Source: Endomicrobiia bacterium
Lineage (GTDB): Bacteria > Elusimicrobiota > Endomicrobiia > DTEH01
Direction of reading: 5' to 3'
Length of the DNA stretch: 64,000 bases
Assembly: GCA_039630545.1 (NCBI GenBank)
Contig: JBCNUU010000001.1
Span: 32,001-96,000 of the forward strand
In this document: positions 1 to 64,000 of the stretch, one piece after another
Layout: each line of letters starts with the position of its first letter
How positions within the stretch are numbered: the first letter of the stretch is position 1
Made by a program: the position numbers and the translations under genes
Notes under the pieces: model-generated
The model's database searches: none
The model's input: only the letters and a program-made list of their open reading frames with translations
What the model was told of the DNA's origin: nothing

Positions 1-191
1 CTTTTCCTGTAGAATTTGATAAATTAAATTTGTATAAATCTAACATTGATATGGCAGAAGATTTTTTGTTTTTAAATTGTAATTTCGTGAAAAAAATAAG
101 ATCAGCTCTTCTCTGGTTTTTGGTCTTAGTGTGTTCCTTTGTTTTTGTCTCATCTAAGAAGCAGAAAAAAATTCTTAAGGAGGTAAAGTCA

Positions 192-701
192 ATGAAAATA
201 GCTATGATTATTGCTAAGGAGAACTTCCGGGATGAGGAATATTTGCAACCTAAAGATATCTTTCTAAAAGCTGGTTTTTTAGTTGAAACTTTTAGTACTT
301 CAACAGGTACAGCTAAAGGTATGTTAGGTGCCAAAGCAGAGGTAGATAAAAACATAAAAGATCTTAAAGTAGAAGACTATGACGCTATAGTGTTTGTAGG
401 AGGTAGTGGTTCTTCGTGCTACTGGGATGATCCTTTAGCGCATAAGATAGCAAAAGAAGCCGTTTCTAAAGATAAAGTTTTGGCTGCTATATGTATAGCA
501 CCTGTGACTTTAGCTAGGGCTGGAGTTTTGCAGGGCAAAAAGTCTACTGTTTATCCTTCAGAGGCTACACAGCTTAAACAGTTAAAAGCAAACTATACAG
601 GCAAAGATGTAGAAGTAGATGGAAAAATAGTTACTGCTTCTGGCCCTCATGCGGCAAAGCAGTTTGCTGAAAAAATAAAAGAGATGCTGCTTAAAAAATA
701 A
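192..701 (+). CDS. DJ-1/PfpI family protein
   Basis: FRDEE, YDAIVFVGG and AAICIAP (nucleophile Cys) motifs. Strong SD aaggaggt at 177-184 precedes ATG 192. An in-frame GTG at 87 would add a signal-like peptide. Confidence 0.9.
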   Translation: MKIAMIIAKENFRDEEYLQPKDIFLKAGFLVETFSTSTGTAKGMLGAKAEVDKNIKDLKVEDYDAIVFVGGSGSSCYWDDPLAHKIAKEAVSKDKVLAAICIAPVTLARAGVLQGKKSTVYPSEATQLKQLKANYTGKDVEVDGKIVTASGPHAAKQFAEKIKEMLLKK

Positions 702-702
702 T

Positions 703-1698
703 ATGGAATGGGTACTGAGTATCACCATTATTTTTCTTTGTTATTTGTTCTGTTTTACAAATGGTTTTAATGATGCTGCAAATATTATAGCACTTCCAGT
801 AGTTACAAGAGTAATATCACCTTTTTTGGGATTGTTTTTAGCTTGTATTTTTGAATTCATAGGATGCTATTTTTTAGGTGAATTAGTTTTAAAAACAATT
901 CTAAAAGATATCATAGATTTTAGTTTTTTACAGAGTAATTTATATAAATTTTTATTTTCAATTTTATTTGTCGCTAGCAGCTGGGGTATAGTGTGTACTA
1001 TTTTAGGATTTCCTATATCATCCTCTCATACTCTCATAGGAGCTCTCTTGGGTGGAGCTATTGGAGCAAAAGGTTTTTATGTGATAAAATGGATTAATAT
1101 TTTAAAAATTGTTTTATTTTTAATTTTAGCCCCAATTTTAAGTTTATTTTTTTGTTACTTATTAACAAAAATTGTTTATTTTATTTTTTTAAACTCTGAT
1201 AAAAAAGTAAGCAAATTTTTTGAAGTATTACAAATTTTTTCTCTTTGTTTTTTTGCTTTGGCACATGGTTCAAATAATGGTAAAAAAATAGTTGGTTTAT
1301 TTTATTTTTGTTTGTTAGTTTTGGGATTTTATAAAGCAGAAGAAGTTTTGCCTCAATGGGTTTTGTTAAGTTGTGCTATTGTGATAAGTTGTGGTGTTTT
1401 TTTAGGAGGCAAAAATGTGATAAAAACTGTAGGAATGAAAATATATAAACTAAAACAATGGCAAGCGGCTATTTCGCAGTTTGGTTCGTCTTTGCTTTTG
1501 TATTTAGGTAGTTGTCTTGGTATCCCTCTTTCATCTACTCATCTGATAGTGGGTTCAGTTATAGGTTCTGGATTGTCATATAAAACAAAGTGTGTGAGAT
1601 GGAATTTTGGTTTAGGAATTTTTCTTGTGTGGATTTTAACTTTACCGTTGAGTGTTATTTTGTCTTATTTTGTATTTAATATAGTTAAATTTTTATGA
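703..1698 (+). CDS. Inorganic phosphate transporter, PiT family
   Basis: GFNDAAN, PISSSH, HGSNN and PLSSTH signature segments; polytopic hydrophobic protein. Confidence 0.9.
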   Translation: MEWVLSITIIFLCYLFCFTNGFNDAANIIALPVVTRVISPFLGLFLACIFEFIGCYFLGELVLKTILKDIIDFSFLQSNLYKFLFSILFVASSWGIVCTILGFPISSSHTLIGALLGGAIGAKGFYVIKWINILKIVLFLILAPILSLFFCYLLTKIVYFIFLNSDKKVSKFFEVLQIFSLCFFALAHGSNNGKKIVGLFYFCLLVLGFYKAEEVLPQWVLLSCAIVISCGVFLGGKNVIKTVGMKIYKLKQWQAAISQFGSSLLLYLGSCLGIPLSSTHLIVGSVIGSGLSYKTKCVRWNFGLGIFLVWILTLPLSVILSYFVFNIVKFL

Positions 1699-2408
1699 AA
1701 AAGATATTATTTTTTATTTTTACAGCCACTCAATTATTACAAGCTATAGAAATTATCTCTTATGGAGTTGACGGGAAAAACTATAATACAGATGTAGTAA
1801 TTCATCAAAGAAATCCAGTGGTATTTTTTGAGTATATAGAAGGTTATGTTGTGAAAAATTTTGAGATAAAACTTTCTAGCTTTTCTTCAGGGCTAATTAG
1901 TGGTAGTACTATCTGGTATGTCAATCAAACAACGACTTCTTTAAATACCTTAAACAATATTACTAGAATAGAAATTCCGTCTACACAAATAGGTTTAAAA
2001 GTAAGAACTACATACTATCTGATGATAACAGTTTATGACATTTCTTCAACCAGTGTAACTTTAACAGATACATTTTTTACTACTCTTTCGGCAGCAAAAC
2101 TTGAAGGAAATATCATTTTAGAGGTGGACTACAAAAATCCATTTTCACCAAAAATGGGTGAAACTACACAGATAAGATACAAGACAAATAAAGACACCCA
2201 GATAAAAATTTGTGTTTTTAGTATCTCAGGAAAGTTTATAAGAAGTTTAGTAGATAACATAGCTTTAAAAGATATGGTGTATACTGTTTCATGGGATGGA
2301 AAAGATGAAAATGGTGTGTATTTGCCTTCTGGGATATATATTGTCTCTCTTATAATTCCAGAAGAAACACCAGTAACAAAATTAATTGGTATAGTAGAAA
2401 AGAAATGA
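1695..2408 (+). CDS. Exported protein with C-terminal FlgD-Ig/T9SS-CTD-like domain
   Basis: Signal peptide; C-terminal NPFSP...IRY...G.FIRSL...WDGKDENG.YLPSGIY pattern. Confidence 0.75.
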   Translation: MKKILFFIFTATQLLQAIEIISYGVDGKNYNTDVVIHQRNPVVFFEYIEGYVVKNFEIKLSSFSSGLISGSTIWYVNQTTTSLNTLNNITRIEIPSTQIGLKVRTTYYLMITVYDISSTSVTLTDTFFTTLSAAKLEGNIILEVDYKNPFSPKMGETTQIRYKTNKDTQIKICVFSISGKFIRSLVDNIALKDMVYTVSWDGKDENGVYLPSGIYIVSLIIPEETPVTKLIGIVEKK

Positions 2409-4435
2409 TAAAACTATTCTTTTTTATTTTTCTGACAACAAATCTGGTTTTTTGTGTAGAAAATTTTGATTTTTTACTAATACCATTTGGTGTAAGAGCT
2501 ACTGGTGCAGGTGGTAACTTTGTGTCGTTATATGACACCTCTGAAGGACTTTTTTATAATCCAGCGGCTGCCGTGGCTTCAAACCATAGTGAAGTAACTT
2601 TAGCTCATCATATCTATTACACTGACACTTCTTTACAACAGCTTGCCTGTAATGCTGCGTTTGGATGGTTCGGTTTTGGAATCACTGCTGTGAGGTTGGC
2701 CACTTCAGATATTCCAATTATTGACAATTATTATCTTTACGAAGAGAGTTTTAATTTTAGTTCATTATTCAGTGGAGTTACTTTAGCATTTGCACCTATT
2801 AAAAATATATGTTTTGGTTTTACTTCCAAGTATGTAGAAGAAAGTATCTTCAAAGACAGAAATTCATCCATCGTATATGATACTGGTTTTGTTTTAAGGA
2901 CTAACAATGACTTATTCTCGGTAAGTGCTGCTTTACAAAATCTGTACTATAATGGTGAGAAATATACCTTTCCAACTTTTTACAATGTAGGTATAAGACT
3001 TTATTTTGATCTTCCTCATCAAGCTACAAAAATTAATTTTTTAGCAACAGCAAAGGTTGATTATGCAACTAATAACAAAATATACACTTTTGGTATAGAA
3101 CATTGGGGAGCTGATGTATTAGGAATAAGGGTAGGATATATATTTGATGAGAAAAAAAATAACCTTAACATATATGAACAAATTTCATTTTTTACAGCTG
3201 GTATAAGTTTAAAAATAGGAAATTTTGGAGTTGATTATTCTTATTTGCCCAACACAGCCTTAGGAAACACTCATAATATTGGTTTGAGTTTTAAATTTAA
3301 AACCAAAAAGGAGATAAAAATAATAGAACTTCCCTGTGAGTTAGAAGTTGAACCTTACTATTTCTCACCTAATAATGATGGCTACTTAGATAATATATTT
3401 TTCAGACACAATGTTACCACCACAACTAATGTAAGAGAAATTTTGTATAGTGTAAAAGATATAAATCAAAAAGAAGTTTTCGTTTTTACATCCACATATA
3501 TTCCTACGGTAGCTGATACTTTTTATACTTTTGATGGTAAAGATTTAAATAAGAATACTCTTCTTGATGGAGAATACTTTGTAGAATTTGCTATGAAACA
3601 ACAGAAAGAAGATAAAATTATAATTTATAGATCTCCTAAAGAAAAATTTGTTGTTGATACGATTTCACCGAGTATAAGTATTATTCTTTCTACTCCTACA
3701 ATCTCTCCTGATGGAGATAATGTGGATGACTCTGTGAAGTTTAATATTTCAATCCAGGATGAATTTTCACCTTTAGAGAATATAGAAGCCGGTATATTTA
3801 ACTTCAAAAATCAAAAAATTTATTCATACAAAATAACTGTTTCTTCGTATCAAAAGCAGGAGATAGAGCTGATATGGGACGGAAAAGATGAAATTTATGA
3901 AAAAGTTGTTCCTAATGGAGAATATAAAATTATTTTAATAGCAAAAGATAAAGCTGGAAACAAATCAACTAAAGAAGAAAAATTTAAAGTAAATGTATTA
4001 GCTAAACCGCCTCAAAAAATCATAGAAAAGCAACAAGAGATATTTTATATAAAAGGTGCAAAAGTAACAATAGAAGATAAAGGTATAGTAATCACCTATC
4101 CTACAGATGAATTGTTTGATAAGGAAACAAAAGAAATTTCTTCTAATATGTTTAGTTCATTAGATTCACTTGCTGAAATTATAAAAAATAAATATCCAGA
4201 CAGAAAAATCCTAATTGAGGCTCATACTGACTCTGTAGGAGATGAGTTAGCCAATAAAGCAAAATCTTCTGCTTTTGCCTGGAAGGTGTATTCTTACTTT
4301 GTAAAAAATTGTGCTTTGGATGGAAAACTATTAGAAGTAAAAGGGTGGGGTGAAGAAAAACCAATTGCATCAAATAAAACTAAACTTGGTAGAGCAAAAA
4401 ACAGAAGAGTAGAAATAATAATTACTCATCCATAA
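2405..4435 (+). CDS. PorV/PorQ-like beta-barrel fused to two FlgD-like Ig domains and an OmpA-like domain
   Basis: FLLIPFGVRATGAG...FYNPA start and DYSY...LGNTHNIGLSFKF barrel end; FSPNNDG and ISPDGD repeats with FDGKD/WDGKD; HTD...G.GEEKPIASN...NRRVEI at the C-terminus. Confidence 0.8.
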   Translation: MIKLFFFIFLTTNLVFCVENFDFLLIPFGVRATGAGGNFVSLYDTSEGLFYNPAAAVASNHSEVTLAHHIYYTDTSLQQLACNAAFGWFGFGITAVRLATSDIPIIDNYYLYEESFNFSSLFSGVTLAFAPIKNICFGFTSKYVEESIFKDRNSSIVYDTGFVLRTNNDLFSVSAALQNLYYNGEKYTFPTFYNVGIRLYFDLPHQATKINFLATAKVDYATNNKIYTFGIEHWGADVLGIRVGYIFDEKKNNLNIYEQISFFTAGISLKIGNFGVDYSYLPNTALGNTHNIGLSFKFKTKKEIKIIELPCELEVEPYYFSPNNDGYLDNIFFRHNVTTTTNVREILYSVKDINQKEVFVFTSTYIPTVADTFYTFDGKDLNKNTLLDGEYFVEFAMKQQKEDKIIIYRSPKEKFVVDTISPSISIILSTPTISPDGDNVDDSVKFNISIQDEFSPLENIEAGIFNFKNQKIYSYKITVSSYQKQEIELIWDGKDEIYEKVVPNGEYKIILIAKDKAGNKSTKEEKFKVNVLAKPPQKIIEKQQEIFYIKGAKVTIEDKGIVITYPTDELFDKETKEISSNMFSSLDSLAEIIKNKYPDRKILIEAHTDSVGDELANKAKSSAFAWKVYSYFVKNCALDGKLLEVKGWGEEKPIASNKTKLGRAKNRRVEIIITHP

Positions 4436-4449
4436 AAGGAGGAAAAACT

Positions 4450-5223
4450 ATGCCTGAAGAAGTCCGTCAACTACCAAAGGGTGCAAGTATTTTGGTTGTG
4501 ATTTTTATTTCTTTAGTTGTTTCATTTGCAGTGAGTTTTTTTTCTTATTTTTTTATTTTTCCTGGCATAGAAAAAAAATATCTCTATGTAAGAGTTCCCG
4601 ACATAAGAAAACTTCCTTTATCAGAAGCTACAAAGACCTTGCAATCTTTGGAGTTAAACTACAATATAGTAGAAGAACAAGAATCTGAGATTCAAGCCGG
4701 GTGTGTTATTTCTCAACAACCTCCTCCTAAAGCACTTGTTAAAAAAAATACAGAAATTTTGATTGTCCTATCTAAAGGAACCCAACTGATAAAAATACCT
4801 GATCTAAAAGGGAAAGACTTACAAGAAGCAAAAAGAATTTTGCAGGAAAATAATTTAGACATTTCTGAAATCAAAGAGGTTGAATCAGATGTAGTTGAAA
4901 AAGGTTTTGTAATTTCTCAAGAACCTCAAGCTGGAATTGATGTGAAGAAAGGTTTTAAAGTTACTTTATTGGTAAGTAAAGGAAAACCACTACCTAAACC
5001 ACCTCAGATACTCAAAAAAATAGAAGTGCCAGATATTACAGATAAGTCTTTAATAGAGGCAAAAAAAATTCTTGAATCTAAAGGTTTAAAACTAGGCAAT
5101 GTCAAAAAAGTTTGTGATGAGGATAAAGATTTTGATATAGTAATTTCTCAATCACCTAAAGCTGGAAGTTTGGTACCAGCAGGAAGCAGTGTTAATGTAG
5201 TATATAACACTGAAGAAGAGTAA
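4450..5223 (+). CDS. Membrane-anchored protein with three PASTA domains, no kinase domain
   Basis: One TM helix, then three (V/I)PD...EA...L...VISQ.P repeats; SD aaggagg upstream. Confidence 0.9.
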   Translation: MPEEVRQLPKGASILVVIFISLVVSFAVSFFSYFFIFPGIEKKYLYVRVPDIRKLPLSEATKTLQSLELNYNIVEEQESEIQAGCVISQQPPPKALVKKNTEILIVLSKGTQLIKIPDLKGKDLQEAKRILQENNLDISEIKEVESDVVEKGFVISQEPQAGIDVKKGFKVTLLVSKGKPLPKPPQILKKIEVPDITDKSLIEAKKILESKGLKLGNVKKVCDEDKDFDIVISQSPKAGSLVPAGSSVNVVYNTEEE

Positions 5224-5228
5224 TTTTT

Positions 5229-5302
5229 GTCCCTGTAGCTCAACTGGATAGAGCGTCGGGCTTCGAACCCGCAGGTTGCAGGTTCAACTCCTGCCAGGGA
5301 CA
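5229..5302 (+). tRNA. tRNA-Arg (anticodon UCG), CCA not encoded
   Basis: Cloverleaf: acceptor gtccctg/cagggac, D-arm gctc/gagc with A20, anticodon loop ct-TCG-aa (TCG at 5263-5265), T-arm gcagg-ttcaact-cctgc. Confidence 0.95.
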
Positions 5303-5334
5303 TGGATTTTAGTTTTAACAAATTAAATAAACAC

Positions 5335-5365
5335 TTGACAATTTATACTTAATTTTGTAGATAAT
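5335..5365 (+). promoter_or_regulatory. Possible sigma70 promoter for pal
   Basis: Exact TTGACA at 5335-5340. The -10 is weak (tagata at 17 nt spacing or gataat at 19 nt). Confidence 0.35.
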
Positions 5366-5412
5366 CTCATCTAAATTATTATTTTAGCTAATTAATTAGG
5401 AGGTATCTAAAA

Positions 5413-5931
5413 ATGTATAAAAAATATAGTCTTATTCTAATTTTGTTTTCTTGCATAATTTTTTTTGGTTGTCCTAAAAAGGTCACGACTCCTTCTCCAG
5501 AAGAAGTAACACCACCTCGACAGCAGGAAGTTGAAGTAGAACCACAAGAACCTTCCATTAGAGGTGATGAGTTTGTATCTATACCAGAATTAAAAAATGT
5601 TTATTTTGAATTTGATAAATATGATTTGACAGAAGAAGCTAAAGGTATACTCCAAAAGAATGCTGAGTATCTTATTTCTAATCCTCAATATGAAATCCTT
5701 GTAGAAGGTCACACTTGCGAATGTGGCTCTAACGATTACAATTTAGGTTTGGGTCAAAAGAGAGCCAATGCTGTAAGAGACTACTATATTAATCTAGGTA
5801 TTCAAGCTAATAGAATTGCAACCATTTCTTATGGAGAAGAAAAACCCATAAATCCTAATGCAGGTCCTCCTGATACATCTCTTTGTAAGCCAAATCGTAG
5901 AGCAGAAACTAAAGTCAGGCTCAAAAAATAA
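5413..5931 (+). CDS. pal: Peptidoglycan-associated lipoprotein Pal
   Basis: Lipobox FFGC; VYFEFDK, YNLGLGQKRANAV, ISYGEEKP and NRRAE; next to cpoB and tolB. Confidence 0.92.
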   Translation: MYKKYSLILILFSCIIFFGCPKKVTTPSPEEVTPPRQQEVEVEPQEPSIRGDEFVSIPELKNVYFEFDKYDLTEEAKGILQKNAEYLISNPQYEILVEGHTCECGSNDYNLGLGQKRANAVRDYYINLGIQANRIATISYGEEKPINPNAGPPDTSLCKPNRRAETKVRLKK

Positions 5932-5980
5932 GCTGAAGTAATAGTTTATATTTTTAGGATTTTCAACAAGCCTCTATGAT

Positions 5981-6679
5981 ATGAAAAAAATTGAAGAAGC
6001 ATATATTTTTTGCATTTGGTTAGTATTTTCAAGCGTAGCTTTTTATGGTTGTCTTGCTACTTCTGAGGAAGTGATATCTTTAAGAGAAGAAATAGCAGCG
6101 CTAAAAGCAGAAATGGTTTCTCTTAAAAGAAATCAAGCAGAACTTAACTCTCAAATGAAACAGCTTAACACTAATTTACAGATTTATACAGAAAAAATTG
6201 AAGAAAATAAATATAAAATGTCAATGCTTTCCCAAAGAATGGATGATATCCACTCCAGTTTATCTCAAAGAATGGATATTTTATCAAAACAGCTTCCCAA
6301 AGTAGATACAGCTATGATTCCTCTGCCTACCGAATTTTTCAACATGGCTTACAATGATTATTTAAGAGGTATGTATGATTTAGCCATAAGAGGTTTTAAG
6401 GATTATCTTTCCAGATATCCTGAAAGTGAACTGGCAAACAAAGCATATTTTTACTTAGCAGATTGTTATTATGTTAAAAGACAATATCAAGACTGCATAA
6501 AGATAATAGATGAATATCTTAAAAAATATCAGAAAGATGATTACTTAACCACTATGTTGTATAAAAAAGGAGTATGTCTGCAGCATTTAGGAAATAAAAA
6601 GCAAGCACAAGAGATTTTTGATTTGATCACATCTGAGTATCCTAACTCAAAAGAAGCACAGGAAATATTGGGCAAGTAA
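5981..6679 (+). CDS. cpoB: Tol-Pal protein CpoB/YbgF (coiled coil plus TPR), probable lipoprotein
   Basis: FYGC lipobox, coiled coil, TPRs ending YPNS.EA; follows pal. Confidence 0.85.
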   Translation: MKKIEEAYIFCIWLVFSSVAFYGCLATSEEVISLREEIAALKAEMVSLKRNQAELNSQMKQLNTNLQIYTEKIEENKYKMSMLSQRMDDIHSSLSQRMDILSKQLPKVDTAMIPLPTEFFNMAYNDYLRGMYDLAIRGFKDYLSRYPESELANKAYFYLADCYYVKRQYQDCIKIIDEYLKKYQKDDYLTTMLYKKGVCLQHLGNKKQAQEIFDLITSEYPNSKEAQEILGK

Positions 6680-6686
6680 TTTATGT

Positions 6687-7301
6687 ATGGACTCTCTACG
6701 GATAAGAGTATCTTTTTTATTATCTTGTTTGTTTCATTTTTTATTATTTTTTGGTGTGAAGTATATACCTAAAAAAAAACCTATAGTTATATCTTTCCCT
6801 GTAGAACTTATAACTTTGCCATCATTTGAAAAAGTAATAGATGAAAAATTACCTTCTGAAAAGCAAATAAAGAAAGAAGAGATAATAATTCCAAAAAAGA
6901 TAAAGAAACAAAAAAAAGAAATTAAAAAAACTGAAGAAATAAAAGATAAACAACAAACACAACAAATTTCTTCAACTTCCAAACCGTCCAGTTTACCCTC
7001 TTTATCTTTAGAGACAGCGAAGTTTCCTTTTACCTATTATGTAAATCAAATAAGAAAAAAAATTGTAGAAAACTGGATGTGGTCACACAATTATCCGGGA
7101 GAGTTAAAAACAGTGGTATATTTTAGAATATTAAAAAATGGCAACATTGAAGATCTAAAAATTAAAGAGTCTTCAGGCAACAGGTTTTATGATAATCTAT
7201 GCATCAGAGCTGTAGAGCTTGCTCAGCCTTTTCCACCTTTACCTGCTGGATTTAAAGAGGATTATCTTGGAGTATTTTTTGAATTTAAATATTATGAATA
7301 A
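6687..7301 (+). CDS. TolA/TonB family energy transducer
   Basis: TM with S..FH, K/E-rich linker, C-terminal Y...I...W...SSGN..YD....RAV...PFPPLP domain. Confidence 0.85.
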   Translation: MDSLRIRVSFLLSCLFHFLLFFGVKYIPKKKPIVISFPVELITLPSFEKVIDEKLPSEKQIKKEEIIIPKKIKKQKKEIKKTEEIKDKQQTQQISSTSKPSSLPSLSLETAKFPFTYYVNQIRKKIVENWMWSHNYPGELKTVVYFRILKNGNIEDLKIKESSGNRFYDNLCIRAVELAQPFPPLPAGFKEDYLGVFFEFKYYE

Positions 7302-8562
7302 ACTAAAAATTTTTTTTATTTTTGTAGTTTTAAATTTTGAGGTTTATGCTGGAATAGATATATATGTTCAAGCTATAAAATCAGGTAAAAGAATAGATAT
7401 AGGTATTTCTAAGTTTATTTCAAAGAATTTTGAAACGCTTAAGTTAGCTAAACAACTTCAGGATGTAGTAAAAAATGATTTGATGTTTACCAGATTATTC
7501 AATGTTGTTGAACCCGGATGGCAATACATACCAGATAAAGTTGTTTCGGAGAAGTGGTCTCAATATGGCATAGATGTGGTGGTTTGTGGAGAGCTTAAAG
7601 TCGAAGAGGGCAAATATGTTCTGGTTGGTGTTTTATATGATGTGGCATCTTTAGAAGAAATATATAAAGAAAGTTTTAAATCTACTGATTTAAGATATTT
7701 GGCACATTTGTTTTCAGATAACATTGTTAAAGTCTTTACAGGAGAGTATGGCATTGCAACTACCCAGATAGTATTTGTTAATGATATGAGTGGTTACAAA
7801 GAGATTTACAAAATGGATTACGATGGATATAATTTAGTTCAGATTACATATGATAGAAGTATTAATATTTATCCAAGAGTTTCTCCTGATGGAAAAAAAA
7901 TTACTTTTACCACTTATAAATATGGCAATCCTGATTTGTATATAATGAATATAGATGGCAGCAACAGACAACCACTCTCTACACATCAGGGACTAAATAT
8001 TACAGCTAACTGGTCTTTTTGTGGTGAAAAATTGGTTGTGACGATGACAAAAGCAAAACACTCTCCTAATTTATATATTTTAGATCTCAATACTAAAATT
8101 TTTAAAAGATTAACATTTGGTGATATAATAGATGTAGGTGGTTTCTTTTCGCCCAACAATAGAGAAATTGTTTTTATTTCCAACAGAAGTGGTAAACCTC
8201 AGATGTATATTACTTCTTTAGATGTGTCAACAATAAGACAACTTCCAACAGCAGGCTACAGTAGTTCTCCTGCTTGGTCTCCAAAAGGTGATAAAATAGT
8301 TTTTAGTATGGAAACATCCAAAGGTATGTTTGATATTTTTGTTTATGATATAATTAAATCTGAATACTACAGACTCACATATTCTGAAGGAAGCAACGAA
8401 AATCCATTTTTTTCTCCGGATGGAAGATTTATTGTTTTTGTGTCTAATAGATATGGTAGGTGGGAATTATTTACTATGTTTATAGATGGTTCTAATCAAA
8501 GAAGAATAAGAGAAATGAAAGGCAATTGTTTTTATCCCTGTTGGACTCCAAGAAAGCTTTAA
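7294..8562 (+). CDS. tolB: TolB beta-propeller protein
   Basis: Signal peptide from ATG 7294; TolB N-domain and PD40 repeats (SPDGKK, WSPKGD, FSPDGR). Confidence 0.92.
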   Translation: MNKLKIFFIFVVLNFEVYAGIDIYVQAIKSGKRIDIGISKFISKNFETLKLAKQLQDVVKNDLMFTRLFNVVEPGWQYIPDKVVSEKWSQYGIDVVVCGELKVEEGKYVLVGVLYDVASLEEIYKESFKSTDLRYLAHLFSDNIVKVFTGEYGIATTQIVFVNDMSGYKEIYKMDYDGYNLVQITYDRSINIYPRVSPDGKKITFTTYKYGNPDLYIMNIDGSNRQPLSTHQGLNITANWSFCGEKLVVTMTKAKHSPNLYILDLNTKIFKRLTFGDIIDVGGFFSPNNREIVFISNRSGKPQMYITSLDVSTIRQLPTAGYSSSPAWSPKGDKIVFSMETSKGMFDIFVYDIIKSEYYRLTYSEGSNENPFFSPDGRFIVFVSNRYGRWELFTMFIDGSNQRRIREMKGNCFYPCWTPRKL

Positions 8563-8582
8563 ATTTGGTTTTAATTTAATTA

Positions 8583-8611
8583 TTGAAAATTTTTGTAAAT
8601 TTAAGTATTTT
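8583..8611 (+). promoter_or_regulatory. Possible sigma70 promoter for degP
   Basis: TTGAAA-N17-TATTTT upstream of ATG 8649; weak evidence in AT-rich DNA. Confidence 0.3.
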
Positions 8612-8648
8612 ACTCTTAATAAACTTAGAAAGAAAGGAAATTCGTAAT

Positions 8649-10187
8649 ATGAAAAAAGAGGTCTTAAAACTTTTTCTGATAATAATTATAGTGAGCTTTT
8701 TTTTGATATTGACTTCAAATTTTTTAACTTTTAAGAAAACAACTGCTGAACCTAATTTTTCTTGCTTAAGTTTGATAAGCAAACAAACGCAGAATTCATT
8801 GCAAGATGTGTATTCGCTACAGCAAGCCGTTGTAGATGTTGTTGAGAAGGTAAAGCCAGCAGTTGTAAGTATTACTACTATTTACAAGTACAAAGTTGAG
8901 ATACCTGATTTTTATTTTGGTGATCCTTTTGAGGAATTTTTTAGAGAGTTTTTTGATCTGCCTCAGAGATATCCTAAAAAACAATATAAAGAATACAGAA
9001 CCGAAGGAGGAGGGAGTGGTTTTATTATTTCTTCAGACGGATATATATTAACAAATGAACATGTAATAGCTAATGCTTCTGAGATTAAAGTAATAGTAAA
9101 TATAGATGGAAAAGAAAAGGAGTATAATGGAAAAGTTGTAGGAAGAGATCCCAAAACAGACATAGCAGTGGTTAAAATAAATGCTAAGAATTTGCCTTAT
9201 GTTAAATTAGGAGATTCTGATAAGATAAAAGTTGGAGAATTTGTAATAGCAATAGGTTCTCCTTTTGGACTTGAGCAGACAGTAACCTCAGGAATAGTTT
9301 CAGCCATAAGACAAAGAATAAGAATTGAAGGTAAAGAATACAGAGAATTTATTCAAACAGACGCTGCTATAAACAGAGGTAATTCTGGAGGACCTCTGTG
9401 TAATTTGCAAGGAGAAGTTATAGGTATAAATACAGCCATATATGCTCCTACAGGTGTGTTTTCTGGAATTGGTTTTGCTATTCCTATAAATAGAGCAAAA
9501 GAGATTTTAGATACCCTTATAGAAAAAGGAAAAGTTACAAGAGGATGGTTGGGTGTGGAAATACTTGCTGTGGATGAAGCAATTGCAAATCAGTTTGGAC
9601 TTTCTAAGAAACAGGGAGTCATTATTAACAGAGTATTAAAAAATTCTCCTGCAGAAAAAGCAGGACTTAGAAGGTCTGACATTATTCTTTCAATAAAAGC
9701 GAGAAACAAAACAACAGAAATTAACTCTCCTCAGGAGTTGCAGGATATTGTTTTTTCTTTATCGCCAAATGAAAAGGTTGAACTTACAATCTGGAGGGAA
9801 GGAAAAGAACAAAAGGTATTAATTACTTTAGGTGAGTTACCAGAAGAAGTCTCTGTGGGTTCCCTGGATGAAGAAAAAGTTCCTCAAAAAGAAAAGTTTA
9901 CCTGGTTAGGGCATACATTTATAGAATTAACTGATGAATTAATAGAAAAACTTTCAATTGAAGAAGATACAGAAGGAGTTGTTGTACATAGTATTGATGT
10001 AAAATCAAAAGACTATGAAGATTTGGGTCTTTTAGAGATGGATGTAGTAGTTGGTATAAATCAAAATAAGATAAGAAATTTAAAAGATCTCAAAGAAATA
10101 CTAAATAAAGTCAATCTTAAAAAAGGTATAGTTTTTGACATAATAAGAAATGGTAGACAGATGTATTTGTCATATATAAAAGAATGA
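8649..10187 (+). CDS. degP: DegP/DegQ (HtrA) serine protease with two PDZ domains
   Basis: TNEHV, DIAV and QTDAAINRGNSGGPL triad motifs; RGWLGV starts the first PDZ. Confidence 0.92.
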   Translation: MKKEVLKLFLIIIIVSFFLILTSNFLTFKKTTAEPNFSCLSLISKQTQNSLQDVYSLQQAVVDVVEKVKPAVVSITTIYKYKVEIPDFYFGDPFEEFFREFFDLPQRYPKKQYKEYRTEGGGSGFIISSDGYILTNEHVIANASEIKVIVNIDGKEKEYNGKVVGRDPKTDIAVVKINAKNLPYVKLGDSDKIKVGEFVIAIGSPFGLEQTVTSGIVSAIRQRIRIEGKEYREFIQTDAAINRGNSGGPLCNLQGEVIGINTAIYAPTGVFSGIGFAIPINRAKEILDTLIEKGKVTRGWLGVEILAVDEAIANQFGLSKKQGVIINRVLKNSPAEKAGLRRSDIILSIKARNKTTEINSPQELQDIVFSLSPNEKVELTIWREGKEQKVLITLGELPEEVSVGSLDEEKVPQKEKFTWLGHTFIELTDELIEKLSIEEDTEGVVVHSIDVKSKDYEDLGLLEMDVVVGINQNKIRNLKDLKEILNKVNLKKGIVFDIIRNGRQMYLSYIKE

Positions 10188-11104
10188 GAAAGGTGTTAGT
10201 TGTAGAAGATGATTTAGAAATACAGGATTTATTAAAATTTACTTTTCAGCAAGCAAACTATGACGTATATCAAGCCTACAATGGCAAGGAAGCTCTTCAA
10301 AAAGTAAAACTTATAATGCCTGATATTATAATTCTTGATGTAATAATGCCTGAAATGAATGGTTTTGAAGTCATAGAACATCTACGTAGTGATCCCGAAA
10401 CATGTCTTATCCCTGTGATAATGTTGACTTCTTTAGGTCAAACAAAAGATAAACTTACCGGTATAAAGCTTGGAGCTGATGAATACTTAGTAAAACCTGT
10501 TGAACCTTATGAATTGTTGTTTAGAGCTGAGATGTTGATAAAGAAATACTATGAAAATGTAAACTCTGTAACTTGTCTTTTAGGTTTAAACTCTTTAGAA
10601 AATCATTTGAAAGAACTTATAGAAAACAAAAAGGATTTTATTGTGATTCTTTTTGATATTACTAATTTTAAACCTTATAATCTGAAATATAGTTTCAAAA
10701 AAGGAGATGAATTACTTAAATTTTTTTCAAGTATTTTAAGGACTGCTGTTACAAATTATGGAAGTAAATCTGATGTTTTGTTTCATTTAGAAGCCGATAA
10801 ATTTTGTATAGTTACAGAAAAAATAGAAATTCAACCGATGTTAGAAAATATTTTTTCTTTGTTTGACGATCTTACAGAAAGAATATATAATAAAGAAGAT
10901 ATATCAAATAGGTTTTTTACATATAAATTAGAAAATGGTGTTGAGTTAAAAGCAAATTTTATGAAGATAGCAGCAGGAGTTCTTAAAGTAAACAAAGGCA
11001 CAGCCAGCCATTATGCTGAAGTTTTATTTCATGTGAAAGAAATACTTAACACAGCTAAAAAACAAAGTTTGCAAAATAATGAACATGCAATAGTTATTTT
11101 ATAA
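10184..11104 (+). CDS. Response regulator with degenerate GGDEF domain
   Basis: Receiver domain (VEDD, LDVIMP, KP); DI.NFKPYN..Y....GD..L; active-site position reads EADKF. Confidence 0.85.
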   Translation: MRKVLVVEDDLEIQDLLKFTFQQANYDVYQAYNGKEALQKVKLIMPDIIILDVIMPEMNGFEVIEHLRSDPETCLIPVIMLTSLGQTKDKLTGIKLGADEYLVKPVEPYELLFRAEMLIKKYYENVNSVTCLLGLNSLENHLKELIENKKDFIVILFDITNFKPYNLKYSFKKGDELLKFFSSILRTAVTNYGSKSDVLFHLEADKFCIVTEKIEIQPMLENIFSLFDDLTERIYNKEDISNRFFTYKLENGVELKANFMKIAAGVLKVNKGTASHYAEVLFHVKEILNTAKKQSLQNNEHAIVIL

Positions 11105-12635
11105 AAAAAGAAATTACCACAAATACCACCACAAGAGAAATAGAAGTTGCTAAAATATTTCCTAAAGATATACTTTTTTTAGTTTGTTGAGTTATTTTTT
11201 CTTTTTTTTCTTCTGATGTCAAAGATTCTACTCTTTCTATTTGATGCTGAATTCTAGTTTCGTTATCATAAATATCTTTTGCTACTATTTCTATTTTGTT
11301 TATACCTAAATTTAATGAAAGAGCATAACTAAATTTTCCATCTTTATCTACATCAACAGAGTTATTATTTATTTTTAAAAAAGTATTTTGTTCTGTTTCT
11401 CCGGAAAATTGAATTATTTCCTGATCAGTTTTTGTGATATTAAGAAGGTTTGTTGATAGTTTAGGTGGAGTTGTATCAATAATAATAGGTTTAGGGTCAG
11501 ATGGATTTTCAAATCCTATTTCATCTATATACGAAACTCTTAAAAAATATTTTCCATCAGGAAGTTGTAAGGATTTCAAATTAATGTTTATTTTTTGATT
11601 AGGTTTTATGTCATTAGTTTCTTCATATATAATTTTTTTAAAATCTTTTTCTTTAGAAATTTGTATACGATATTTTTTTATTATACTTCCTATCGTTTTT
11701 GGCTTTTGTTTAGTTTCCTGGGTGATTTTATCTTGTGGGAAGGGTATTTCGCTTTTTTGTTCTAATTTTGGCAGGGTAAGTTGAAAAGAGAACGAAGGAA
11801 TATCTTTTGTAATTACTATTTCATTTTGAGATGTTAACTTTGCAGTTTCTAAAGTTATTTCTGGTGGTTTAGGAAGTGCCTTAGGCAAAGATGGAGCAGA
11901 AAAGGGTTTGACTTCAGTTCCAAAACCTTTAGGTACATATACAGTTTTTCCCTGGGCTGTTACATCTACAGCACCCTCGTAAACTTCTACTAATGTTGTT
12001 TTGTCTTCTTCACGGATTTTAGTTTTAAAATCTGTTTTTTCCGTTTTAGGTTCTATTCTGGGGGTAATTATAGCGTTGTCAGTAATTACTTTGGCTTTGG
12101 TAGATCTTACTGCTCCTTTGTGTAATGTAACTTCTTCTTGCTTTAGCTCAGGTCTAATTGTTACAAATGAGTTTTCGTCTATACTTAAAATTTCGCCAGA
12201 ATAAAATTTTATGTTAGCTCGTGATTTTTCATAAGTGGCTATAGCATCGTTGTTGTAAAGTTCCATGTTAATTAAAGGATCTTCCCATATAACTGAGTCG
12301 CTTTTTTTATATTTCACTTTATTCAAAATATATATTAAGTAAGCTGGACGAAATTTTTCTTTTACAATTACAATTGGGACTTTTAATTTCATACCAGGAA
12401 GAGGAGCGTATATATCTGTGATTTCTAATTTGTTATATTTTAAAATTTCTGGCCATAGTTTTGGGTCTTTAAAATAATAATTTGCTATATAAGAAAGAGT
12501 CTGTCCTTCTTTTACTTCTATTTCTTGTAAAAAAACTTCTTTTTCTTCTGCTTCTTGTACAGTATATTGTTGAGTAAAGATAAAATCAAATAAACATAAA
12601 AATAAAATTTTTAAAATTAATTTCTTTAATCTCAT
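11094..12635 (-). CDS. LysM + FecR-like + Ig-like protein with C-terminal membrane anchor
   Basis: VKEGQTLSYIA...W..I..YN...PG..L LysM; D.I.T...SRA.I.F..G..LSIDENS and VEVYEGAV.V FecR motifs; DTTPP Ig domain; terminal TM. Confidence 0.8.
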   Translation of the reverse strand: MRLKKLILKILFLCLFDFIFTQQYTVQEAEEKEVFLQEIEVKEGQTLSYIANYYFKDPKLWPEILKYNKLEITDIYAPLPGMKLKVPIVIVKEKFRPAYLIYILNKVKYKKSDSVIWEDPLINMELYNNDAIATYEKSRANIKFYSGEILSIDENSFVTIRPELKQEEVTLHKGAVRSTKAKVITDNAIITPRIEPKTEKTDFKTKIREEDKTTLVEVYEGAVDVTAQGKTVYVPKGFGTEVKPFSAPSLPKALPKPPEITLETAKLTSQNEIVITKDIPSFSFQLTLPKLEQKSEIPFPQDKITQETKQKPKTIGSIIKKYRIQISKEKDFKKIIYEETNDIKPNQKININLKSLQLPDGKYFLRVSYIDEIGFENPSDPKPIIIDTTPPKLSTNLLNITKTDQEIIQFSGETEQNTFLKINNNSVDVDKDGKFSYALSLNLGINKIEIVAKDIYDNETRIQHQIERVESLTSEEKKEKITQQTKKSISLGNILATSISLVVVFVVISFFIK

Positions 12636-14734
12636 GCTGTATTTTTAGGTAATCTGAAAATAAATTTTGAACCTTTACCAAGTTCAGATTCTACCCATAT
12701 TTTTCCATTATGTAATTCAATGATATATTTGCATATTGTAAGACCTAAACCTGTTCCTCCTTTTGATTTGTTTTTTACTTGAGTAAATTTTTCAAATATT
12801 TTATCTAAATATTCTTTAGGTATGCCTTCACCGGTATCTTCTACAAAACTTTCAACGTAATTGCCTGTTTCATAAATATCTACTGTAATTTTTCCATATT
12901 CAGGTGTAAACTTTATTGCATTTCCTATTAGATTTATATATACTCGTTCTATAAGTTTAGCATCTACTGATATTTCAACATTATCTTTTTGAGGTGCAAA
13001 AAAGAGAGTTATGTTTTTTCTTTCATATTGAGGTTGTAAAAGTTCAATAACAGAAGTTATAATTTTTATAATATTTGTTTTTTCTAAATTTATTTCCATC
13101 TTTCCTGCTTCAAGTTTTGCTATATCAAGAATATCGTTTATCATATTTAGCAATTTAAAAGAAGCTCTCTCCATAGTTTCTAATATTTTTTTCTGTTGTT
13201 CGTTTATAGGGCCAGCTACTCCATCTAAAAGAAATTTTATAAATCCCCTAATGGAAGTCATAGGATTTCTTAAGTCATGTGTAATAGAGTGTAAGAAGTC
13301 GTCTTTCATTTTGTCTATTTCTTTTTCTAATGTTATGTCGTGTAATACAGAGACTATACCTAATTTTTCATTTTTGGGAGTTAATACTGGTAAAGAAATA
13401 CCTTGATAAAATCTGGGATAATTTTCAGTGGATAAATCAATTTCAAAAATTTTATTTGGTTGATTTATAATTTCTTGGATTTTTGGTTTTAAAGTTTCGT
13501 TTAAAATATTAAAAATGTTTAAATTTTCTATATTTTCTTCTTTAATGTCTAAGATCTCTTTTGCTTTTTTATTTATTAACAAAATATTTCCTTCATAGTC
13601 TGTTAAGATGATACCATCTTTTATTGAAAAAATAATAGCTTCTGTTTTTGTCTTTTCAGCAATAAGTTTGTCTAGTTGAATTTCTGCATACTCATTTAAT
13701 TTTTTTGCCATATGATTAAAAGTTTTTCCTAAAATTTCGAGTTCATCGTAAGTTTTTATATCTATTGAAACATTAAAATTTCCAGCCGCTACAGCTTTGG
13801 CAGCTTCAATTATCTTTAATATGGGCTGAGATATACCTGTTGCTATTAGTAAAGATATTATTACAGAGATTATTAAAATTAAAATTAAAAGTTGAGTAGT
13901 TTGCCGTACTAAAATTCTTACAGGTAGATGTGCTTCTTTTTGAGTTTGATGTAAAAGTAGTATCCAGTTGATTTGTGGTAGAAACACATACGAAACAATA
14001 TAATCATTATTTTTAATTCTTAATCCCTTAGAACCAATTGATATAGACTGCTTTGCAGTTTCTAAAAAAGGATTAGCTAAAAGTTCTTTCAAAATTTCTT
14101 TTTCTTCATAAGTAGCAAAAATTAAATTGTTGTTTTCAGCATCAAGTAGGGTAATACATCCTGTTTTTCCTATTTTTGTGTCTTTTAATTCTTCAAATAA
14201 ATTGTTTATTGACATAGAGATTCTCAAATAAAAATTTTGTTTTTCATAAAGACTATCCAGTTGATAAATATTGTTTGAATGTGAAAATTTAAAAATTTTT
14301 GTTTCTTTTGTTTCTTTTAATTTTCTAAAGATATAGTCGTTGCTAAAATCTTCTAATTTTGGTTCAAGAATTATTTCTGGGTTATAAATTTTTATTTTTT
14401 CTTTACCATAGTTATCTAGTATAGAAATGGAAATTATGTTTTTATTAATACTCATCAGTGACTCTAGAATATTTTGTTTATAATTCCAGTCTATGTCTGT
14501 TCTTGAGGTAGTGTCTTCAACAAGAGGAAGAATATAAGATAATGTTTCAAAATAACTTTGGATTTTTGTAGAAATATTAGATAATGTTTTGGTATGTAAT
14601 TCTAAATATATAGTTTGTAAAGCAGGTTTTAGAATTTTGTTGCTTTGTAGTGTTAGAATTAGAATAGGTAATGTGGAAATTGATATAAATATTAGGATAA
14701 ACTTGAAAAAAAACGGAAAATAGAATTTTCTCAT
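12632..14734 (-). CDS. Sensor histidine kinase (periplasmic Cache-like, HAMP, PAS, HisKA, HATPase)
   Basis: Two TMs; DELEILGKTFN HAMP; THDLRNPMT H-box; NLIGNAIKF, DTGEGI and GTGLGL boxes. Confidence 0.95.
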   Translation of the reverse strand: MRKFYFPFFFKFILIFISISTLPILILTLQSNKILKPALQTIYLELHTKTLSNISTKIQSYFETLSYILPLVEDTTSRTDIDWNYKQNILESLMSINKNIISISILDNYGKEKIKIYNPEIILEPKLEDFSNDYIFRKLKETKETKIFKFSHSNNIYQLDSLYEKQNFYLRISMSINNLFEELKDTKIGKTGCITLLDAENNNLIFATYEEKEILKELLANPFLETAKQSISIGSKGLRIKNNDYIVSYVFLPQINWILLLHQTQKEAHLPVRILVRQTTQLLILILIISVIISLLIATGISQPILKIIEAAKAVAAGNFNVSIDIKTYDELEILGKTFNHMAKKLNEYAEIQLDKLIAEKTKTEAIIFSIKDGIILTDYEGNILLINKKAKEILDIKEENIENLNIFNILNETLKPKIQEIINQPNKIFEIDLSTENYPRFYQGISLPVLTPKNEKLGIVSVLHDITLEKEIDKMKDDFLHSITHDLRNPMTSIRGFIKFLLDGVAGPINEQQKKILETMERASFKLLNMINDILDIAKLEAGKMEINLEKTNIIKIITSVIELLQPQYERKNITLFFAPQKDNVEISVDAKLIERVYINLIGNAIKFTPEYGKITVDIYETGNYVESFVEDTGEGIPKEYLDKIFEKFTQVKNKSKGGTGLGLTICKYIIELHNGKIWVESELGKGSKFIFRLPKNTA

Positions 14735-14740
14735 AAAGAC

Positions 14741-16050
<1,310 letters not shown>

Positions 16051-16149
16051 AGATTTTTTGTTAATAAACCTAAATATAAAATTATATATATAAATTCAAC
16101 AATTTAAAAACTTGCTTAATTGGTGGATTTTTTATATAAAATAAATTCT

Positions 16150-16881
16150 ATGGATGAAGAAAAAAAGTTTTTATCTTTAGTAATAAAAAAAGTAGGCAGA
16201 GCATTTGGAGATTATAAAATGCTTTCTGAAAATGACAAGCTATTAATAGGTGTTTCTGGAGGTAAAGATAGTGTTACTTTGTTAGATATTATGATTTACA
16301 AAAAAAGATTTTTGCCTTTTAAATATGAAATTTATGTGGCTAATATAGATTTTGGTTTTTTTGACAACTATGAAGCATATTTAAAAAAACTTGAAGAATT
16401 TCTAAAAAAACACGAAATAAGTTATTATTTCATTAAAAAGACACTTCCTGGAGAAAGAAAAAACATAAACTGTTTCTGGTGTAGCTGGAACAGAAGAAAA
16501 GAAATTTTCCTTTTAGCGAAAAAATTAGGATGTAACAAAGTAGCTTTAGGTCATACATTAGATGATGTAGTAGTAACCTTCTTGATGAATCTTTTTTATC
16601 ATGGAGAAATTTCCACAATGCCTCCTGTTTTGGAAATGTTTAAAGGAGAAATTACCCTTATAAGACCTTTGGTGTATTTAACTTCAAAAGAGACACAAAA
16701 ATATGTGGAATATAAAGGTTTACCTGTATTTAAATGTAAATGTCCTTATTTATCTAAAAAATTTAGCTATAGAAACTATTTGGAAAATCTTGTTGAAGAA
16801 GAACTTCAGAAATACTGGCCTAATATAAAGAAAAATATATTTAATAGTTTAAAAAAAGTTAAAAAGGAGTATCTTGTATAA
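16150..16881 (+). CDS. ttcA: tRNA 2-thiocytidine biosynthesis TtcA-family protein
   Basis: PP-loop SGGKDS, CFWC, KVALGH..DD, IRPL and C-terminal CKCP. Confidence 0.85.
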   Translation: MDEEKKFLSLVIKKVGRAFGDYKMLSENDKLLIGVSGGKDSVTLLDIMIYKKRFLPFKYEIYVANIDFGFFDNYEAYLKKLEEFLKKHEISYYFIKKTLPGERKNINCFWCSWNRRKEIFLLAKKLGCNKVALGHTLDDVVVTFLMNLFYHGEISTMPPVLEMFKGEITLIRPLVYLTSKETQKYVEYKGLPVFKCKCPYLSKKFSYRNYLENLVEEELQKYWPNIKKNIFNSLKKVKKEYLV

Positions 16882-16882
16882 C

Positions 16883-17290
16883 ATGAAAATATATAAAAAA
16901 GAAATAAACATAAGAACTTCCAATAGAGTCGAATTTATAGATATTACAAAAAAAATTTTAGAAATTGTTCAAGAATCAAAAATCTTAGATGGAATATGTC
17001 ATATATTTGTACCTCACACTACAGCAGCTGTTACTATAAATGAAAATGCAGATAAAGATGTAGTGAGAGATATTATAGACAGACTAAACCGATTAGCTCC
17101 AGGGGATGATAACTATAGACATATAGAAGGTAATTCAGATGCTCATATTAAATCAAGCATAATCGGTGTTTCCTTAAGTGTTGTTGTTTCGGATAATGAA
17201 TTAGAGTTAGGAACATGGCAAGGAATATATTTTTGTGAGTTTGATGGGCCAAGAAATAGAAAACTATGGATAAAAATTTTAGGTGAATAG
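16883..17290 (+). CDS. yjbQ: YjbQ/UPF0047 family protein
   Basis: PHTTA...NENAD, NSDAHIKS and LGTWQ...EFDGPR motifs. Confidence 0.92.
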   Translation: MKIYKKEINIRTSNRVEFIDITKKILEIVQESKILDGICHIFVPHTTAAVTINENADKDVVRDIIDRLNRLAPGDDNYRHIEGNSDAHIKSSIIGVSLSVVVSDNELELGTWQGIYFCEFDGPRNRKLWIKILGE

Positions 17291-17299
17291 GAGGGGAAA

Positions 17300-18304
17300 G
17301 TGATGATACCAGAAATAAGACAAAATATAGCCACTAAAGAGTGGGTAGTTATTTCTACAGAACGAGCTAAACGGCCGGAAGATTTTAAATCTATAAAAGA
17401 AAAAAAACAACTTCCAGAGTTTTCTGAAAAATGTCCTTTTTGTCCTGGCAATGAACACATGACACCTTATGAAACTTATGTAGTAAAAGATGAATTTAAT
17501 AAGTGGAAAATAAGGGTAATACCTAACAAATACCCAGCTGTAGTCCAGGAAGGAACTGTTGAATACAGAAGTGATGGTATTAAAAGATGGGTTTCCGGGG
17601 TGGGGATTGCTGAGGTAATTATAGAATCAAACAAACACAACGACATTCTTCCTCTTATGCCTGAAAGAGACATCGAAGATATAATAAAAGTTTACAGAGA
17701 GAGATATCTTGCTGCTGAAAAAGATAAAAGAATAAAAATGATAATAATATTTAAAAACTATGGAGAACAAGCAGGAGCCTCAATCGAGCATCCACATTCT
17801 CAACTTATAGCGATTCCTGTGGTGCCATTTCATATAAGGTACAGAATAGAAGAAGCCATGAGATATTACGATGAGACAGGAGAGTGTGTTTTTTGTAAAA
17901 TGTTAAAAGAAGAGCTTAAATACCAGGAAAGGATTGTAGTGGAGACAGGACATTTTGTATCTTTTGTGCCATATGCAGCTTTAGCTCCTTTTCACATGTG
18001 GGTTTTACCCAGAAGGCATGTTGAGTCGTTTGGAGAAATAGATGATAATGAAATTACAGATTTAGCAAAAAATTTAAAGATCACCTTATCTAAACTTTAT
18101 ATAGGATTAGATAATCCTGACTATAACTATGTAATAAGAAGTGTTCCTGTAAATGAAAAAGGAAAAGAATACTATCACTGGTATATTACTATAATGCCAC
18201 GGCTTATTAAGACAGCCGGATTTGAGATAGGAACAGCTATGTCTATAAATTCTTCGCTTCCAGAAAATGATGCTAAGTTTTTAAGGGAGATCAAAGTAAG
18301 ATAG
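17300..18304 (+). CDS. galT: GalT-family nucleotidyltransferase (galactose-1-phosphate uridylyltransferase-like)
   Basis: RAKRP, CPFCPGNE, AGASIEHPHSQ catalytic HPH, CVFC and YHW motifs. Substrate uncertain. Confidence 0.85.
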   Translation: MMIPEIRQNIATKEWVVISTERAKRPEDFKSIKEKKQLPEFSEKCPFCPGNEHMTPYETYVVKDEFNKWKIRVIPNKYPAVVQEGTVEYRSDGIKRWVSGVGIAEVIIESNKHNDILPLMPERDIEDIIKVYRERYLAAEKDKRIKMIIIFKNYGEQAGASIEHPHSQLIAIPVVPFHIRYRIEEAMRYYDETGECVFCKMLKEELKYQERIVVETGHFVSFVPYAALAPFHMWVLPRRHVESFGEIDDNEITDLAKNLKITLSKLYIGLDNPDYNYVIRSVPVNEKGKEYYHWYITIMPRLIKTAGFEIGTAMSINSSLPENDAKFLREIKVR

Positions 18305-18323
18305 AAAAGGAGGAAAAACTTAA

Positions 18324-19829
18324 ATGAAAGTCTTATTTGCAAGTTTTGAATGTTCACCTTTTGCAAAAGTTGGAGGGTTGGCTGATGTAGTAGGCAGTTT
18401 ACCTTTATTTCTTAAAAAAGATAAAATTGATGTTAAAATAGTTTTGCCCTTGCATAAAATAATAGATTTAAAAAAATTTAAAATTAAAAATACAAACTTG
18501 AAGGTCTTAATCCCAGTGGGAGAAGAATATATAGAAGGTGTTATTTACAGAGGCAAGCTGGATAAAAGTATTGATGTATATTTTGTAGGAAATGAAAGAT
18601 TTTTTGGAAGAGATGAAATTTACGGCACAGCTTATGGAGATTATCATGACAATCATTTAAGGTTTATATTTTTTAGCAGAGCCGTGCTTGAAACAGCAAA
18701 AGCTGTGGATTTTAAACCAGACATAATTCACTGTCATGATATGCAGACAGCACTTGTTTGTGCGTATCTTAAAACTTTATATAGAATTGATGCTTTTTAT
18801 CAAAATACCAAAACTGTGTTTACAATTCACAATATTGCATATCAGGGATTATATGGACCCGAAGTGCATTTTATTGCAGGATTTCCAGCTTACGATTTTA
18901 TACCTGAGAAATTTGAATACTACGGACGTATAAACTTCCTGAAAGTAGGAATTGTATTTGCAGATTTTGTAACAACAGTCTCACCAACTTATGCTAAGAT
19001 GATTTCTACTCTTCATTCAGAAGGAAGAGGACTTGAAGGTGTTCTTGCAAGACGTGTTTCTGAAGGAAAGTTAATCGGAATTTTAAATGGAATTGATTAT
19101 AAAGAATGGCATCCTTCAACCGATGAGAACATAAAAGCAAATTATGATTTAGAAACAATAGAAAATAAAAAAATTTGTAAAGAAGATCTTCAAAAAACTT
19201 GTGGTTTACAGCTGAAAGATGTACCTTTATATGGAATGGTTTCAAGAATAGATCCTCTTAAAGGTTTTGATATCTTAACAGTTGCGATAGATAAATTTTT
19301 AACTACCTATGATGCACAGGTTATAATTTTAGGAAAAGGTTATAAAGATATTCAAAACGAACTTAAAAGAATAGAAAACAAATATCCAGATAAGCTTAAA
19401 TTATTTTTTGAATTTAATAATCCATTAGCTCATAAAATCTATGCCGGATGTGATTTTTTCTTGATGCCTTCTAATTCAGAACCATGTGGTTTAGGACAGA
19501 TGATAGCTATGACATATGGAACAATACCTATAGTTTATAAAACTGGGGGTTTAGCTGATACAGTAAAAAATTTTGATGAGAAAAGTTTCAATGGCAACGG
19601 TTTAGTTTTTGAACAATATTCAGAAGAAGCACTGTATGAAAAATTAACACAATCATATGAAATTTTTTACAAAAAAGATGTAATGAAAAAAATAATCTCA
19701 AATGCAATGAAAGAAAATTTCTCATGGAGTGAATCTTCAAAAAATTATGTAACTTTATATTCTCAACTTTCAGGTATTTTTCCTTCTAAAAAATCTAAAT
19801 CTTCCCAAAAGATAAGAAAGAAAAAATGA
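18324..19829 (+). CDS. glgA: Glycogen synthase
   Basis: KVGGLADV, HCHD, TIHNIAYQG and EPCGL motifs. Confidence 0.95.
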   Translation: MKVLFASFECSPFAKVGGLADVVGSLPLFLKKDKIDVKIVLPLHKIIDLKKFKIKNTNLKVLIPVGEEYIEGVIYRGKLDKSIDVYFVGNERFFGRDEIYGTAYGDYHDNHLRFIFFSRAVLETAKAVDFKPDIIHCHDMQTALVCAYLKTLYRIDAFYQNTKTVFTIHNIAYQGLYGPEVHFIAGFPAYDFIPEKFEYYGRINFLKVGIVFADFVTTVSPTYAKMISTLHSEGRGLEGVLARRVSEGKLIGILNGIDYKEWHPSTDENIKANYDLETIENKKICKEDLQKTCGLQLKDVPLYGMVSRIDPLKGFDILTVAIDKFLTTYDAQVIILGKGYKDIQNELKRIENKYPDKLKLFFEFNNPLAHKIYAGCDFFLMPSNSEPCGLGQMIAMTYGTIPIVYKTGGLADTVKNFDEKSFNGNGLVFEQYSEEALYEKLTQSYEIFYKKDVMKKIISNAMKENFSWSESSKNYVTLYSQLSGIFPSKKSKSSQKIRKKK

Positions 19830-21229
19830 AAGTTAAAATAATGTTTTTTTTGGTATTACTTTTTTTATCTTTAATAGCATTGGTAAATATAACATCTTTC
19901 TACGAATGGTATAAACATAAGCCCTTAGATATAATAATTGATGTAGATTATTTTTTTGAAAATGGAGTTTGTTTAGATAGACTTGTTGAATTTCTCAAAA
20001 AATTAAATATAGAAAAAATTGCTTTAGATGTCCAAAAAGTAGAAAATTTCCATAAAGAAACTGGTTTTTTTTTAATATTAAAATTTTCAAATAAAAAAAG
20101 ATATGAAAAAAAGTTTGTTTTTGATGTTCTTAATAATTATAGAGAAAGAATTTTTTCAATACTCTACTTAAATGAAGCACCAAGAAATTTTAGAAAAATT
20201 AAATATCCTTATAAAGAGATTTGCGAATTGTTTGATAAGAATTTAGTAAAACTTAATTTTGAAAATCCTTTATATTTTGATATCTTTTCTTTGTGTGAAG
20301 GGGATTTTGCTTTAAGAAGTTTTCTGTGTGATTTATCTATATATGAAGAGATTTCACTTATAAACCTAAAGATTAAAAAAGCAATCAAAGAAAGAAACTG
20401 TAGCATTATTTATATTCTTCCATCTGAATTTGCTGCTCCAGAAGAAAACTTAAAGATCATAGAAGAAATAGTTCAAAATATAAAAAATAATTATCGTTTT
20501 TCTTCAAATTTATCTAAATATTCTTCAGTAAACTTAGGTTTTAATAATGTTTTAGGGTTTTTTTTAGGGGTAGTGGTTCCCTTGCTGATATATAAAAAAG
20601 CGATAACCGAAATAGATGGCGTTAAACTTTTATATTTTAAAATTAACTTTCTTGTTCTGCTTACAGGAATATTAATTTGGGGTCTAATTCAGAATTACAA
20701 TTATATATCTTTAGAAGAAAAAATAAGTGGAATAAAAATTATGTTTGTTTTACCACTAATATTGGTGTGTTTTGTAGTTTTAAATAAAAAGGAACTAATT
20801 GCACTGCTTAGTTATCAGATTACAACAAAAGATTTTTTGTTTATTCTTTTATTTATTTTGTTTTTATTTTATTTGATATTAAGAACAGGTAATGTACCTG
20901 AAAGTTTTGTGTTATCTTTTGAAATAAAAATAAGACATCTAATAGAAAAAGCTATTTTGTTTAGACCAAGATTTAAAGAAATTTTTTTTACACATCCACT
21001 TTTGTTTTTAGCAATAAAATTAAATAAAGAAACTAAGAGTTTAAAAAATAAAATATTATTTTGTTTGAGTATATTATCTTCATCTTCTATAGTTAATACA
21101 TTTTTGCATGTGCACACACCTTTACATATTTGTATTTTAAGAACCATAACAGGTACGGTGGTAGGATTATTCTTTGGTTATATTTATTTTTTGATATATA
21201 GAGCCTTTAAAAAACTCAACTTTACTTAA
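19826..21229 (+). CDS. DUF5693-like membrane protein
   Basis: C-terminal R.GN...E...R...E.....RPRFKE...HP...SIVNTFLHVHTP pattern; directly upstream of csaB. Confidence 0.75.
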   Translation: MKVKIMFFLVLLFLSLIALVNITSFYEWYKHKPLDIIIDVDYFFENGVCLDRLVEFLKKLNIEKIALDVQKVENFHKETGFFLILKFSNKKRYEKKFVFDVLNNYRERIFSILYLNEAPRNFRKIKYPYKEICELFDKNLVKLNFENPLYFDIFSLCEGDFALRSFLCDLSIYEEISLINLKIKKAIKERNCSIIYILPSEFAAPEENLKIIEEIVQNIKNNYRFSSNLSKYSSVNLGFNNVLGFFLGVVVPLLIYKKAITEIDGVKLLYFKINFLVLLTGILIWGLIQNYNYISLEEKISGIKIMFVLPLILVCFVVLNKKELIALLSYQITTKDFLFILLFILFLFYLILRTGNVPESFVLSFEIKIRHLIEKAILFRPRFKEIFFTHPLLFLAIKLNKETKSLKNKILFCLSILSSSSIVNTFLHVHTPLHICILRTITGTVVGLFFGYIYFLIYRAFKKLNFT

Positions 21230-22236
21230 TGAAAAAAATATTAATAGTAGGATATTTTGGTTTTGAGAATTTTGGAGACGAATGGTTATTGAAAAATCTG
21301 ACAGAGTTAATAAAGAAAACTTCTCTGAATAAGAAAAAAATTTATGTTCTTTATAATCTTAAAAGACATATAAAAATAAACGATGTACATTATATCCCAC
21401 GATGGAACCCTTTTTTGGTTTTAGAAACACTCATTAAAATTAATACTATAATTTATTGTGGAGGACTATTTCAGGATTATACGAGTTTATGGAGTTTTTT
21501 TTATTATTTGTTTATATTCTTATGTTCCAAGTTGTTTTTAAAGAAAATACTTCTTTTAAATACAGAATTTTCTTTTAAAAGAATACCATCTGTTTTTATT
21601 TACTTATTATGTGCTATCTCCGACATTGTAGTTTTTAGAAACAAAATAGAATTAAATAAAATAAAAAAGTATTTTAAATCCTCAAATAAGATATTGTTCA
21701 GTCCAGACATATGTTATTTTGAATCCGAAAATATAGATGTTATTGATGTTTTCAAAAAAGAATATAGTAAAATATGTTTAATACTTAAATCAGAACCAAA
21801 AGAATTAGAATTTCTTAAAAAATTTTGTAAGGAATTATCTAGAGAGAATAGATTAGTATTTTTCCCTCTGCATTTGAAACAGGACTATAAATTTTCTTTA
21901 GAAATAGCAAAAGGAATTAAAAATTGTGAAATAAGAATTTGGGATAAGGTAGAAAATTACAAAAACATTCTCGAAGATATAGACTTAATTATTACTTCAA
22001 GATTACATGGAATTATAATTAGTGATAGTTTAAAAATACCTTTTATATGTATTTCAACGCAAAATAAAATAAAAAATTTAATGTTGAGTATATATAATAA
22101 GGACTGCGTAGATATAGAAAATATTAATTTTGAAAAACTTAACGATTTAATAGTTGATCCCCTTAGATGTAATTTTAATTTTAAAAATGAAATAAATAAC
22201 ATGTTTAAATATCTAAGTAATTTAAATTATTTCTAA
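21229..22236 (+). CDS. csaB: Polysaccharide pyruvyl transferase, CsaB-like
   Basis: GYFGFENFGDE, GGLFQDYTS..S..YY and SRLHG motifs. Confidence 0.85.
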   Translation: MKKILIVGYFGFENFGDEWLLKNLTELIKKTSLNKKKIYVLYNLKRHIKINDVHYIPRWNPFLVLETLIKINTIIYCGGLFQDYTSLWSFFYYLFIFLCSKLFLKKILLLNTEFSFKRIPSVFIYLLCAISDIVVFRNKIELNKIKKYFKSSNKILFSPDICYFESENIDVIDVFKKEYSKICLILKSEPKELEFLKKFCKELSRENRLVFFPLHLKQDYKFSLEIAKGIKNCEIRIWDKVENYKNILEDIDLIITSRLHGIIISDSLKIPFICISTQNKIKNLMLSIYNKDCVDIENINFEKLNDLIVDPLRCNFNFKNEINNMFKYLSNLNYF

Positions 22237-22248
22237 CCGGGAGGAGAT

Positions 22249-22992
22249 ATGGAATTTTTAGAGAAAATAAATAAGTTTATAATTAATTTAATTATTTTGA
22301 TTTTGTTTTTTGGTATGTATGATGTTTATCTCTTAAGTAATTGGTTAGAAAAAAGATTGTTGGACAGATTTATAGTAGCTTTTACTCTTAAAGATGATAC
22401 GAATAAAGAGAAAATTATTGAAAGTATAAAGAGTATGTGCAACTTGTTAAAGATAAAAAAAATAACTTATCTGGATAAAAATCAGATATATGAGGAAGTA
22501 AAAGGTAATCCAGAAATAAAAACATTACTTAGTGTAATCATGGACAATCCATTTTCTGATACAATAAAAATAGAATTTTCAAATTATTTTGATGAAGAAG
22601 TTGAAAAAATTTTAAAATTAGATATGATATTTCCGAATGTTAAAGAAATAATTTACGATTATAATTTAAAAAGTTACTTAAAAAGATTTAAAAAAATTAA
22701 ATTATTATTTGAAAAAATAGCGATTTTATCAGGATTATTTTTAGGAATATTTGTGGTTTTTAATTTAGCTAGCAAAGGTAGTTATAAAATTTCTTTTAGT
22801 TTTGTCTTGTTTTGGAGTTTTATATATTTTGTTATGTTTTTTTTGAATATGAGATTTTTTAACAATTTTATCTCTTATGATTTAATTAAGTTAGACGATA
22901 TAAATATAATATTTCATGTTTGCCTATATGTTTTCTTTTTGAATTTATCTATTGAAAAAGAAGAAAAAACTTTTTTGCAGGAGATGAATTAA
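22249..22992 (+). CDS. Divergent FtsX-like membrane protein
   Basis: TM, periplasmic domain with DNPFSD (FtsX NPLP-like), three more hydrophobic segments; upstream of the envC-like gene. Confidence 0.6.
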   Translation: MEFLEKINKFIINLIILILFFGMYDVYLLSNWLEKRLLDRFIVAFTLKDDTNKEKIIESIKSMCNLLKIKKITYLDKNQIYEEVKGNPEIKTLLSVIMDNPFSDTIKIEFSNYFDEEVEKILKLDMIFPNVKEIIYDYNLKSYLKRFKKIKLLFEKIAILSGLFLGIFVVFNLASKGSYKISFSFVLFWSFIYFVMFFLNMRFFNNFISYDLIKLDDINIIFHVCLYVFFLNLSIEKEEKTFLQEMN

Positions 22993-22996
22993 ATTT

Positions 22997-24130
22997 ATGT
23001 TTTTATTTTTTAAAAAGTTTCTGATAGCATTTTTACTTTTTCTTTTTAATTTAAATTTTTTTGCTTCAGAGAAAATATCTCAAACACAACAAAAATTAAA
23101 TCATACAAAAGATATAATAAAACAGAAAAAAAAAGAAAAACAAATTTATATAGATAAGCAAAAAGAAATACAAGAAGATTTAAAAAAAATTGAACAAGAA
23201 ATTGAAAGCATAAACCATGAGAAAAAAGACATCGAGAAAAAAATCCATCAAACAAAAATAACAATATCGGCTTTAGAAACTAATCTTAAGCTGCTTGCAT
23301 CTGATGTTGATTTTTATTCTATGATATTAACTGCAGAGATAAAAAATTATATAGAAAGATATTATCTTATAAGAAAATTTTTTGAAGATAACTTTGATAG
23401 AAGACTAAAAAAAGACATATTTAAAGGATTTGTTAAACAAATAATAAAAATAAAAGAAACTTTGAATTACACTGAAGATTTAAAAAGGGAATATGAAAAA
23501 GAGAAAGAAAAATTAAATTTTCTAAATTATAAACTGGATGAGAAAAAAAGACAGCAGTTATCTTTATATAAGAAAAAAGGCGAGCTGCTTATGGAACTAA
23601 CAGCAAAACAAAAACAATTAGATAAAGAAATTGCAGAATTAAATAAGACTCAAAAAGAATTGGAAGTACTTTTAAAAAAGTTGTATAAAGAAGAAAAAGA
23701 AAGAAAAGCCAAATTACAAAAAATTCAAGTTCCAGAAAGAAAAATTGTCAGAATTGAAAAGAAGTTTATGAAACCGTTAGAAGGTGCCGTGATATGTAAA
23801 TTTGGTAAAACACAACTTGAAAAAGATGGTTATTGTGTTTTAAGAAACGGAATAATAATTCAAGGTATGTCAAACAGCGATGTGTTATGTGTTGATGATG
23901 GAAAAGTTTTGTTTATTTCAAATAATTTTAGAAGCTATGGTAAGATAGTAATAGTTGAACATAAAGATGAAATTCACACTGTTTATGGAAATCTTGGAAA
24001 GATACTGGTTTCAGAAGGGAACACAATAAGAAAATCAGCTCCTGTGGGTAAGACAGATAGTTCAGGACAGTTATATTTTGAGATTAGAAAAAATCTAATA
24101 CCTGTAGATCCAGAATTGTATTTGGAATAA
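22997..24130 (+). CDS. envC: EnvC-like murein hydrolase activator (coiled coil plus degenerate M23)
   Basis: Signal peptide, long coiled coil, YGK.VIVEH...YGNL...LYFEIR...DP domain lacking the Zn ligands. Confidence 0.85.
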   Translation: MFLFFKKFLIAFLLFLFNLNFFASEKISQTQQKLNHTKDIIKQKKKEKQIYIDKQKEIQEDLKKIEQEIESINHEKKDIEKKIHQTKITISALETNLKLLASDVDFYSMILTAEIKNYIERYYLIRKFFEDNFDRRLKKDIFKGFVKQIIKIKETLNYTEDLKREYEKEKEKLNFLNYKLDEKKRQQLSLYKKKGELLMELTAKQKQLDKEIAELNKTQKELEVLLKKLYKEEKERKAKLQKIQVPERKIVRIEKKFMKPLEGAVICKFGKTQLEKDGYCVLRNGIIIQGMSNSDVLCVDDGKVLFISNNFRSYGKIVIVEHKDEIHTVYGNLGKILVSEGNTIRKSAPVGKTDSSGQLYFEIRKNLIPVDPELYLE

Positions 24131-24142
24131 AATCAAACTATT

Positions 24143-26893
24143 ATGAAACTTTTGATACTTTTATCTGGAGTTATTTTTATTTTAATAACACCTTTACATT
24201 GTTTTAAAACAGAAATTCTGAAATATAAAGTTTATAAAACAGATAATTTTGATATTTATTACCCACATGAAAGCCTTAATAGAATTATGCCAGAATTGGA
24301 GAATCTACTGGAGAAAATATTTATAGAAAATGAAGAATATTTTGAAATAAAATTTGACTACAAGATTCCATTTTTTATTTATTATGGATATCAACAATTT
24401 CTACAGAATACAATTGTAAATGTTACAGAATATACTGGAGGTGTTACAGAAGCCTTTAAAAATAGATTTTTAGTTCCTTATACTGGCAGCAAAAAATTTC
24501 TTCAACATGTAATAAATCATGAATTTATTCATGAGGTAGAATATAATGTGTTGTATTCTGGTATGTGGAGGACTCCTCTTATTCTTAAATCAATATTTTA
24601 TCCTAACTGGTTGATGGAGGGTCTTGCTGAATATAGATCAGCTTTGTTTACTAAGACATTACAAGAGATGATAGTAAGGGATATGGCGGTATCAAAAAAA
24701 CTTATTTCTCTTGAACATTTACATAACTTTTCTCATCTTAAACCTCATATGGTGCTGCCGGCTTATGAAGAGTCAGCAAAACTTATGGAGTTTATAGAAA
24801 AAGAATATGGAAGAAAAAAATTGATAAATTTACTGAAAGTTTACAGAGAGAAATTTGAAGCAAACAGCGTTTTAAACATTGTATTAGGTATAAACTTAAA
24901 GCGTCTTCAGCAGATATTTTTTGAAGAGATGTATACTCACTATGAATATGAAATTAAAAAAAAATCAATGGTTGACCTCGATAGTTCAAAAAAAATTTCC
25001 TCGGATAGCATTTATCCAGTTCATTACTATTTACCTGTGATATTTGAGAATAAAATTATTTATCTAGGTGATCCTGATGGAAAAGTAATGTTTTATGTAA
25101 ATTCTAATAATAAACAATCATTGTTAATTCCCAAAAGAGTAATAGAAAAAGAAGTGGATATAATTGAAACAGATTACACTCGGATATCTGTTTCTAAAGA
25201 TGGGTTGTTGTGTTTTGTAGGTATTAAAAACAATAAAAGTTATGTTTATCTTTACAATTTAAAAAGTAAAAAATTAAAAAAAATTGCTATAAAAGAACTT
25301 GATTTGATAATCAGTAGTTACATCACTTATGAAGGAGACAAAGTTTATATAGCTGGAATAAAAAATTGTGAAAACTTAATATGTAGATATGACTTAAAAA
25401 ATAAAACTGTTGAAATTTTAAAAAAAGATGATAACTTTATATCACAAATATCTGTTTCTAAAGATGCTAAAAAAATTCTTTATACAAAAGAACAACAATG
25501 TATTAAAAAGGAATATATCACATGGCAAAATGATATTTTTATGTATGATCTAGAAAGTTTTGAAGAAACAAGATTAACGCATACCTTATCTGACGAAAAT
25601 TTTGCTATTTATTTGGATGATAAAAAAATTCTTCTTATAAGTGATAATGATGAAGAATATGAAAAAAATTTTTACGGTGTAAAAAATTTATATCTGTTAT
25701 CATTAGATGAACCTACAAATTTTAAAAAAATAACAAATGTAATAGGTGGAATTATGGATTTCTCTGTTTCTTCTGATGACATAGTTTTGACTTATTATAG
25801 AAATTTCAATAGAACAATCTATAAATATTCATTAGAGGAGTTAACCGCACCGGATAAGCCAACTTTTACCCAGAAATCAGTTGGAGATTACATTTTCTCT
25901 AAAAAAGAACTCTCAGTTAGAAGATCAGTCCCATATAAGTTTTATTTTTCTACAGATTTATTTTTACCTTTTATTTACTATTCTTCTTATGAAGGATTAG
26001 TTATGTTGTTATACTGGCAGGGTTCAGATATGGTGGGTGAGCACAATGTTGCAGTTAGTTCTATAATGTTGGGTGAGAAAAATTATTCCTTTAATTTTGA
26101 TTATAGATTTTTAAAATTTCGTCCTGCATTTATCTTAAATGCTACAACTGAAAGTGCTTATAACTACTATAAGTCATCACTGGAAAAATACACATCTTTG
26201 ATTTCTGGTATATCTTATCCTGTAAATAAACATTCATATTTAGACTTTCTGATGGGATATATTTATTTTTCTTCTTTATATGAAAAAGAAAACACAGAAG
26301 AAGTTAAAAAAGAAAATGTTATATACATAGAATATTCACAGAACACCCTCATTGGTAAGTTTATAGAACCTTTAAGTGGTGAATATTTATCTTTATCTTT
26401 TCAGACTTCACACAAATTTATAGATAGCAATTATTTATACCAGATTTATAGAGGTTATTTTTTAAAATATTTTCATTTGGGAAAAGAACATAGGTTATTT
26501 GCTATTCTCCAATTTATAATAAGTACAGGTAGAGATAAAATAAGTTTTGATTTAGGAGGTCATGAGAGAATAAGTGGTATATGGTATGGAGAGAAAAAAT
26601 CTGAAGAGTTATATTTATCCAGAATAGGTTGGAGATTTCCTATAATTTATGATATAAATTATTATATGTGGTATCTTTTTCCAGATTTGTTTTTTAAAGG
26701 ATTATATGGTGAGATTTTTATAGATTCAGGTTGTGATAGAGAGTTGAAATTTTATAATTCTTTTGGTATAAAATTTAATCTTTATAGTTTTGTGATACAA
26801 AGCTATTTATTAAAATTTGAGTTAATATTTGCTTCCCAGCTTCAACAAAGAAGTCCCATACATACATATTTTTTTATTTCTGGAGGATTTTAA
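24143..26893 (+). CDS. Exported peptidase MA-like + beta-propeller + Omp85-like barrel protein
   Basis: HEFIH and WLMEGLAEY; ISVSKD propeller repeats; F.LGG..RISG Omp85 lid-like motif; terminal Phe. Confidence 0.75.
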   Translation: MKLLILLSGVIFILITPLHCFKTEILKYKVYKTDNFDIYYPHESLNRIMPELENLLEKIFIENEEYFEIKFDYKIPFFIYYGYQQFLQNTIVNVTEYTGGVTEAFKNRFLVPYTGSKKFLQHVINHEFIHEVEYNVLYSGMWRTPLILKSIFYPNWLMEGLAEYRSALFTKTLQEMIVRDMAVSKKLISLEHLHNFSHLKPHMVLPAYEESAKLMEFIEKEYGRKKLINLLKVYREKFEANSVLNIVLGINLKRLQQIFFEEMYTHYEYEIKKKSMVDLDSSKKISSDSIYPVHYYLPVIFENKIIYLGDPDGKVMFYVNSNNKQSLLIPKRVIEKEVDIIETDYTRISVSKDGLLCFVGIKNNKSYVYLYNLKSKKLKKIAIKELDLIISSYITYEGDKVYIAGIKNCENLICRYDLKNKTVEILKKDDNFISQISVSKDAKKILYTKEQQCIKKEYITWQNDIFMYDLESFEETRLTHTLSDENFAIYLDDKKILLISDNDEEYEKNFYGVKNLYLLSLDEPTNFKKITNVIGGIMDFSVSSDDIVLTYYRNFNRTIYKYSLEELTAPDKPTFTQKSVGDYIFSKKELSVRRSVPYKFYFSTDLFLPFIYYSSYEGLVMLLYWQGSDMVGEHNVAVSSIMLGEKNYSFNFDYRFLKFRPAFILNATTESAYNYYKSSLEKYTSLISGISYPVNKHSYLDFLMGYIYFSSLYEKENTEEVKKENVIYIEYSQNTLIGKFIEPLSGEYLSLSFQTSHKFIDSNYLYQIYRGYFLKYFHLGKEHRLFAILQFIISTGRDKISFDLGGHERISGIWYGEKKSEELYLSRIGWRFPIIYDINYYMWYLFPDLFFKGLYGEIFIDSGCDRELKFYNSFGIKFNLYSFVIQSYLLKFELIFASQLQQRSPIHTYFFISGGF

Positions 26894-26906
26894 ATTTTTT
26901 TATATA

Positions 26907-27905
26907 ATGGAAAAAATAATTGAAAAAATTATAGAAAAGCTTAAAAATAGAAAACTTCCTTTTTTTGTTTTGGGTTTGAGTATATTTTTATTTTTTTTAA
27001 TATTTAGTATAGCTTTTTATTATTTTATAGGTATGATTGTTCACTCAAAAAAAGAGGTTAAAGTTCCAGATATTACAGGAAAACCACTTCTGGAAGCGTT
27101 GGATATAGTTTCTAATGTAGGCCTTGGTTTAAAAAAAATAGGAGAAGTTTATAATCCTGATTACCCGGCAGCTACTGTGGTAGTGCAGCAACCCAGAGCT
27201 GGTATGAGTGTAAGGAAAGGAAGATTTGTTAATGTTATTTTGAGTTTAGGAGGAGAAAAGGTATTTGTGCCCAATATTATTGGAGAGGAAAGAAGAAAAG
27301 CAGAGGTACTTCTTAAACAATACGGATTATTTTTAGGTACAACAACATTTAAATATTCTCTAAAATATGAAAAAAATATAGTTATGAATCAAAATCCTCT
27401 ACCTGAAAGTATAGTTGAAAAGAATTCTTCTGTAGATATAGAAGTATCTTTAGGTTTACCTCCTCCTGGTATAGTTTTAATTCCTGATTTTACAAGTAAA
27501 ACTGTTGAAAATGTATATGATTGGACAGTAAGACATAATATAGAAGTAAAAATAGAGGAAAAAATCGTTGAAGAAGGAGAAGAGGGAATTGTGTTATCAC
27601 AAAATCCACCTCCTGATACTCAGATAATAATAAATGAACCCTTAGTTTTAGAAATAACTGTTTCAAAAACACAAAAAAAATCTCTTAAAGAAACTCATAA
27701 AGAAATTTATAATTTTGAGTATGAATTGCCGTTTATTGGAGAATCTTTAAAAGTAGTAAAAATAGTTCAAATAAGTGATGAAGGAGAGCATGTTTTATAT
27801 AACAAACCGACTTCTTCTAAACAGAAAATTTCTTTATATGTACCGCCCAGAAGAAATTCTAAATTAAGAATTTTTGTCGATGGTGTTTTAATAGATGAAA
27901 AATAA
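26907..27905 (+). CDS. Membrane-anchored PASTA-domain protein (3 PASTA), no kinase domain
   Basis: TM followed by VPDITG, VPNIIG and IPDFT repeats; upstream of rpe. Confidence 0.88.
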   Translation: MEKIIEKIIEKLKNRKLPFFVLGLSIFLFFLIFSIAFYYFIGMIVHSKKEVKVPDITGKPLLEALDIVSNVGLGLKKIGEVYNPDYPAATVVVQQPRAGMSVRKGRFVNVILSLGGEKVFVPNIIGEERRKAEVLLKQYGLFLGTTTFKYSLKYEKNIVMNQNPLPESIVEKNSSVDIEVSLGLPPPGIVLIPDFTSKTVENVYDWTVRHNIEVKIEEKIVEEGEEGIVLSQNPPPDTQIIINEPLVLEITVSKTQKKSLKETHKEIYNFEYELPFIGESLKVVKIVQISDEGEHVLYNKPTSSKQKISLYVPPRRNSKLRIFVDGVLIDEK

Positions 27906-28620
27906 CTTAAGAAAAATTCTTAACCCATTACCTACTATAGCTGTTTCATTACTTGATAGCGATTTGGCAAATTTAGCAACTATAACAAGGAAGCTTCAGA
28001 AAAATAAAGTAAAAATTTTTCATTTAGACATAATGGATGGACATTTTGTGCCTAATTTGACATTTGGACCTCCTTTAATAAAGTCTTTAAGAAATCATAC
28101 TAAGGTTTTTTTTAATGTTCATTTAATGATAGAAAATCCTCAAAATTATATCTCAGATTACATTAATGCAGGAGCTGATCTTATAGTTTTTCATTATGAG
28201 AGTGTTAAAAAAAGAATTATCAGTCAAATAATAGGAGATATCAAAAAATCTAAAATTTTTTGTGGGATCGCTATCAAACCAGCTACTCCCATAAAAGTTT
28301 TATTTCCATTTTTAAATATTATAGATTTAGTTTTAATAATGACAGTAGAGCCAGGTTTTGGAGGTCAAAAAATAATAAAAAGCTGTATCTCCAAAATTAG
28401 TTTGCTAAAAAACTATAAAGAAGCTAATAACTTAGATTTCATTATTTCTTGTGATGGAGGAATAAATGAGCATAATCTAAAAGAGATACTAGATTTAGGA
28501 TGCGAAATCCCCGTGATGGGACATGCGATTTTTAGTTCTTCTGATTATGTTAAAAAAGTAAAAATTTTACAGAGATTGACAAATAGTTTAAAATTTCATA
28601 AATATACTAAAAATGAATGA
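27895..28620 (+). CDS. rpe: Ribulose-phosphate 3-epimerase
   Basis: HLDIMDGHFVPNLTFG, MTVEPGFGGQ and DGGIN motifs. Confidence 0.97.
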   Translation: MKNNLRKILNPLPTIAVSLLDSDLANLATITRKLQKNKVKIFHLDIMDGHFVPNLTFGPPLIKSLRNHTKVFFNVHLMIENPQNYISDYINAGADLIVFHYESVKKRIISQIIGDIKKSKIFCGIAIKPATPIKVLFPFLNIIDLVLIMTVEPGFGGQKIIKSCISKISLLKNYKEANNLDFIISCDGGINEHNLKEILDLGCEIPVMGHAIFSSSDYVKKVKILQRLTNSLKFHKYTKNE

Positions 28621-29386
28621 GTTATTTTTAGTGTTACAAAAATTAGTGAAACTTCAAAAGTATGATGAAGAATTAAGGCTATTAGATGAAGAAATTAATA
28701 CTATTCCTTTGGAAATAAAAAGTCAAGAAAATCTGCTCTTAGAAGAGCAGAAAACAAAAGATGAAATAAAAGAAAGAATTAAAAAAAATCAAGTAGAAAT
28801 AAAAGAAAAAGAAATAGAAATTCAATCTATAGAACAACAAATTAAAAAGCACATCCAGGAACTTAATTCCGTAAAAACAAATGAACAATATCGTGCTTTG
28901 CTTTCCGAAATAGAAAAATTAAATGCCCAAAAAGACGCAATAGAAACAGAAGTTCTGATTTTAATGGAAGAATTGGATAAAGAAAACAAAGAGTTGAAAA
29001 AAGAAGAAGAAAAATTGGATAAGATTAAGAATTTAGCAGAACAAAAAATTAAAGAATTAAAAGAGTTACAACAACAATTAAAACAGAAATTTGATTTAAA
29101 ACTTAAAGAAAGAGAAGAATTTGCTTCTACCATAGAGAAAAAATATTTGGATATATATAATAATATATCTTCAAAAAAAGAAAATGCATTATCTGCTGTA
29201 AATTTTAGTGACAATACTTGTGAAAAATGCAATATGGCTATTACTAAGCAAGAAATAAACGAGATTAAAAAATACGAAGAGTTTGTATTTTGTAGTTCTT
29301 GTTCTCGGATACTTTATATAGCTGAAGATATAAAAAATATACAACAAAATACAGAAGAAGGCATCGCTTTACCTCAGTTGAGGTAA
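28613..29386 (+). CDS. Coiled-coil C4 zinc-ribbon protein (zf-RING_7/CT398-like)
   Basis: L..LQ..D start, VKTNEQY.AL..EI, CEKC...CSSC.RILY. Confidence 0.88.
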   Translation: MNELFLVLQKLVKLQKYDEELRLLDEEINTIPLEIKSQENLLLEEQKTKDEIKERIKKNQVEIKEKEIEIQSIEQQIKKHIQELNSVKTNEQYRALLSEIEKLNAQKDAIETEVLILMEELDKENKELKKEEEKLDKIKNLAEQKIKELKELQQQLKQKFDLKLKEREEFASTIEKKYLDIYNNISSKKENALSAVNFSDNTCEKCNMAITKQEINEIKKYEEFVFCSSCSRILYIAEDIKNIQQNTEEGIALPQLR

Positions 29387-29777
29387 AGAGGAAAGTCCAA
29401 TTTTCCTACCTGGCAGAATTTTCTGCCAGGTAAAAAATGCAGTTAGCGAGGGTAGGGCGTTTTATGGAAATTTTTTAGACCATAAAATCTCTACCTGAAG
29501 CTAACCGCTACTTTCTTTAAAAGAAAGTAGCAGAGGTGCGAACAGAGACGCACTTACCCGTAAGGGTAAGTGGGTTCTATATTAAAGAGAAATTCTCTTT
29601 AATATAGGACTAGTCCTAACAAAATTCTTTCTTTAAAGAAAGAATTGAGTTAGGGGTGAAACGGCTAAATCCTTGCAGGAAACAAGGCCAAAAATATGGT
29701 GGGCCGCAGTAGACGAATGATGCCGTCTCGCTTAATAGCGAGATACAGAAATTGGCTTACTTCTGTATTTTGTTGTA
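29340..29777 (+). ncRNA. rnpB: RNase P RNA, atypical structure
   Basis: CR-I GAGGAAAGTCC (29388-29398), CR-II ACAGAGA, CR-III GGTGAAAC, CR-IV TAGACGAATG and CR-V ACAGAAATTGGCTTA (29745-29759). P1 is a perfect 18 bp (29340-29357/29760-29777). P2 ggcatc/gatgcc, P4 with bulged U, P15 ggcc/ggcc with loop GGU, and P19 are present. Mature ends are approximate. Confidence 0.95.
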
Positions 29778-29793
29778 AGAAATATATTGATAC

Positions 29794-30876
29794 ATGAATC
29801 TATTTACAGCAAAAAAAGTTGTAGGGTTAGACATAGGTTCCAAATGTATAAAAGTAGTTGCTTTAAACAAAAAAATTGATAGATATCGGTTAATGAGTTG
29901 GGAAGTAGCAGATTTACCTGATGAAATAGTTTCTATAGAAACTCCCCATGAAAAAAGAAATCCCATAATAATAGAAATTATAAAAGATATTTTTTCAAGA
30001 AACAAAAAACTATCAAAAAAAGTTAATATATCTGTATCAGGCCCTTCAGTAATAATAAGATATATAAAACTTCCTATAATGACAAAAGAAGAACTCTCAA
30101 AATCTATTTTGTTAGAAGTAGAACCTTTTATTCCATTCCCTTTGTCTGAAATATACTTGGGTTTTGATGTAATAGGAGAAGTGGTAGATGAAGGTGTAAA
30201 AAAAAATGAAGTTGTAATAGCGGCAGCTAAAAAAGAAATAGTTGATGCTAAACTTGACATTTTAAGACAGCTTAAATTTACACCTAAATTTATAGATGTG
30301 GATGCCTTCGTATTAGAGAGAGTTATTGGATATAATTATGATATAAATAATGATGTAGTATGTGTGATTAACATTGGAGCTAATGTCACGAATGTGAATA
30401 TTATAGAAAACGGTATAACTAAAGTGTGTAGAGATTTATCATTAGGTATGTACTATATTATAAACGAGATAAAAAAGACTACACAATTACAAAATAAAGA
30501 TATTCTTAAATATTTAAAAACAGATGGTCTGATTTTAAATGAACAAAAAAAAGAGGAATATATCTTACAGGATAAAAAGTTAGAATTAAATATCTCAAAA
30601 ATTTTACTCTCTTTGTTAAAAGAGATTGTAACCGAGGTAAGAAAAATTATAGATTTTTACTATTTTCAAAAAGGTGAACAAAAACCAATTTCAAAGATTT
30701 TCTTAAATGGTGGTGGATGTGTTATAAATGAATTGGTTAGTTATTTTAATAGTGAATTTAAGATAGATGTTGAAATTTTAGATCCTTTCAAAAAAATAGA
30801 TAATGCTGAAGATGTGCCTGAAGAAGTTAGACCAGTTTTAAGTACTGCCGTAGGTTTAGCGATGAGGCAAACATGA
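29794..30876 (+). CDS. pilM: Type IV pilus assembly protein PilM
   Basis: VGLDIGS..IK, PFP..E..L.F, NIGA..T, L.GGG and AVGLAMR motifs. Confidence 0.93.
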   Translation: MNLFTAKKVVGLDIGSKCIKVVALNKKIDRYRLMSWEVADLPDEIVSIETPHEKRNPIIIEIIKDIFSRNKKLSKKVNISVSGPSVIIRYIKLPIMTKEELSKSILLEVEPFIPFPLSEIYLGFDVIGEVVDEGVKKNEVVIAAAKKEIVDAKLDILRQLKFTPKFIDVDAFVLERVIGYNYDINNDVVCVINIGANVTNVNIIENGITKVCRDLSLGMYYIINEIKKTTQLQNKDILKYLKTDGLILNEQKKEEYILQDKKLELNISKILLSLLKEIVTEVRKIIDFYYFQKGEQKPISKIFLNGGGCVINELVSYFNSEFKIDVEILDPFKKIDNAEDVPEEVRPVLSTAVGLAMRQT

Positions 30877-31451
30877 TAAGTATTAATCTTTTACCAAAAG
30901 AAATAGAAGAATACCAAAAGTTTAAAGAGTTGGTAAGTTTAGTTAGTGTAGGAGTAATTTTTGTTGGAGTTATAATGTTTGTGTTTTATTTTTTACGTGT
31001 TTCTAAGCTTACAATGTTGAATTTTGAGTTGTCCAGAATAGAACATAAACTTAAACAACTTGAAGATGTTGTAAAGAAAGTTGAAGAACTAAAAGCTACA
31101 AAAAGAAATCTTGAAGCGAAAAAACAATTAGTAGAGCGTTTGTTATCTAATGGGTTGATTTATCCAAAATTTATGACAGAGTTGTTGAAGGTTTTACCTG
31201 ATGGCATATGGTTTTCCAATATGAATACAACTTTGGTTACTAATCCCGCTGATCCTGAAAAAAAAATTACAGGTATAAAAGTAAATTTAACATGTTTTTC
31301 TTACGATAAGTTTTCTATTGCAGATTTTTTAGATAATCTTGAAAATTCAGAAAAATTTACAAATGTAGTTTTGGGCCCTATTAACATATCTCAGCAGGAT
31401 AAATATGAGCTGCATAATTTTATAGTTGAATTTAGTTATAAAGTTGAATAA
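30873..31451 (+). CDS. pilN: Type IV pilus assembly protein PilN
   Basis: INLLP N-terminal motif, TM, coiled coil, PDGIW. Confidence 0.93.
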   Translation: MISINLLPKEIEEYQKFKELVSLVSVGVIFVGVIMFVFYFLRVSKLTMLNFELSRIEHKLKQLEDVVKKVEELKATKRNLEAKKQLVERLLSNGLIYPKFMTELLKVLPDGIWFSNMNTTLVTNPADPEKKITGIKVNLTCFSYDKFSIADFLDNLENSEKFTNVVLGPINISQQDKYELHNFIVEFSYKVE

Positions 31452-31457
31452 TTATAT

Positions 31458-32006
31458 ATGAAAAAACAACAGCAAACACTGATAGGAATTATTGTAGCAT
31501 TTGGAATATTTGTTCTTTTTTACTTTAGAGTGTTACTACTACCTCTAAACAAAAAAATATCAGAAAAAATAAGATTAATAGGTGAAAAAAATAAAAAACT
31601 ACAGGAAGCAATACTTCTTCAAGAAAGTTTACCTTTATTACAACAACAAACTGAAGCTTTAAAAATTCAAGTTGCTGATCTGGAAAAAAAATTGCCTAAC
31701 AAACCTGATATTCCCGAACTAATTAAAATTATAAGTAGAGTTTCTTCTTACTATAATATAAAAATCTCAAATATTACTACTAAAGAAATGGATACATCTG
31801 CTAAAGATTATAATGAAATCCCTTTTAGTATCAGTTTTACTACTAATTATCATAATTTAGCACAATTTTTAGCAAGTATTGCTCAGGAAAAAAGAATTTT
31901 TGCAGCTAGGGATTTAGTATTAACATATTCTGCTGGAAGTTCTGCTGGAAGTAAAGATAATTATTTAAATATAAGCGGGGTTATTTTTTCTTATGTTCTT
32001 AAATAG
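31458..32006 (+). CDS. pilO: Type IV pilus assembly protein PilO
   Basis: TM, coiled coil, LP...IP.L, EIP.......YH.L..F; operon position. Confidence 0.9.
   Translation: MKKQQQTLIGIIVAFGIFVLFYFRVLLLPLNKKISEKIRLIGEKNKKLQEAILLQESLPLLQQQTEALKIQVADLEKKLPNKPDIPELIKIISRVSSYYNIKISNITTKEMDTSAKDYNEIPFSISFTTNYHNLAQFLASIAQEKRIFAARDLVLTYSAGSSAGSKDNYLNISGVIFSYVLK
31929..31952 (+). repeat. In-frame 12-bp tandem duplication in pilO (SAGS SAGS)
   Basis: tctgctggaagt occurs twice in succession. Confidence 0.8.
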
Positions 32007-32015
32007 GATAAAAAA

Positions 32016-32504
32016 ATGAGATTAGTTTTAATAACAATTTTATTATTTTTTTCCTGCAAAAAAGATACTAAAAAAGTAGAACCTTCACAGTTCAGACAGC
32101 TTCCTGTAAAAATAGAAACAAAAGAAATTACTACTGTAACTGGTTTAGACACAATACCTTCAAAATATGTATATGAAGGTTTATCATATCGAGATCCATT
32201 TGTGCCAATTTCTCCAGAAAAAATAGCAAAATCATCTCTTTTTTCGACTGGAGAGGCCAAAATTCCTTCCCTAGGAATTTTGCAATTAAAAGGTTTTATA
32301 GTTGACAAAAAAGAACAATTGGCCTTATTTAGTAGTCCATATGGAAGATATATTCTTTATAATGGTAAACTTTATGATAACCAAAACAGGTTAGTTAGAG
32401 GTTTTAGTGGAAAAATAATTTTTAATAAGAATACAAAACAACCTGAAGGTGTAATCTTAATAGATGAAAATGATGAATATAAAGAATATGTATTATCCAG
32501 ATAA
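32016..32504 (+). CDS. pilP: PilP-like lipoprotein
   Basis: Lipobox FFSC, Y....RDPF.P motif; lies between pilO and pilQ. Confidence 0.8.
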   Translation: MRLVLITILLFFSCKKDTKKVEPSQFRQLPVKIETKEITTVTGLDTIPSKYVYEGLSYRDPFVPISPEKIAKSSLFSTGEAKIPSLGILQLKGFIVDKKEQLALFSSPYGRYILYNGKLYDNQNRLVRGFSGKIIFNKNTKQPEGVILIDENDEYKEYVLSR

Positions 32505-32532
32505 TTTTTTAAAAATAATTTTTGGAGGAAAT

Positions 32533-34425
32533 ATGAAGATATTACTTGTTTTTACATTGTTTTTTATTCTTACTGTATCTAAAGGAAATAGTCAAACTGA
32601 TAACTTAACATTATCACAGAAGGAAGCGCTACAAGAAATAACAGAGGTAACAGATATAATTGTCTCTGAGCAATTAGTAACTGTGGTATGTAGTACTGTT
32701 CCGAAATTTTCAAAATTCTACCTGGATTCTCCACCCAGGGTTGTTGTGGATATAAAAGGAATATTAAAATTTGAAAAAGAGGAAGTTTTAGTTACCAGCA
32801 GTTATATTAAAAGGGTAAGAGTAAAACAATTTAAAACAGAACCAGAAAAAGTAGTAAGGGTTGTGTTAGATTTAATTAAAAAATATCCATATAAAGTGGA
32901 AACTAAAAACTATAATATCCTTGTAAGTGTTATTCCGCCTGTAATGAAGGTAGTAAAGCAAGAATCTCCTTCACAGCAAAAATTTAAACAGGAAGTTCCT
33001 TCGGAAGAAGAAGAGGTGAGTAGCCAGGTTATAGAAGAGACTTCTTCAGTACAACCTTCTGTTTCTCAACAAGAAAAAATTTTACAACCGCAGCAGAAGA
33101 CAAAAGCTTTAACACAGAAAAAAAATTCTACAAAAAAAGAAGAAATATTAGAAAAAAAGCCATCTTTACCTAAGGTGATGGTCACTTTAGAATGTGTAGA
33201 TGCGGATATAACTGATGTTTTACAAATGCTGGCGATAAAAGCTGATGTGAATATAATCTATGGGCCAGATGTTACCGGAAAGATTACTATAAGTTTAAGA
33301 AACGTTCCATTTGATAAAGCTTTTGAAAATATATTAAGAATTAGTAAACTTGCTTATATTCAGGTAGCTGAAAATGTAATAAGAGTTGGAACTCCTCAGA
33401 CACTTGAACAAGAAAGAGCTATGCAAGTAGTGTATACTAAAATTTTCCCTTTAAACTATGCAGTAGCAGATGATGTTAAAATGTACCTTGAACAGATAAG
33501 ACAGGCAGAAGGAAGAACCAAAGGTATGATTGCTGTAGATAAAAGGACAAACTCTTTGATAGTTACAGAAAGCGAAGAGGGTCTGAAGTATATAGAGGAA
33601 TGGATAAAAAAATTAGATACTAAACCTTATCAGGTTTCTATTGAAGCTCAAGTGATAGATATCTCTATAGATGATCTGTCAGAACTTGGTGTTCAATGGG
33701 GTGTAAGAAGTGTTGAGACTCAGCCTGGTAGCGGAGTTAACTATACATTAGAACAAGTAGGTGGAGCAGGAGTTACAGTAAGTGAAGTAAATGCCACAGC
33801 AAGAGAAGTCCAGTCTTCTATGTTGGTTGCTCCAACAGGAGCTCCTATTGAAAGTGCTGTATTTTTATTTGGGAAATTTACAGATGCCCTAGCAATTTCA
33901 GGAAGGTTAGCTATGCTTATAACACAGGGGAAAGCAAAAGTTTTGTCAAATCCAAGAGTTACAACTATGAACAATAAAACAGCAGTTATTATTGCTGGAG
34001 AAAAAATTCCTTATAAGTCAGCTGTTACTCAAACTACAACTGGAGCAGGAACTGGAGTTGGTCAAACTGTTCAAGAAACCTGGGAATATATTAATGCTGG
34101 AATTCAGCTTACAGTTACTCCAACAGTAAGTCCTGATGGATGGATCACTCTTAATGTTAAGCCTCAAGTGGATATTCCTCAAATTTCAGCACCGGGTGTG
34201 CCTCCTACTGTTAAATCCAGACAAACAGAGGTAACAGTGATGGTAAAAAATAACGAACCTTTAATAATAGGTGGTCTTATTTCTGATTCAGATATAGACG
34301 CCATCAAAAAGATTCCACTATTAGGTGACTTACCTATATTAGGATATCTTTTTAAATATAAAACATCTACTAAAAGAAGAACAGAACTCATAATTCTCAT
34401 TACACCCAGAATTATAGAAAATTAA
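32533..34425 (+). CDS. pilQ: Type IV pilus secretin PilQ
   Basis: SD ggagg before ATG 32533; AMIN domain (PPRVVVDI), N-domains, secretin C-terminus (KIPLLGDLPILGYLF...ELIILITPRII). Confidence 0.93.
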   Translation: MKILLVFTLFFILTVSKGNSQTDNLTLSQKEALQEITEVTDIIVSEQLVTVVCSTVPKFSKFYLDSPPRVVVDIKGILKFEKEEVLVTSSYIKRVRVKQFKTEPEKVVRVVLDLIKKYPYKVETKNYNILVSVIPPVMKVVKQESPSQQKFKQEVPSEEEEVSSQVIEETSSVQPSVSQQEKILQPQQKTKALTQKKNSTKKEEILEKKPSLPKVMVTLECVDADITDVLQMLAIKADVNIIYGPDVTGKITISLRNVPFDKAFENILRISKLAYIQVAENVIRVGTPQTLEQERAMQVVYTKIFPLNYAVADDVKMYLEQIRQAEGRTKGMIAVDKRTNSLIVTESEEGLKYIEEWIKKLDTKPYQVSIEAQVIDISIDDLSELGVQWGVRSVETQPGSGVNYTLEQVGGAGVTVSEVNATAREVQSSMLVAPTGAPIESAVFLFGKFTDALAISGRLAMLITQGKAKVLSNPRVTTMNNKTAVIIAGEKIPYKSAVTQTTTGAGTGVGQTVQETWEYINAGIQLTVTPTVSPDGWITLNVKPQVDIPQISAPGVPPTVKSRQTEVTVMVKNNEPLIIGGLISDSDIDAIKKIPLLGDLPILGYLFKYKTSTKRRTELIILITPRIIEN

Positions 34426-34476
34426 ATTTTTTCATATCTTTTTTTCAGAAATTTTATTTTTAAGTTCTTCTCTTAA

Positions 34477-35943
34477 ATGACAAATTTTAATTTCAAAGAT
34501 TGTGCTTCGAATTTGAAAAATCTGTTCATTATTTTATTTTTTATAGCTTCCGTATTTTTATTCAGTAGTGTATCTGCTATTTCTAAATTAATACTTTTTG
34601 TAGTTTTGATTTTTATATTTTTTATTAATATTTATATTAAAAAATTCAACTATACTTCATTTAACCCGACATTTCTAATTTTTTTAGTATATCTTTTTAT
34701 TAACACTTTTTTATTTTCAAAAATACCTTCTGAGAGCAAATTTGAACTTTTGAATTTCCTCTTGTATGGAGCAGTTTTTTATATTTTTTCTGATTTAGAA
34801 GATATCAATAAAGATGTTTTGCATTTTAGTTTTTTTTTAGTATTGTCTATTTTTTTGATGTTATACATTTTTTACAAAGAAAAAGCTATTTATTTTTTTG
34901 TATATAATCCTAATGTTTTTTCTGGATGGTGTATATTAGTATTTTTATTTTCGTTGGTTAATATTGTGTATAGTATTCCTTCAAAATTTGTAATTTTTTT
35001 GAAATTTAACTTAATAGCTTCATTTGTATTTTTAATTTTATTAAGAAACATTTCAGGAATATTTGTGTCTTTAATTTTTTTAAATTTTTTGTTTTTTAAG
35101 AAATGGAGTTTGTTTCTTTTAGTTTTGATTTTTGGTTTGTCTTTGGGTGTGGTTTTTAATTTTACAAGTATTCTGGATAGAATAATTTGGTTTGTGGTGG
35201 GTATAAAAATGTGGGTAGATAACCCAGTATTTGGTGCTGGATTAGGGAGTTTTAAATTTGGGTATCCTTATTATTCTTACAATCTACCTTTATCTTCTTC
35301 AGCTACTACGTTTGTTCACAGTTATTTTTTACATATTTTTGTAGAAACAGGAATTGTAGGTGGATTTTTTTTAATATTTTTTATTTTAAGTGTTTTTATA
35401 AAAAGTTTTAATTTTATAGAAAGTAGAATTTACCTTTTGCCTGCTTTAGGGATTCTACTTCAAAATTTAATAGATTATAATCTTTTGATACCACAAAATA
35501 GCATAATTTTTTTTTCGTTTTTGGGTTTATCACAAAGACAACATATTATTAAAGAAAATAAAGCTTTATTTATAAAGAAAATTTTTATGATTGTTTTTTT
35601 AATTTTGTTAGGAGTTTATAACTCTTTTTATTTTCATAAAATTATGATATTAATAAGAAAAAATGATTTTCAAAAGGTAGTTAACATAGATAAAACCTGC
35701 TGGTATGCTTATAGAAAGTTAGGTGAAAAAGAATTTCATATAAGAAGTTACAAAGAAGCAGAAAAGTATTTTTTAGCTAGTCTAAAATACAATCCGTTTG
35801 ATGCTGAAAGTTATTTTTACTTATCAGTTATAAGTTTGAAACTTGGACAAGTCGAGTGGGCTTATAAATATCTTAAAAAGGCAATTAGACTTAACCCTAA
35901 AGCATCTGTGAGATATAAAAAAGAGTTAGAAAAAGAAATTTAA
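34477..35943 (+). CDS. O-antigen ligase/O-oligosaccharyltransferase-like membrane protein with TPR tail
   Basis: NPN, R...W...P.FG.G.G.F and H..FL....ETGIVG Wzy_C motifs; C-terminal TPRs. Confidence 0.8.
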   Translation: MTNFNFKDCASNLKNLFIILFFIASVFLFSSVSAISKLILFVVLIFIFFINIYIKKFNYTSFNPTFLIFLVYLFINTFLFSKIPSESKFELLNFLLYGAVFYIFSDLEDINKDVLHFSFFLVLSIFLMLYIFYKEKAIYFFVYNPNVFSGWCILVFLFSLVNIVYSIPSKFVIFLKFNLIASFVFLILLRNISGIFVSLIFLNFLFFKKWSLFLLVLIFGLSLGVVFNFTSILDRIIWFVVGIKMWVDNPVFGAGLGSFKFGYPYYSYNLPLSSSATTFVHSYFLHIFVETGIVGGFFLIFFILSVFIKSFNFIESRIYLLPALGILLQNLIDYNLLIPQNSIIFFSFLGLSQRQHIIKENKALFIKKIFMIVFLILLGVYNSFYFHKIMILIRKNDFQKVVNIDKTCWYAYRKLGEKEFHIRSYKEAEKYFLASLKYNPFDAESYFYLSVISLKLGQVEWAYKYLKKAIRLNPKASVRYKKELEKEI

Positions 35944-35946
35944 AAG

Positions 35947-36681
35947 ATGAACTATTTTTTACTTTGTGCATATAACGAGTCAAAAAATATAACTGAAGTC
36001 ATAAAAAGTATAAAAGAAAATTTTAAACATGAAAATAAAATAGTAATAGTAAACGATGGTTCCAGTGATGATACAGAAATACAAATAAGAAAATGCTTAC
36101 AGAAATACAAAGATATAATTTTGCTAACTCATAAAAAAAATCTTGGATTAGGTAAAGCTTTAAAGACAGGTTTTATGTTTATTTTAAAAAGTAGGATGAA
36201 AGACGAAGATACTATTATAACTTTAGATGCTGACAACACCCATCCTGTAGAAATTGCAAACTTAATGATGGAAAAATTTTTAATGGGCTACGATTTAGTT
36301 ATAGCATCAAGATTTGTTAAGAATGCAAAACAACAAGGGGTACCATTTTTTAGAAAGTTATTGTCTTTGATGGCAAGGTTTATTTTTAAATATTTCTTTT
36401 ATCACCCTTTAGTTAAAGATTATACATCAGGATATCGACTTTATGGAGGAAAAATTTTAAACAGAGCTTATGCTTATTATAGAGAAAATCTTATCAAAGA
36501 AAAAGATTTTGTGGTGCAGTTAGAAATTTTAATAAAACTTTTGAAATTTAAACCAAAAGTTTATGAAGTGCCTATTGATATTAAATACTTTTTAAAATAT
36601 GGAAAAAGTAAATTAAAAATAGTAAAAAACATTATCTCTTATTTAAATTTTATAATCACATATTTTGCCAAAAATTTATGA
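35947..36681 (+). CDS. GT2 glycosyltransferase (polyprenol-phosphate mannose synthase-like)
   Basis: AYNE, VNDGSSD, LDADNTHP, IASRF and DYTSGYR motifs. Confidence 0.9.
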   Translation: MNYFLLCAYNESKNITEVIKSIKENFKHENKIVIVNDGSSDDTEIQIRKCLQKYKDIILLTHKKNLGLGKALKTGFMFILKSRMKDEDTIITLDADNTHPVEIANLMMEKFLMGYDLVIASRFVKNAKQQGVPFFRKLLSLMARFIFKYFFYHPLVKDYTSGYRLYGGKILNRAYAYYRENLIKEKDFVVQLEILIKLLKFKPKVYEVPIDIKYFLKYGKSKLKIVKNIISYLNFIITYFAKNL

Positions 36682-37676
36682 AAAACAGAAACTCTTATAC
36701 TGTTGGAATAGACATAGGTGGTACAACCACAAAAATCGGATTAGTTTTATACAAAAACAAAAATTTTATTTTAGAAAAATATAAAGAAATCACTACTTTA
36801 TGTGGAGAAAGAAATTTAGAAAAGATGCTAGAAATATTAGCTAATGAGATTAATAAATTCAAAAATGTTTCTGCTTGTGGAGTAGGTATGGCTGCATTAA
36901 TCAGAGTTAAAGATGGGATAATTATAAATGCTCCAAATGTTCTGTGGACAAAAGTAAATCTTAAGAAGAAACTTTATGAAAAAATAAAACTACCTGTGAT
37001 AATCGAAAATGATGCAAATGTAGCTACATTAGGTATATATAATGCTATAATAAAAAAGAAATACCCTGAAGTTAAAAACCTTGTGTGTTTTACTTTAGGT
37101 ACAGGTATAGGTGGAGGAATAATAATAAATGGAAAATTACTTGAAGGGACTTCAGCTACCGCTGCTGAAATTGGACACTGCATAATAGATATAAACGGTA
37201 AAAAATGTGGATGTGGAAGCTATGGCTGTGTTGAAAGATATATAGGAGCTAGGTGGTTTATAGAAGAAGTTATCCACCTACTTAAAAAAACAAAACCATC
37301 CACTATTTTGTATAAGATGGTGAATAATGATTTTACTTTGATTACTCCCAAAATATTATATGAAGCTGCACAAAAAAAAGATAAATTTTCTTTAGAACAA
37401 TGGAAGAAATTCGGAGAATATTTAGGAGTAGCAGTTAGTAACTTGATAAATATATTAAACCCAGAAATGATCGTTTTTACAGGTGGAGTTGCTAAAGCAA
37501 ATAAGTTTTTTTTACCTTACCTCAAAGAAAAAGTAAAATCGTCTTTTTGGCCTGTAATTTCTGGAAGCAAATATTCGCCTTTAAAGTATATAAAATATGT
37601 AACTGTAGCTGACAAAAAGATATATGGAGTTTTGGGTGCAGGAATTTTAGCTCATGAAAGTTTTCTCTCCTTATAA
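36678..37676 (+). CDS. ROK family sugar kinase (glucokinase-like)
   Basis: GIDIGGT, ENDAN, GTGIGGG and EIGH...CGCG..GC.E motifs; no HTH. Confidence 0.9.
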   Translation: MKNRNSYTVGIDIGGTTTKIGLVLYKNKNFILEKYKEITTLCGERNLEKMLEILANEINKFKNVSACGVGMAALIRVKDGIIINAPNVLWTKVNLKKKLYEKIKLPVIIENDANVATLGIYNAIIKKKYPEVKNLVCFTLGTGIGGGIIINGKLLEGTSATAAEIGHCIIDINGKKCGCGSYGCVERYIGARWFIEEVIHLLKKTKPSTILYKMVNNDFTLITPKILYEAAQKKDKFSLEQWKKFGEYLGVAVSNLINILNPEMIVFTGGVAKANKFFLPYLKEKVKSSFWPVISGSKYSPLKYIKYVTVADKKIYGVLGAGILAHESFLSL

Positions 37677-39624
37677 ATTCTTCTTATGTGCGTTTTTGGG
37701 AGTTTCTTTTTTGTTTTGTTTTAATAATGATAATATGATGCTTACCGCAGAAAAAATTGTTTATGAAAAAGAAAAAAATATACTCACAGCAGAACAAAAT
37801 GTAGAAGTAAAATATAAAGATATTCATTTGCGAACAGAGTCCTTAATTTATGATGTAGAGAAAAATGTTATATACATTGACACTACTACCACACTTTTTT
37901 ATAAAGGAGATGAGATTTTTTTAAAAAAACTTTTATATGAAATAGACAACCAACTAATAAAAATACATGATTTTTATATTCATTACCATCCTTATTATAG
38001 CTACAGCAAAGAGTGTATTATTCAAAAAGAAAAGTTTTTTCTTACAGATTCGAAAGTTACACATTGTAGTTTAAGAAGACCTCATTATTATTTAGCATCT
38101 AAAAAAGTTATAATTTATCCTCACGATAAAATAATAATTTACAATCCTAAACTTATTATAAGAAATTTTCCAGTTTTCTGGCTTCCTTATTATAAAATTT
38201 CATTAAAGCCAACAAAAGATTATTTAGTGGTGGAGCCTGGTTATGAGAGTGAAAGAGGTTTAACGACAAGATTAAAATACGGAAGAAAATTAACAGAAGA
38301 TTTAGAATTAAGAGTAAACTGTGAGAATTACTCTAAAAGCAGTATTGGTTTATCTTCAGAGTTAAGATATGACTCTGATTTTTATAACGGCATTATTTAT
38401 TCCTGTTATATTTCTGAATTTGAAACTAAAACCAACCGTTGGAATATAAGAATAAATACCACAAATAGACTTCCATACAGATTTTCCTTCAGAACAAATT
38501 TAGAATTTATAAGTGATGAAAGTTTATATTACTATTATAATAAAGAAAGTTGGTTTTTATTAAAAAGAGAATTAAACTCTTCAGCGTCTTTGTCATGGGA
38601 TACACAAAAAATTTCAGCTAGAAGTTCTTATTTAAGGAAAGATATTTACTCTGATGAACACCAGAAATTTATCAACTCCGAAGTTAAAATGCCATCGGAA
38701 ATTACAGTCTATCCTTTTAACATAAGTAAGTTGAAAATATCAAACAGTTTGAAAATTGTACCATCTTTGATTGAAAACTCTACATTTTATAAGTTTAATA
38801 CAGAAAACAATTTTTCTTTAAGTATTCCTTTGGCAGTTTATTTTTTAAGTTTTACGCCTTCATTAAATATAGTTTCAAATTATATATATCATGTAAACGA
38901 TTTGTTTTATAATATCTACGGAGTAATTTTCCCCTTAAGAATAAATATTATAAAGAGGGGAGGATTGGATCTTGTATACAGCTATAAAATAAAAACTAAA
39001 GAAAACAGCTTTGAAGTCTTGGCCTCAACATCTGCTTTCAATAATAGTTTGCAGGTAAGGTTGGATTTTTATTATAAAAGGAATTTTTTTAGATGTTATA
39101 CTACATACGACTTTTTAAAGCAAAATAATGTTTGGTATTATAACTTTACTCCTGTAGTAACTAATATAGGATTTGGATATAAGTTTTTAGATTTTCAGAT
39201 ATATAAAGAATATCTTTTGCAAAAAAGAGTTATCTCTAATTTTCAATTTTCATTAACTGCAGCTATACCTAAATATAATAGAATATCTTTGGGATATGGA
39301 CAAAATTATTATCAGCCAGAGACTCATTATTTTTCTACTCAATTAGATCTATATTTTCCTGACAATTTTCAGTTTAAATTAAAAGCATCAACAAATTTTA
39401 CAAAAAATAAGTTTGAGTTTCCTAGTGTGAGATTTGATTTTTATAAAGATCTTCATTGCTGGGAAGCAATGATTTTTTGTGATTTAAGAAAATCGCTTTT
39501 GACATATGGTCCAGATTATATTTATGAAGTAGGAGGAAATATAGGTTTAAAATTTAAACCATATGTTGGAACGGGTGGTAAAGTTTCAGATATAGACAAA
39601 AGATATTATCCATGGAGAGAATAA
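37654..39624 (+). CDS. lptD: LPS-assembly protein LptD-like
   Basis: OstA-like N-domain, T.C...PHY, P.FWLPY and C-terminal DLHCWE. Confidence 0.8.
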   Translation: MKVFSPYKFFLCAFLGVSFLFCFNNDNMMLTAEKIVYEKEKNILTAEQNVEVKYKDIHLRTESLIYDVEKNVIYIDTTTTLFYKGDEIFLKKLLYEIDNQLIKIHDFYIHYHPYYSYSKECIIQKEKFFLTDSKVTHCSLRRPHYYLASKKVIIYPHDKIIIYNPKLIIRNFPVFWLPYYKISLKPTKDYLVVEPGYESERGLTTRLKYGRKLTEDLELRVNCENYSKSSIGLSSELRYDSDFYNGIIYSCYISEFETKTNRWNIRINTTNRLPYRFSFRTNLEFISDESLYYYYNKESWFLLKRELNSSASLSWDTQKISARSSYLRKDIYSDEHQKFINSEVKMPSEITVYPFNISKLKISNSLKIVPSLIENSTFYKFNTENNFSLSIPLAVYFLSFTPSLNIVSNYIYHVNDLFYNIYGVIFPLRINIIKRGGLDLVYSYKIKTKENSFEVLASTSAFNNSLQVRLDFYYKRNFFRCYTTYDFLKQNNVWYYNFTPVVTNIGFGYKFLDFQIYKEYLLQKRVISNFQFSLTAAIPKYNRISLGYGQNYYQPETHYFSTQLDLYFPDNFQFKLKASTNFTKNKFEFPSVRFDFYKDLHCWEAMIFCDLRKSLLTYGPDYIYEVGGNIGLKFKPYVGTGGKVSDIDKRYYPWRE

Positions 39625-39648
39625 GGTTTATAATTTAAAATTTAAATA

Positions 39649-39677
39649 TTGACAAAATAAATTAAATTTTATATTTT
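39649..39677 (+). promoter_or_regulatory. Probable sigma70 promoter for the ABC operon
   Basis: TTGACA-N17-TATTTT in the intergenic gap. Confidence 0.5.
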
Positions 39678-39732
39678 TGAAATCTAATTTAAAACTCTTT
39701 TCCTTATTGTCTTTTTTAATTATTTTAACACC

Positions 39733-40653
39733 ATGATAGAAATTAAAAATGTCACAAAGACTTTTGGTAAAGTAGTTGCTTTAAATAATGTTTCATTTGA
39801 TATCAACGACAATGAAATTTTAGGACTTTTAGGTCCTAACGGAGCAGGCAAGACTACGTTGATGCGTATTATTACTGGCTTTTTAATTGCTGATAGTGGG
39901 GTGGTAAAAATTAATGGAAAATTAAATTCTGAAGAATCATTAGATCTAAAAATGTTAATAGGATACTTGCCTGAAAATAATCCTCTTTATGAAGATATGA
40001 ACGTATATGAGTATCTTGATTTTATAGCAGAAACTAGAAATATTAAAAATAATAAAAATAGGATAAAAGAAGTAGTTGAAATATGCAAGTTAAATGATGT
40101 TTTATTAAGAAATATTTCAGAACTTTCTAAAGGATATAGACAAAGAGTAGGATTTGCAGCAGCCATCCTACATGATCCCAAAATTTTAATTTTAGATGAA
40201 CCTACAGCAGGGTTAGATCCAAATCAAGCTCACGAAGTAAGGCAGTTAATAAAAGAGTTTAAAAAAGACAAAATAATAATTCTTTCTACTCATATACTTT
40301 CTGAAGTTGAAGAAGTAGCTGATAAAGTAGTAATAATAAATAAAGGAGAAATAATTGCTCAAGGTGATATTGAGGATCTTCACAGTTTGGTTATGAAGAA
40401 AAATGTAATAAAAATAGCTGGCAAATTTAATAAAGACCTAACAGAGTATCTACCAATTTTAATAAAAGGCATTTATCAAATAAAATTAACTTCTCAACAA
40501 GATGAGATAAAAGAATACGAAATAGAGACAGAAAAAGATGTGGATATAAGAGAAGAACTTTTTGAGATAGCTGTTAAGGAAAAATGGAAATTAGTTGAAC
40601 TTCATAGAGTATCTGTTTCTTTACAAGATATATTCATGGAGTTAACAAAATGA
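39733..40653 (+). CDS. ABC transporter ATP-binding protein, GldA-like
   Basis: GPNGAGKT, LSKGYRQRVG and LDEPT motifs. Confidence 0.93.
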   Translation: MIEIKNVTKTFGKVVALNNVSFDINDNEILGLLGPNGAGKTTLMRIITGFLIADSGVVKINGKLNSEESLDLKMLIGYLPENNPLYEDMNVYEYLDFIAETRNIKNNKNRIKEVVEICKLNDVLLRNISELSKGYRQRVGFAAAILHDPKILILDEPTAGLDPNQAHEVRQLIKEFKKDKIIILSTHILSEVEEVADKVVIINKGEIIAQGDIEDLHSLVMKKNVIKIAGKFNKDLTEYLPILIKGIYQIKLTSQQDEIKEYEIETEKDVDIREELFEIAVKEKWKLVELHRVSVSLQDIFMELTK

Positions 40654-41360
40654 GAAGTCTAAGCAAAGAAAGGATATTAACAATATTCAAAAAAGAATTT
40701 AGATTATATTTTAATTCTCCTATTGCATACATTGTAATTTCTATATTTCTTGTAATATCCGGATTTTTTTATTCTAGACCATTATTTATTCAAAATTATG
40801 CTACAATGAGACATTACTTTGATGTGCTTCCACTTTTTTTGTTGTTTTTTGTACCTGCTATAAGCATGAAAATTTTTTCAGAAGAATATAAAACAGGAAC
40901 TATAGAAGTTATTTATACTTTACCATTTAGTAAATTAGATATCATACTAGGAAAATATCTTTCAGTATTAACATTAGTCTGTGGAGGAATAATATTGACC
41001 TTGATTTATCCTATTAGTTTGTTTTTGATTGGTAAACCAGATGTGGGAATGTTGTTTTCTAGTTACTTAGGAGTTATTTTTCTTTGTATATTTTTTTGTA
41101 GTATAGGTGTTTTTGCTTCTAGTGTTACAAAAAATCAGATAGTAAGTTATATTATAGCCTTTTTTATAATGTTTATATTTTTCATTATAGGCAAAATGGG
41201 AATGTTTTTACCTCAATGGTTATATTATGCAGGAATAGATTTTCATTATGATAACTTTGTCAGAGGAATAATAGATATAAGAGATATAATATTTTTCATT
41301 TCCTTAGCTGGATTTTTTATTTACCTTACTTATGTTTCTATGTCATATAGAATAAGATGA
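40650..41360 (+). CDS. ABC-2 permease, GldF-like
   Basis: KE...YFNSPIAY, EE.KTGTIE, TKNQIV and RGIID.RD motifs. Confidence 0.88.
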   Translation: MRSLSKERILTIFKKEFRLYFNSPIAYIVISIFLVISGFFYSRPLFIQNYATMRHYFDVLPLFLLFFVPAISMKIFSEEYKTGTIEVIYTLPFSKLDIILGKYLSVLTLVCGGIILTLIYPISLFLIGKPDVGMLFSSYLGVIFLCIFFCSIGVFASSVTKNQIVSYIIAFFIMFIFFIIGKMGMFLPQWLYYAGIDFHYDNFVRGIIDIRDIIFFISLAGFFIYLTYVSMSYRIR

Positions 41361-42910
41361 AAGACAAAAAGAATTTAATAATAAATGTAGCTTTTGCAGT
41401 GATAGTTATAATTTTATTAAATTTAATCTTTTACTTTGGTTTTTTTAGAGTGGATCTTACTTCAAACAAAATTTACTCCTTATCTAAAGCTTCAAAAAAA
41501 TTAGTCTCAAAATTTGATGACTACATAATCATCAGAGCAGTATTCAGCAAACTTCTTCCTGAACAGTTTAAGTTTATAAAACTTTATGTGGAGGATATAC
41601 TTAAAGAATACAGAATAGCATCTCGTGGTAAAATAAAATTTGAATTTATAGATCCTCAACAACCAAGATCCAAGTTTAATGAACAGGAAATTCAATCTAT
41701 GGGTATTGTCCCTGTAGAATTTACGGTGTTAGAGAAAGATAAATTTGAGGTTAAAAAAGGCTACATGGGGTTAGCAATGCTTTATAAAGACAAAAAAGAA
41801 GTAATACCAGTGGTAAACAATATAGAAACCTTAGAATATGATATTACATCGGCATTAAAGCGTCTTACAATGAAAGAAAAGAAAGTGCTAGGTGTTTTAA
41901 GCTCTCATAGAAGTAACACATTATCCGGAGATAATTACTTTAGGTTCAGACAACACATTGAAAAGACATATAGTTTAAAAGAAGTAGAAATTTCCTCTGA
42001 TAGTCTAAAAGATATAGAAGGTTTAGTAATAATATCTCCCAAAGAGAACTTTGATAATAAAGAGTTATTCTACCTAGATCAATATATTCTTTCAGGTAAA
42101 CCTGTAGCATTTTTATTAAGTAGATATAATATCAATCTTCAAACTTTTTGGGCATATAAGATTTACTCTAACATATTTGATTTATTGGCTCACTATGGAA
42201 TTGAATTTACAGAAGGATTAATTGCTGATTATAAGTGTCAAAGAGTTCAACTTACTTCAAGGCATGGTTTTTTCATAATGACAAATTTAATAGATTATCC
42301 CTATATGCCTATAGTAACAGATTTAAATAAAACTCATCCTTTAGTAAAAGACATTTCTCAAGTAGTTTTGCCATTCGTAGCTTCTATTAGTGTCAAGTCA
42401 GATCTAAAAGATGTTTCTTATACTATTCTAATGAAAACTTCAAAACATAGTTTTATTAAAAAAGATGTCTTTTCTATTAATCCATTGACAGTTGATTTCA
42501 AAATGCCTAAAGATGCGCAAAAGGGGCCGTTCATTGTAGGTGTAGAGTTAAGAGGTAAGCTAAAAAGTTTTTATGAAAAAGAAGAAAAATTTAAAGAATT
42601 GAAATTAAATTTAAGCTCATATCTAAAAGAAACCACTCAGAATAAGGAGTCAAGAATTTTAGTGATTTCTACAGGTGAATTTGTAGAGCAAGAATTAGGA
42701 TTGTTGTCAAATATATTTGACTATCTAGCTCAGGAGCAAGATCTGCTTTCTATAAGAGGCAAAGATGTGACTCCTTCGCCTTTAAGAGTTGTATCGCCTA
42801 CATTTAAAATAGTATATAGGTACTTTGTTATGATTGTACCTACTGTTTTGGTAATAGGCTTTGGTATGTTAAGATGGTATTATAGGAAAAATAGGTTGAT
42901 ACAGTTATGA
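41357..42910 (+). CDS. GldG-like ABC auxiliary component
   Basis: DLT.NK.YSLS..S, LEY.IT and LDQY...G motifs; N- and C-terminal TMs. Confidence 0.88.
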   Translation: MKDKKNLIINVAFAVIVIILLNLIFYFGFFRVDLTSNKIYSLSKASKKLVSKFDDYIIIRAVFSKLLPEQFKFIKLYVEDILKEYRIASRGKIKFEFIDPQQPRSKFNEQEIQSMGIVPVEFTVLEKDKFEVKKGYMGLAMLYKDKKEVIPVVNNIETLEYDITSALKRLTMKEKKVLGVLSSHRSNTLSGDNYFRFRQHIEKTYSLKEVEISSDSLKDIEGLVIISPKENFDNKELFYLDQYILSGKPVAFLLSRYNINLQTFWAYKIYSNIFDLLAHYGIEFTEGLIADYKCQRVQLTSRHGFFIMTNLIDYPYMPIVTDLNKTHPLVKDISQVVLPFVASISVKSDLKDVSYTILMKTSKHSFIKKDVFSINPLTVDFKMPKDAQKGPFIVGVELRGKLKSFYEKEEKFKELKLNLSSYLKETTQNKESRILVISTGEFVEQELGLLSNIFDYLAQEQDLLSIRGKDVTPSPLRVVSPTFKIVYRYFVMIVPTVLVIGFGMLRWYYRKNRLIQL

Positions 42911-43866
42911 AAAATTACATTAGATGGTTAATTTTGATAACTATTCTTTTAGGTATCTTTTTTGTAAGATTGTTTAAAAGAACTTATAGTTTTTCTAAAA
43001 AGATATTTAAAAATAAAGAAGTCGTTGAGATAGAGTTTACCAGTTTAGATAATAAGAATATAAATATAAAAAAAGAAGCGAATACCTGGAAAGTAAAAAC
43101 CTTGGCAAAGAGCTATCCTCCTAATGAAAATTTAATTAAAGAATTAGTGGAAAAAATAAATAAATTTGAACTTCTTGATGTGGTAACAGAGGATCCTAAA
43201 AGGTATGAAGAGTATCTAGTAAATGAAGCTTCGGCTACGGTTGTAAAAATATTTTTTAAAAAAGAAAAAAAACCAAAAATAGTGTATTTTGGTAAAACAG
43301 GTGGATTTTCTTTTAATGAAATTTATGTAAGGATAGAAAAAGATCCTAAAGTTTATCTTGCAAAAGGTATCAGTAGTTTCAATTTTAAAAACTACTTCTA
43401 TGAGTTTTGTGATAAAACAGTTTTAAAATCCAATGTGGATGAAATAGAGACTATAAGTATAGATTTTCAGAATAAGATTCTTTCTTTTAAAAAGGAGCTA
43501 AAAGATTCTACAACCAGCTGGATAAATTTAAAAACATCTAAATCAGTAGAGCTTCAAAAAATTGACAATTTTTTAAGATTATTTTCAATTTTTACTTCGG
43601 ATGTTATTTTAGAGGAAACAGATTTAGAAGATGTTAAAAAATTGAAAATAGATTTTAAAATAGCTATAGATTTTAAAGATAAATCAAAAATAGAGTTAAC
43701 TTTTTACAAAGAACAAAAAATAAGAGACATTCCTGTCTATCCTGTCAAGATAACCTATACTACAAAACCCTCTTCTGTAGAAGTAATAGGTGTTGAAGAT
43801 ATTATGTATGGCGTGTATAGATATAAATATGATGATTTCACCAACCGCATTACTCCGTTAAAATAG
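42907..43866 (+). CDS. DUF4340-like protein
   Basis: N-terminal TM and G......YVR.....VY pattern; usual position after a GldG-like gene. Confidence 0.75.
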   Translation: MKNYIRWLILITILLGIFFVRLFKRTYSFSKKIFKNKEVVEIEFTSLDNKNINIKKEANTWKVKTLAKSYPPNENLIKELVEKINKFELLDVVTEDPKRYEEYLVNEASATVVKIFFKKEKKPKIVYFGKTGGFSFNEIYVRIEKDPKVYLAKGISSFNFKNYFYEFCDKTVLKSNVDEIETISIDFQNKILSFKKELKDSTTSWINLKTSKSVELQKIDNFLRLFSIFTSDVILEETDLEDVKKLKIDFKIAIDFKDKSKIELTFYKEQKIRDIPVYPVKITYTTKPSSVEVIGVEDIMYGVYRYKYDDFTNRITPLK

Positions 43867-43923
43867 TTTATTTAGATATTGTTTTCTACTTTTGTATTTT
43901 GTAAAAATAAAATCTTAAATTTT

Positions 43924-45501
43924 ATGAAAGAAAAAATTTATATTTTTGACACAACTCTAAGAGATGGGGAACAATCACCTGGTGCTTCGCTTACTGCTAA
44001 AGAAAAATTAGAAATTGCTTTTCAACTTGAAAAATTAAATGTAGATGTAATAGAAGCTGGTTTTCCAGTGGCATCTTCGGGAGACTATGAAGCGGTTTCA
44101 TTAATTGCTAAAAATATAAAAACTCCCGTAATAGCCGCTCTTGCTAGAGCAAAAAAGGCAGACATAGAGACAGCCGCCTCCTCATTAAAAAACGCAAAAC
44201 GTCCAAGAATTCACACCTTTATTGCCACTTCTGATATACACATTAAATATAAACTTAAAATGACAAGACAACAGGTACTAGATGCAGCTGTTGAGGCTGT
44301 AAAATATGCCAGAAAATTTACAGATGATGTTGAGTTTTCCTGTGAGGATGCTGCCAGGTCTGATTTAGATTTTATGTGTAAGGTTATAGAAGAAACTATT
44401 AAAGCAGGTGCTACTGTAATAAATATTCCTGATACAGTAGGTTATTCTGTTCCGGAAGAATTTGGAGAAATTATTAGAAAAGTAAAAAACAAAGTTCCAA
44501 ATATAGACAAATGTATAATTTCTGTTCATTGTCATAATGATTTAGGTTTAGCTGTTGCAAACTCAATCTCAGCTATAATAAATGGAGCAAGACAAGTTGA
44601 ATGTACTATTAATGGTATTGGAGAAAGAGCGGGAAATGCCTCTTTAGAAGAAATAGTAATGATTATAAAAACTAAAGGAAAACTTGGTCTAATGGAAAAT
44701 TTTTATACTGATATTAACACAAAAGAAATATATCCAACAAGTAAATTGGTATCAAACCTAACAGGTATAGTAGTTCAGCCAAATAAAGCAATAGTAGGAA
44801 AGAATGCTTTTAGGCATGAATCTGGTATTCATCAAGATGGTATAATTAAACAAAGATTGACCTATGAAATAATAAGTCCAAAAGATGTAGGTGTACCATC
44901 AAGTGAACTTGTTTTAGGGAAACATTCTGGAAGACACGCATTAGCTAAGAGGTTAAATGAATTAGGATATAAAGTAAGCAAAAAACTACTTGATAAAATT
45001 TTTGTTAAATTTAAAATATTAGCAGACAAAAAAAAGGATATTTTTGATGAAGATTTAATTGCTATATTAAATGAAGAGTTAGGAAAAGAAAATCAGCAGT
45101 TAGAATTAAAGTATTTTCATATAAACAGTGGAACAGGGATTATTCCTACAGCTACAGTTGAGTTAGTTGTTAAAGAAGGCTCAAATCAAAAGGTATTAAG
45201 AGAAGTAGAATATGGCGATGGGCCTGTTGATGCGGCATATAAGGCTATAGATAAAATTTTACTTAAATTGTTAAATTTAAAAAATCCACCAAAACTTGTT
45301 GACTATCAACTTAAAGCGATTTCTTCTGGAAAAGATGCTCAAGGAGAGGTAGTTGTGAAGCTAGAATATAAGGGTGATTTTTTTACTGGAAGGGGTGTTT
45401 CTACTGATATAATTGAAGCAAGTATTAAATCTTACATTTCTTGCTGGAATAATATGTTAATAAGAAAAAAATTTTCTAAGAAGGTAAAGATATCTTTATA
45501 A
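43924..45501 (+). CDS. leuA: 2-isopropylmalate synthase
   Basis: [26 protein letters not shown] and regulatory GDGPVDA motifs. Confidence 0.96.
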
Positions 45502-45510
45502 TTACTATCA

Positions 45511-46791
45511 ATGAATATCAAACCTCAAACAATTACTCAGAAAATAATTGCTAAGCATTCTAACAAAAAATATGTAGAAGAAGATGAGTTTGTTTTAGCA
45601 AATGTGGATTTAGCCTTAAGCAATGATGTGACCACACCTTTAGCAATAAAGCAGTTCTATAAAATATTTGAAGGAATAAAAGAACCTGAACTTTTTAATA
45701 AAAACAAAATAGCTATTGTTATGGATCATTTTACTCCTAATAAGGATATAAACTCTGCACAACAGAACAAATTTACTCAAGAATTTGCCAGGAAGTTTAA
45801 AATAAAACATTTTTATTTTGGAGGATGTGCTGGTATAGAACATGCTTTGCTTCCTGAAGAGGGTTTAGTTTCTTCAGGAGATTTAGTAATAGGGGCAGAT
45901 TCTCATACTTGTACTTATGGTGCTTTAGGTGCGTTTGCTACAGGTGTTGGTTCTACTGATTTAGCTTTTGTGTGGGCGACGGGAAAGATATGGCTTAAAG
46001 TTCCAAAAAGTATCAAAGTTATTTATTATGGAAAACTTAATAAAAATGTAGTTGGCAAAGATTTAATTTTAGCAACTATTAAAAAATTAGGAGTTGATGG
46101 AGCAAACTATAGAGCTTTAGAGTTTAGCGGCGAGGTAGTTTCTAAATTAAGTATATATAGCAGATTCACAATGAGTAATATGGCAATAGAATGCGGAGCG
46201 AAAAATGGAATTTTTGAACCCGATGAAACAACATACAGATACTTAAAACAAACAAAAACGAAAATTCAAAAAGAAAAATTTTTAAAAAGTGACAAAGAAG
46301 CTAAGTATGAAAATATTATTGAGATAAACTGTAACGAGGTTTATCCTCAAGTAGCCTTACCACATTTACCTTCAAATTGTGTAAATGTTAGAGATCTAAA
46401 AGAAAAAATATATATTGATCAGGTTGTAATAGGTTCATGTACTAACGGCTGGTATGAAGATCTTTATTTGGCAGCAAAAATATTAAAAAATAAAAAAGTA
46501 AATCCTAACGTAAGATGTTTAATTTTTCCTGCCACACCTAAGATTTACAAACAAGCATTAAAAAATGGACTAATAGAGATTTTTCTTAATGCTGGTTGTG
46601 TGGTAAATCCTCCTACCTGTGGGCCATGTTTGGGAGGCCATTTAGGAATTCTGGCAGAAAATGAAAAAGCAGTTGCCACAACCAACAGAAATTTTATAGG
46701 CCGTATGGGCCATATTAAAAGTGAAGTTTATCTTACAAATCCAATAGTTGCAGCTTACTCTGCAATAAGAGGATACATAGCTGATTCTTAA
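45511..46791 (+). CDS. leuC: 3-isopropylmalate dehydratase large subunit (short HacA-like type)
   Basis: DH, GADSHTCT, IGSCTNG, CGPCLG and NRNF.GRMG motifs; follows leuA. Confidence 0.92.
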   Translation: MNIKPQTITQKIIAKHSNKKYVEEDEFVLANVDLALSNDVTTPLAIKQFYKIFEGIKEPELFNKNKIAIVMDHFTPNKDINSAQQNKFTQEFARKFKIKHFYFGGCAGIEHALLPEEGLVSSGDLVIGADSHTCTYGALGAFATGVGSTDLAFVWATGKIWLKVPKSIKVIYYGKLNKNVVGKDLILATIKKLGVDGANYRALEFSGEVVSKLSIYSRFTMSNMAIECGAKNGIFEPDETTYRYLKQTKTKIQKEKFLKSDKEAKYENIIEINCNEVYPQVALPHLPSNCVNVRDLKEKIYIDQVVIGSCTNGWYEDLYLAAKILKNKKVNPNVRCLIFPATPKIYKQALKNGLIEIFLNAGCVVNPPTCGPCLGGHLGILAENEKAVATTNRNFIGRMGHIKSEVYLTNPIVAAYSAIRGYIADS

Positions 46792-47513
46792 ACTTTTTTA
46801 TTATATTTTCTTAGATATTTAATAAGTAGCTGCATATCTTTTGGCAATGGAGCAGTTAATTCTATTTGTTGTTTTTTTCTAAAATGGAAAAACTTAATCT
46901 TGTAAGAATGTAGTGCTTGTCTTTCTATTAATGGTTTTTCTGAATTTTTCTTTTTATAGTTTTTTTTAATTGAGGATAAATAAAAGCAGTTTTTACCACT
47001 GTAAAGTTGGTCAGCCACTACTGGATAGCCTATTGTAGTAAGATGAATTCTTATTTGATGGCGTCTTCCTGTTAGAGGTTTAAGTTCTAGTAATGTGTAG
47101 TCTTTAAATTCTTCTAACACTTTATAAAAAGTTATAGATTCTTTACCATCTTTAAAATCTATTTTCATTCTTTGAGGATTGTTTTTGTCTTGAGAAATAG
47201 GAAGTTCAATTTTTCCTTCCTTTGTAGGCAGGTTTCCGTATACTACTGCTAAATATGTTTTTTCAACTTCATGAAGAAAAAATCTTTTAGTTAATTCCTT
47301 ATGAGCTAAAGGATTTTTGGCAAAACATACTATTCCTGAAGTATCTTTGTCAATTCTATGAATAATATATACCCTGTTGTAGTATCCTTCAAGAATCTCA
47401 AGTAAGTTTTCTTTAAATATCTCAAATCTATCTGGTATTGTAAGTAATCCTGGCGGTTTGTTTATCACTATATAGTCGTCATCTTCATAAATTATCAATG
47501 TTTTTATTTCCAT
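46788..47513 (-). CDS. RluA-family pseudouridine synthase, no S4 domain
   Basis: NKPPGL, HRIDKDTSG, TGRRHQIR.H and RQALH motifs. Confidence 0.93.
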   Translation of the reverse strand: MEIKTLIIYEDDDYIVINKPPGLLTIPDRFEIFKENLLEILEGYYNRVYIIHRIDKDTSGIVCFAKNPLAHKELTKRFFLHEVEKTYLAVVYGNLPTKEGKIELPISQDKNNPQRMKIDFKDGKESITFYKVLEEFKDYTLLELKPLTGRRHQIRIHLTTIGYPVVADQLYSGKNCFYLSSIKKNYKKKNSEKPLIERQALHSYKIKFFHFRKKQQIELTAPLPKDMQLLIKYLRKYNKKV

Positions 47514-47582
47514 ATTGAAAAGTATAATAAATTTTTATAAAATAATTTTCAATAAAATCGTTGATAATAGGTAAATACAAAA

Positions 47583-48095
47583 ATGTTCTTTAAAAAATTT
47601 TTTAGAGTTTCTTTATATTTTTTAGTTGGTTTAATTTTGATTAATATTTTTTATCTTTTTATTCAGGAGATATACTACTTGCCTTTTACAATTCAAATAA
47701 TAAAGCTTAAAAAATGGAAAGATAAGTTTGAAGTGTTTTTAAAAGAAGAACAAAAGAGAGTAAATTCTGCAGTGTCAGAGTTAGAAGCTATAAATAAAAA
47801 AATAAGAAATTACTCAAGAAGAATAAGTCTTGGAGAATATCATCTTATAGATAAGTATAATAGTATGGTGAATGAGTATTATTATCTGGCTAAAAATTAT
47901 GAGACTTTATTTAAAAATCACAAAAAAAATTTAATGTTATTTGATGAAAATTCAAAAAGATTAAAACGACTTATAAATGACTATGGGAGAAGGAGATTTA
48001 TTTTATTTTTACCATTTAAATTTAAATATGAAGTCAAAAGAGGCGAAGTTTCCTATAAGATATCTAAGTTAGGTGCTCATGAAAATAATAGGTAA
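47583..48095 (+). CDS. Hypothetical protein (N-terminal TM plus coiled coil)
   Basis: 170-aa ORF filling the gap before leuD; no recognised motif. Confidence 0.6.
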   Translation: MFFKKFFRVSLYFLVGLILINIFYLFIQEIYYLPFTIQIIKLKKWKDKFEVFLKEEQKRVNSAVSELEAINKKIRNYSRRISLGEYHLIDKYNSMVNEYYYLAKNYETLFKNHKKNLMLFDENSKRLKRLINDYGRRRFILFLPFKFKYEVKRGEVSYKISKLGAHENNR

Positions 48096-48585
48096 AGTAT
48101 ATAAATGTCCTGATAACATTGATACTGATGTAATCATTCCTGCTAAGTATCTAAATACTTCTGATGAAAAAGTATTAGCTTTACATTGTTTGGAACCTTT
48201 TGTAGAACAAACCGGGAAAAAAATTTCTGCTGAAAATATTATAGTTGCAGGAAAAAACTTTGGATGTGGGTCTTCAAGAGAACATGCTCCTTTGGCTATT
48301 AAAGCTTTGGGGATAAAATGTGTTATTGCTGAAAGTTTTGCAAGGATATTTTTTAGAAATGCGATCAATATTGGACTACCAGTTGTAGAGTTGAAAGACG
48401 CATCTAAATTTTTTGTTGATGGTGAAGAAATAGAGGTAGACTTATCTTGTGGGACTGTTAAAAAATTTTCCAGTGGAGAGTTATATAATTTCCCTCCTTT
48501 TCCTGAATTTTTACAAAAGTTAATTTTAGCTGGTGGTCTGGTTGAGTTTTTAAGAGAAAGTTTGATAAATGGCAAAGGAATATAG
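48079..48585 (+). CDS. leuD: 3-isopropylmalate dehydratase small subunit
   Basis: DNIDTDVIIPAKYL, NFGCGSSREHA and SFARIFFRN motifs; SD aggtg before ATG 48079. Confidence 0.92.
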   Translation: MKIIGKVYKCPDNIDTDVIIPAKYLNTSDEKVLALHCLEPFVEQTGKKISAENIIVAGKNFGCGSSREHAPLAIKALGIKCVIAESFARIFFRNAINIGLPVVELKDASKFFVDGEEIEVDLSCGTVKKFSSGELYNFPPFPEFLQKLILAGGLVEFLRESLINGKGI

Positions 48586-49183
48586 AATATTTTATTTTAA
48601 ACTTTTTTTACTTTTAAATCTTAACCTTGTTGCATTTCATGATAACGAGTTGTTTATAAGTGATATACAAAAAGTAAAAGATGTAGAATATAATATAGTT
48701 TTAAACAATGTGATAGTTGTAAAAAATATAAAGTTGCACAAATTAAATATAGGCAAAAAAGAAGTTTTAGAATTAGAGCTACCTTCTTATACTGCTCCTG
48801 ATGGAAGAGAGTATCCCCAGATAAGAATTCTTTCAGAAGAATTTCAAGAAAGAATTTTAAAAGCTATACTTGAAAATAAAAAAGAAAATTTTGATTTTAA
48901 AAATAATTCTTTTCCCAGGTTTGAAATAAAAAAATTTCTTCCAGTTAAAAAAGAAGGAAAAGTTAAAGTTAACGCATCCTTGGTGTTTGAAGGAACTTTA
49001 GAAGTTATCTGTAAGATAGTTGAAGACGAAAATAATGTTTATGTATTATGGCCAGCTGAAAAATTGAAAACCACAGATAAGTGGATAAAGAAAATTGAAT
49101 TCTTATCGAAGCCTTATCAAAAAATAATAGAAAAACAACTCATAGAAAGATATAAGGTATATAAGTTAGAAAAAGGAATTTAA
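48569..49183 (+). CDS. Tandem SpoVG-like protein with hydrophobic N-terminus
   Basis: Two repeats resembling SpoVG: IVLNNVIVVKNIKL...LPSYTAPDGREY...EFQERILKAILE and ASLVFEG...KIVE...VLWP...KIIEKQLIERY. Confidence 0.65.
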   Translation: MAKEYRIFYFKLFLLLNLNLVAFHDNELFISDIQKVKDVEYNIVLNNVIVVKNIKLHKLNIGKKEVLELELPSYTAPDGREYPQIRILSEEFQERILKAILENKKENFDFKNNSFPRFEIKKFLPVKKEGKVKVNASLVFEGTLEVICKIVEDENNVYVLWPAEKLKTTDKWIKKIEFLSKPYQKIIEKQLIERYKVYKLEKGI

Positions 49184-49212
49184 TGTCTTATCTATTTTAA
49201 TCCGTCTGGTTT

Positions 49213-52200
49213 GTGATGATGAAAAAGCTTTTTTTTGATCAAAAAATTTTGACTGGAATTTCTGATTATATAATTTATAATGTTATCTCTTACAATAATT
49301 TGATGATTTTGTTCGATGATTCTTTAGATATGTTGTCTTTTAAAGACATTTTTGTGGAATACAAAGATTTAGTTTTGAAATATCAGCTTTTAAACTTAAA
49401 AGAAGATTTTGAAGTTTTCTTTATAGTCAAAGATAATGGAAATTTGAGTTATGAAAGTATAATTGATTTATATAATTTTAATAAGATGCCAAAGTATGAT
49501 AAAAAAATATGTATTTTTACAAACTCTTTTAGTTTAGATGTAGAAATACCTTTAGATTTAGAAACTATAGAAATAATCCACAATAATGAAATTGATTTAG
49601 AAAAGTTAATTTATATGTTGATTAAGTTTGGATATAAAAATGTGGAATATGTAGAGATGCTTGGAGAATTTGCAGTTAGAGGGAATATCCTGGATATATG
49701 GAGCAATAGTATTATCTACAAAAATGGTCTGAATGAAAAGTATTATAGACAACCCGTAAGAATAATTTTAGATGAGAATAGAGTTGAGAATATAAAATTT
49801 TTAAATCCATCGACTCAAAGAAGTATATCCGAAGATATCTTTAAAGTAGTAATTTTCCCGATAAACTTTATAAACTTATCTTCTAAGAAAATAAAATTAA
49901 AAGAAACTTTTAAAGAATATAAAAATTTTATTTTTTTTGGGTTAGAAAATTGTGATTACTTAGAAGGATATTATCCAAATAAGAAATATTATGGTAACAC
50001 CGAAATGTTTATAAGAGATATTAAAAATTTTATCTCAGAGGACTATAAAATTGTGATAGGATATACTAATGAATATCAAAAAGCACACATAGAAGAACTA
50101 CTTAAAAAAAATGGAATTTTTCCTATAAAATTAGCAAAAACCTCTCTTACAAGTGGATTTTATAATATAAATAGAAAATTTTTGTTTATTACCTTTAATG
50201 AAATTTTTTTAAAATTTCAACTTTCAACTCTTGTAAAATCTCCAAAGATATATGAAAGCTTAAGATTAGAAAATATCTGGGAAATACAACCTGGTGATTA
50301 TGTAGTCCATTTTGAATATGGAATTGCAAAATTTTTAGGAACAAAAAAAATTACGATAAGAGAAATAACTAAAGAATTTTTAGTTTTGGAGTTTAAAGAT
50401 AATGCTATTCTTTATGTATCTGTTGTAGATATAAACCAGGTAGAAAAATACATTTCTGTTAAAGGAAAACAACCCACTTTGTCTTCTTTAAGCAAAGAAA
50501 GCTGGGAAAAAACAAAAAAGAGAATAAAAGATTCTCTAAAAGAGTTTATTATAGAGTTATATAATGTGTATTCACAAAGGAAAAAACTTAAGGGATATAA
50601 ATTTACAACTGATCAGGAATTAGAAAAAGCATTAGCTGAAAGTTTTGAATATGAGGAAACAGAAGACCAACTTAAAGCGATAAATGATGTATATAAGGAT
50701 ATGTCAAGTGATTATCCCATGGACAGAATAATAGTAGGAGATGTAGGTTTTGGGAAAACGGAGGTTGCTTTAAGGGCAACTTTTAGAGCAGTAATTAACG
50801 CAAAACAGGTGGCGATGTTGTGTCCTACGACAGTTTTAGCACATCAGCACTATATAACATTTTCAAGAAGACTTGAACCATTTGGGGTAAAAGTAGAAGT
50901 GCTTTCTCGGTTAAAAACTAAAACTGAGATTAAAAAAATATTGGAAGATTTAAGAAGTGGTAAAATAGATGTAATTATAGGTACGCATCTTTTATTAAAA
51001 GATGATGTAGAGTTTTTTGATTTAGGAGTTTTAATAATAGATGAAGAACACAAATTTGGTGTTAAACAGAAAGAAAAAATTAGATTGAAATATAATTCAT
51101 TTAAAAATTCATCAGATAAAATTATACCAGATGTTTTGTACTTAACAGCAACACCTATACCTAGAACTTTAGCTTCTGGTCTTCAAGGGATAAAAGATAT
51201 TTCAATAATAGAGTCTCCTCCTCAGGGACGCAAGCCTATAGAGACCTTTGTGTTGCCTTATAATGAAGAAACTGTAATTTATGCTATAACCAAAGAACTT
51301 CAACGCAACGGGCAGGTATATTATATTTATAACGATATTAAAACAATTGAAAATAAAGTTGAAAAAATAAAAAAATATTTTGGTGAAACAAAAATAGAAT
51401 TTATCCACAGTAAACTGCCTGAAAAAAAAATAGAAGACATAATGATAAAATTTCTAAATAATCAAATACAAATCTTAGTGTCTACAACAATTATTGAATC
51501 AGGATTGGATATTCCTGAGGTCAACACAATAATAGTAGAAGAAGCCCACAAATTTGGTTTAGCACAGCTTTATCAACTTAGGGGACGAGTAGGGCGAAGA
51601 GATAAAAAGGCCTACTGTTATTTTTTTTATTCTAAAGATAATTTAACTTCAGATGCTAAAAAACGACTTTCAGCATTGATGGAATTTACATCTTTAGGTA
51701 GTGGTTATTATTTAGCTTTAAGAGATTTAGAAATAAGAGGAGCCGGAGAAATTCTCGGGACCAGACAACATGGTTTTATAAATGAAATTGGCTTAAATAT
51801 GTATTCAAAATTTATTCAAGAACTGTTATATGAAATAAAAACTAATGAAAAATATGAAGATTTTATTCCGTCTATTGATATGGAAATAAATGCTTATATT
51901 CCTAAAGAGTATATAAAAGATGAAACCACAAGAATAACTTTTTACAGAAAATTACTTTCCGCTGAAAGTTATAATGAGATAGACAATATAAAAGAAGAAA
52001 TATATGACAGATTTGGTAAAATTTCTCAACAGCAAAACCAACCTCTGGAAAATCTTTTTTATTTAAGCTATTTAAAGATATTAATGAAAAAATTTAAAAT
52101 AAGGAAAATTTATGAGGAAAATAATAAAGAATACAAAAACATATTTCTTATTTTCGGAAGTAATAATAAAATTTTAAAAAAATTCCATGAAAACCTAAAG

Positions 52201-52329
52201 GATATAGCTTGTTATATTGAGCCAGATAAGATATGTGTAAAGTTTAAAAAAGAAAGTTTTTCTGTTGAGTCTATTCTTGAAAAACTTTTAGAAGTTGAAA
52301 AAAAATTAACAAGTGAGATGAACACATAA
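49213..52329 (+). CDS. mfd: Transcription-repair coupling factor
   Basis: GEFAVRG.ILD, GDYVVH..YG, GDVGFGKTEVA, DEEH, QLRGRVGR, DLEIRGAG and a TRCF domain. Exact start uncertain (49213-49219). Confidence 0.95.
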   Translation: MMMKKLFFDQKILTGISDYIIYNVISYNNLMILFDDSLDMLSFKDIFVEYKDLVLKYQLLNLKEDFEVFFIVKDNGNLSYESIIDLYNFNKMPKYDKKICIFTNSFSLDVEIPLDLETIEIIHNNEIDLEKLIYMLIKFGYKNVEYVEMLGEFAVRGNILDIWSNSIIYKNGLNEKYYRQPVRIILDENRVENIKFLNPSTQRSISEDIFKVVIFPINFINLSSKKIKLKETFKEYKNFIFFGLENCDYLEGYYPNKKYYGNTEMFIRDIKNFISEDYKIVIGYTNEYQKAHIEELLKKNGIFPIKLAKTSLTSGFYNINRKFLFITFNEIFLKFQLSTLVKSPKIYESLRLENIWEIQPGDYVVHFEYGIAKFLGTKKITIREITKEFLVLEFKDNAILYVSVVDINQVEKYISVKGKQPTLSSLSKESWEKTKKRIKDSLKEFIIELYNVYSQRKKLKGYKFTTDQELEKALAESFEYEETEDQLKAINDVYKDMSSDYPMDRIIVGDVGFGKTEVALRATFRAVINAKQVAMLCPTTVLAHQHYITFSRRLEPFGVKVEVLSRLKTKTEIKKILEDLRSGKIDVIIGTHLLLKDDVEFFDLGVLIIDEEHKFGVKQKEKIRLKYNSFKNSSDKIIPDVLYLTATPIPRTLASGLQGIKDISIIESPPQGRKPIETFVLPYNEETVIYAITKELQRNGQVYYIYNDIKTIENKVEKIKKYFGETKIEFIHSKLPEKKIEDIMIKFLNNQIQILVSTTIIESGLDIPEVNTIIVEEAHKFGLAQLYQLRGRVGRRDKKAYCYFFYSKDNLTSDAKKRLSALMEFTSLGSGYYLALRDLEIRGAGEILGTRQHGFINEIGLNMYSKFIQELLYEIKTNEKYEDFIPSIDMEINAYIPKEYIKDETTRITFYRKLLSAESYNEIDNIKEEIYDRFGKISQQQNQPLENLFYLSYLKILMKKFKIRKIYEENNKEYKNIFLIFGSNNKILKKFHENLKDIACYIEPDKICVKFKKESFSVESILEKLLEVEKKLTSEMNT

Positions 52330-52656
52330 TGCTGTTTTTTTTGGTGAGTTTGGATATAAGTTGTTAAAAAGTTTTACTGCTTCATAAGTATTTGCAATGT
52401 AAAATTTTATATTTTTTTGTTTGAGATACTCTTTTAACTCATCAGATACTTCTAAAACACAATTAGCACCACACCCTATAATTAATACCTCAGGTTCGCT
52501 TTCTAGGATGTCTTTTATATCTTCTTTATATAATTTATGACCTTCTTTACGCCACCAGTCTGAAATTATTTTTTCATTAAAAATTTTTATATCAGTAGTG
52601 TATGTTTTTCCATTAATTATTATTTTACCAAATTCATAGTGAGATATTTTTACCAT
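52306..52656 (-). CDS. Mth938-like (DUF498) protein
   Basis: Y.FG.I.I.G..Y..D, WWRKEGH, IIG.G and HLTC terminus. Confidence 0.9.
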   Translation of the reverse strand: MVKISHYEFGKIIINGKTYTTDIKIFNEKIISDWWRKEGHKLYKEDIKDILESEPEVLIIGCGANCVLEVSDELKEYLKQKNIKFYIANTYEAVKLFNNLYPNSPKKTALCVHLTC

Positions 52657-53354
52657 ATATATCTCCAGTAGGTTTTAATTCTTCTTTTTTTTCTTGTTTT
52701 AAAAGCAATAACTACTCCGCACAGAAATCCCCCTATATGTGCCCAGTAAGCAACTCCTGGAAGATCCCTGCCTAAAGCAGCCTTTATCATTAGATTTTGT
52801 GTACCACTTAAAAACTGAAAAATTATCCACAGACCTAAAAATATTACCGCAGGTACAACCACTATTCTGCTAAAAATTCCAAAAGGTACTAATGTCAAAA
52901 TTCCTGCAGAAGGAAAAAATACAAAATAAGCACCAAGAACACCAGATATCGCACCTGAAGCTCCGATCATAGGAATTCTACTTGTTGGATTAAGAAGAAA
53001 CTGAAAAAGACTGCCAGTAAGTCCGCATGTTATGTATATTATTAAATATTTAAAATGGCCAAATCTATCTTCTACATTGTCACCAAATATATAAAGAAAC
53101 CACATGTTTCCTAAAAAATGCCAGAAACCACCATGAAGAAACATGGATGTAAATAAACTCCACCATGAAGAAGAGAAATCAGTAATGAATCTATAAGGTA
53201 TAAATCCGTAAGAATAAATAAAATTTTCAATTTCATAAAAACTTTTATTAGAGAAGATATACTGATAGATAAAAACCAAAGAGTTAACAGAAATTATCAC
53301 ATAGTTTACAATTGGAAATCTATAAGATGGTATGTTATCTTTTAAAGGTATCAT
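52650..53354 (-). CDS. Rhomboid intramembrane serine protease
   Basis: FLHGG..H..GNM, GASGA (catalytic Ser) and AHIGG (catalytic His). Confidence 0.95.
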   Translation of the reverse strand: MIPLKDNIPSYRFPIVNYVIISVNSLVFIYQYIFSNKSFYEIENFIYSYGFIPYRFITDFSSSWWSLFTSMFLHGGFWHFLGNMWFLYIFGDNVEDRFGHFKYLIIYITCGLTGSLFQFLLNPTSRIPMIGASGAISGVLGAYFVFFPSAGILTLVPFGIFSRIVVVPAVIFLGLWIIFQFLSGTQNLMIKAALGRDLPGVAYWAHIGGFLCGVVIAFKTRKKRRIKTYWRYIW

Positions 53355-54397
53355 TATTTTTTATTTTCTTGAATTTGGGGTCGTGTAATGTTAAGCTGGA
53401 CCAGAGGTGTATATCCTGTATTCCCAAAAATATCTCTTGCTACAAATCTTATCCAGAAATCTCCAGAAATTTCTTTAGGTATCATTTCAAGATTTAAATG
53501 AAAAGCATATGGTGGACAAAACATATATTTTGAAAATTTAGTAAAATTTTCTTTATCTGCGGATATTTCCATGTAAACACATTCAACATTTGGAGTTAGG
53601 GCTTGAATAAAAAATACTTTTTCATCATTTTCAGGTCTGCCATCTACTATCTTTGCAATTTTTATTTCAACAGGTAAGTTTTCTGCTCCCTCAGGAATAA
53701 GTTTTATTACTATTGCCGGATCAAAAACTCTAATTTGAGTTTTAAGAGAATTTTGTGGATTTATTGGTGGTGCTCCATTTATTTCATTGTTTAACCAGAT
53801 ATTGAATTCTTTTTGATTTTTTTCTCTCCAGGCACCTGCTATAATAGGTGAGGAAGAAGCAGAAGTTAAATAAGGTGTGTTTGAATATACACAAACCCAT
53901 ATGTCCTCTGAAAAATTAACTTTTTCTAAAGGAATTTCTGTAAAAAACCATCTAGCTTCTCCTGTGGTAGTAATTGCGTTTTCCCAGTCACCTTCTGTGG
54001 GAATATCTTTTACTTTACATAAAAAATACCTTTGATCTGATTTCCAGGCAGGGGTTGAAGAAACACCTATGTAGATGTTGCCATCTATGATTTCTTTTTC
54101 CCATGGTGGTGCAGATGGTTTTGGTTTTGTTTTTGCCCTTCCTAGTTTTGCTCCAACATACATTTTAGAAAACAAATTTTTTGGTGGCAATAAATCTTTT
54201 TTAAATTTTTTAATCCAGCACATGTTACTTCCTACATACCAGTTGCCGTCCCATCCACTATTTGCAAAAAGAGTGTATTCATTTATAGGAACACCGCCAG
54301 TAATATATGTGGGATAGTATTCTTGGTGTTGACTAAAAGCAAAATATATAACAAAAAAACAAAAAGAAAAACACTTTCTTTTTAGTTCTTTTTTCAT
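53354..54397 (-). CDS. Hypothetical exported protein
   Basis: 347-aa ORF with signal peptide, tightly packed between parB and the rhomboid gene; Trp/Gly/Pro-rich. Confidence 0.75.
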   Translation of the reverse strand: MKKELKRKCFSFCFFVIYFAFSQHQEYYPTYITGGVPINEYTLFANSGWDGNWYVGSNMCWIKKFKKDLLPPKNLFSKMYVGAKLGRAKTKPKPSAPPWEKEIIDGNIYIGVSSTPAWKSDQRYFLCKVKDIPTEGDWENAITTTGEARWFFTEIPLEKVNFSEDIWVCVYSNTPYLTSASSSPIIAGAWREKNQKEFNIWLNNEINGAPPINPQNSLKTQIRVFDPAIVIKLIPEGAENLPVEIKIAKIVDGRPENDEKVFFIQALTPNVECVYMEISADKENFTKFSKYMFCPPYAFHLNLEMIPKEISGDFWIRFVARDIFGNTGYTPLVQLNITRPQIQENKK

Positions 54398-54399
54398 TT

Positions 54400-55281
54400 T
54401 TAAAGATTGTTTTTTTGTCTCTTAAATGTATTTGCTATTTTCTCAAAATCTTCTAAGGAATTATATGAAATTATAACTTTACCCTTTATATTACTTGTAG
54501 GTTTTATTTTTACTTTCAATCCTAAAGATTCTGATAACTCTTTTTCTATTTGTTTGATGTCCGCTGAAACAGTAAATATTTTTTTTGTTTTAGTTTTTTG
54601 CATCTTTAATGACTTGACAATGTTTTCAATATCTCTTACAGTAAGTTTATCCTGGATTATTTTGTTTGAAATCTCTAAAATTGTTTGTTTATCCTTTATA
54701 CTGGCTAATGCTCTGGCATGACCTGCAGATATTAAGCCGTCTTCAATATAACTTAAAACTTCAGATGGAAGATTTAATATTCTTAAAGTATTTGCTATTA
54801 CGCTTCTGTCTTTTCCTATAAGCTTAGCGAGTTCCTCTTGTGTTAAGTTATATTCTTCAGATAAACTTTTATATGCATAAGCTTCTTCTATAGGATTGAG
54901 TTCTTCTCTTTGAAGATTTTCTATTAAAGACAAGATTTTTTTCTGTTTTTCATCTAAAACTTTTACTATTACAGGCAGTTCTTTAAGATTTGCAAGTTGT
55001 GCTGCGCGCCATCTTCTTTCTCCACATATGATTTCGTAACTGTTTTCGTCAATTGGAGAAACAATGAGAGGTTCTATGATCCCTGAATTCTTTATAGAAT
55101 CAGCAAGTTGTTGTAGAGTTTCAATTTTAAAGTTTTTTCTTGGCTGCCATTTTGGAGGTTGAAGTTTTTGTATTTCAACTAATAATATGTTTTCTGCAGT
55201 TTTAGTTTTATGGTCTAGTTGTGAAATTGAACCAAATTCTGACAACAAAGCTTCTAAACCTTTTCCAAGGTGTTTTTTCAT
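54400..55281 (-). CDS. parB: Chromosome partitioning protein ParB
   Basis: LGKGL.AL, QPR, GERRWRA, ENLQRE.L and an HTH. Confidence 0.96.
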   Translation of the reverse strand: MKKHLGKGLEALLSEFGSISQLDHKTKTAENILLVEIQKLQPPKWQPRKNFKIETLQQLADSIKNSGIIEPLIVSPIDENSYEIICGERRWRAAQLANLKELPVIVKVLDEKQKKILSLIENLQREELNPIEEAYAYKSLSEEYNLTQEELAKLIGKDRSVIANTLRILNLPSEVLSYIEDGLISAGHARALASIKDKQTILEISNKIIQDKLTVRDIENIVKSLKMQKTKTKKIFTVSADIKQIEKELSESLGLKVKIKPTSNIKGKVIISYNSLEDFEKIANTFKRQKNNL

Positions 55282-55283
55282 AG

Positions 55284-56054
55284 TTAATTTTTGTTAATTT
55301 TTAAAATTTCTTGTGCTAGTTGTAAATATGCTATTGTTACTTTTGAATATCTATCATAGTAAAGCAAAGGTTTACCATAACTTGGAGCTTCCGCTGCACG
55401 AATTCCGCGAGGAATTATAGTATTGTAAACTTTATGTTGAAAGTATTTTTTAACATTCTGTGCTATTTCTTCACTAAGGGATGTACGTGTATCATACATG
55501 GTTAAAATTACGCCTTCTATAGATAGATTTTTATTTAAATGTGTCTGCACAAGATTTATTGTTTTTAAAAGTTGAGCCAGACCTTCTAAAGCAAAATATT
55601 CACATTGAATAGGAACCAGTACACTTTCACAACTTGCCAGTGCGTTTATTGTAAGAAGTCCAAGTGACGGTGGACAATCTATTAGAATATAATCATAAGT
55701 TGATTTTATTAACTCTAAAGCTTTATTTAATCTATACTCCCTGTTTAGCATACTTACAAGTTCAACCTCAGCTCCTGTCAGGTCTATATGTGAGGGAGCG
55801 ATATCTAACCAGTCTACAGAAGTGTGAATTATTATATTTCTTATATCTTCATCTCCGATTATCACATGATAGATATTTTTGTTTGCAACTTTGTCAATTC
55901 TTATACCCAGACCACTTGTAGCATTTGCCTGAGGGTCAATATCTACAATTAATACACTTTTTCCATAATATGCTAATGATGTTGCTAAGTTTATTACAGT
56001 TGTAGTTTTGCCAACACCACCTTTTTGATTTGCGACAGTTATGATTCTGTTCAT
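55284..56054 (-). CDS. parA: Chromosome partitioning ATPase ParA/Soj
   Basis: NQKGGVGKTT, DPQAN, DCPPSLG and EAPSYG motifs. Confidence 0.96.
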   Translation of the reverse strand: MNRIITVANQKGGVGKTTTVINLATSLAYYGKSVLIVDIDPQANATSGLGIRIDKVANKNIYHVIIGDEDIRNIIIHTSVDWLDIAPSHIDLTGAEVELVSMLNREYRLNKALELIKSTYDYILIDCPPSLGLLTINALASCESVLVPIQCEYFALEGLAQLLKTINLVQTHLNKNLSIEGVILTMYDTRTSLSEEIAQNVKKYFQHKVYNTIIPRGIRAAEAPSYGKPLLYYDRYSKVTIAYLQLAQEILKINKN

Positions 56055-56318
56055 TTATTTTGAAAAAATAAAAATTATTCCGATAACTATAAATATAATA
56101 CCACTTATATATTTTAAGTAGTGATATGGAAAAATTTTACTAAAAACAGAACCTAAAATCACTGCTAAAAAATTAGTAATACAGAAAGCAAATGTAGCAC
56201 CGAGCCAAACATTTAAAGGTTTAAACGATTTTGTAGTAAATGAAATTGCAACAAGTTGTGTTTTATCAGCCATTTCTGCAAATAACATACTAAAAAACAC
56301 AATGATTATTTCTTTCAT
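56055..56318 (-). CDS. Single-domain UPF0016 (GDT1/TMEM165) protein
   Basis: AEMADKTQ, a variant of the E-x-G-D-K-T motif; three TMs. Confidence 0.85.
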   Translation of the reverse strand: MKEIIIVFFSMLFAEMADKTQLVAISFTTKSFKPLNVWLGATFAFCITNFLAVILGSVFSKIFPYHYLKYISGIIFIVIGIIFIFSK

Positions 56319-57331
56319 TCTTTTTCCTCCTCAGGTTTAGTTTTTTTATTTTTTAAAAATAAAAGCAAAAATTTATCTTCGTATTCTTTATATACACCCC
56401 ATTTATCCAACTCTTCTTTTAGTTGTTTAGCATATTCTATGTTCTCAGATGCTAACTTAAACAGTTCATTGATTTTATTTTTTGCAGATTGTGGTAAAGA
56501 AAATTTTATTTGTTTTTTGAGTTCTTCAAAAGTGATACCTTCCTCAATTCCTAATAAATTTTGTTTTTTTGGTTTTAAAATAGGATTTTTAATTTCTGTG
56601 TTTAATTGTTTAAAAAACTTTTGTGTTTTTTTATCTATTTCTACAAATAAATCTTTTATTTTTTCATCAAATTTTTTTATGTCTTCATATATAGTGCTAA
56701 AACCTAAATCAAATGAAAATGTTTTTTTAAGCAACTCAATAATAGGAATAGCTGCTTGAGGATTAATCATATCTATTGTATAAAAAGGTATTTCGCAAAA
56801 TATACATACACCCTTTATAGCTAAATCCCTAGCTAAAGTAAGCAATACTGCATTGATTCCTTCTAATGTTCCAAATTTTAGATTTTTGACTTCATTAAAT
56901 ATTTTTATGTCAGGCATATTTTTTGCAATATATATTTGAGGATAATCTGTATGCAGAATATAAGATGGTAAAGCATGAAAGGTAATAATTAAAGATACCT
57001 CTAATTGCTCAAAAAAGTTTATAAGTTCATCTGCAAATTTTTTGTAATATATTATAGAAGGTTCTAAGTTGGCAGATATAAACAAAAAATCACCCTGTTT
57101 TTGTTTTGAATAATATATTTTATCATAAGATGAAGTATTAGAATAAATTATCCCGTTTTCTACTATAGTATTACTTACTATATATTCGTCAATTTCTATT
57201 TCTGCAAAAAGTGACGGTTTAAGTTGAGAAATTAAATGGTTTATCACATAATTACCTATCATTCCTATTGAAGGCCATGAAAAAAACACGATAGGTTGTT
57301 TTGTTTTTATTTTACTTTTTTGTATAATCAT
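56315..57331 (-). CDS. PAC2 (proteasome assembly chaperone) family protein
   Basis: WP.IG.IG...I..L start, G...G.N..LL..A and E.P.Y.....P.AA motifs; helical tail ending LDKWG....YED.FL. Confidence 0.7.
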   Translation of the reverse strand: MIIQKSKIKTKQPIVFFSWPSIGMIGNYVINHLISQLKPSLFAEIEIDEYIVSNTIVENGIIYSNTSSYDKIYYSKQKQGDFLFISANLEPSIIYYKKFADELINFFEQLEVSLIITFHALPSYILHTDYPQIYIAKNMPDIKIFNEVKNLKFGTLEGINAVLLTLARDLAIKGVCIFCEIPFYTIDMINPQAAIPIIELLKKTFSFDLGFSTIYEDIKKFDEKIKDLFVEIDKKTQKFFKQLNTEIKNPILKPKKQNLLGIEEGITFEELKKQIKFSLPQSAKNKINELFKLASENIEYAKQLKEELDKWGVYKEYEDKFLLLFLKNKKTKPEEEKE

Positions 57332-57957
57332 TTTTTTAAATTTAAAATACAGGCTAATCTTAGAAATTCTACTGTTAAGTCTATTTTAAGTATCTCTATA
57401 TTGTTTTTAGATGGAGTAATAACCACAGGAGTAAAGTTAAGAATACCTTTTACTCCGCATGATATTACATAGTTTATAGTATCTTTAGCTACTTCCTGTG
57501 GAACCGTAATTACAGCAATATCAATTTTGTGTTTTTTAGCAAAAGTTTTTAGGTGGTCAATGTGATATATTTTTATTCCATTAATTTTTTTATTTATGAT
57601 ACTTTTTGAAACATCAAAACCAGCAATTATATTTAGTTTATGTTTTTTAAAGCCCGGATATTTTATTAAAGCAGAACCAAGTTTTCCACAGCCTACTATT
57701 ATTACATTCCAGGTTTTATTTAATCCTAAAACATTTGATATTTTTTTGAGTAAATTTTTTATTTTATAGCCCTTTTTAGGAATACCTAATTGTCCAAGTA
57801 AAGCTAAATCTTTTCTTATTATTTCTGGTGTAAATCCAAGTTGATCAGCAATTTCCTTAGAAGATATAAATTCTTTGCTATAAGGTTTTAATAAAAGTTG
57901 ATAATACAAAGAAAGTCGTGTGATGGTTCTATTGGGTAACATAACGTTTTTAGTCAT
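57328..57957 (-). CDS. rex: Redox-sensing transcriptional repressor Rex
   Basis: P..T..RLS.Y, IRKDL..LG.LG...GY, GCGKLG.AL and GILNF.P motifs. ATG 57957 preferred over TTG 57993. Confidence 0.93.
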   Translation of the reverse strand: MTKNVMLPNRTITRLSLYYQLLLKPYSKEFISSKEIADQLGFTPEIIRKDLALLGQLGIPKKGYKIKNLLKKISNVLGLNKTWNVIIVGCGKLGSALIKYPGFKKHKLNIIAGFDVSKSIINKKINGIKIYHIDHLKTFAKKHKIDIAVITVPQEVAKDTINYVISCGVKGILNFTPVVITPSKNNIEILKIDLTVEFLRLACILNLKK

Positions 57958-58020
57958 AGTTTTTGATATACTAATTATTTTTTTTAAAAACAAGTGATAA
58001 TGATAAAAAATTGTGATTTA

Positions 58021-58049
58021 TTGACAAAATTAAATTTTTATTATAAAAT
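58021..58049 (+). promoter_or_regulatory. Sigma70 promoter
   Basis: TTGACA-N17-TAAAAT upstream of SD aagggggg and ATG 58084. Confidence 0.7.
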
Positions 58050-58083
58050 ATAAAAAACTTAATAAGGGGGGTAGTTATTAATT

Positions 58084-58842
58084 ATGGAAAAATTAAAAAA
58101 TTTAATGATTTTATTAATGGTCAATGTTTCTTTATATGCTGTTGATATATTTGAAGAATTTAAAAATAGAGTTCAACAGCAATATATAGATCCTTTCACT
58201 AAAGATCTCACAGGTATTGTATGTAGTAACTCCATAAATACCGCAGATAGTTTGGGTCTATTTAAGGCTGTTCCACCATCAATAGGTTTGGATCTTAGTG
58301 CATCTTTTGTGTTAAAAGAAATCTCTTCAGAGAATATAATTTTAAATGAAGCATTTAAAGAACAAGATTTTAAGTATATTCCATTTTTTAGTTTACAAAT
58401 AAGTAAAGGATTACCATTAAATATAGATTTGATTGGAAGAATTTTTAGTTATTCAAATGTTATCTTTTATGGTGCAGGAGTGAAATATAGGTTTTTATCT
58501 TTTCCACCGATTGTTCCTGTAGTAAACTGTGCTGTAGGTTTATTCTATAATGTGATAGATGCCAAAGATATTCTTAAACATAACTCCTATTCCATAAACG
58601 CTGTAATTTCTGTGGATAAACTACCTTTTATAAGGCCATATATGGTAGTTGGTTTGGATAATGGAGAACTAACAGTGTACGAAGCAATAGGAATAGGTGA
58701 GATAAAAAGTAGATTTAAAAACGGGTTAAGATATGAAGTAGGTTTCAGGTTATCTTTTGTTCCTTTTGTTTATATTAGTTTAGGATATTTAAATGTATAT
58801 TCTGTGAATGGTTATACTTTAAATCTTGGATTAAAATTTTAA
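58084..58842 (+). CDS. Probable outer-membrane beta-barrel protein (DUF6588-like)
   Basis: Signal peptide, GLP..ID...R and G.G..Y motifs, alternating strands, ending YTLNLGLKF. Confidence 0.65.
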   Translation: MEKLKNLMILLMVNVSLYAVDIFEEFKNRVQQQYIDPFTKDLTGIVCSNSINTADSLGLFKAVPPSIGLDLSASFVLKEISSENIILNEAFKEQDFKYIPFFSLQISKGLPLNIDLIGRIFSYSNVIFYGAGVKYRFLSFPPIVPVVNCAVGLFYNVIDAKDILKHNSYSINAVISVDKLPFIRPYMVVGLDNGELTVYEAIGIGEIKSRFKNGLRYEVGFRLSFVPFVYISLGYLNVYSVNGYTLNLGLKF

Positions 58843-58843
58843 C

Positions 58844-59440
58844 ATGTCAGAAGTATTAGTACTTAATAAACATTTTGTAGCAGTATCTTTAACATCATGG
58901 CGTAAAGCAATAAAACTGGTGTATCTTGAGCGTGCGGATGTGGTGGATGAAGATTATAAGACATATTCGTTTAAAGATTGGTTTGAACTTTCTCAATGTA
59001 TGAAGGAACATCCAGCAGGATTTGTATATACACCAAAATTTAAAATAGCAATTCCAGAAGTGATAGCACTTAAATTTTATGATAAAGTTCATTTTGAAGA
59101 ACCGAGATTAACACGAAAAAATATATATGAACATTACGGCTATAGATGTTGTTACTGTGGTAAAAAATTCAGTGTTGATAAACTTAACATAGACCATATA
59201 CTGCCTAAATCTCGAGGAGGAAAAACTGAGTGGAATAATATTATCACTTCATGTATAGAATGTAATCTGAAAAAAGGAAATAAAACTCCACAAGAAGCTG
59301 GTATGAAACTAGCTATATCTCCGTCTAAACCACAGAGAAGATTAAAACTTACTTTTATATTCAAGCCAAATATAAAAATTCCGACTTCCTGGCAAAAGTT
59401 TATAGATACTATGTACTGGAATGTTGAGCTTGAAGAATAA
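58844..59440 (+). CDS. HNH endonuclease family protein
   Basis: VLVLN start, C.YCG, IDHILPKSRGG, C..CN..KG.KTP..A.M motifs. Confidence 0.92.
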   Translation: MSEVLVLNKHFVAVSLTSWRKAIKLVYLERADVVDEDYKTYSFKDWFELSQCMKEHPAGFVYTPKFKIAIPEVIALKFYDKVHFEEPRLTRKNIYEHYGYRCCYCGKKFSVDKLNIDHILPKSRGGKTEWNNIITSCIECNLKKGNKTPQEAGMKLAISPSKPQRRLKLTFIFKPNIKIPTSWQKFIDTMYWNVELEE

Positions 59441-59606
59441 TTTTTTATTTTGAATTTTTGATGACCCATAGATACAACAAATTATAATCTTCTCTTTTTA
59501 AAAAATTTTTAAATCTGTTGCGAAATTTTAAAAATTATAGTAAATATAAAACTAAAAACAAAGTTTTTTTGTTAATTTATTTTTTAATACAGGAGGAAAA
59601 AGAAAT

Positions 59607-60497
59607 ATGTTATCTTCTTCGTTTTTGTTAGTTTTAATTATAATACTTGGAATTATTTATGTATATAATGCAGTAAAAATAATAAGACAACATGAAAGAG
59701 GACTTATAGAAACATTGGGCCGTTTTACTAAAATGGTGGAGCCTGGATTAGTAGTAATATTTCCCTTAATTCAAAAAATAAGAGTTGTAGATATGAGAGA
59801 ACAGGTCATAGATGTCCCTCCACAGGATGTGATAACGAAAGATAATGTTGTGGTTACTGTTGATGCTGTAATATATTTTCAGGTTATAGATCCAGTAAAG
59901 GTTGTATATGAAGTATCTAATTTCTCTTTAGCAGCTTTGAAATTAGCTCAAACGAACCTAAGAAATGTTATAGGTGATCTTGAGTTAGATCAAACTTTAA
60001 CTTCAAGAGAAAAAATAAACTTGCAATTAAGACAAGTCCTTGATGAAGCAACTGACAGATGGGGAGTAAAAATCACAAGGGTGGAAATTCAGAAAATAGA
60101 ACCACCAAAAGACATTACTGATGCGATGAGTAAACAGATGAAAGCCGAAAGAGAAAAAAGAGCAATGATATTAGAAGCAGAAGGTATAAGACAAGCAGCT
60201 ATATTAAAAGCAGAAGGAGAAAAACAAGCTGCAATACTTACCGCTGAAGGTAGGGCTGAAGCTATTAAAAAAGTGGCTGACGCTGAAAAATATCAAATAG
60301 AAATAGTATACGATGCTATTCATAAGGGTAAACCTACTAATGACCTAATAGCAATTAAATATCTTGAAACATTACAAAAAATAGCAGACGGAAAAGCTAC
60401 AAAAATTTTTCTTCCAGTAGAAGCGACGGGAATTTTAGGATCTATTGGAGGAATAAAAGAACTTTTTGTAGAATCTGAAAAAAAAGAAGAAAAATAA
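59607..60497 (+). CDS. SPFH/stomatin-like (QmcA) membrane protein
   Basis: Q.VITKDNV.V.VDA, WGVKITRVEI and QMKAER..RA..L.AEG motifs. Confidence 0.93.
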   Translation: MLSSSFLLVLIIILGIIYVYNAVKIIRQHERGLIETLGRFTKMVEPGLVVIFPLIQKIRVVDMREQVIDVPPQDVITKDNVVVTVDAVIYFQVIDPVKVVYEVSNFSLAALKLAQTNLRNVIGDLELDQTLTSREKINLQLRQVLDEATDRWGVKITRVEIQKIEPPKDITDAMSKQMKAEREKRAMILEAEGIRQAAILKAEGEKQAAILTAEGRAEAIKKVADAEKYQIEIVYDAIHKGKPTNDLIAIKYLETLQKIADGKATKIFLPVEATGILGSIGGIKELFVESEKKEEK

Positions 60498-60536
60498 AAC
60501 TTTCAATTATATTTAAAAGAAAGGAGAGGGTTTAAT

Positions 60537-61925
60537 ATGCAAGAAATTATAAATAACATCAAAGAAGCTGTAGATTACAAAGACGGAAAAGTAGAGATAA
60601 AAAATTTAACTCTTTTAAGAGAAAAAATAATAGATGAACTTGTATGGAAAGCTGTATTTGGTACTTCAGAACAAGAAAAAATTTTTTGTAGAAAACTAAT
60701 TCGACTCATAGCTCAGAGGCTGAATTTAGGACCGGCTAGTATTTATGATCTATATGTTGCTATAGGAAGAAATGAAGTGAGTGGTTTTACAGTTCCAGCT
60801 GTGAATATTCGTGGTTTAACTTATGATACTGCCAAAGCACTATTTAGAGCTGCAAAAAAATTAGATGTTGGAGCTGTTATTCTTGAGATTGCTAGATCTG
60901 AAATGGGATATACTAATCAATCACCTGATGAGTATGCAGCAGTAATTCTTGGAGCTGCTATTAAGGAAGGTTACGATGTAGTTGTGTTTTTACAGGGAGA
61001 TCATTTTCAAGTTAATGCTAAGAGATATAAAGAAAATTCTCAGAAAGAAATAGAAGGCATAAAAAACCTTATACAAAATTCTATAGATGCTGGTTTTTAC
61101 AATATAGATTTAGATACCTCAACTTTAGTAGATGAGTCAAAACCGACACTTGATGAACAACAGAAAGAAAACTATAAAGTTGCCTCAGAGTTAACTGAAT
61201 TTGTAAGGAGTATTCAACCTAAAGGCATAGAGGTGAACCTTGGTGGAGAAATTGGGGAAATAGGAAGCAAAAATTCTACAGAAGAAGAACTTATAGCTTA
61301 TATGGAGGGTTATAAAAAAGAATTAAAAAGCGGTTTAAAAGGTATTACAAAACTTGCTATTCAAACAGGGACAACTCACGGTGGGATTCCTTTACCTGAC
61401 GGGTCAATTGCGAAAGTAAAGTTAGACTTTGATGTGATAGAGAGATTAACAAAAGTTGCAAAAGAGAAATACAATCTTGCAGGTTGTGTTCAACATGGAG
61501 CTTCTACTTTACCTGCAGAACTTTTTGATAAATTTCCAAAAGTTGGCACTTTGGAGATACATCTTGCTACAGAATTTCAAAATATAATTTTTGATCATCC
61601 TTTATTCCCTTCAGAGTTAAAACAACATATATACAAATATTTAGATGAAAACTGTAAAGATGAAAGAAAACCTTCAGATACAGATCAACAGTTTTATTAT
61701 AAAACAAGAAAAAAAGCATGGGGACCATTTAAGAAAGAAGTTTGGAGTTTATCACAACACATAAAAGACAGCATATCTTTAGATCTTCAGAAGAAATTTG
61801 AGTTTTTGTTTGATAAGTTAAATGTAAAAAATACCAAAGATATAGTTAAAAAATACATAAAGCCTGTAGAAGTTGAGATAAAAGATGTTATAAGCAAAAA
61901 AGAGAAATTTGAAGGTGCAGACTAA
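60537..61925 (+). CDS. Class II fructose-bisphosphate aldolase family protein, long form
   Basis: VPAVN, GDH, EIGEIG, GTTHGG and VQHGAS metal-ligand motifs. Confidence 0.85.
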   Translation: MQEIINNIKEAVDYKDGKVEIKNLTLLREKIIDELVWKAVFGTSEQEKIFCRKLIRLIAQRLNLGPASIYDLYVAIGRNEVSGFTVPAVNIRGLTYDTAKALFRAAKKLDVGAVILEIARSEMGYTNQSPDEYAAVILGAAIKEGYDVVVFLQGDHFQVNAKRYKENSQKEIEGIKNLIQNSIDAGFYNIDLDTSTLVDESKPTLDEQQKENYKVASELTEFVRSIQPKGIEVNLGGEIGEIGSKNSTEEELIAYMEGYKKELKSGLKGITKLAIQTGTTHGGIPLPDGSIAKVKLDFDVIERLTKVAKEKYNLAGCVQHGASTLPAELFDKFPKVGTLEIHLATEFQNIIFDHPLFPSELKQHIYKYLDENCKDERKPSDTDQQFYYKTRKKAWGPFKKEVWSLSQHIKDSISLDLQKKFEFLFDKLNVKNTKDIVKKYIKPVEVEIKDVISKKEKFEGAD

Positions 61926-61945
61926 ATTATTAAAAATTTGAAAAA

Positions 61946-62164
61946 ATGAGTGAAATAGGAAAATTTTTAGTTTTTATTGGTGTGATAATTATTTTGGTTG
62001 GAATATTTTTGTTGTTTTTTGAAAAAATACCCTATTTAGGTAAACTTCCAGGAGACATTCTTATAAGAAAGAAAAACTTTGTGTTCTATTTTCCCCTAGC
62101 TACTTCAGTACTTTTAAGTATTTTGTTAACTTTATTGTTAAATCTTATCATTAGGAGAAAATAG
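61946..62164 (+). CDS. DUF2905 small membrane protein
   Basis: LGKLPGDI.I....F..YFP..TS motif. Confidence 0.9.
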   Translation: MSEIGKFLVFIGVIIILVGIFLLFFEKIPYLGKLPGDILIRKKNFVFYFPLATSVLLSILLTLLLNLIIRRK

Positions 62165-62166
62165 TC

Positions 62167-63303
62167 TTGCTAAAACAAAGGCTTATCTTTGTGATATTTA
62201 TATTTTTGTGTATAAGTTTGCTATTTTCTTATGAGCTTTTTGTTAGAGTAGGAATTAAAGATAATGTTAAAAGTTTTCAAGTTTTTTGTGATGAGAAAAA
62301 TTATGTAATAGTTAGATCTTACAATGATAAAATTTTAAAAAAGATAATAAACCCTTTTTATGTCGTATTAAGCAGAGATGGTAAAAAAGTTAAGATCTTA
62401 AATGAAAGTTATTTTTTGCCTTTAAAACTTTATTCAAAAAGTAACATATCAATTGATGGTAAATTTTATCCAGGAACAATAGAAATTTTTTCAAAAAATA
62501 AAAGTTTAATTCTTGTAAATGTTTTAGACATAGAGAATTATTTATATGGAGTGATTCCTTATGAAGTAGTAAGCAGCTGGCCTGATGAGATGTTGAAAGT
62601 TCAAGCAATAATAGCAAGAACCTATACGATTTCTCACTTAGGAAGACATAAATATGATGGATATGATGTATGTTCAACTTTTCACTGTCAGGTTTATAAT
62701 GGAATTTCTGAAAAAATGCATCAAAGAGTAAAAGAAGCAGTTGATGCAACTCGTGGTCTTGTGATAGTGGATAAAATAAAAAACACCCCTATACAGGCCT
62801 ACTACCATGCAGCCTGTGGAGGAGCTACTGATAATGTGGTTGAAATATGGGGTGATGTGTGTAGTTTTAGATATCTTTGTGGTGTAAAGTGTGATTTTTG
62901 TAAAAATTCACCTTATTATCAATGGGAATATGAAATTAAAATAGAGGAGTTTATAAAAACATTAAATAAAAATGGTTTTTCTTTGAAAAATATAAAAAAA
63001 TTGCAGATACTTTCTTATACAAAAAATGGTAGGGCAAAAGAGATAAAAATTATAACTGAAAATTTACCATTAATAGTCAAAGCAGAAGATTTAAGAAAAA
63101 TGTTTGGTTACACCAGTATAAAAAGTACAAAAATTAATGATATAGAAATAAGGAATAAAAATATAATATTTTCAGGGAAAGGATGGGGACATGGTGTTGG
63201 TTTATGTCAGTGGGGAGCTGCTACTTTAGCTTTCAAAGGAAAAAGTTTTAAAGAGATAATAAGTTATTACTATCCTTTTACTACTGTTAAAAAATATCGT
63301 TAG
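62167..63303 (+). CDS. SpoIID/LytB-family lytic transglycosylase
   Basis: E.YL.GV...E, LK.QA..ARTY, CQVY.G and G.GHGVGLCQWGA motifs; signal peptide; TTG start. Confidence 0.92.
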   Translation: MLKQRLIFVIFIFLCISLLFSYELFVRVGIKDNVKSFQVFCDEKNYVIVRSYNDKILKKIINPFYVVLSRDGKKVKILNESYFLPLKLYSKSNISIDGKFYPGTIEIFSKNKSLILVNVLDIENYLYGVIPYEVVSSWPDEMLKVQAIIARTYTISHLGRHKYDGYDVCSTFHCQVYNGISEKMHQRVKEAVDATRGLVIVDKIKNTPIQAYYHAACGGATDNVVEIWGDVCSFRYLCGVKCDFCKNSPYYQWEYEIKIEEFIKTLNKNGFSLKNIKKLQILSYTKNGRAKEIKIITENLPLIVKAEDLRKMFGYTSIKSTKINDIEIRNKNIIFSGKGWGHGVGLCQWGAATLAFKGKSFKEIISYYYPFTTVKKYR

Positions 63304-63311
63304 AAATTTCT

Positions 63312-64000
63312 ATGAATGAAAAGCAATTTGATATTCAGAGTTATGATTTTTATTTACCTAAAGAACTTATAGCTCAAGTTCCATCTGAAAAAAGAAGTAA
63401 TTCCAGACTTTTGGTATACTTTAAAGATAAAGATGTTGTAGAACATTTAAATTTTTCTGATATAATAAATTTATTAGATGAAAACTGGTGTATAATTTTA
63501 AATAATACCAAAGTAGAAAATAGAAAGATAGAATGTAAAAAGATCACTGGAGGTGTAGTTTATATTCTTATTACTTATTATTCTGAAAATTTAATAAAAT
63601 TCATTCCTTATAAGAAAGTAAAAATAAATCAAAAATTGATACTTCCAACAGGCAAATTGGGTACAGTTGTAAGTAAACAACAAGATACTCCAGAGTATGA
63701 AATGCAAGGAAATTTTGGTGTAGATGAAATAAAAGAAATGATTGAAAAATATGGTAGAGCACCTCTACCACCTTATATAAAAAGGAAGCCTCAAGATCCT
63801 TTATGTGAATTAGATAAAGAAAGATACCAGACAGTTTTTGCTAAAAATCCAGCTTCTTTAGCTGCTCCTACAGCTGGTTTTCATTTTGATGAGGAATTGT
63901 TAAAAAAACTACAAGAAAAAAAAATCAAAATATTTTATATAACACTTAACATAGGTTTGTCTACATTTATACCTGTAAAAACATATGACATAAGAAAACA
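63312..64000 (+). CDS. queA: S-adenosylmethionine:tRNA ribosyltransferase-isomerase (partial, runs off the window)
   Basis: Not in the ORF track. Translated by hand: YDFYLPKELIAQ.P...SRLL, NNTKV, PLPPYIKR, RYQTVFA, AAPTAGFHF; open to the window end. Confidence 0.95.
   Translation, partial: MNEKQFDIQSYDFYLPKELIAQVPSEKRSNSRLLVYFKDKDVVEHLNFSDIINLLDENWCIILNNTKVENRKIECKKITGGVVYILITYYSENLIKFIPYKKVKINQKLILPTGKLGTVVSKQQDTPEYEMQGNFGVDEIKEMIEKYGRAPLPPYIKRKPQDPLCELDKERYQTVFAKNPASLAAPTAGFHFDEELLKKLQEKKIKIFYITLNIGLSTFIPVKTYDIRK

Follow-up and report, generated by a model that had tools for sequence, protein, structure and literature searches.

A divergent RNase P RNA of uncultured Endomicrobiia points to an apparently undescribed three-hairpin architecture with altered interdomain bracing

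Introduction

The L8-P4 contact has been called ubiquitous in RNase P RNAs of types A and B, and its loss together with that of L18-P8 costs 22- to 3000-fold in vitro and leaves no complementation in vivo (Marszalkowski et al., PMC8457005; for this and all other papers cited, our statements refer to the portions of text that were accessible). In type B the L5.1-L15.1 strut is key, and the P18-less RNAs of Aquificales and Chlorobium compensate with an L9-P1 contact (Walczyk et al., PMC5066622). Type C RNAs have P6, P16, P17, P10.1, P15.1 and P18, lack P5.1 (PMC2858038, Table 3; PMC7191817) and are described as having converged on type B features (PMC2858038). CPR RNAs lack P13, P14, P16 and P17, sometimes also P12 and P18, and fall below model cut-offs; Lui, Nielsen and Arkin (2021; PMC8172020) call these losses not unusual and, in the accessible text, define no class. 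A helix map of 337 bacterial RNAs, with repeated losses of P6 (PMC12974513), may bear on the novelty of the form described below, and no form of this kind is reported in the accessible part of PMC1874661. Our literature search, in which few subscription papers were covered, returned no description of a three-hairpin fold or of Endomicrobiia RNase P.

Here we analyse the RNase P RNA gene (rnpB) in a 64,000-nt stretch of DNA (the window) from an uncultured member of the Endomicrobiia, and compare it with RNAs of its relatives and of Patescibacteria.

Results

Covariance-model searches placed the sole rnpB of the genome at 29340-29777 of the window. The first-pass annotation, made by hand folding, had expected Rfam models to give core matches with large indels. 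RF00010 (type A) matched 29347-29774 with 52.2 bits (E 3.8e-15; gathering cut-off 100), RF00011 (type B) gave 45.6 bits against a cut-off of 97, and RF00373 (archaeal) 26.6 bits against 84. In the RF00010 alignment CR-I, CR-IV and CR-V were matched and the position of P18 was a deletion. A search of the whole window with Rfam at gathering scores returned tRNA only and missed rnpB. The same holds for the close relatives that we call the family, whose RNAs score 44-81 bits with RF00010, leaving 10 of 10 family genomes below the Rfam cut-off. Model R1, which we built from 24 non-family RNAs on an imperfect automatic consensus structure, gave 106.6 bits for the window RNA and 110-145 bits for nine further members of the family; of the 23 controls, which were type A or another form, 20 reached 16-98 bits and 3 had no match. 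The strand folds with z = -17.7 relative to 100 shuffles. The features of the locus, with the evidence for each in brackets, are as follows.

28613..29386, plus strand: coiled-coil/C4 zinc-ribbon protein gene, upstream (weak CdsZ-like match)
29340..29777, plus strand: rnpB, RNase P RNA gene, 438 nt, single copy (Rfam models; model R1)
29340..29357, plus strand: P1 5' strand, 18 bp without mismatch with 29760-29777 (pairing, folding)
29360..29388, plus strand: P2 5' strand, pairing with 29718-29724, and P3 hairpin 29367-29388 (compensatory changes in 5 of 7 P2 and 8 of 9 P3 pairs)
29388..29406, plus strand: CR-I, P4 5' strand with bulged U29396, and P5 5' strand 29402-29406, pairing with 29678-29682 (RF00010 alignment, covariation)
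29407..29432, plus strand: hairpin of 11 bp at the P5.1 position (covariation)
29438..29441, plus strand: P7 5' strand, pairing with 29674-29677 (covariation)
29442..29505, plus strand: extended P8, comprising P8a (6 bp), P8b (8 bp), bulged C29458 and P8c (9 bp)
29448-29449 / 29497-29499, plus strand: P8 internal loop, 2x3, A-rich, at the place of L8 (family comparison)
29506..29533, plus strand: P9 with bulged A29532 and closing pair C29506-G29533, no GNRA loop (covariation)
29534..29550, plus strand: contracted P10/P11 5' strand, without the A-rich J10/11 bulge, and CR-II (invariant in the family alignment)
29551..29572, plus strand: hairpin H1, fixed 9 bp with GUAA tetraloop, an inserted element and candidate strut (9 of 9 pairs compensatory)
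29573..29611, plus strand: hairpin H2, abutting H1, variable in length (conserved G's at the base of the 3' strand)
29614..29655, plus strand: hairpin H3, probable P12 (7 bp, 2x2 internal loop, 10 bp)
29656..29673, plus strand: CR-III straight into the P11/P10 3' strand, without P13/P14 (all family RNAs)
29686..29705, plus strand: P15 with 12-nt L15, GGU at 29698-29700, without P16/P17/P6 (pairing, covariation)
29706..29718, plus strand: J15/2 with CR-IV, without P18 and P15.1 (length in the family)
29725..29759, plus strand: P19 (29725-29744), CR-V and P4 3' strand (RF00010 alignment, pairing)
29794..30876, plus strand: pilM, downstream neighbour (in this genus only, among the loci compared)

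The last 47 nt of the zinc-ribbon gene overlap P1-P3 of the RNase P RNA, and this gene is a conserved neighbour of rnpB across Elusimicrobiota, at type A and three-hairpin loci alike. Its stop codon lies inside P3 in the window and in G003, earlier in other relatives and past CR-I in L008. A promoter scan of the locus found 1 site, with 4.0 expected.

To assess the fold we assembled 22 distinct family RNAs, from 10 genomes grouped by taxonomy (G000-G009) and from 12 distinct members of 15 metagenome loci, the latter found by a P7/P5/P15 pattern that is independent of P8 and P18. The rnpB of a named Endomicrobiia record is the same as that of a genome in this class, which assigns the window to Endomicrobiia (Elusimicrobiota). 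Alignment A1 holds 15 of the 22, aligned with MAFFT by sequence only and without structure fitting; four RNAs whose inserts in P9 are very long, and three near-copies, were omitted. Given A1 and no other aid, RNAalifold recovered P2, P3, P5, P5.1, P7, P8a-c, P9, H1, H2, H3 and P15. Of the 1562 cells of the structure scored on A1, which omits P1 and the distal variable stems, 94% are paired (38-48% in controls with the structure slid along the alignment), and 78 of 106 pairs show a compensatory change, although p-values for covariation are overstated because related genomes are not independent samples. No position of the catalytic core varies. P4 and P5 are paired in 100% of cells, with compensatory changes in 3 of 8 and 3 of 5 pairs, compensatory changes also occur in P7 and P15, and every pair of P8b (8 of 8) is compensatory; P19 and the bases of H2 and H3 align less cleanly (57-85% paired), and no P10/P11 pair changes on both sides, so that its register is inferred.

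The covariation that the first-pass annotation had called for thus backs its fold, with no covariation in A1 that contradicts it. Its P1-P5, P7, P15, P19 and CR-I to CR-V are present, including the P4 pseudoknot with its bulged U; the 17 helices assigned to the window RNA, among them every one that the annotation had named, pair without mismatch, P3 starting with the pair C29367-G29388. The missing helices it had listed are missing throughout the family: P13/P14, as CR-III directly precedes the P11 strand in all members; P16/P17/P6, as L15, of 12 nt in the window RNA, has no conserved pairing and J5/6 is filled by a covarying hairpin; and P18/P15.1, as none of the 22 family RNAs has P18 and J15/2 measures only 11-13 nt. 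That covarying hairpin is the P5.1-like one of 11 bp, in which 10 of 10 pairs are compensatory; its loop is not conserved and has no L15.1 partner, and an A-rich linker (29433-29437) follows it. The added P8 and P9 both covary as proposed, but P9 closes one pair further out and the added part of P8 sits within L8. Three covarying hairpins do stand where P12 had been expected; the third, however, is probably P12 itself, because in relatives with a single hairpin this one, preceded by a GA(G) linker, adjoins CR-III on its 5' side, and H1/H2 are then an insertion in J11/12. The H1 loop is GNRA in 21 of 22 family RNAs.

Each of the types A, B, C, M and T (as described in the accessible parts of PMC7191817 and PMC2858038) is contradicted here by a defining feature. 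With type A (RF00010) the window RNA shares P1-P5, P7-P9, P15, P19, CR-I to CR-V, the L15 GGU and RnpA, but it lacks P6, P13, P14, P16, P17, P18 and a terminal L8, and it has P5.1 and H1/H2. It resembles type B (RF00011) in the position of P5.1, in lacking P6/P13/P14/P16/P17 and in running from CR-III straight into P11; unlike type B it has no P10.1, P15.1 or P18, hence no L5.1-L15.1 strut, and L5.1 is not conserved, so that the likeness of P5.1 is one of position and pairing alone. There is no room for P10.1 between P9 and CR-II or for P15.1/P15.2 in J15/2, and the L12-P10.1 contact that type B has cannot form. The absence of P13/P14 is shared with type C (Thermomicrobium, Sphaerobacter), from which published descriptions set the window RNA apart by its lack of P6/P16/P17/P10.1/P15.1 and its P5.1. 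Archaeal RNAs likewise lack P13/P14/P18, but the RF00373 score falls short of its cut-off and a search of the genome for the archaeal proteins Pop5, Rpp30 and L7Ae found none of them; type M moreover lacks P8 and type T lacks CR-II/CR-III, all of which are present here. In missing helices and sub-cut-off scores the window RNA resembles the diverged CPR RNAs, and some Patescibacteria carry the parent architecture described below. The accessible account in PMC8172020, however, has no P5.1, three hairpins, longer P8, covariation or Elusimicrobiota, and the family differs from the RNAs of that account in keeping GGU in L15 (22 of 22). Among other Elusimicrobiota RNAs of three-hairpin architecture, 7 of 40 have the L15 GGU. 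Nearly all 42 tRNA genes of G000 lack an encoded CCA, those flagged mostly showing a stem C-C plus the discriminator.

Comparison with non-family RNAs resolved the features of the window RNA into two layers. The first is a parent architecture, which we define by P5.1, contracted P10/P11 and H1-H2-H3 and by the lack of P6/P10.1/P13/P14/P15.1/P16/P17. All 35 non-family Endomicrobiia RNAs examined have P5.1 and lack P6/P13/P14, and all except that of genome G013 have a multi-hairpin insert; RF00010 gives them 32-140 bits, with many passing the cut-off (100-140 bits). In other classes of Elusimicrobiota, 72 of 77 matches score 147-271 bits with RF00010, and among 15 of them that were examined, 12 were type A and 3 (two families) had the three-hairpin form. 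A scan of GTDB for CR-III running into P11 gave at least 119 rows, at least 100 with Patescibacteria names, at least 4 with Elusimicrobiota names and at least 15 with other names or none. We rejected the idea that the form is the norm in Patescibacteria, where it is a minority by motif and inspection counts: the CR-II motif occurs in 17 of 301 Patescibacteria (reversed control, 0), the CR-III motif in 35 of 151 of one class (reversed control, 5), and the three-hairpin form in 5 of 69 RNAs examined.

Within the non-family set of 165 RNAs three hairpins are present in 148, P5.1 in 149 of the 154 with a parsed P8, and a GNRA L18 in 151; in two sets, 27 of 40 and 79 of 113 RNAs have a GNRA L9. The H1 loop is GAAA in 130 of 146 parsed RNAs, and H1 abuts H2 without a linker in 107 of 116. 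Across both phyla the offset at which the H1 loop begins is 9-10 in 107 of 108 RNAs. In 76 of 78 RNAs a spacing of 7-8 nt separates the GNRA loop of H3 from CR-III. The third position of L18 varies with the third pair of P8 (G-C with GNAA 111, A-U with GNGA 20, G-C with GNGA 7, A-U with GNAA 6), as it did in each phylum separately in an earlier set; this covariation shows the classical L18-P8 contact to be in use in the parent form. A few relatives lack H1/H2 altogether.

The claim of a distinct class, neither A nor B, is supported and holds against types C, M, T and archaeal A as well, and the class is far wider than the window RNA. Loss of P18 and a long P8, which the first-pass annotation had counted among its traits, belong to a second, family-level layer: typical three-hairpin members carry P18 on a 5-bp P8 with a terminal L8, and the window RNA, which has none of these, is a derived subtype. 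The subtype to which the window RNA belongs is apparently, and quite probably, undescribed.

Several RNAs seen in this survey depart from these patterns. In nine of them (L043, L062, L087, L110, L118, L132, L137, L147 and L161) the H2 loop is complementary to the H3 loop, by eye a possible pseudoknot in a sub-group of Patescibacteria. L270-L276, L279 and L283 represent another Patescibacteria form, neither A nor B, without P13/P14, with an extra helix before CR-II and with L15 apparently without a normal P15. Most of the Endomicrobiaceae-like RNAs (L002-L029) have G for a conserved C in the 3' strand of P4, and CR-I is altered in several Elusimicrobiota RNAs.

The second layer concerns the contacts between domains. 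In the family P8 is 34-65 nt long, and in 21 of 21 parsed RNAs (1 of the 22 was not parsed) a 2x3 internal loop follows its sixth pair; this loop is GA/GAA in 16 of the 21, and its three A's are invariant. The sequence reads U-R-A at the canonical L8 positions, which indicates that the P8 extension is an insertion into L8. Outside the family, 153 of 154 RNAs have a purine-pyrimidine third pair in P8 and 153 of 154 a G-C fourth pair; inside it, the counts are 1 of 21 and 12 of 21. Judged by these counts, the constraint on the L18 receptor in P8 has been lifted in the family. L9 is GNRA in 1 of 22 family RNAs, which sets them apart from the RNAs of Aquificales and Chlorobium that likewise lack P18 and L18-P8, and the H1 loop has changed from GAAA to GYAA/GUGA in 20 of 22. 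The predicted loss of the L18-P8, L14-P8 and L13-P12 struts is supported, with P13/P14/P18 absent and the L18 receptor unconstrained, but the prediction had overlooked the loss of the terminal L8 and of the L9 tetraloop.

Given the cost of losing L8-P4 and L18-P8 jointly (PMC8457005), a substitute contact is to be expected. Since the family lacks L18 and L9, only the P8 internal loop is left as a candidate for one of the known interdomain contacts, of which the family retains at most one, and its conservation suggests that the A-rich loop may well keep the L8-P4 contact. That a docking loop can turn into an internal loop when its helix is extended has a precedent in P9 of Deinococcus radiodurans, though there L9 is altered and the extension pairs with L12 (PMC8457005), whereas here L8 is affected and the family shows no conserved loop-loop pairing longer than 3 nt. 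New contacts, also proposed earlier, remain plausible from the fixed-length GNRA hairpins, and the H1 and H3 loops most likely act as new struts; no receptor was identified, however. Mutual information between these tetraloops and the pairs of P7, P8, P9, H1, H2 and H3 recovered only the known L18-P8 signal, the best receptor candidate for H3 being the base of H2 (p 0.09, register uncertain).

L8 is also remodelled in the type A Elusimicrobiota RNAs L176 and L179-L181, which lack P18, and in the Patescibacteria three-hairpin RNAs L067, L081, L089, L130 and L136, which apparently do; this suggests that P18 loss and L8 remodelling have been coupled repeatedly. In the family members L182, L184, L190 and L195, P9 holds palindromic inserts of 100-170 nt, related to hairpins in P3, P19 and H2 of other members.

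These two layers could be read as a type A RNA that has drifted and shrunk as in CPR, with the extra helices as neutral peripheral growth that braces nothing. Similar helix losses are called not unusual in CPR RNAs (PMC8172020), P18 has also gone from Aquificales, Chlorobium and 6 of 11 parsed type A Elusimicrobiota RNAs, P5.1, P8c, P9 and H2 vary freely in length, and H1/H2 can be missing. What such growth does not predict is fixed geometry, as found in H1 (9 bp and GNRA in both phyla), in the placement of the H3 loop and in the P8 internal loop with its fixed place and invariant A's, and we therefore consider it improbable.

The protein side of the enzyme is ordinary. The genome encodes an RnpA (PF00825, 80.3 bits; TIGR00188, 74.9 bits, cut-off 38.35) of normal length (128 aa) with a normal RNR motif, next to genes that we take to be rpmH-like and yidD-like, and RnpA is present in 59 of 61 genomes of the class. 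Our search for additional proteins took in Pop5, Rpp30, L7Ae, YlxR/RnpM and HARP; none of the five was found in this 95%-complete genome, and HARP was found in none of 81 genomes of the class. The proposed search for rnpA and HARP thus returned an ordinary RnpA and no HARP, and the suggestion of extra proteins is not upheld. An RNA that had lost its own bracing and required additional proteins, as in archaeal RNase P, would fit the lack of P13/P14/P18 and the retention of at most one known interdomain contact; with a normal RnpA and none of the proteins sought, this is very unlikely. The very low Rfam scores could also mark a decaying relic, with another enzyme maturing the tRNAs. That reading is hardly credible, because core positions are invariant, helices covary, RnpA is kept and HARP is absent from the class; the locus almost certainly encodes a real and active RNase P RNA. 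A crude six-frame composition (IVYWREL 0.425; (E+K)/(Q+H) 4.1) leans thermophilic; no reverse gyrase was found in the genome, and thermophily is not shown.

Finally, we compared the two domains of the RNA across the two phyla. At the second pair of P5, 67 of 71 Elusimicrobiota rows have U-A and 91 of 114 Patescibacteria rows, a viral contig included, have A-U. In a catalytic-domain tree of 77 columns and 185 of 225 rows (the others failed parsing) the phyla separate with 1 change (bootstrap 94, SH-aLRT 73), architecture needs 17 changes and a single three-hairpin clade is rejected (AU p 0.028). In the specificity-domain tree (89 of 152 rows kept after parsing) the phyla are mixed, with 7 changes, and paired columns may be saturated; both trees cover two phyla and few columns, with unsettled bootstraps and SH-aLRT below 80. 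The catalytic-domain sequence thus tracks phylum and the specificity domain does not, and whole-gene transfer is rejected by the catalytic-domain tree. Shared by the two phyla are the sequence of P7/P8/L8, the CR-II and CR-III variants, the contracted P10/P11, the length and loop of H1, the base of H2 and the linker.

The rnpB of G013 (L005:1517-1764, minus strand), with a single hairpin, is a candidate for a recent swap of the specificity domain. It has 55 exact nt from CR-II to P7 in common with the Patescibacteria RNAs L320 and L322, against a background of 21-32 nt for 62 other Elusimicrobiota RNAs; a 17-nt variable hairpin inside this tract is identical in all three, and both flanks of the tract are closest to the congener G021. 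G013 is an assembled genome, and the tract may be a chimeric assembly join.

Replacement of the specificity domain by recombination is the simplest reading of the trees and G013, and on these sequences it is rather likely that the domain moved between phyla by recombination inside a resident rnpB. P5.1-bearing, P6-less intermediates, which may hint at the direction of such a move, were seen in Patescibacteria only. The form could instead have arisen separately in Endomicrobiia and Patescibacteria, or be old and lost many times, with no transfer. Type C is a precedent for convergence (PMC2858038), the catalytic domain follows phylum, and many type-A-like Patescibacteria RNAs have, by eye, a P5.1-like hairpin and no P6, which would make parallel change easy; the invariant motifs could be functionally convergent. 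Against this stand the many elements shared by the two phyla and the identical variable hairpin of G013, and separate origins or repeated loss seem unlikely to us, though less so than the alternatives above. A phage vector for rnpB found no support: 5 and 2 viral pattern matches led to one parsed rnpB (L198), without three hairpins. L198 / L307 is an IMG/VR viral contig, maybe a host fragment, whose parent-type rnpB has no hairpin from CR-II to CR-III.

Discussion

Taken together, the sequence comparisons indicate that the window RNA is probably a functioning RNase P ribozyme of uncultured Endomicrobiia, in a subtype outside the named types and with altered bracing. Catalysis would be standard, with the bulged U of P4 and CR-I/IV/V binding metal ions, RnpA holding the 5' leader, the L15 GGU able to pair with 3'-CCA, and the T-loops of CR-II/CR-III stacking on the tRNA elbow. 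In the parent form, present in Endomicrobiia, two other Elusimicrobiota families and some Patescibacteria, P6/P16/P17 and P13/P14 are gone, a hairpin occupies the P5.1 position, and a stacked H1/H2 pair is inserted ahead of the probable P12 (H3). GNRA loops of H1 and H3, placed at fixed distances, most likely serve as new struts, with L18-P8, L8 and L9 kept. The family would then have lost P18 and L9 while P8 grew out of L8, the first bases of which may persist as the A-rich internal loop docking on P4, and long mismatch-free helices would supply rigidity. The specificity domain itself may have moved between two phyla by recombination in resident rnpB genes. The joint reading, of an unnamed class present in two phyla through a travelling specificity-domain module, with a family RNA active on one internal-loop contact, new GNRA struts and RnpA alone, is tentative, and we rate it somewhat short of even.

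RNAs that have been filed as weak class A matches or missed now have a defined model in the parent architecture, and as named and described Endomicrobiia genomes carry the parent form, material is within reach. If the exchange is real, a natural interphylum transfer of a ribozyme domain would show in nature the domain independence known in vitro, and would warn against relying on rnpB as a marker in phylogeny. According to published mutational work, a bacterial RNase P RNA requires L8-P4 and usually a second interdomain contact; the family is a natural test of this view, and of how little bracing RNA catalysis allows without archaeal-type proteins.
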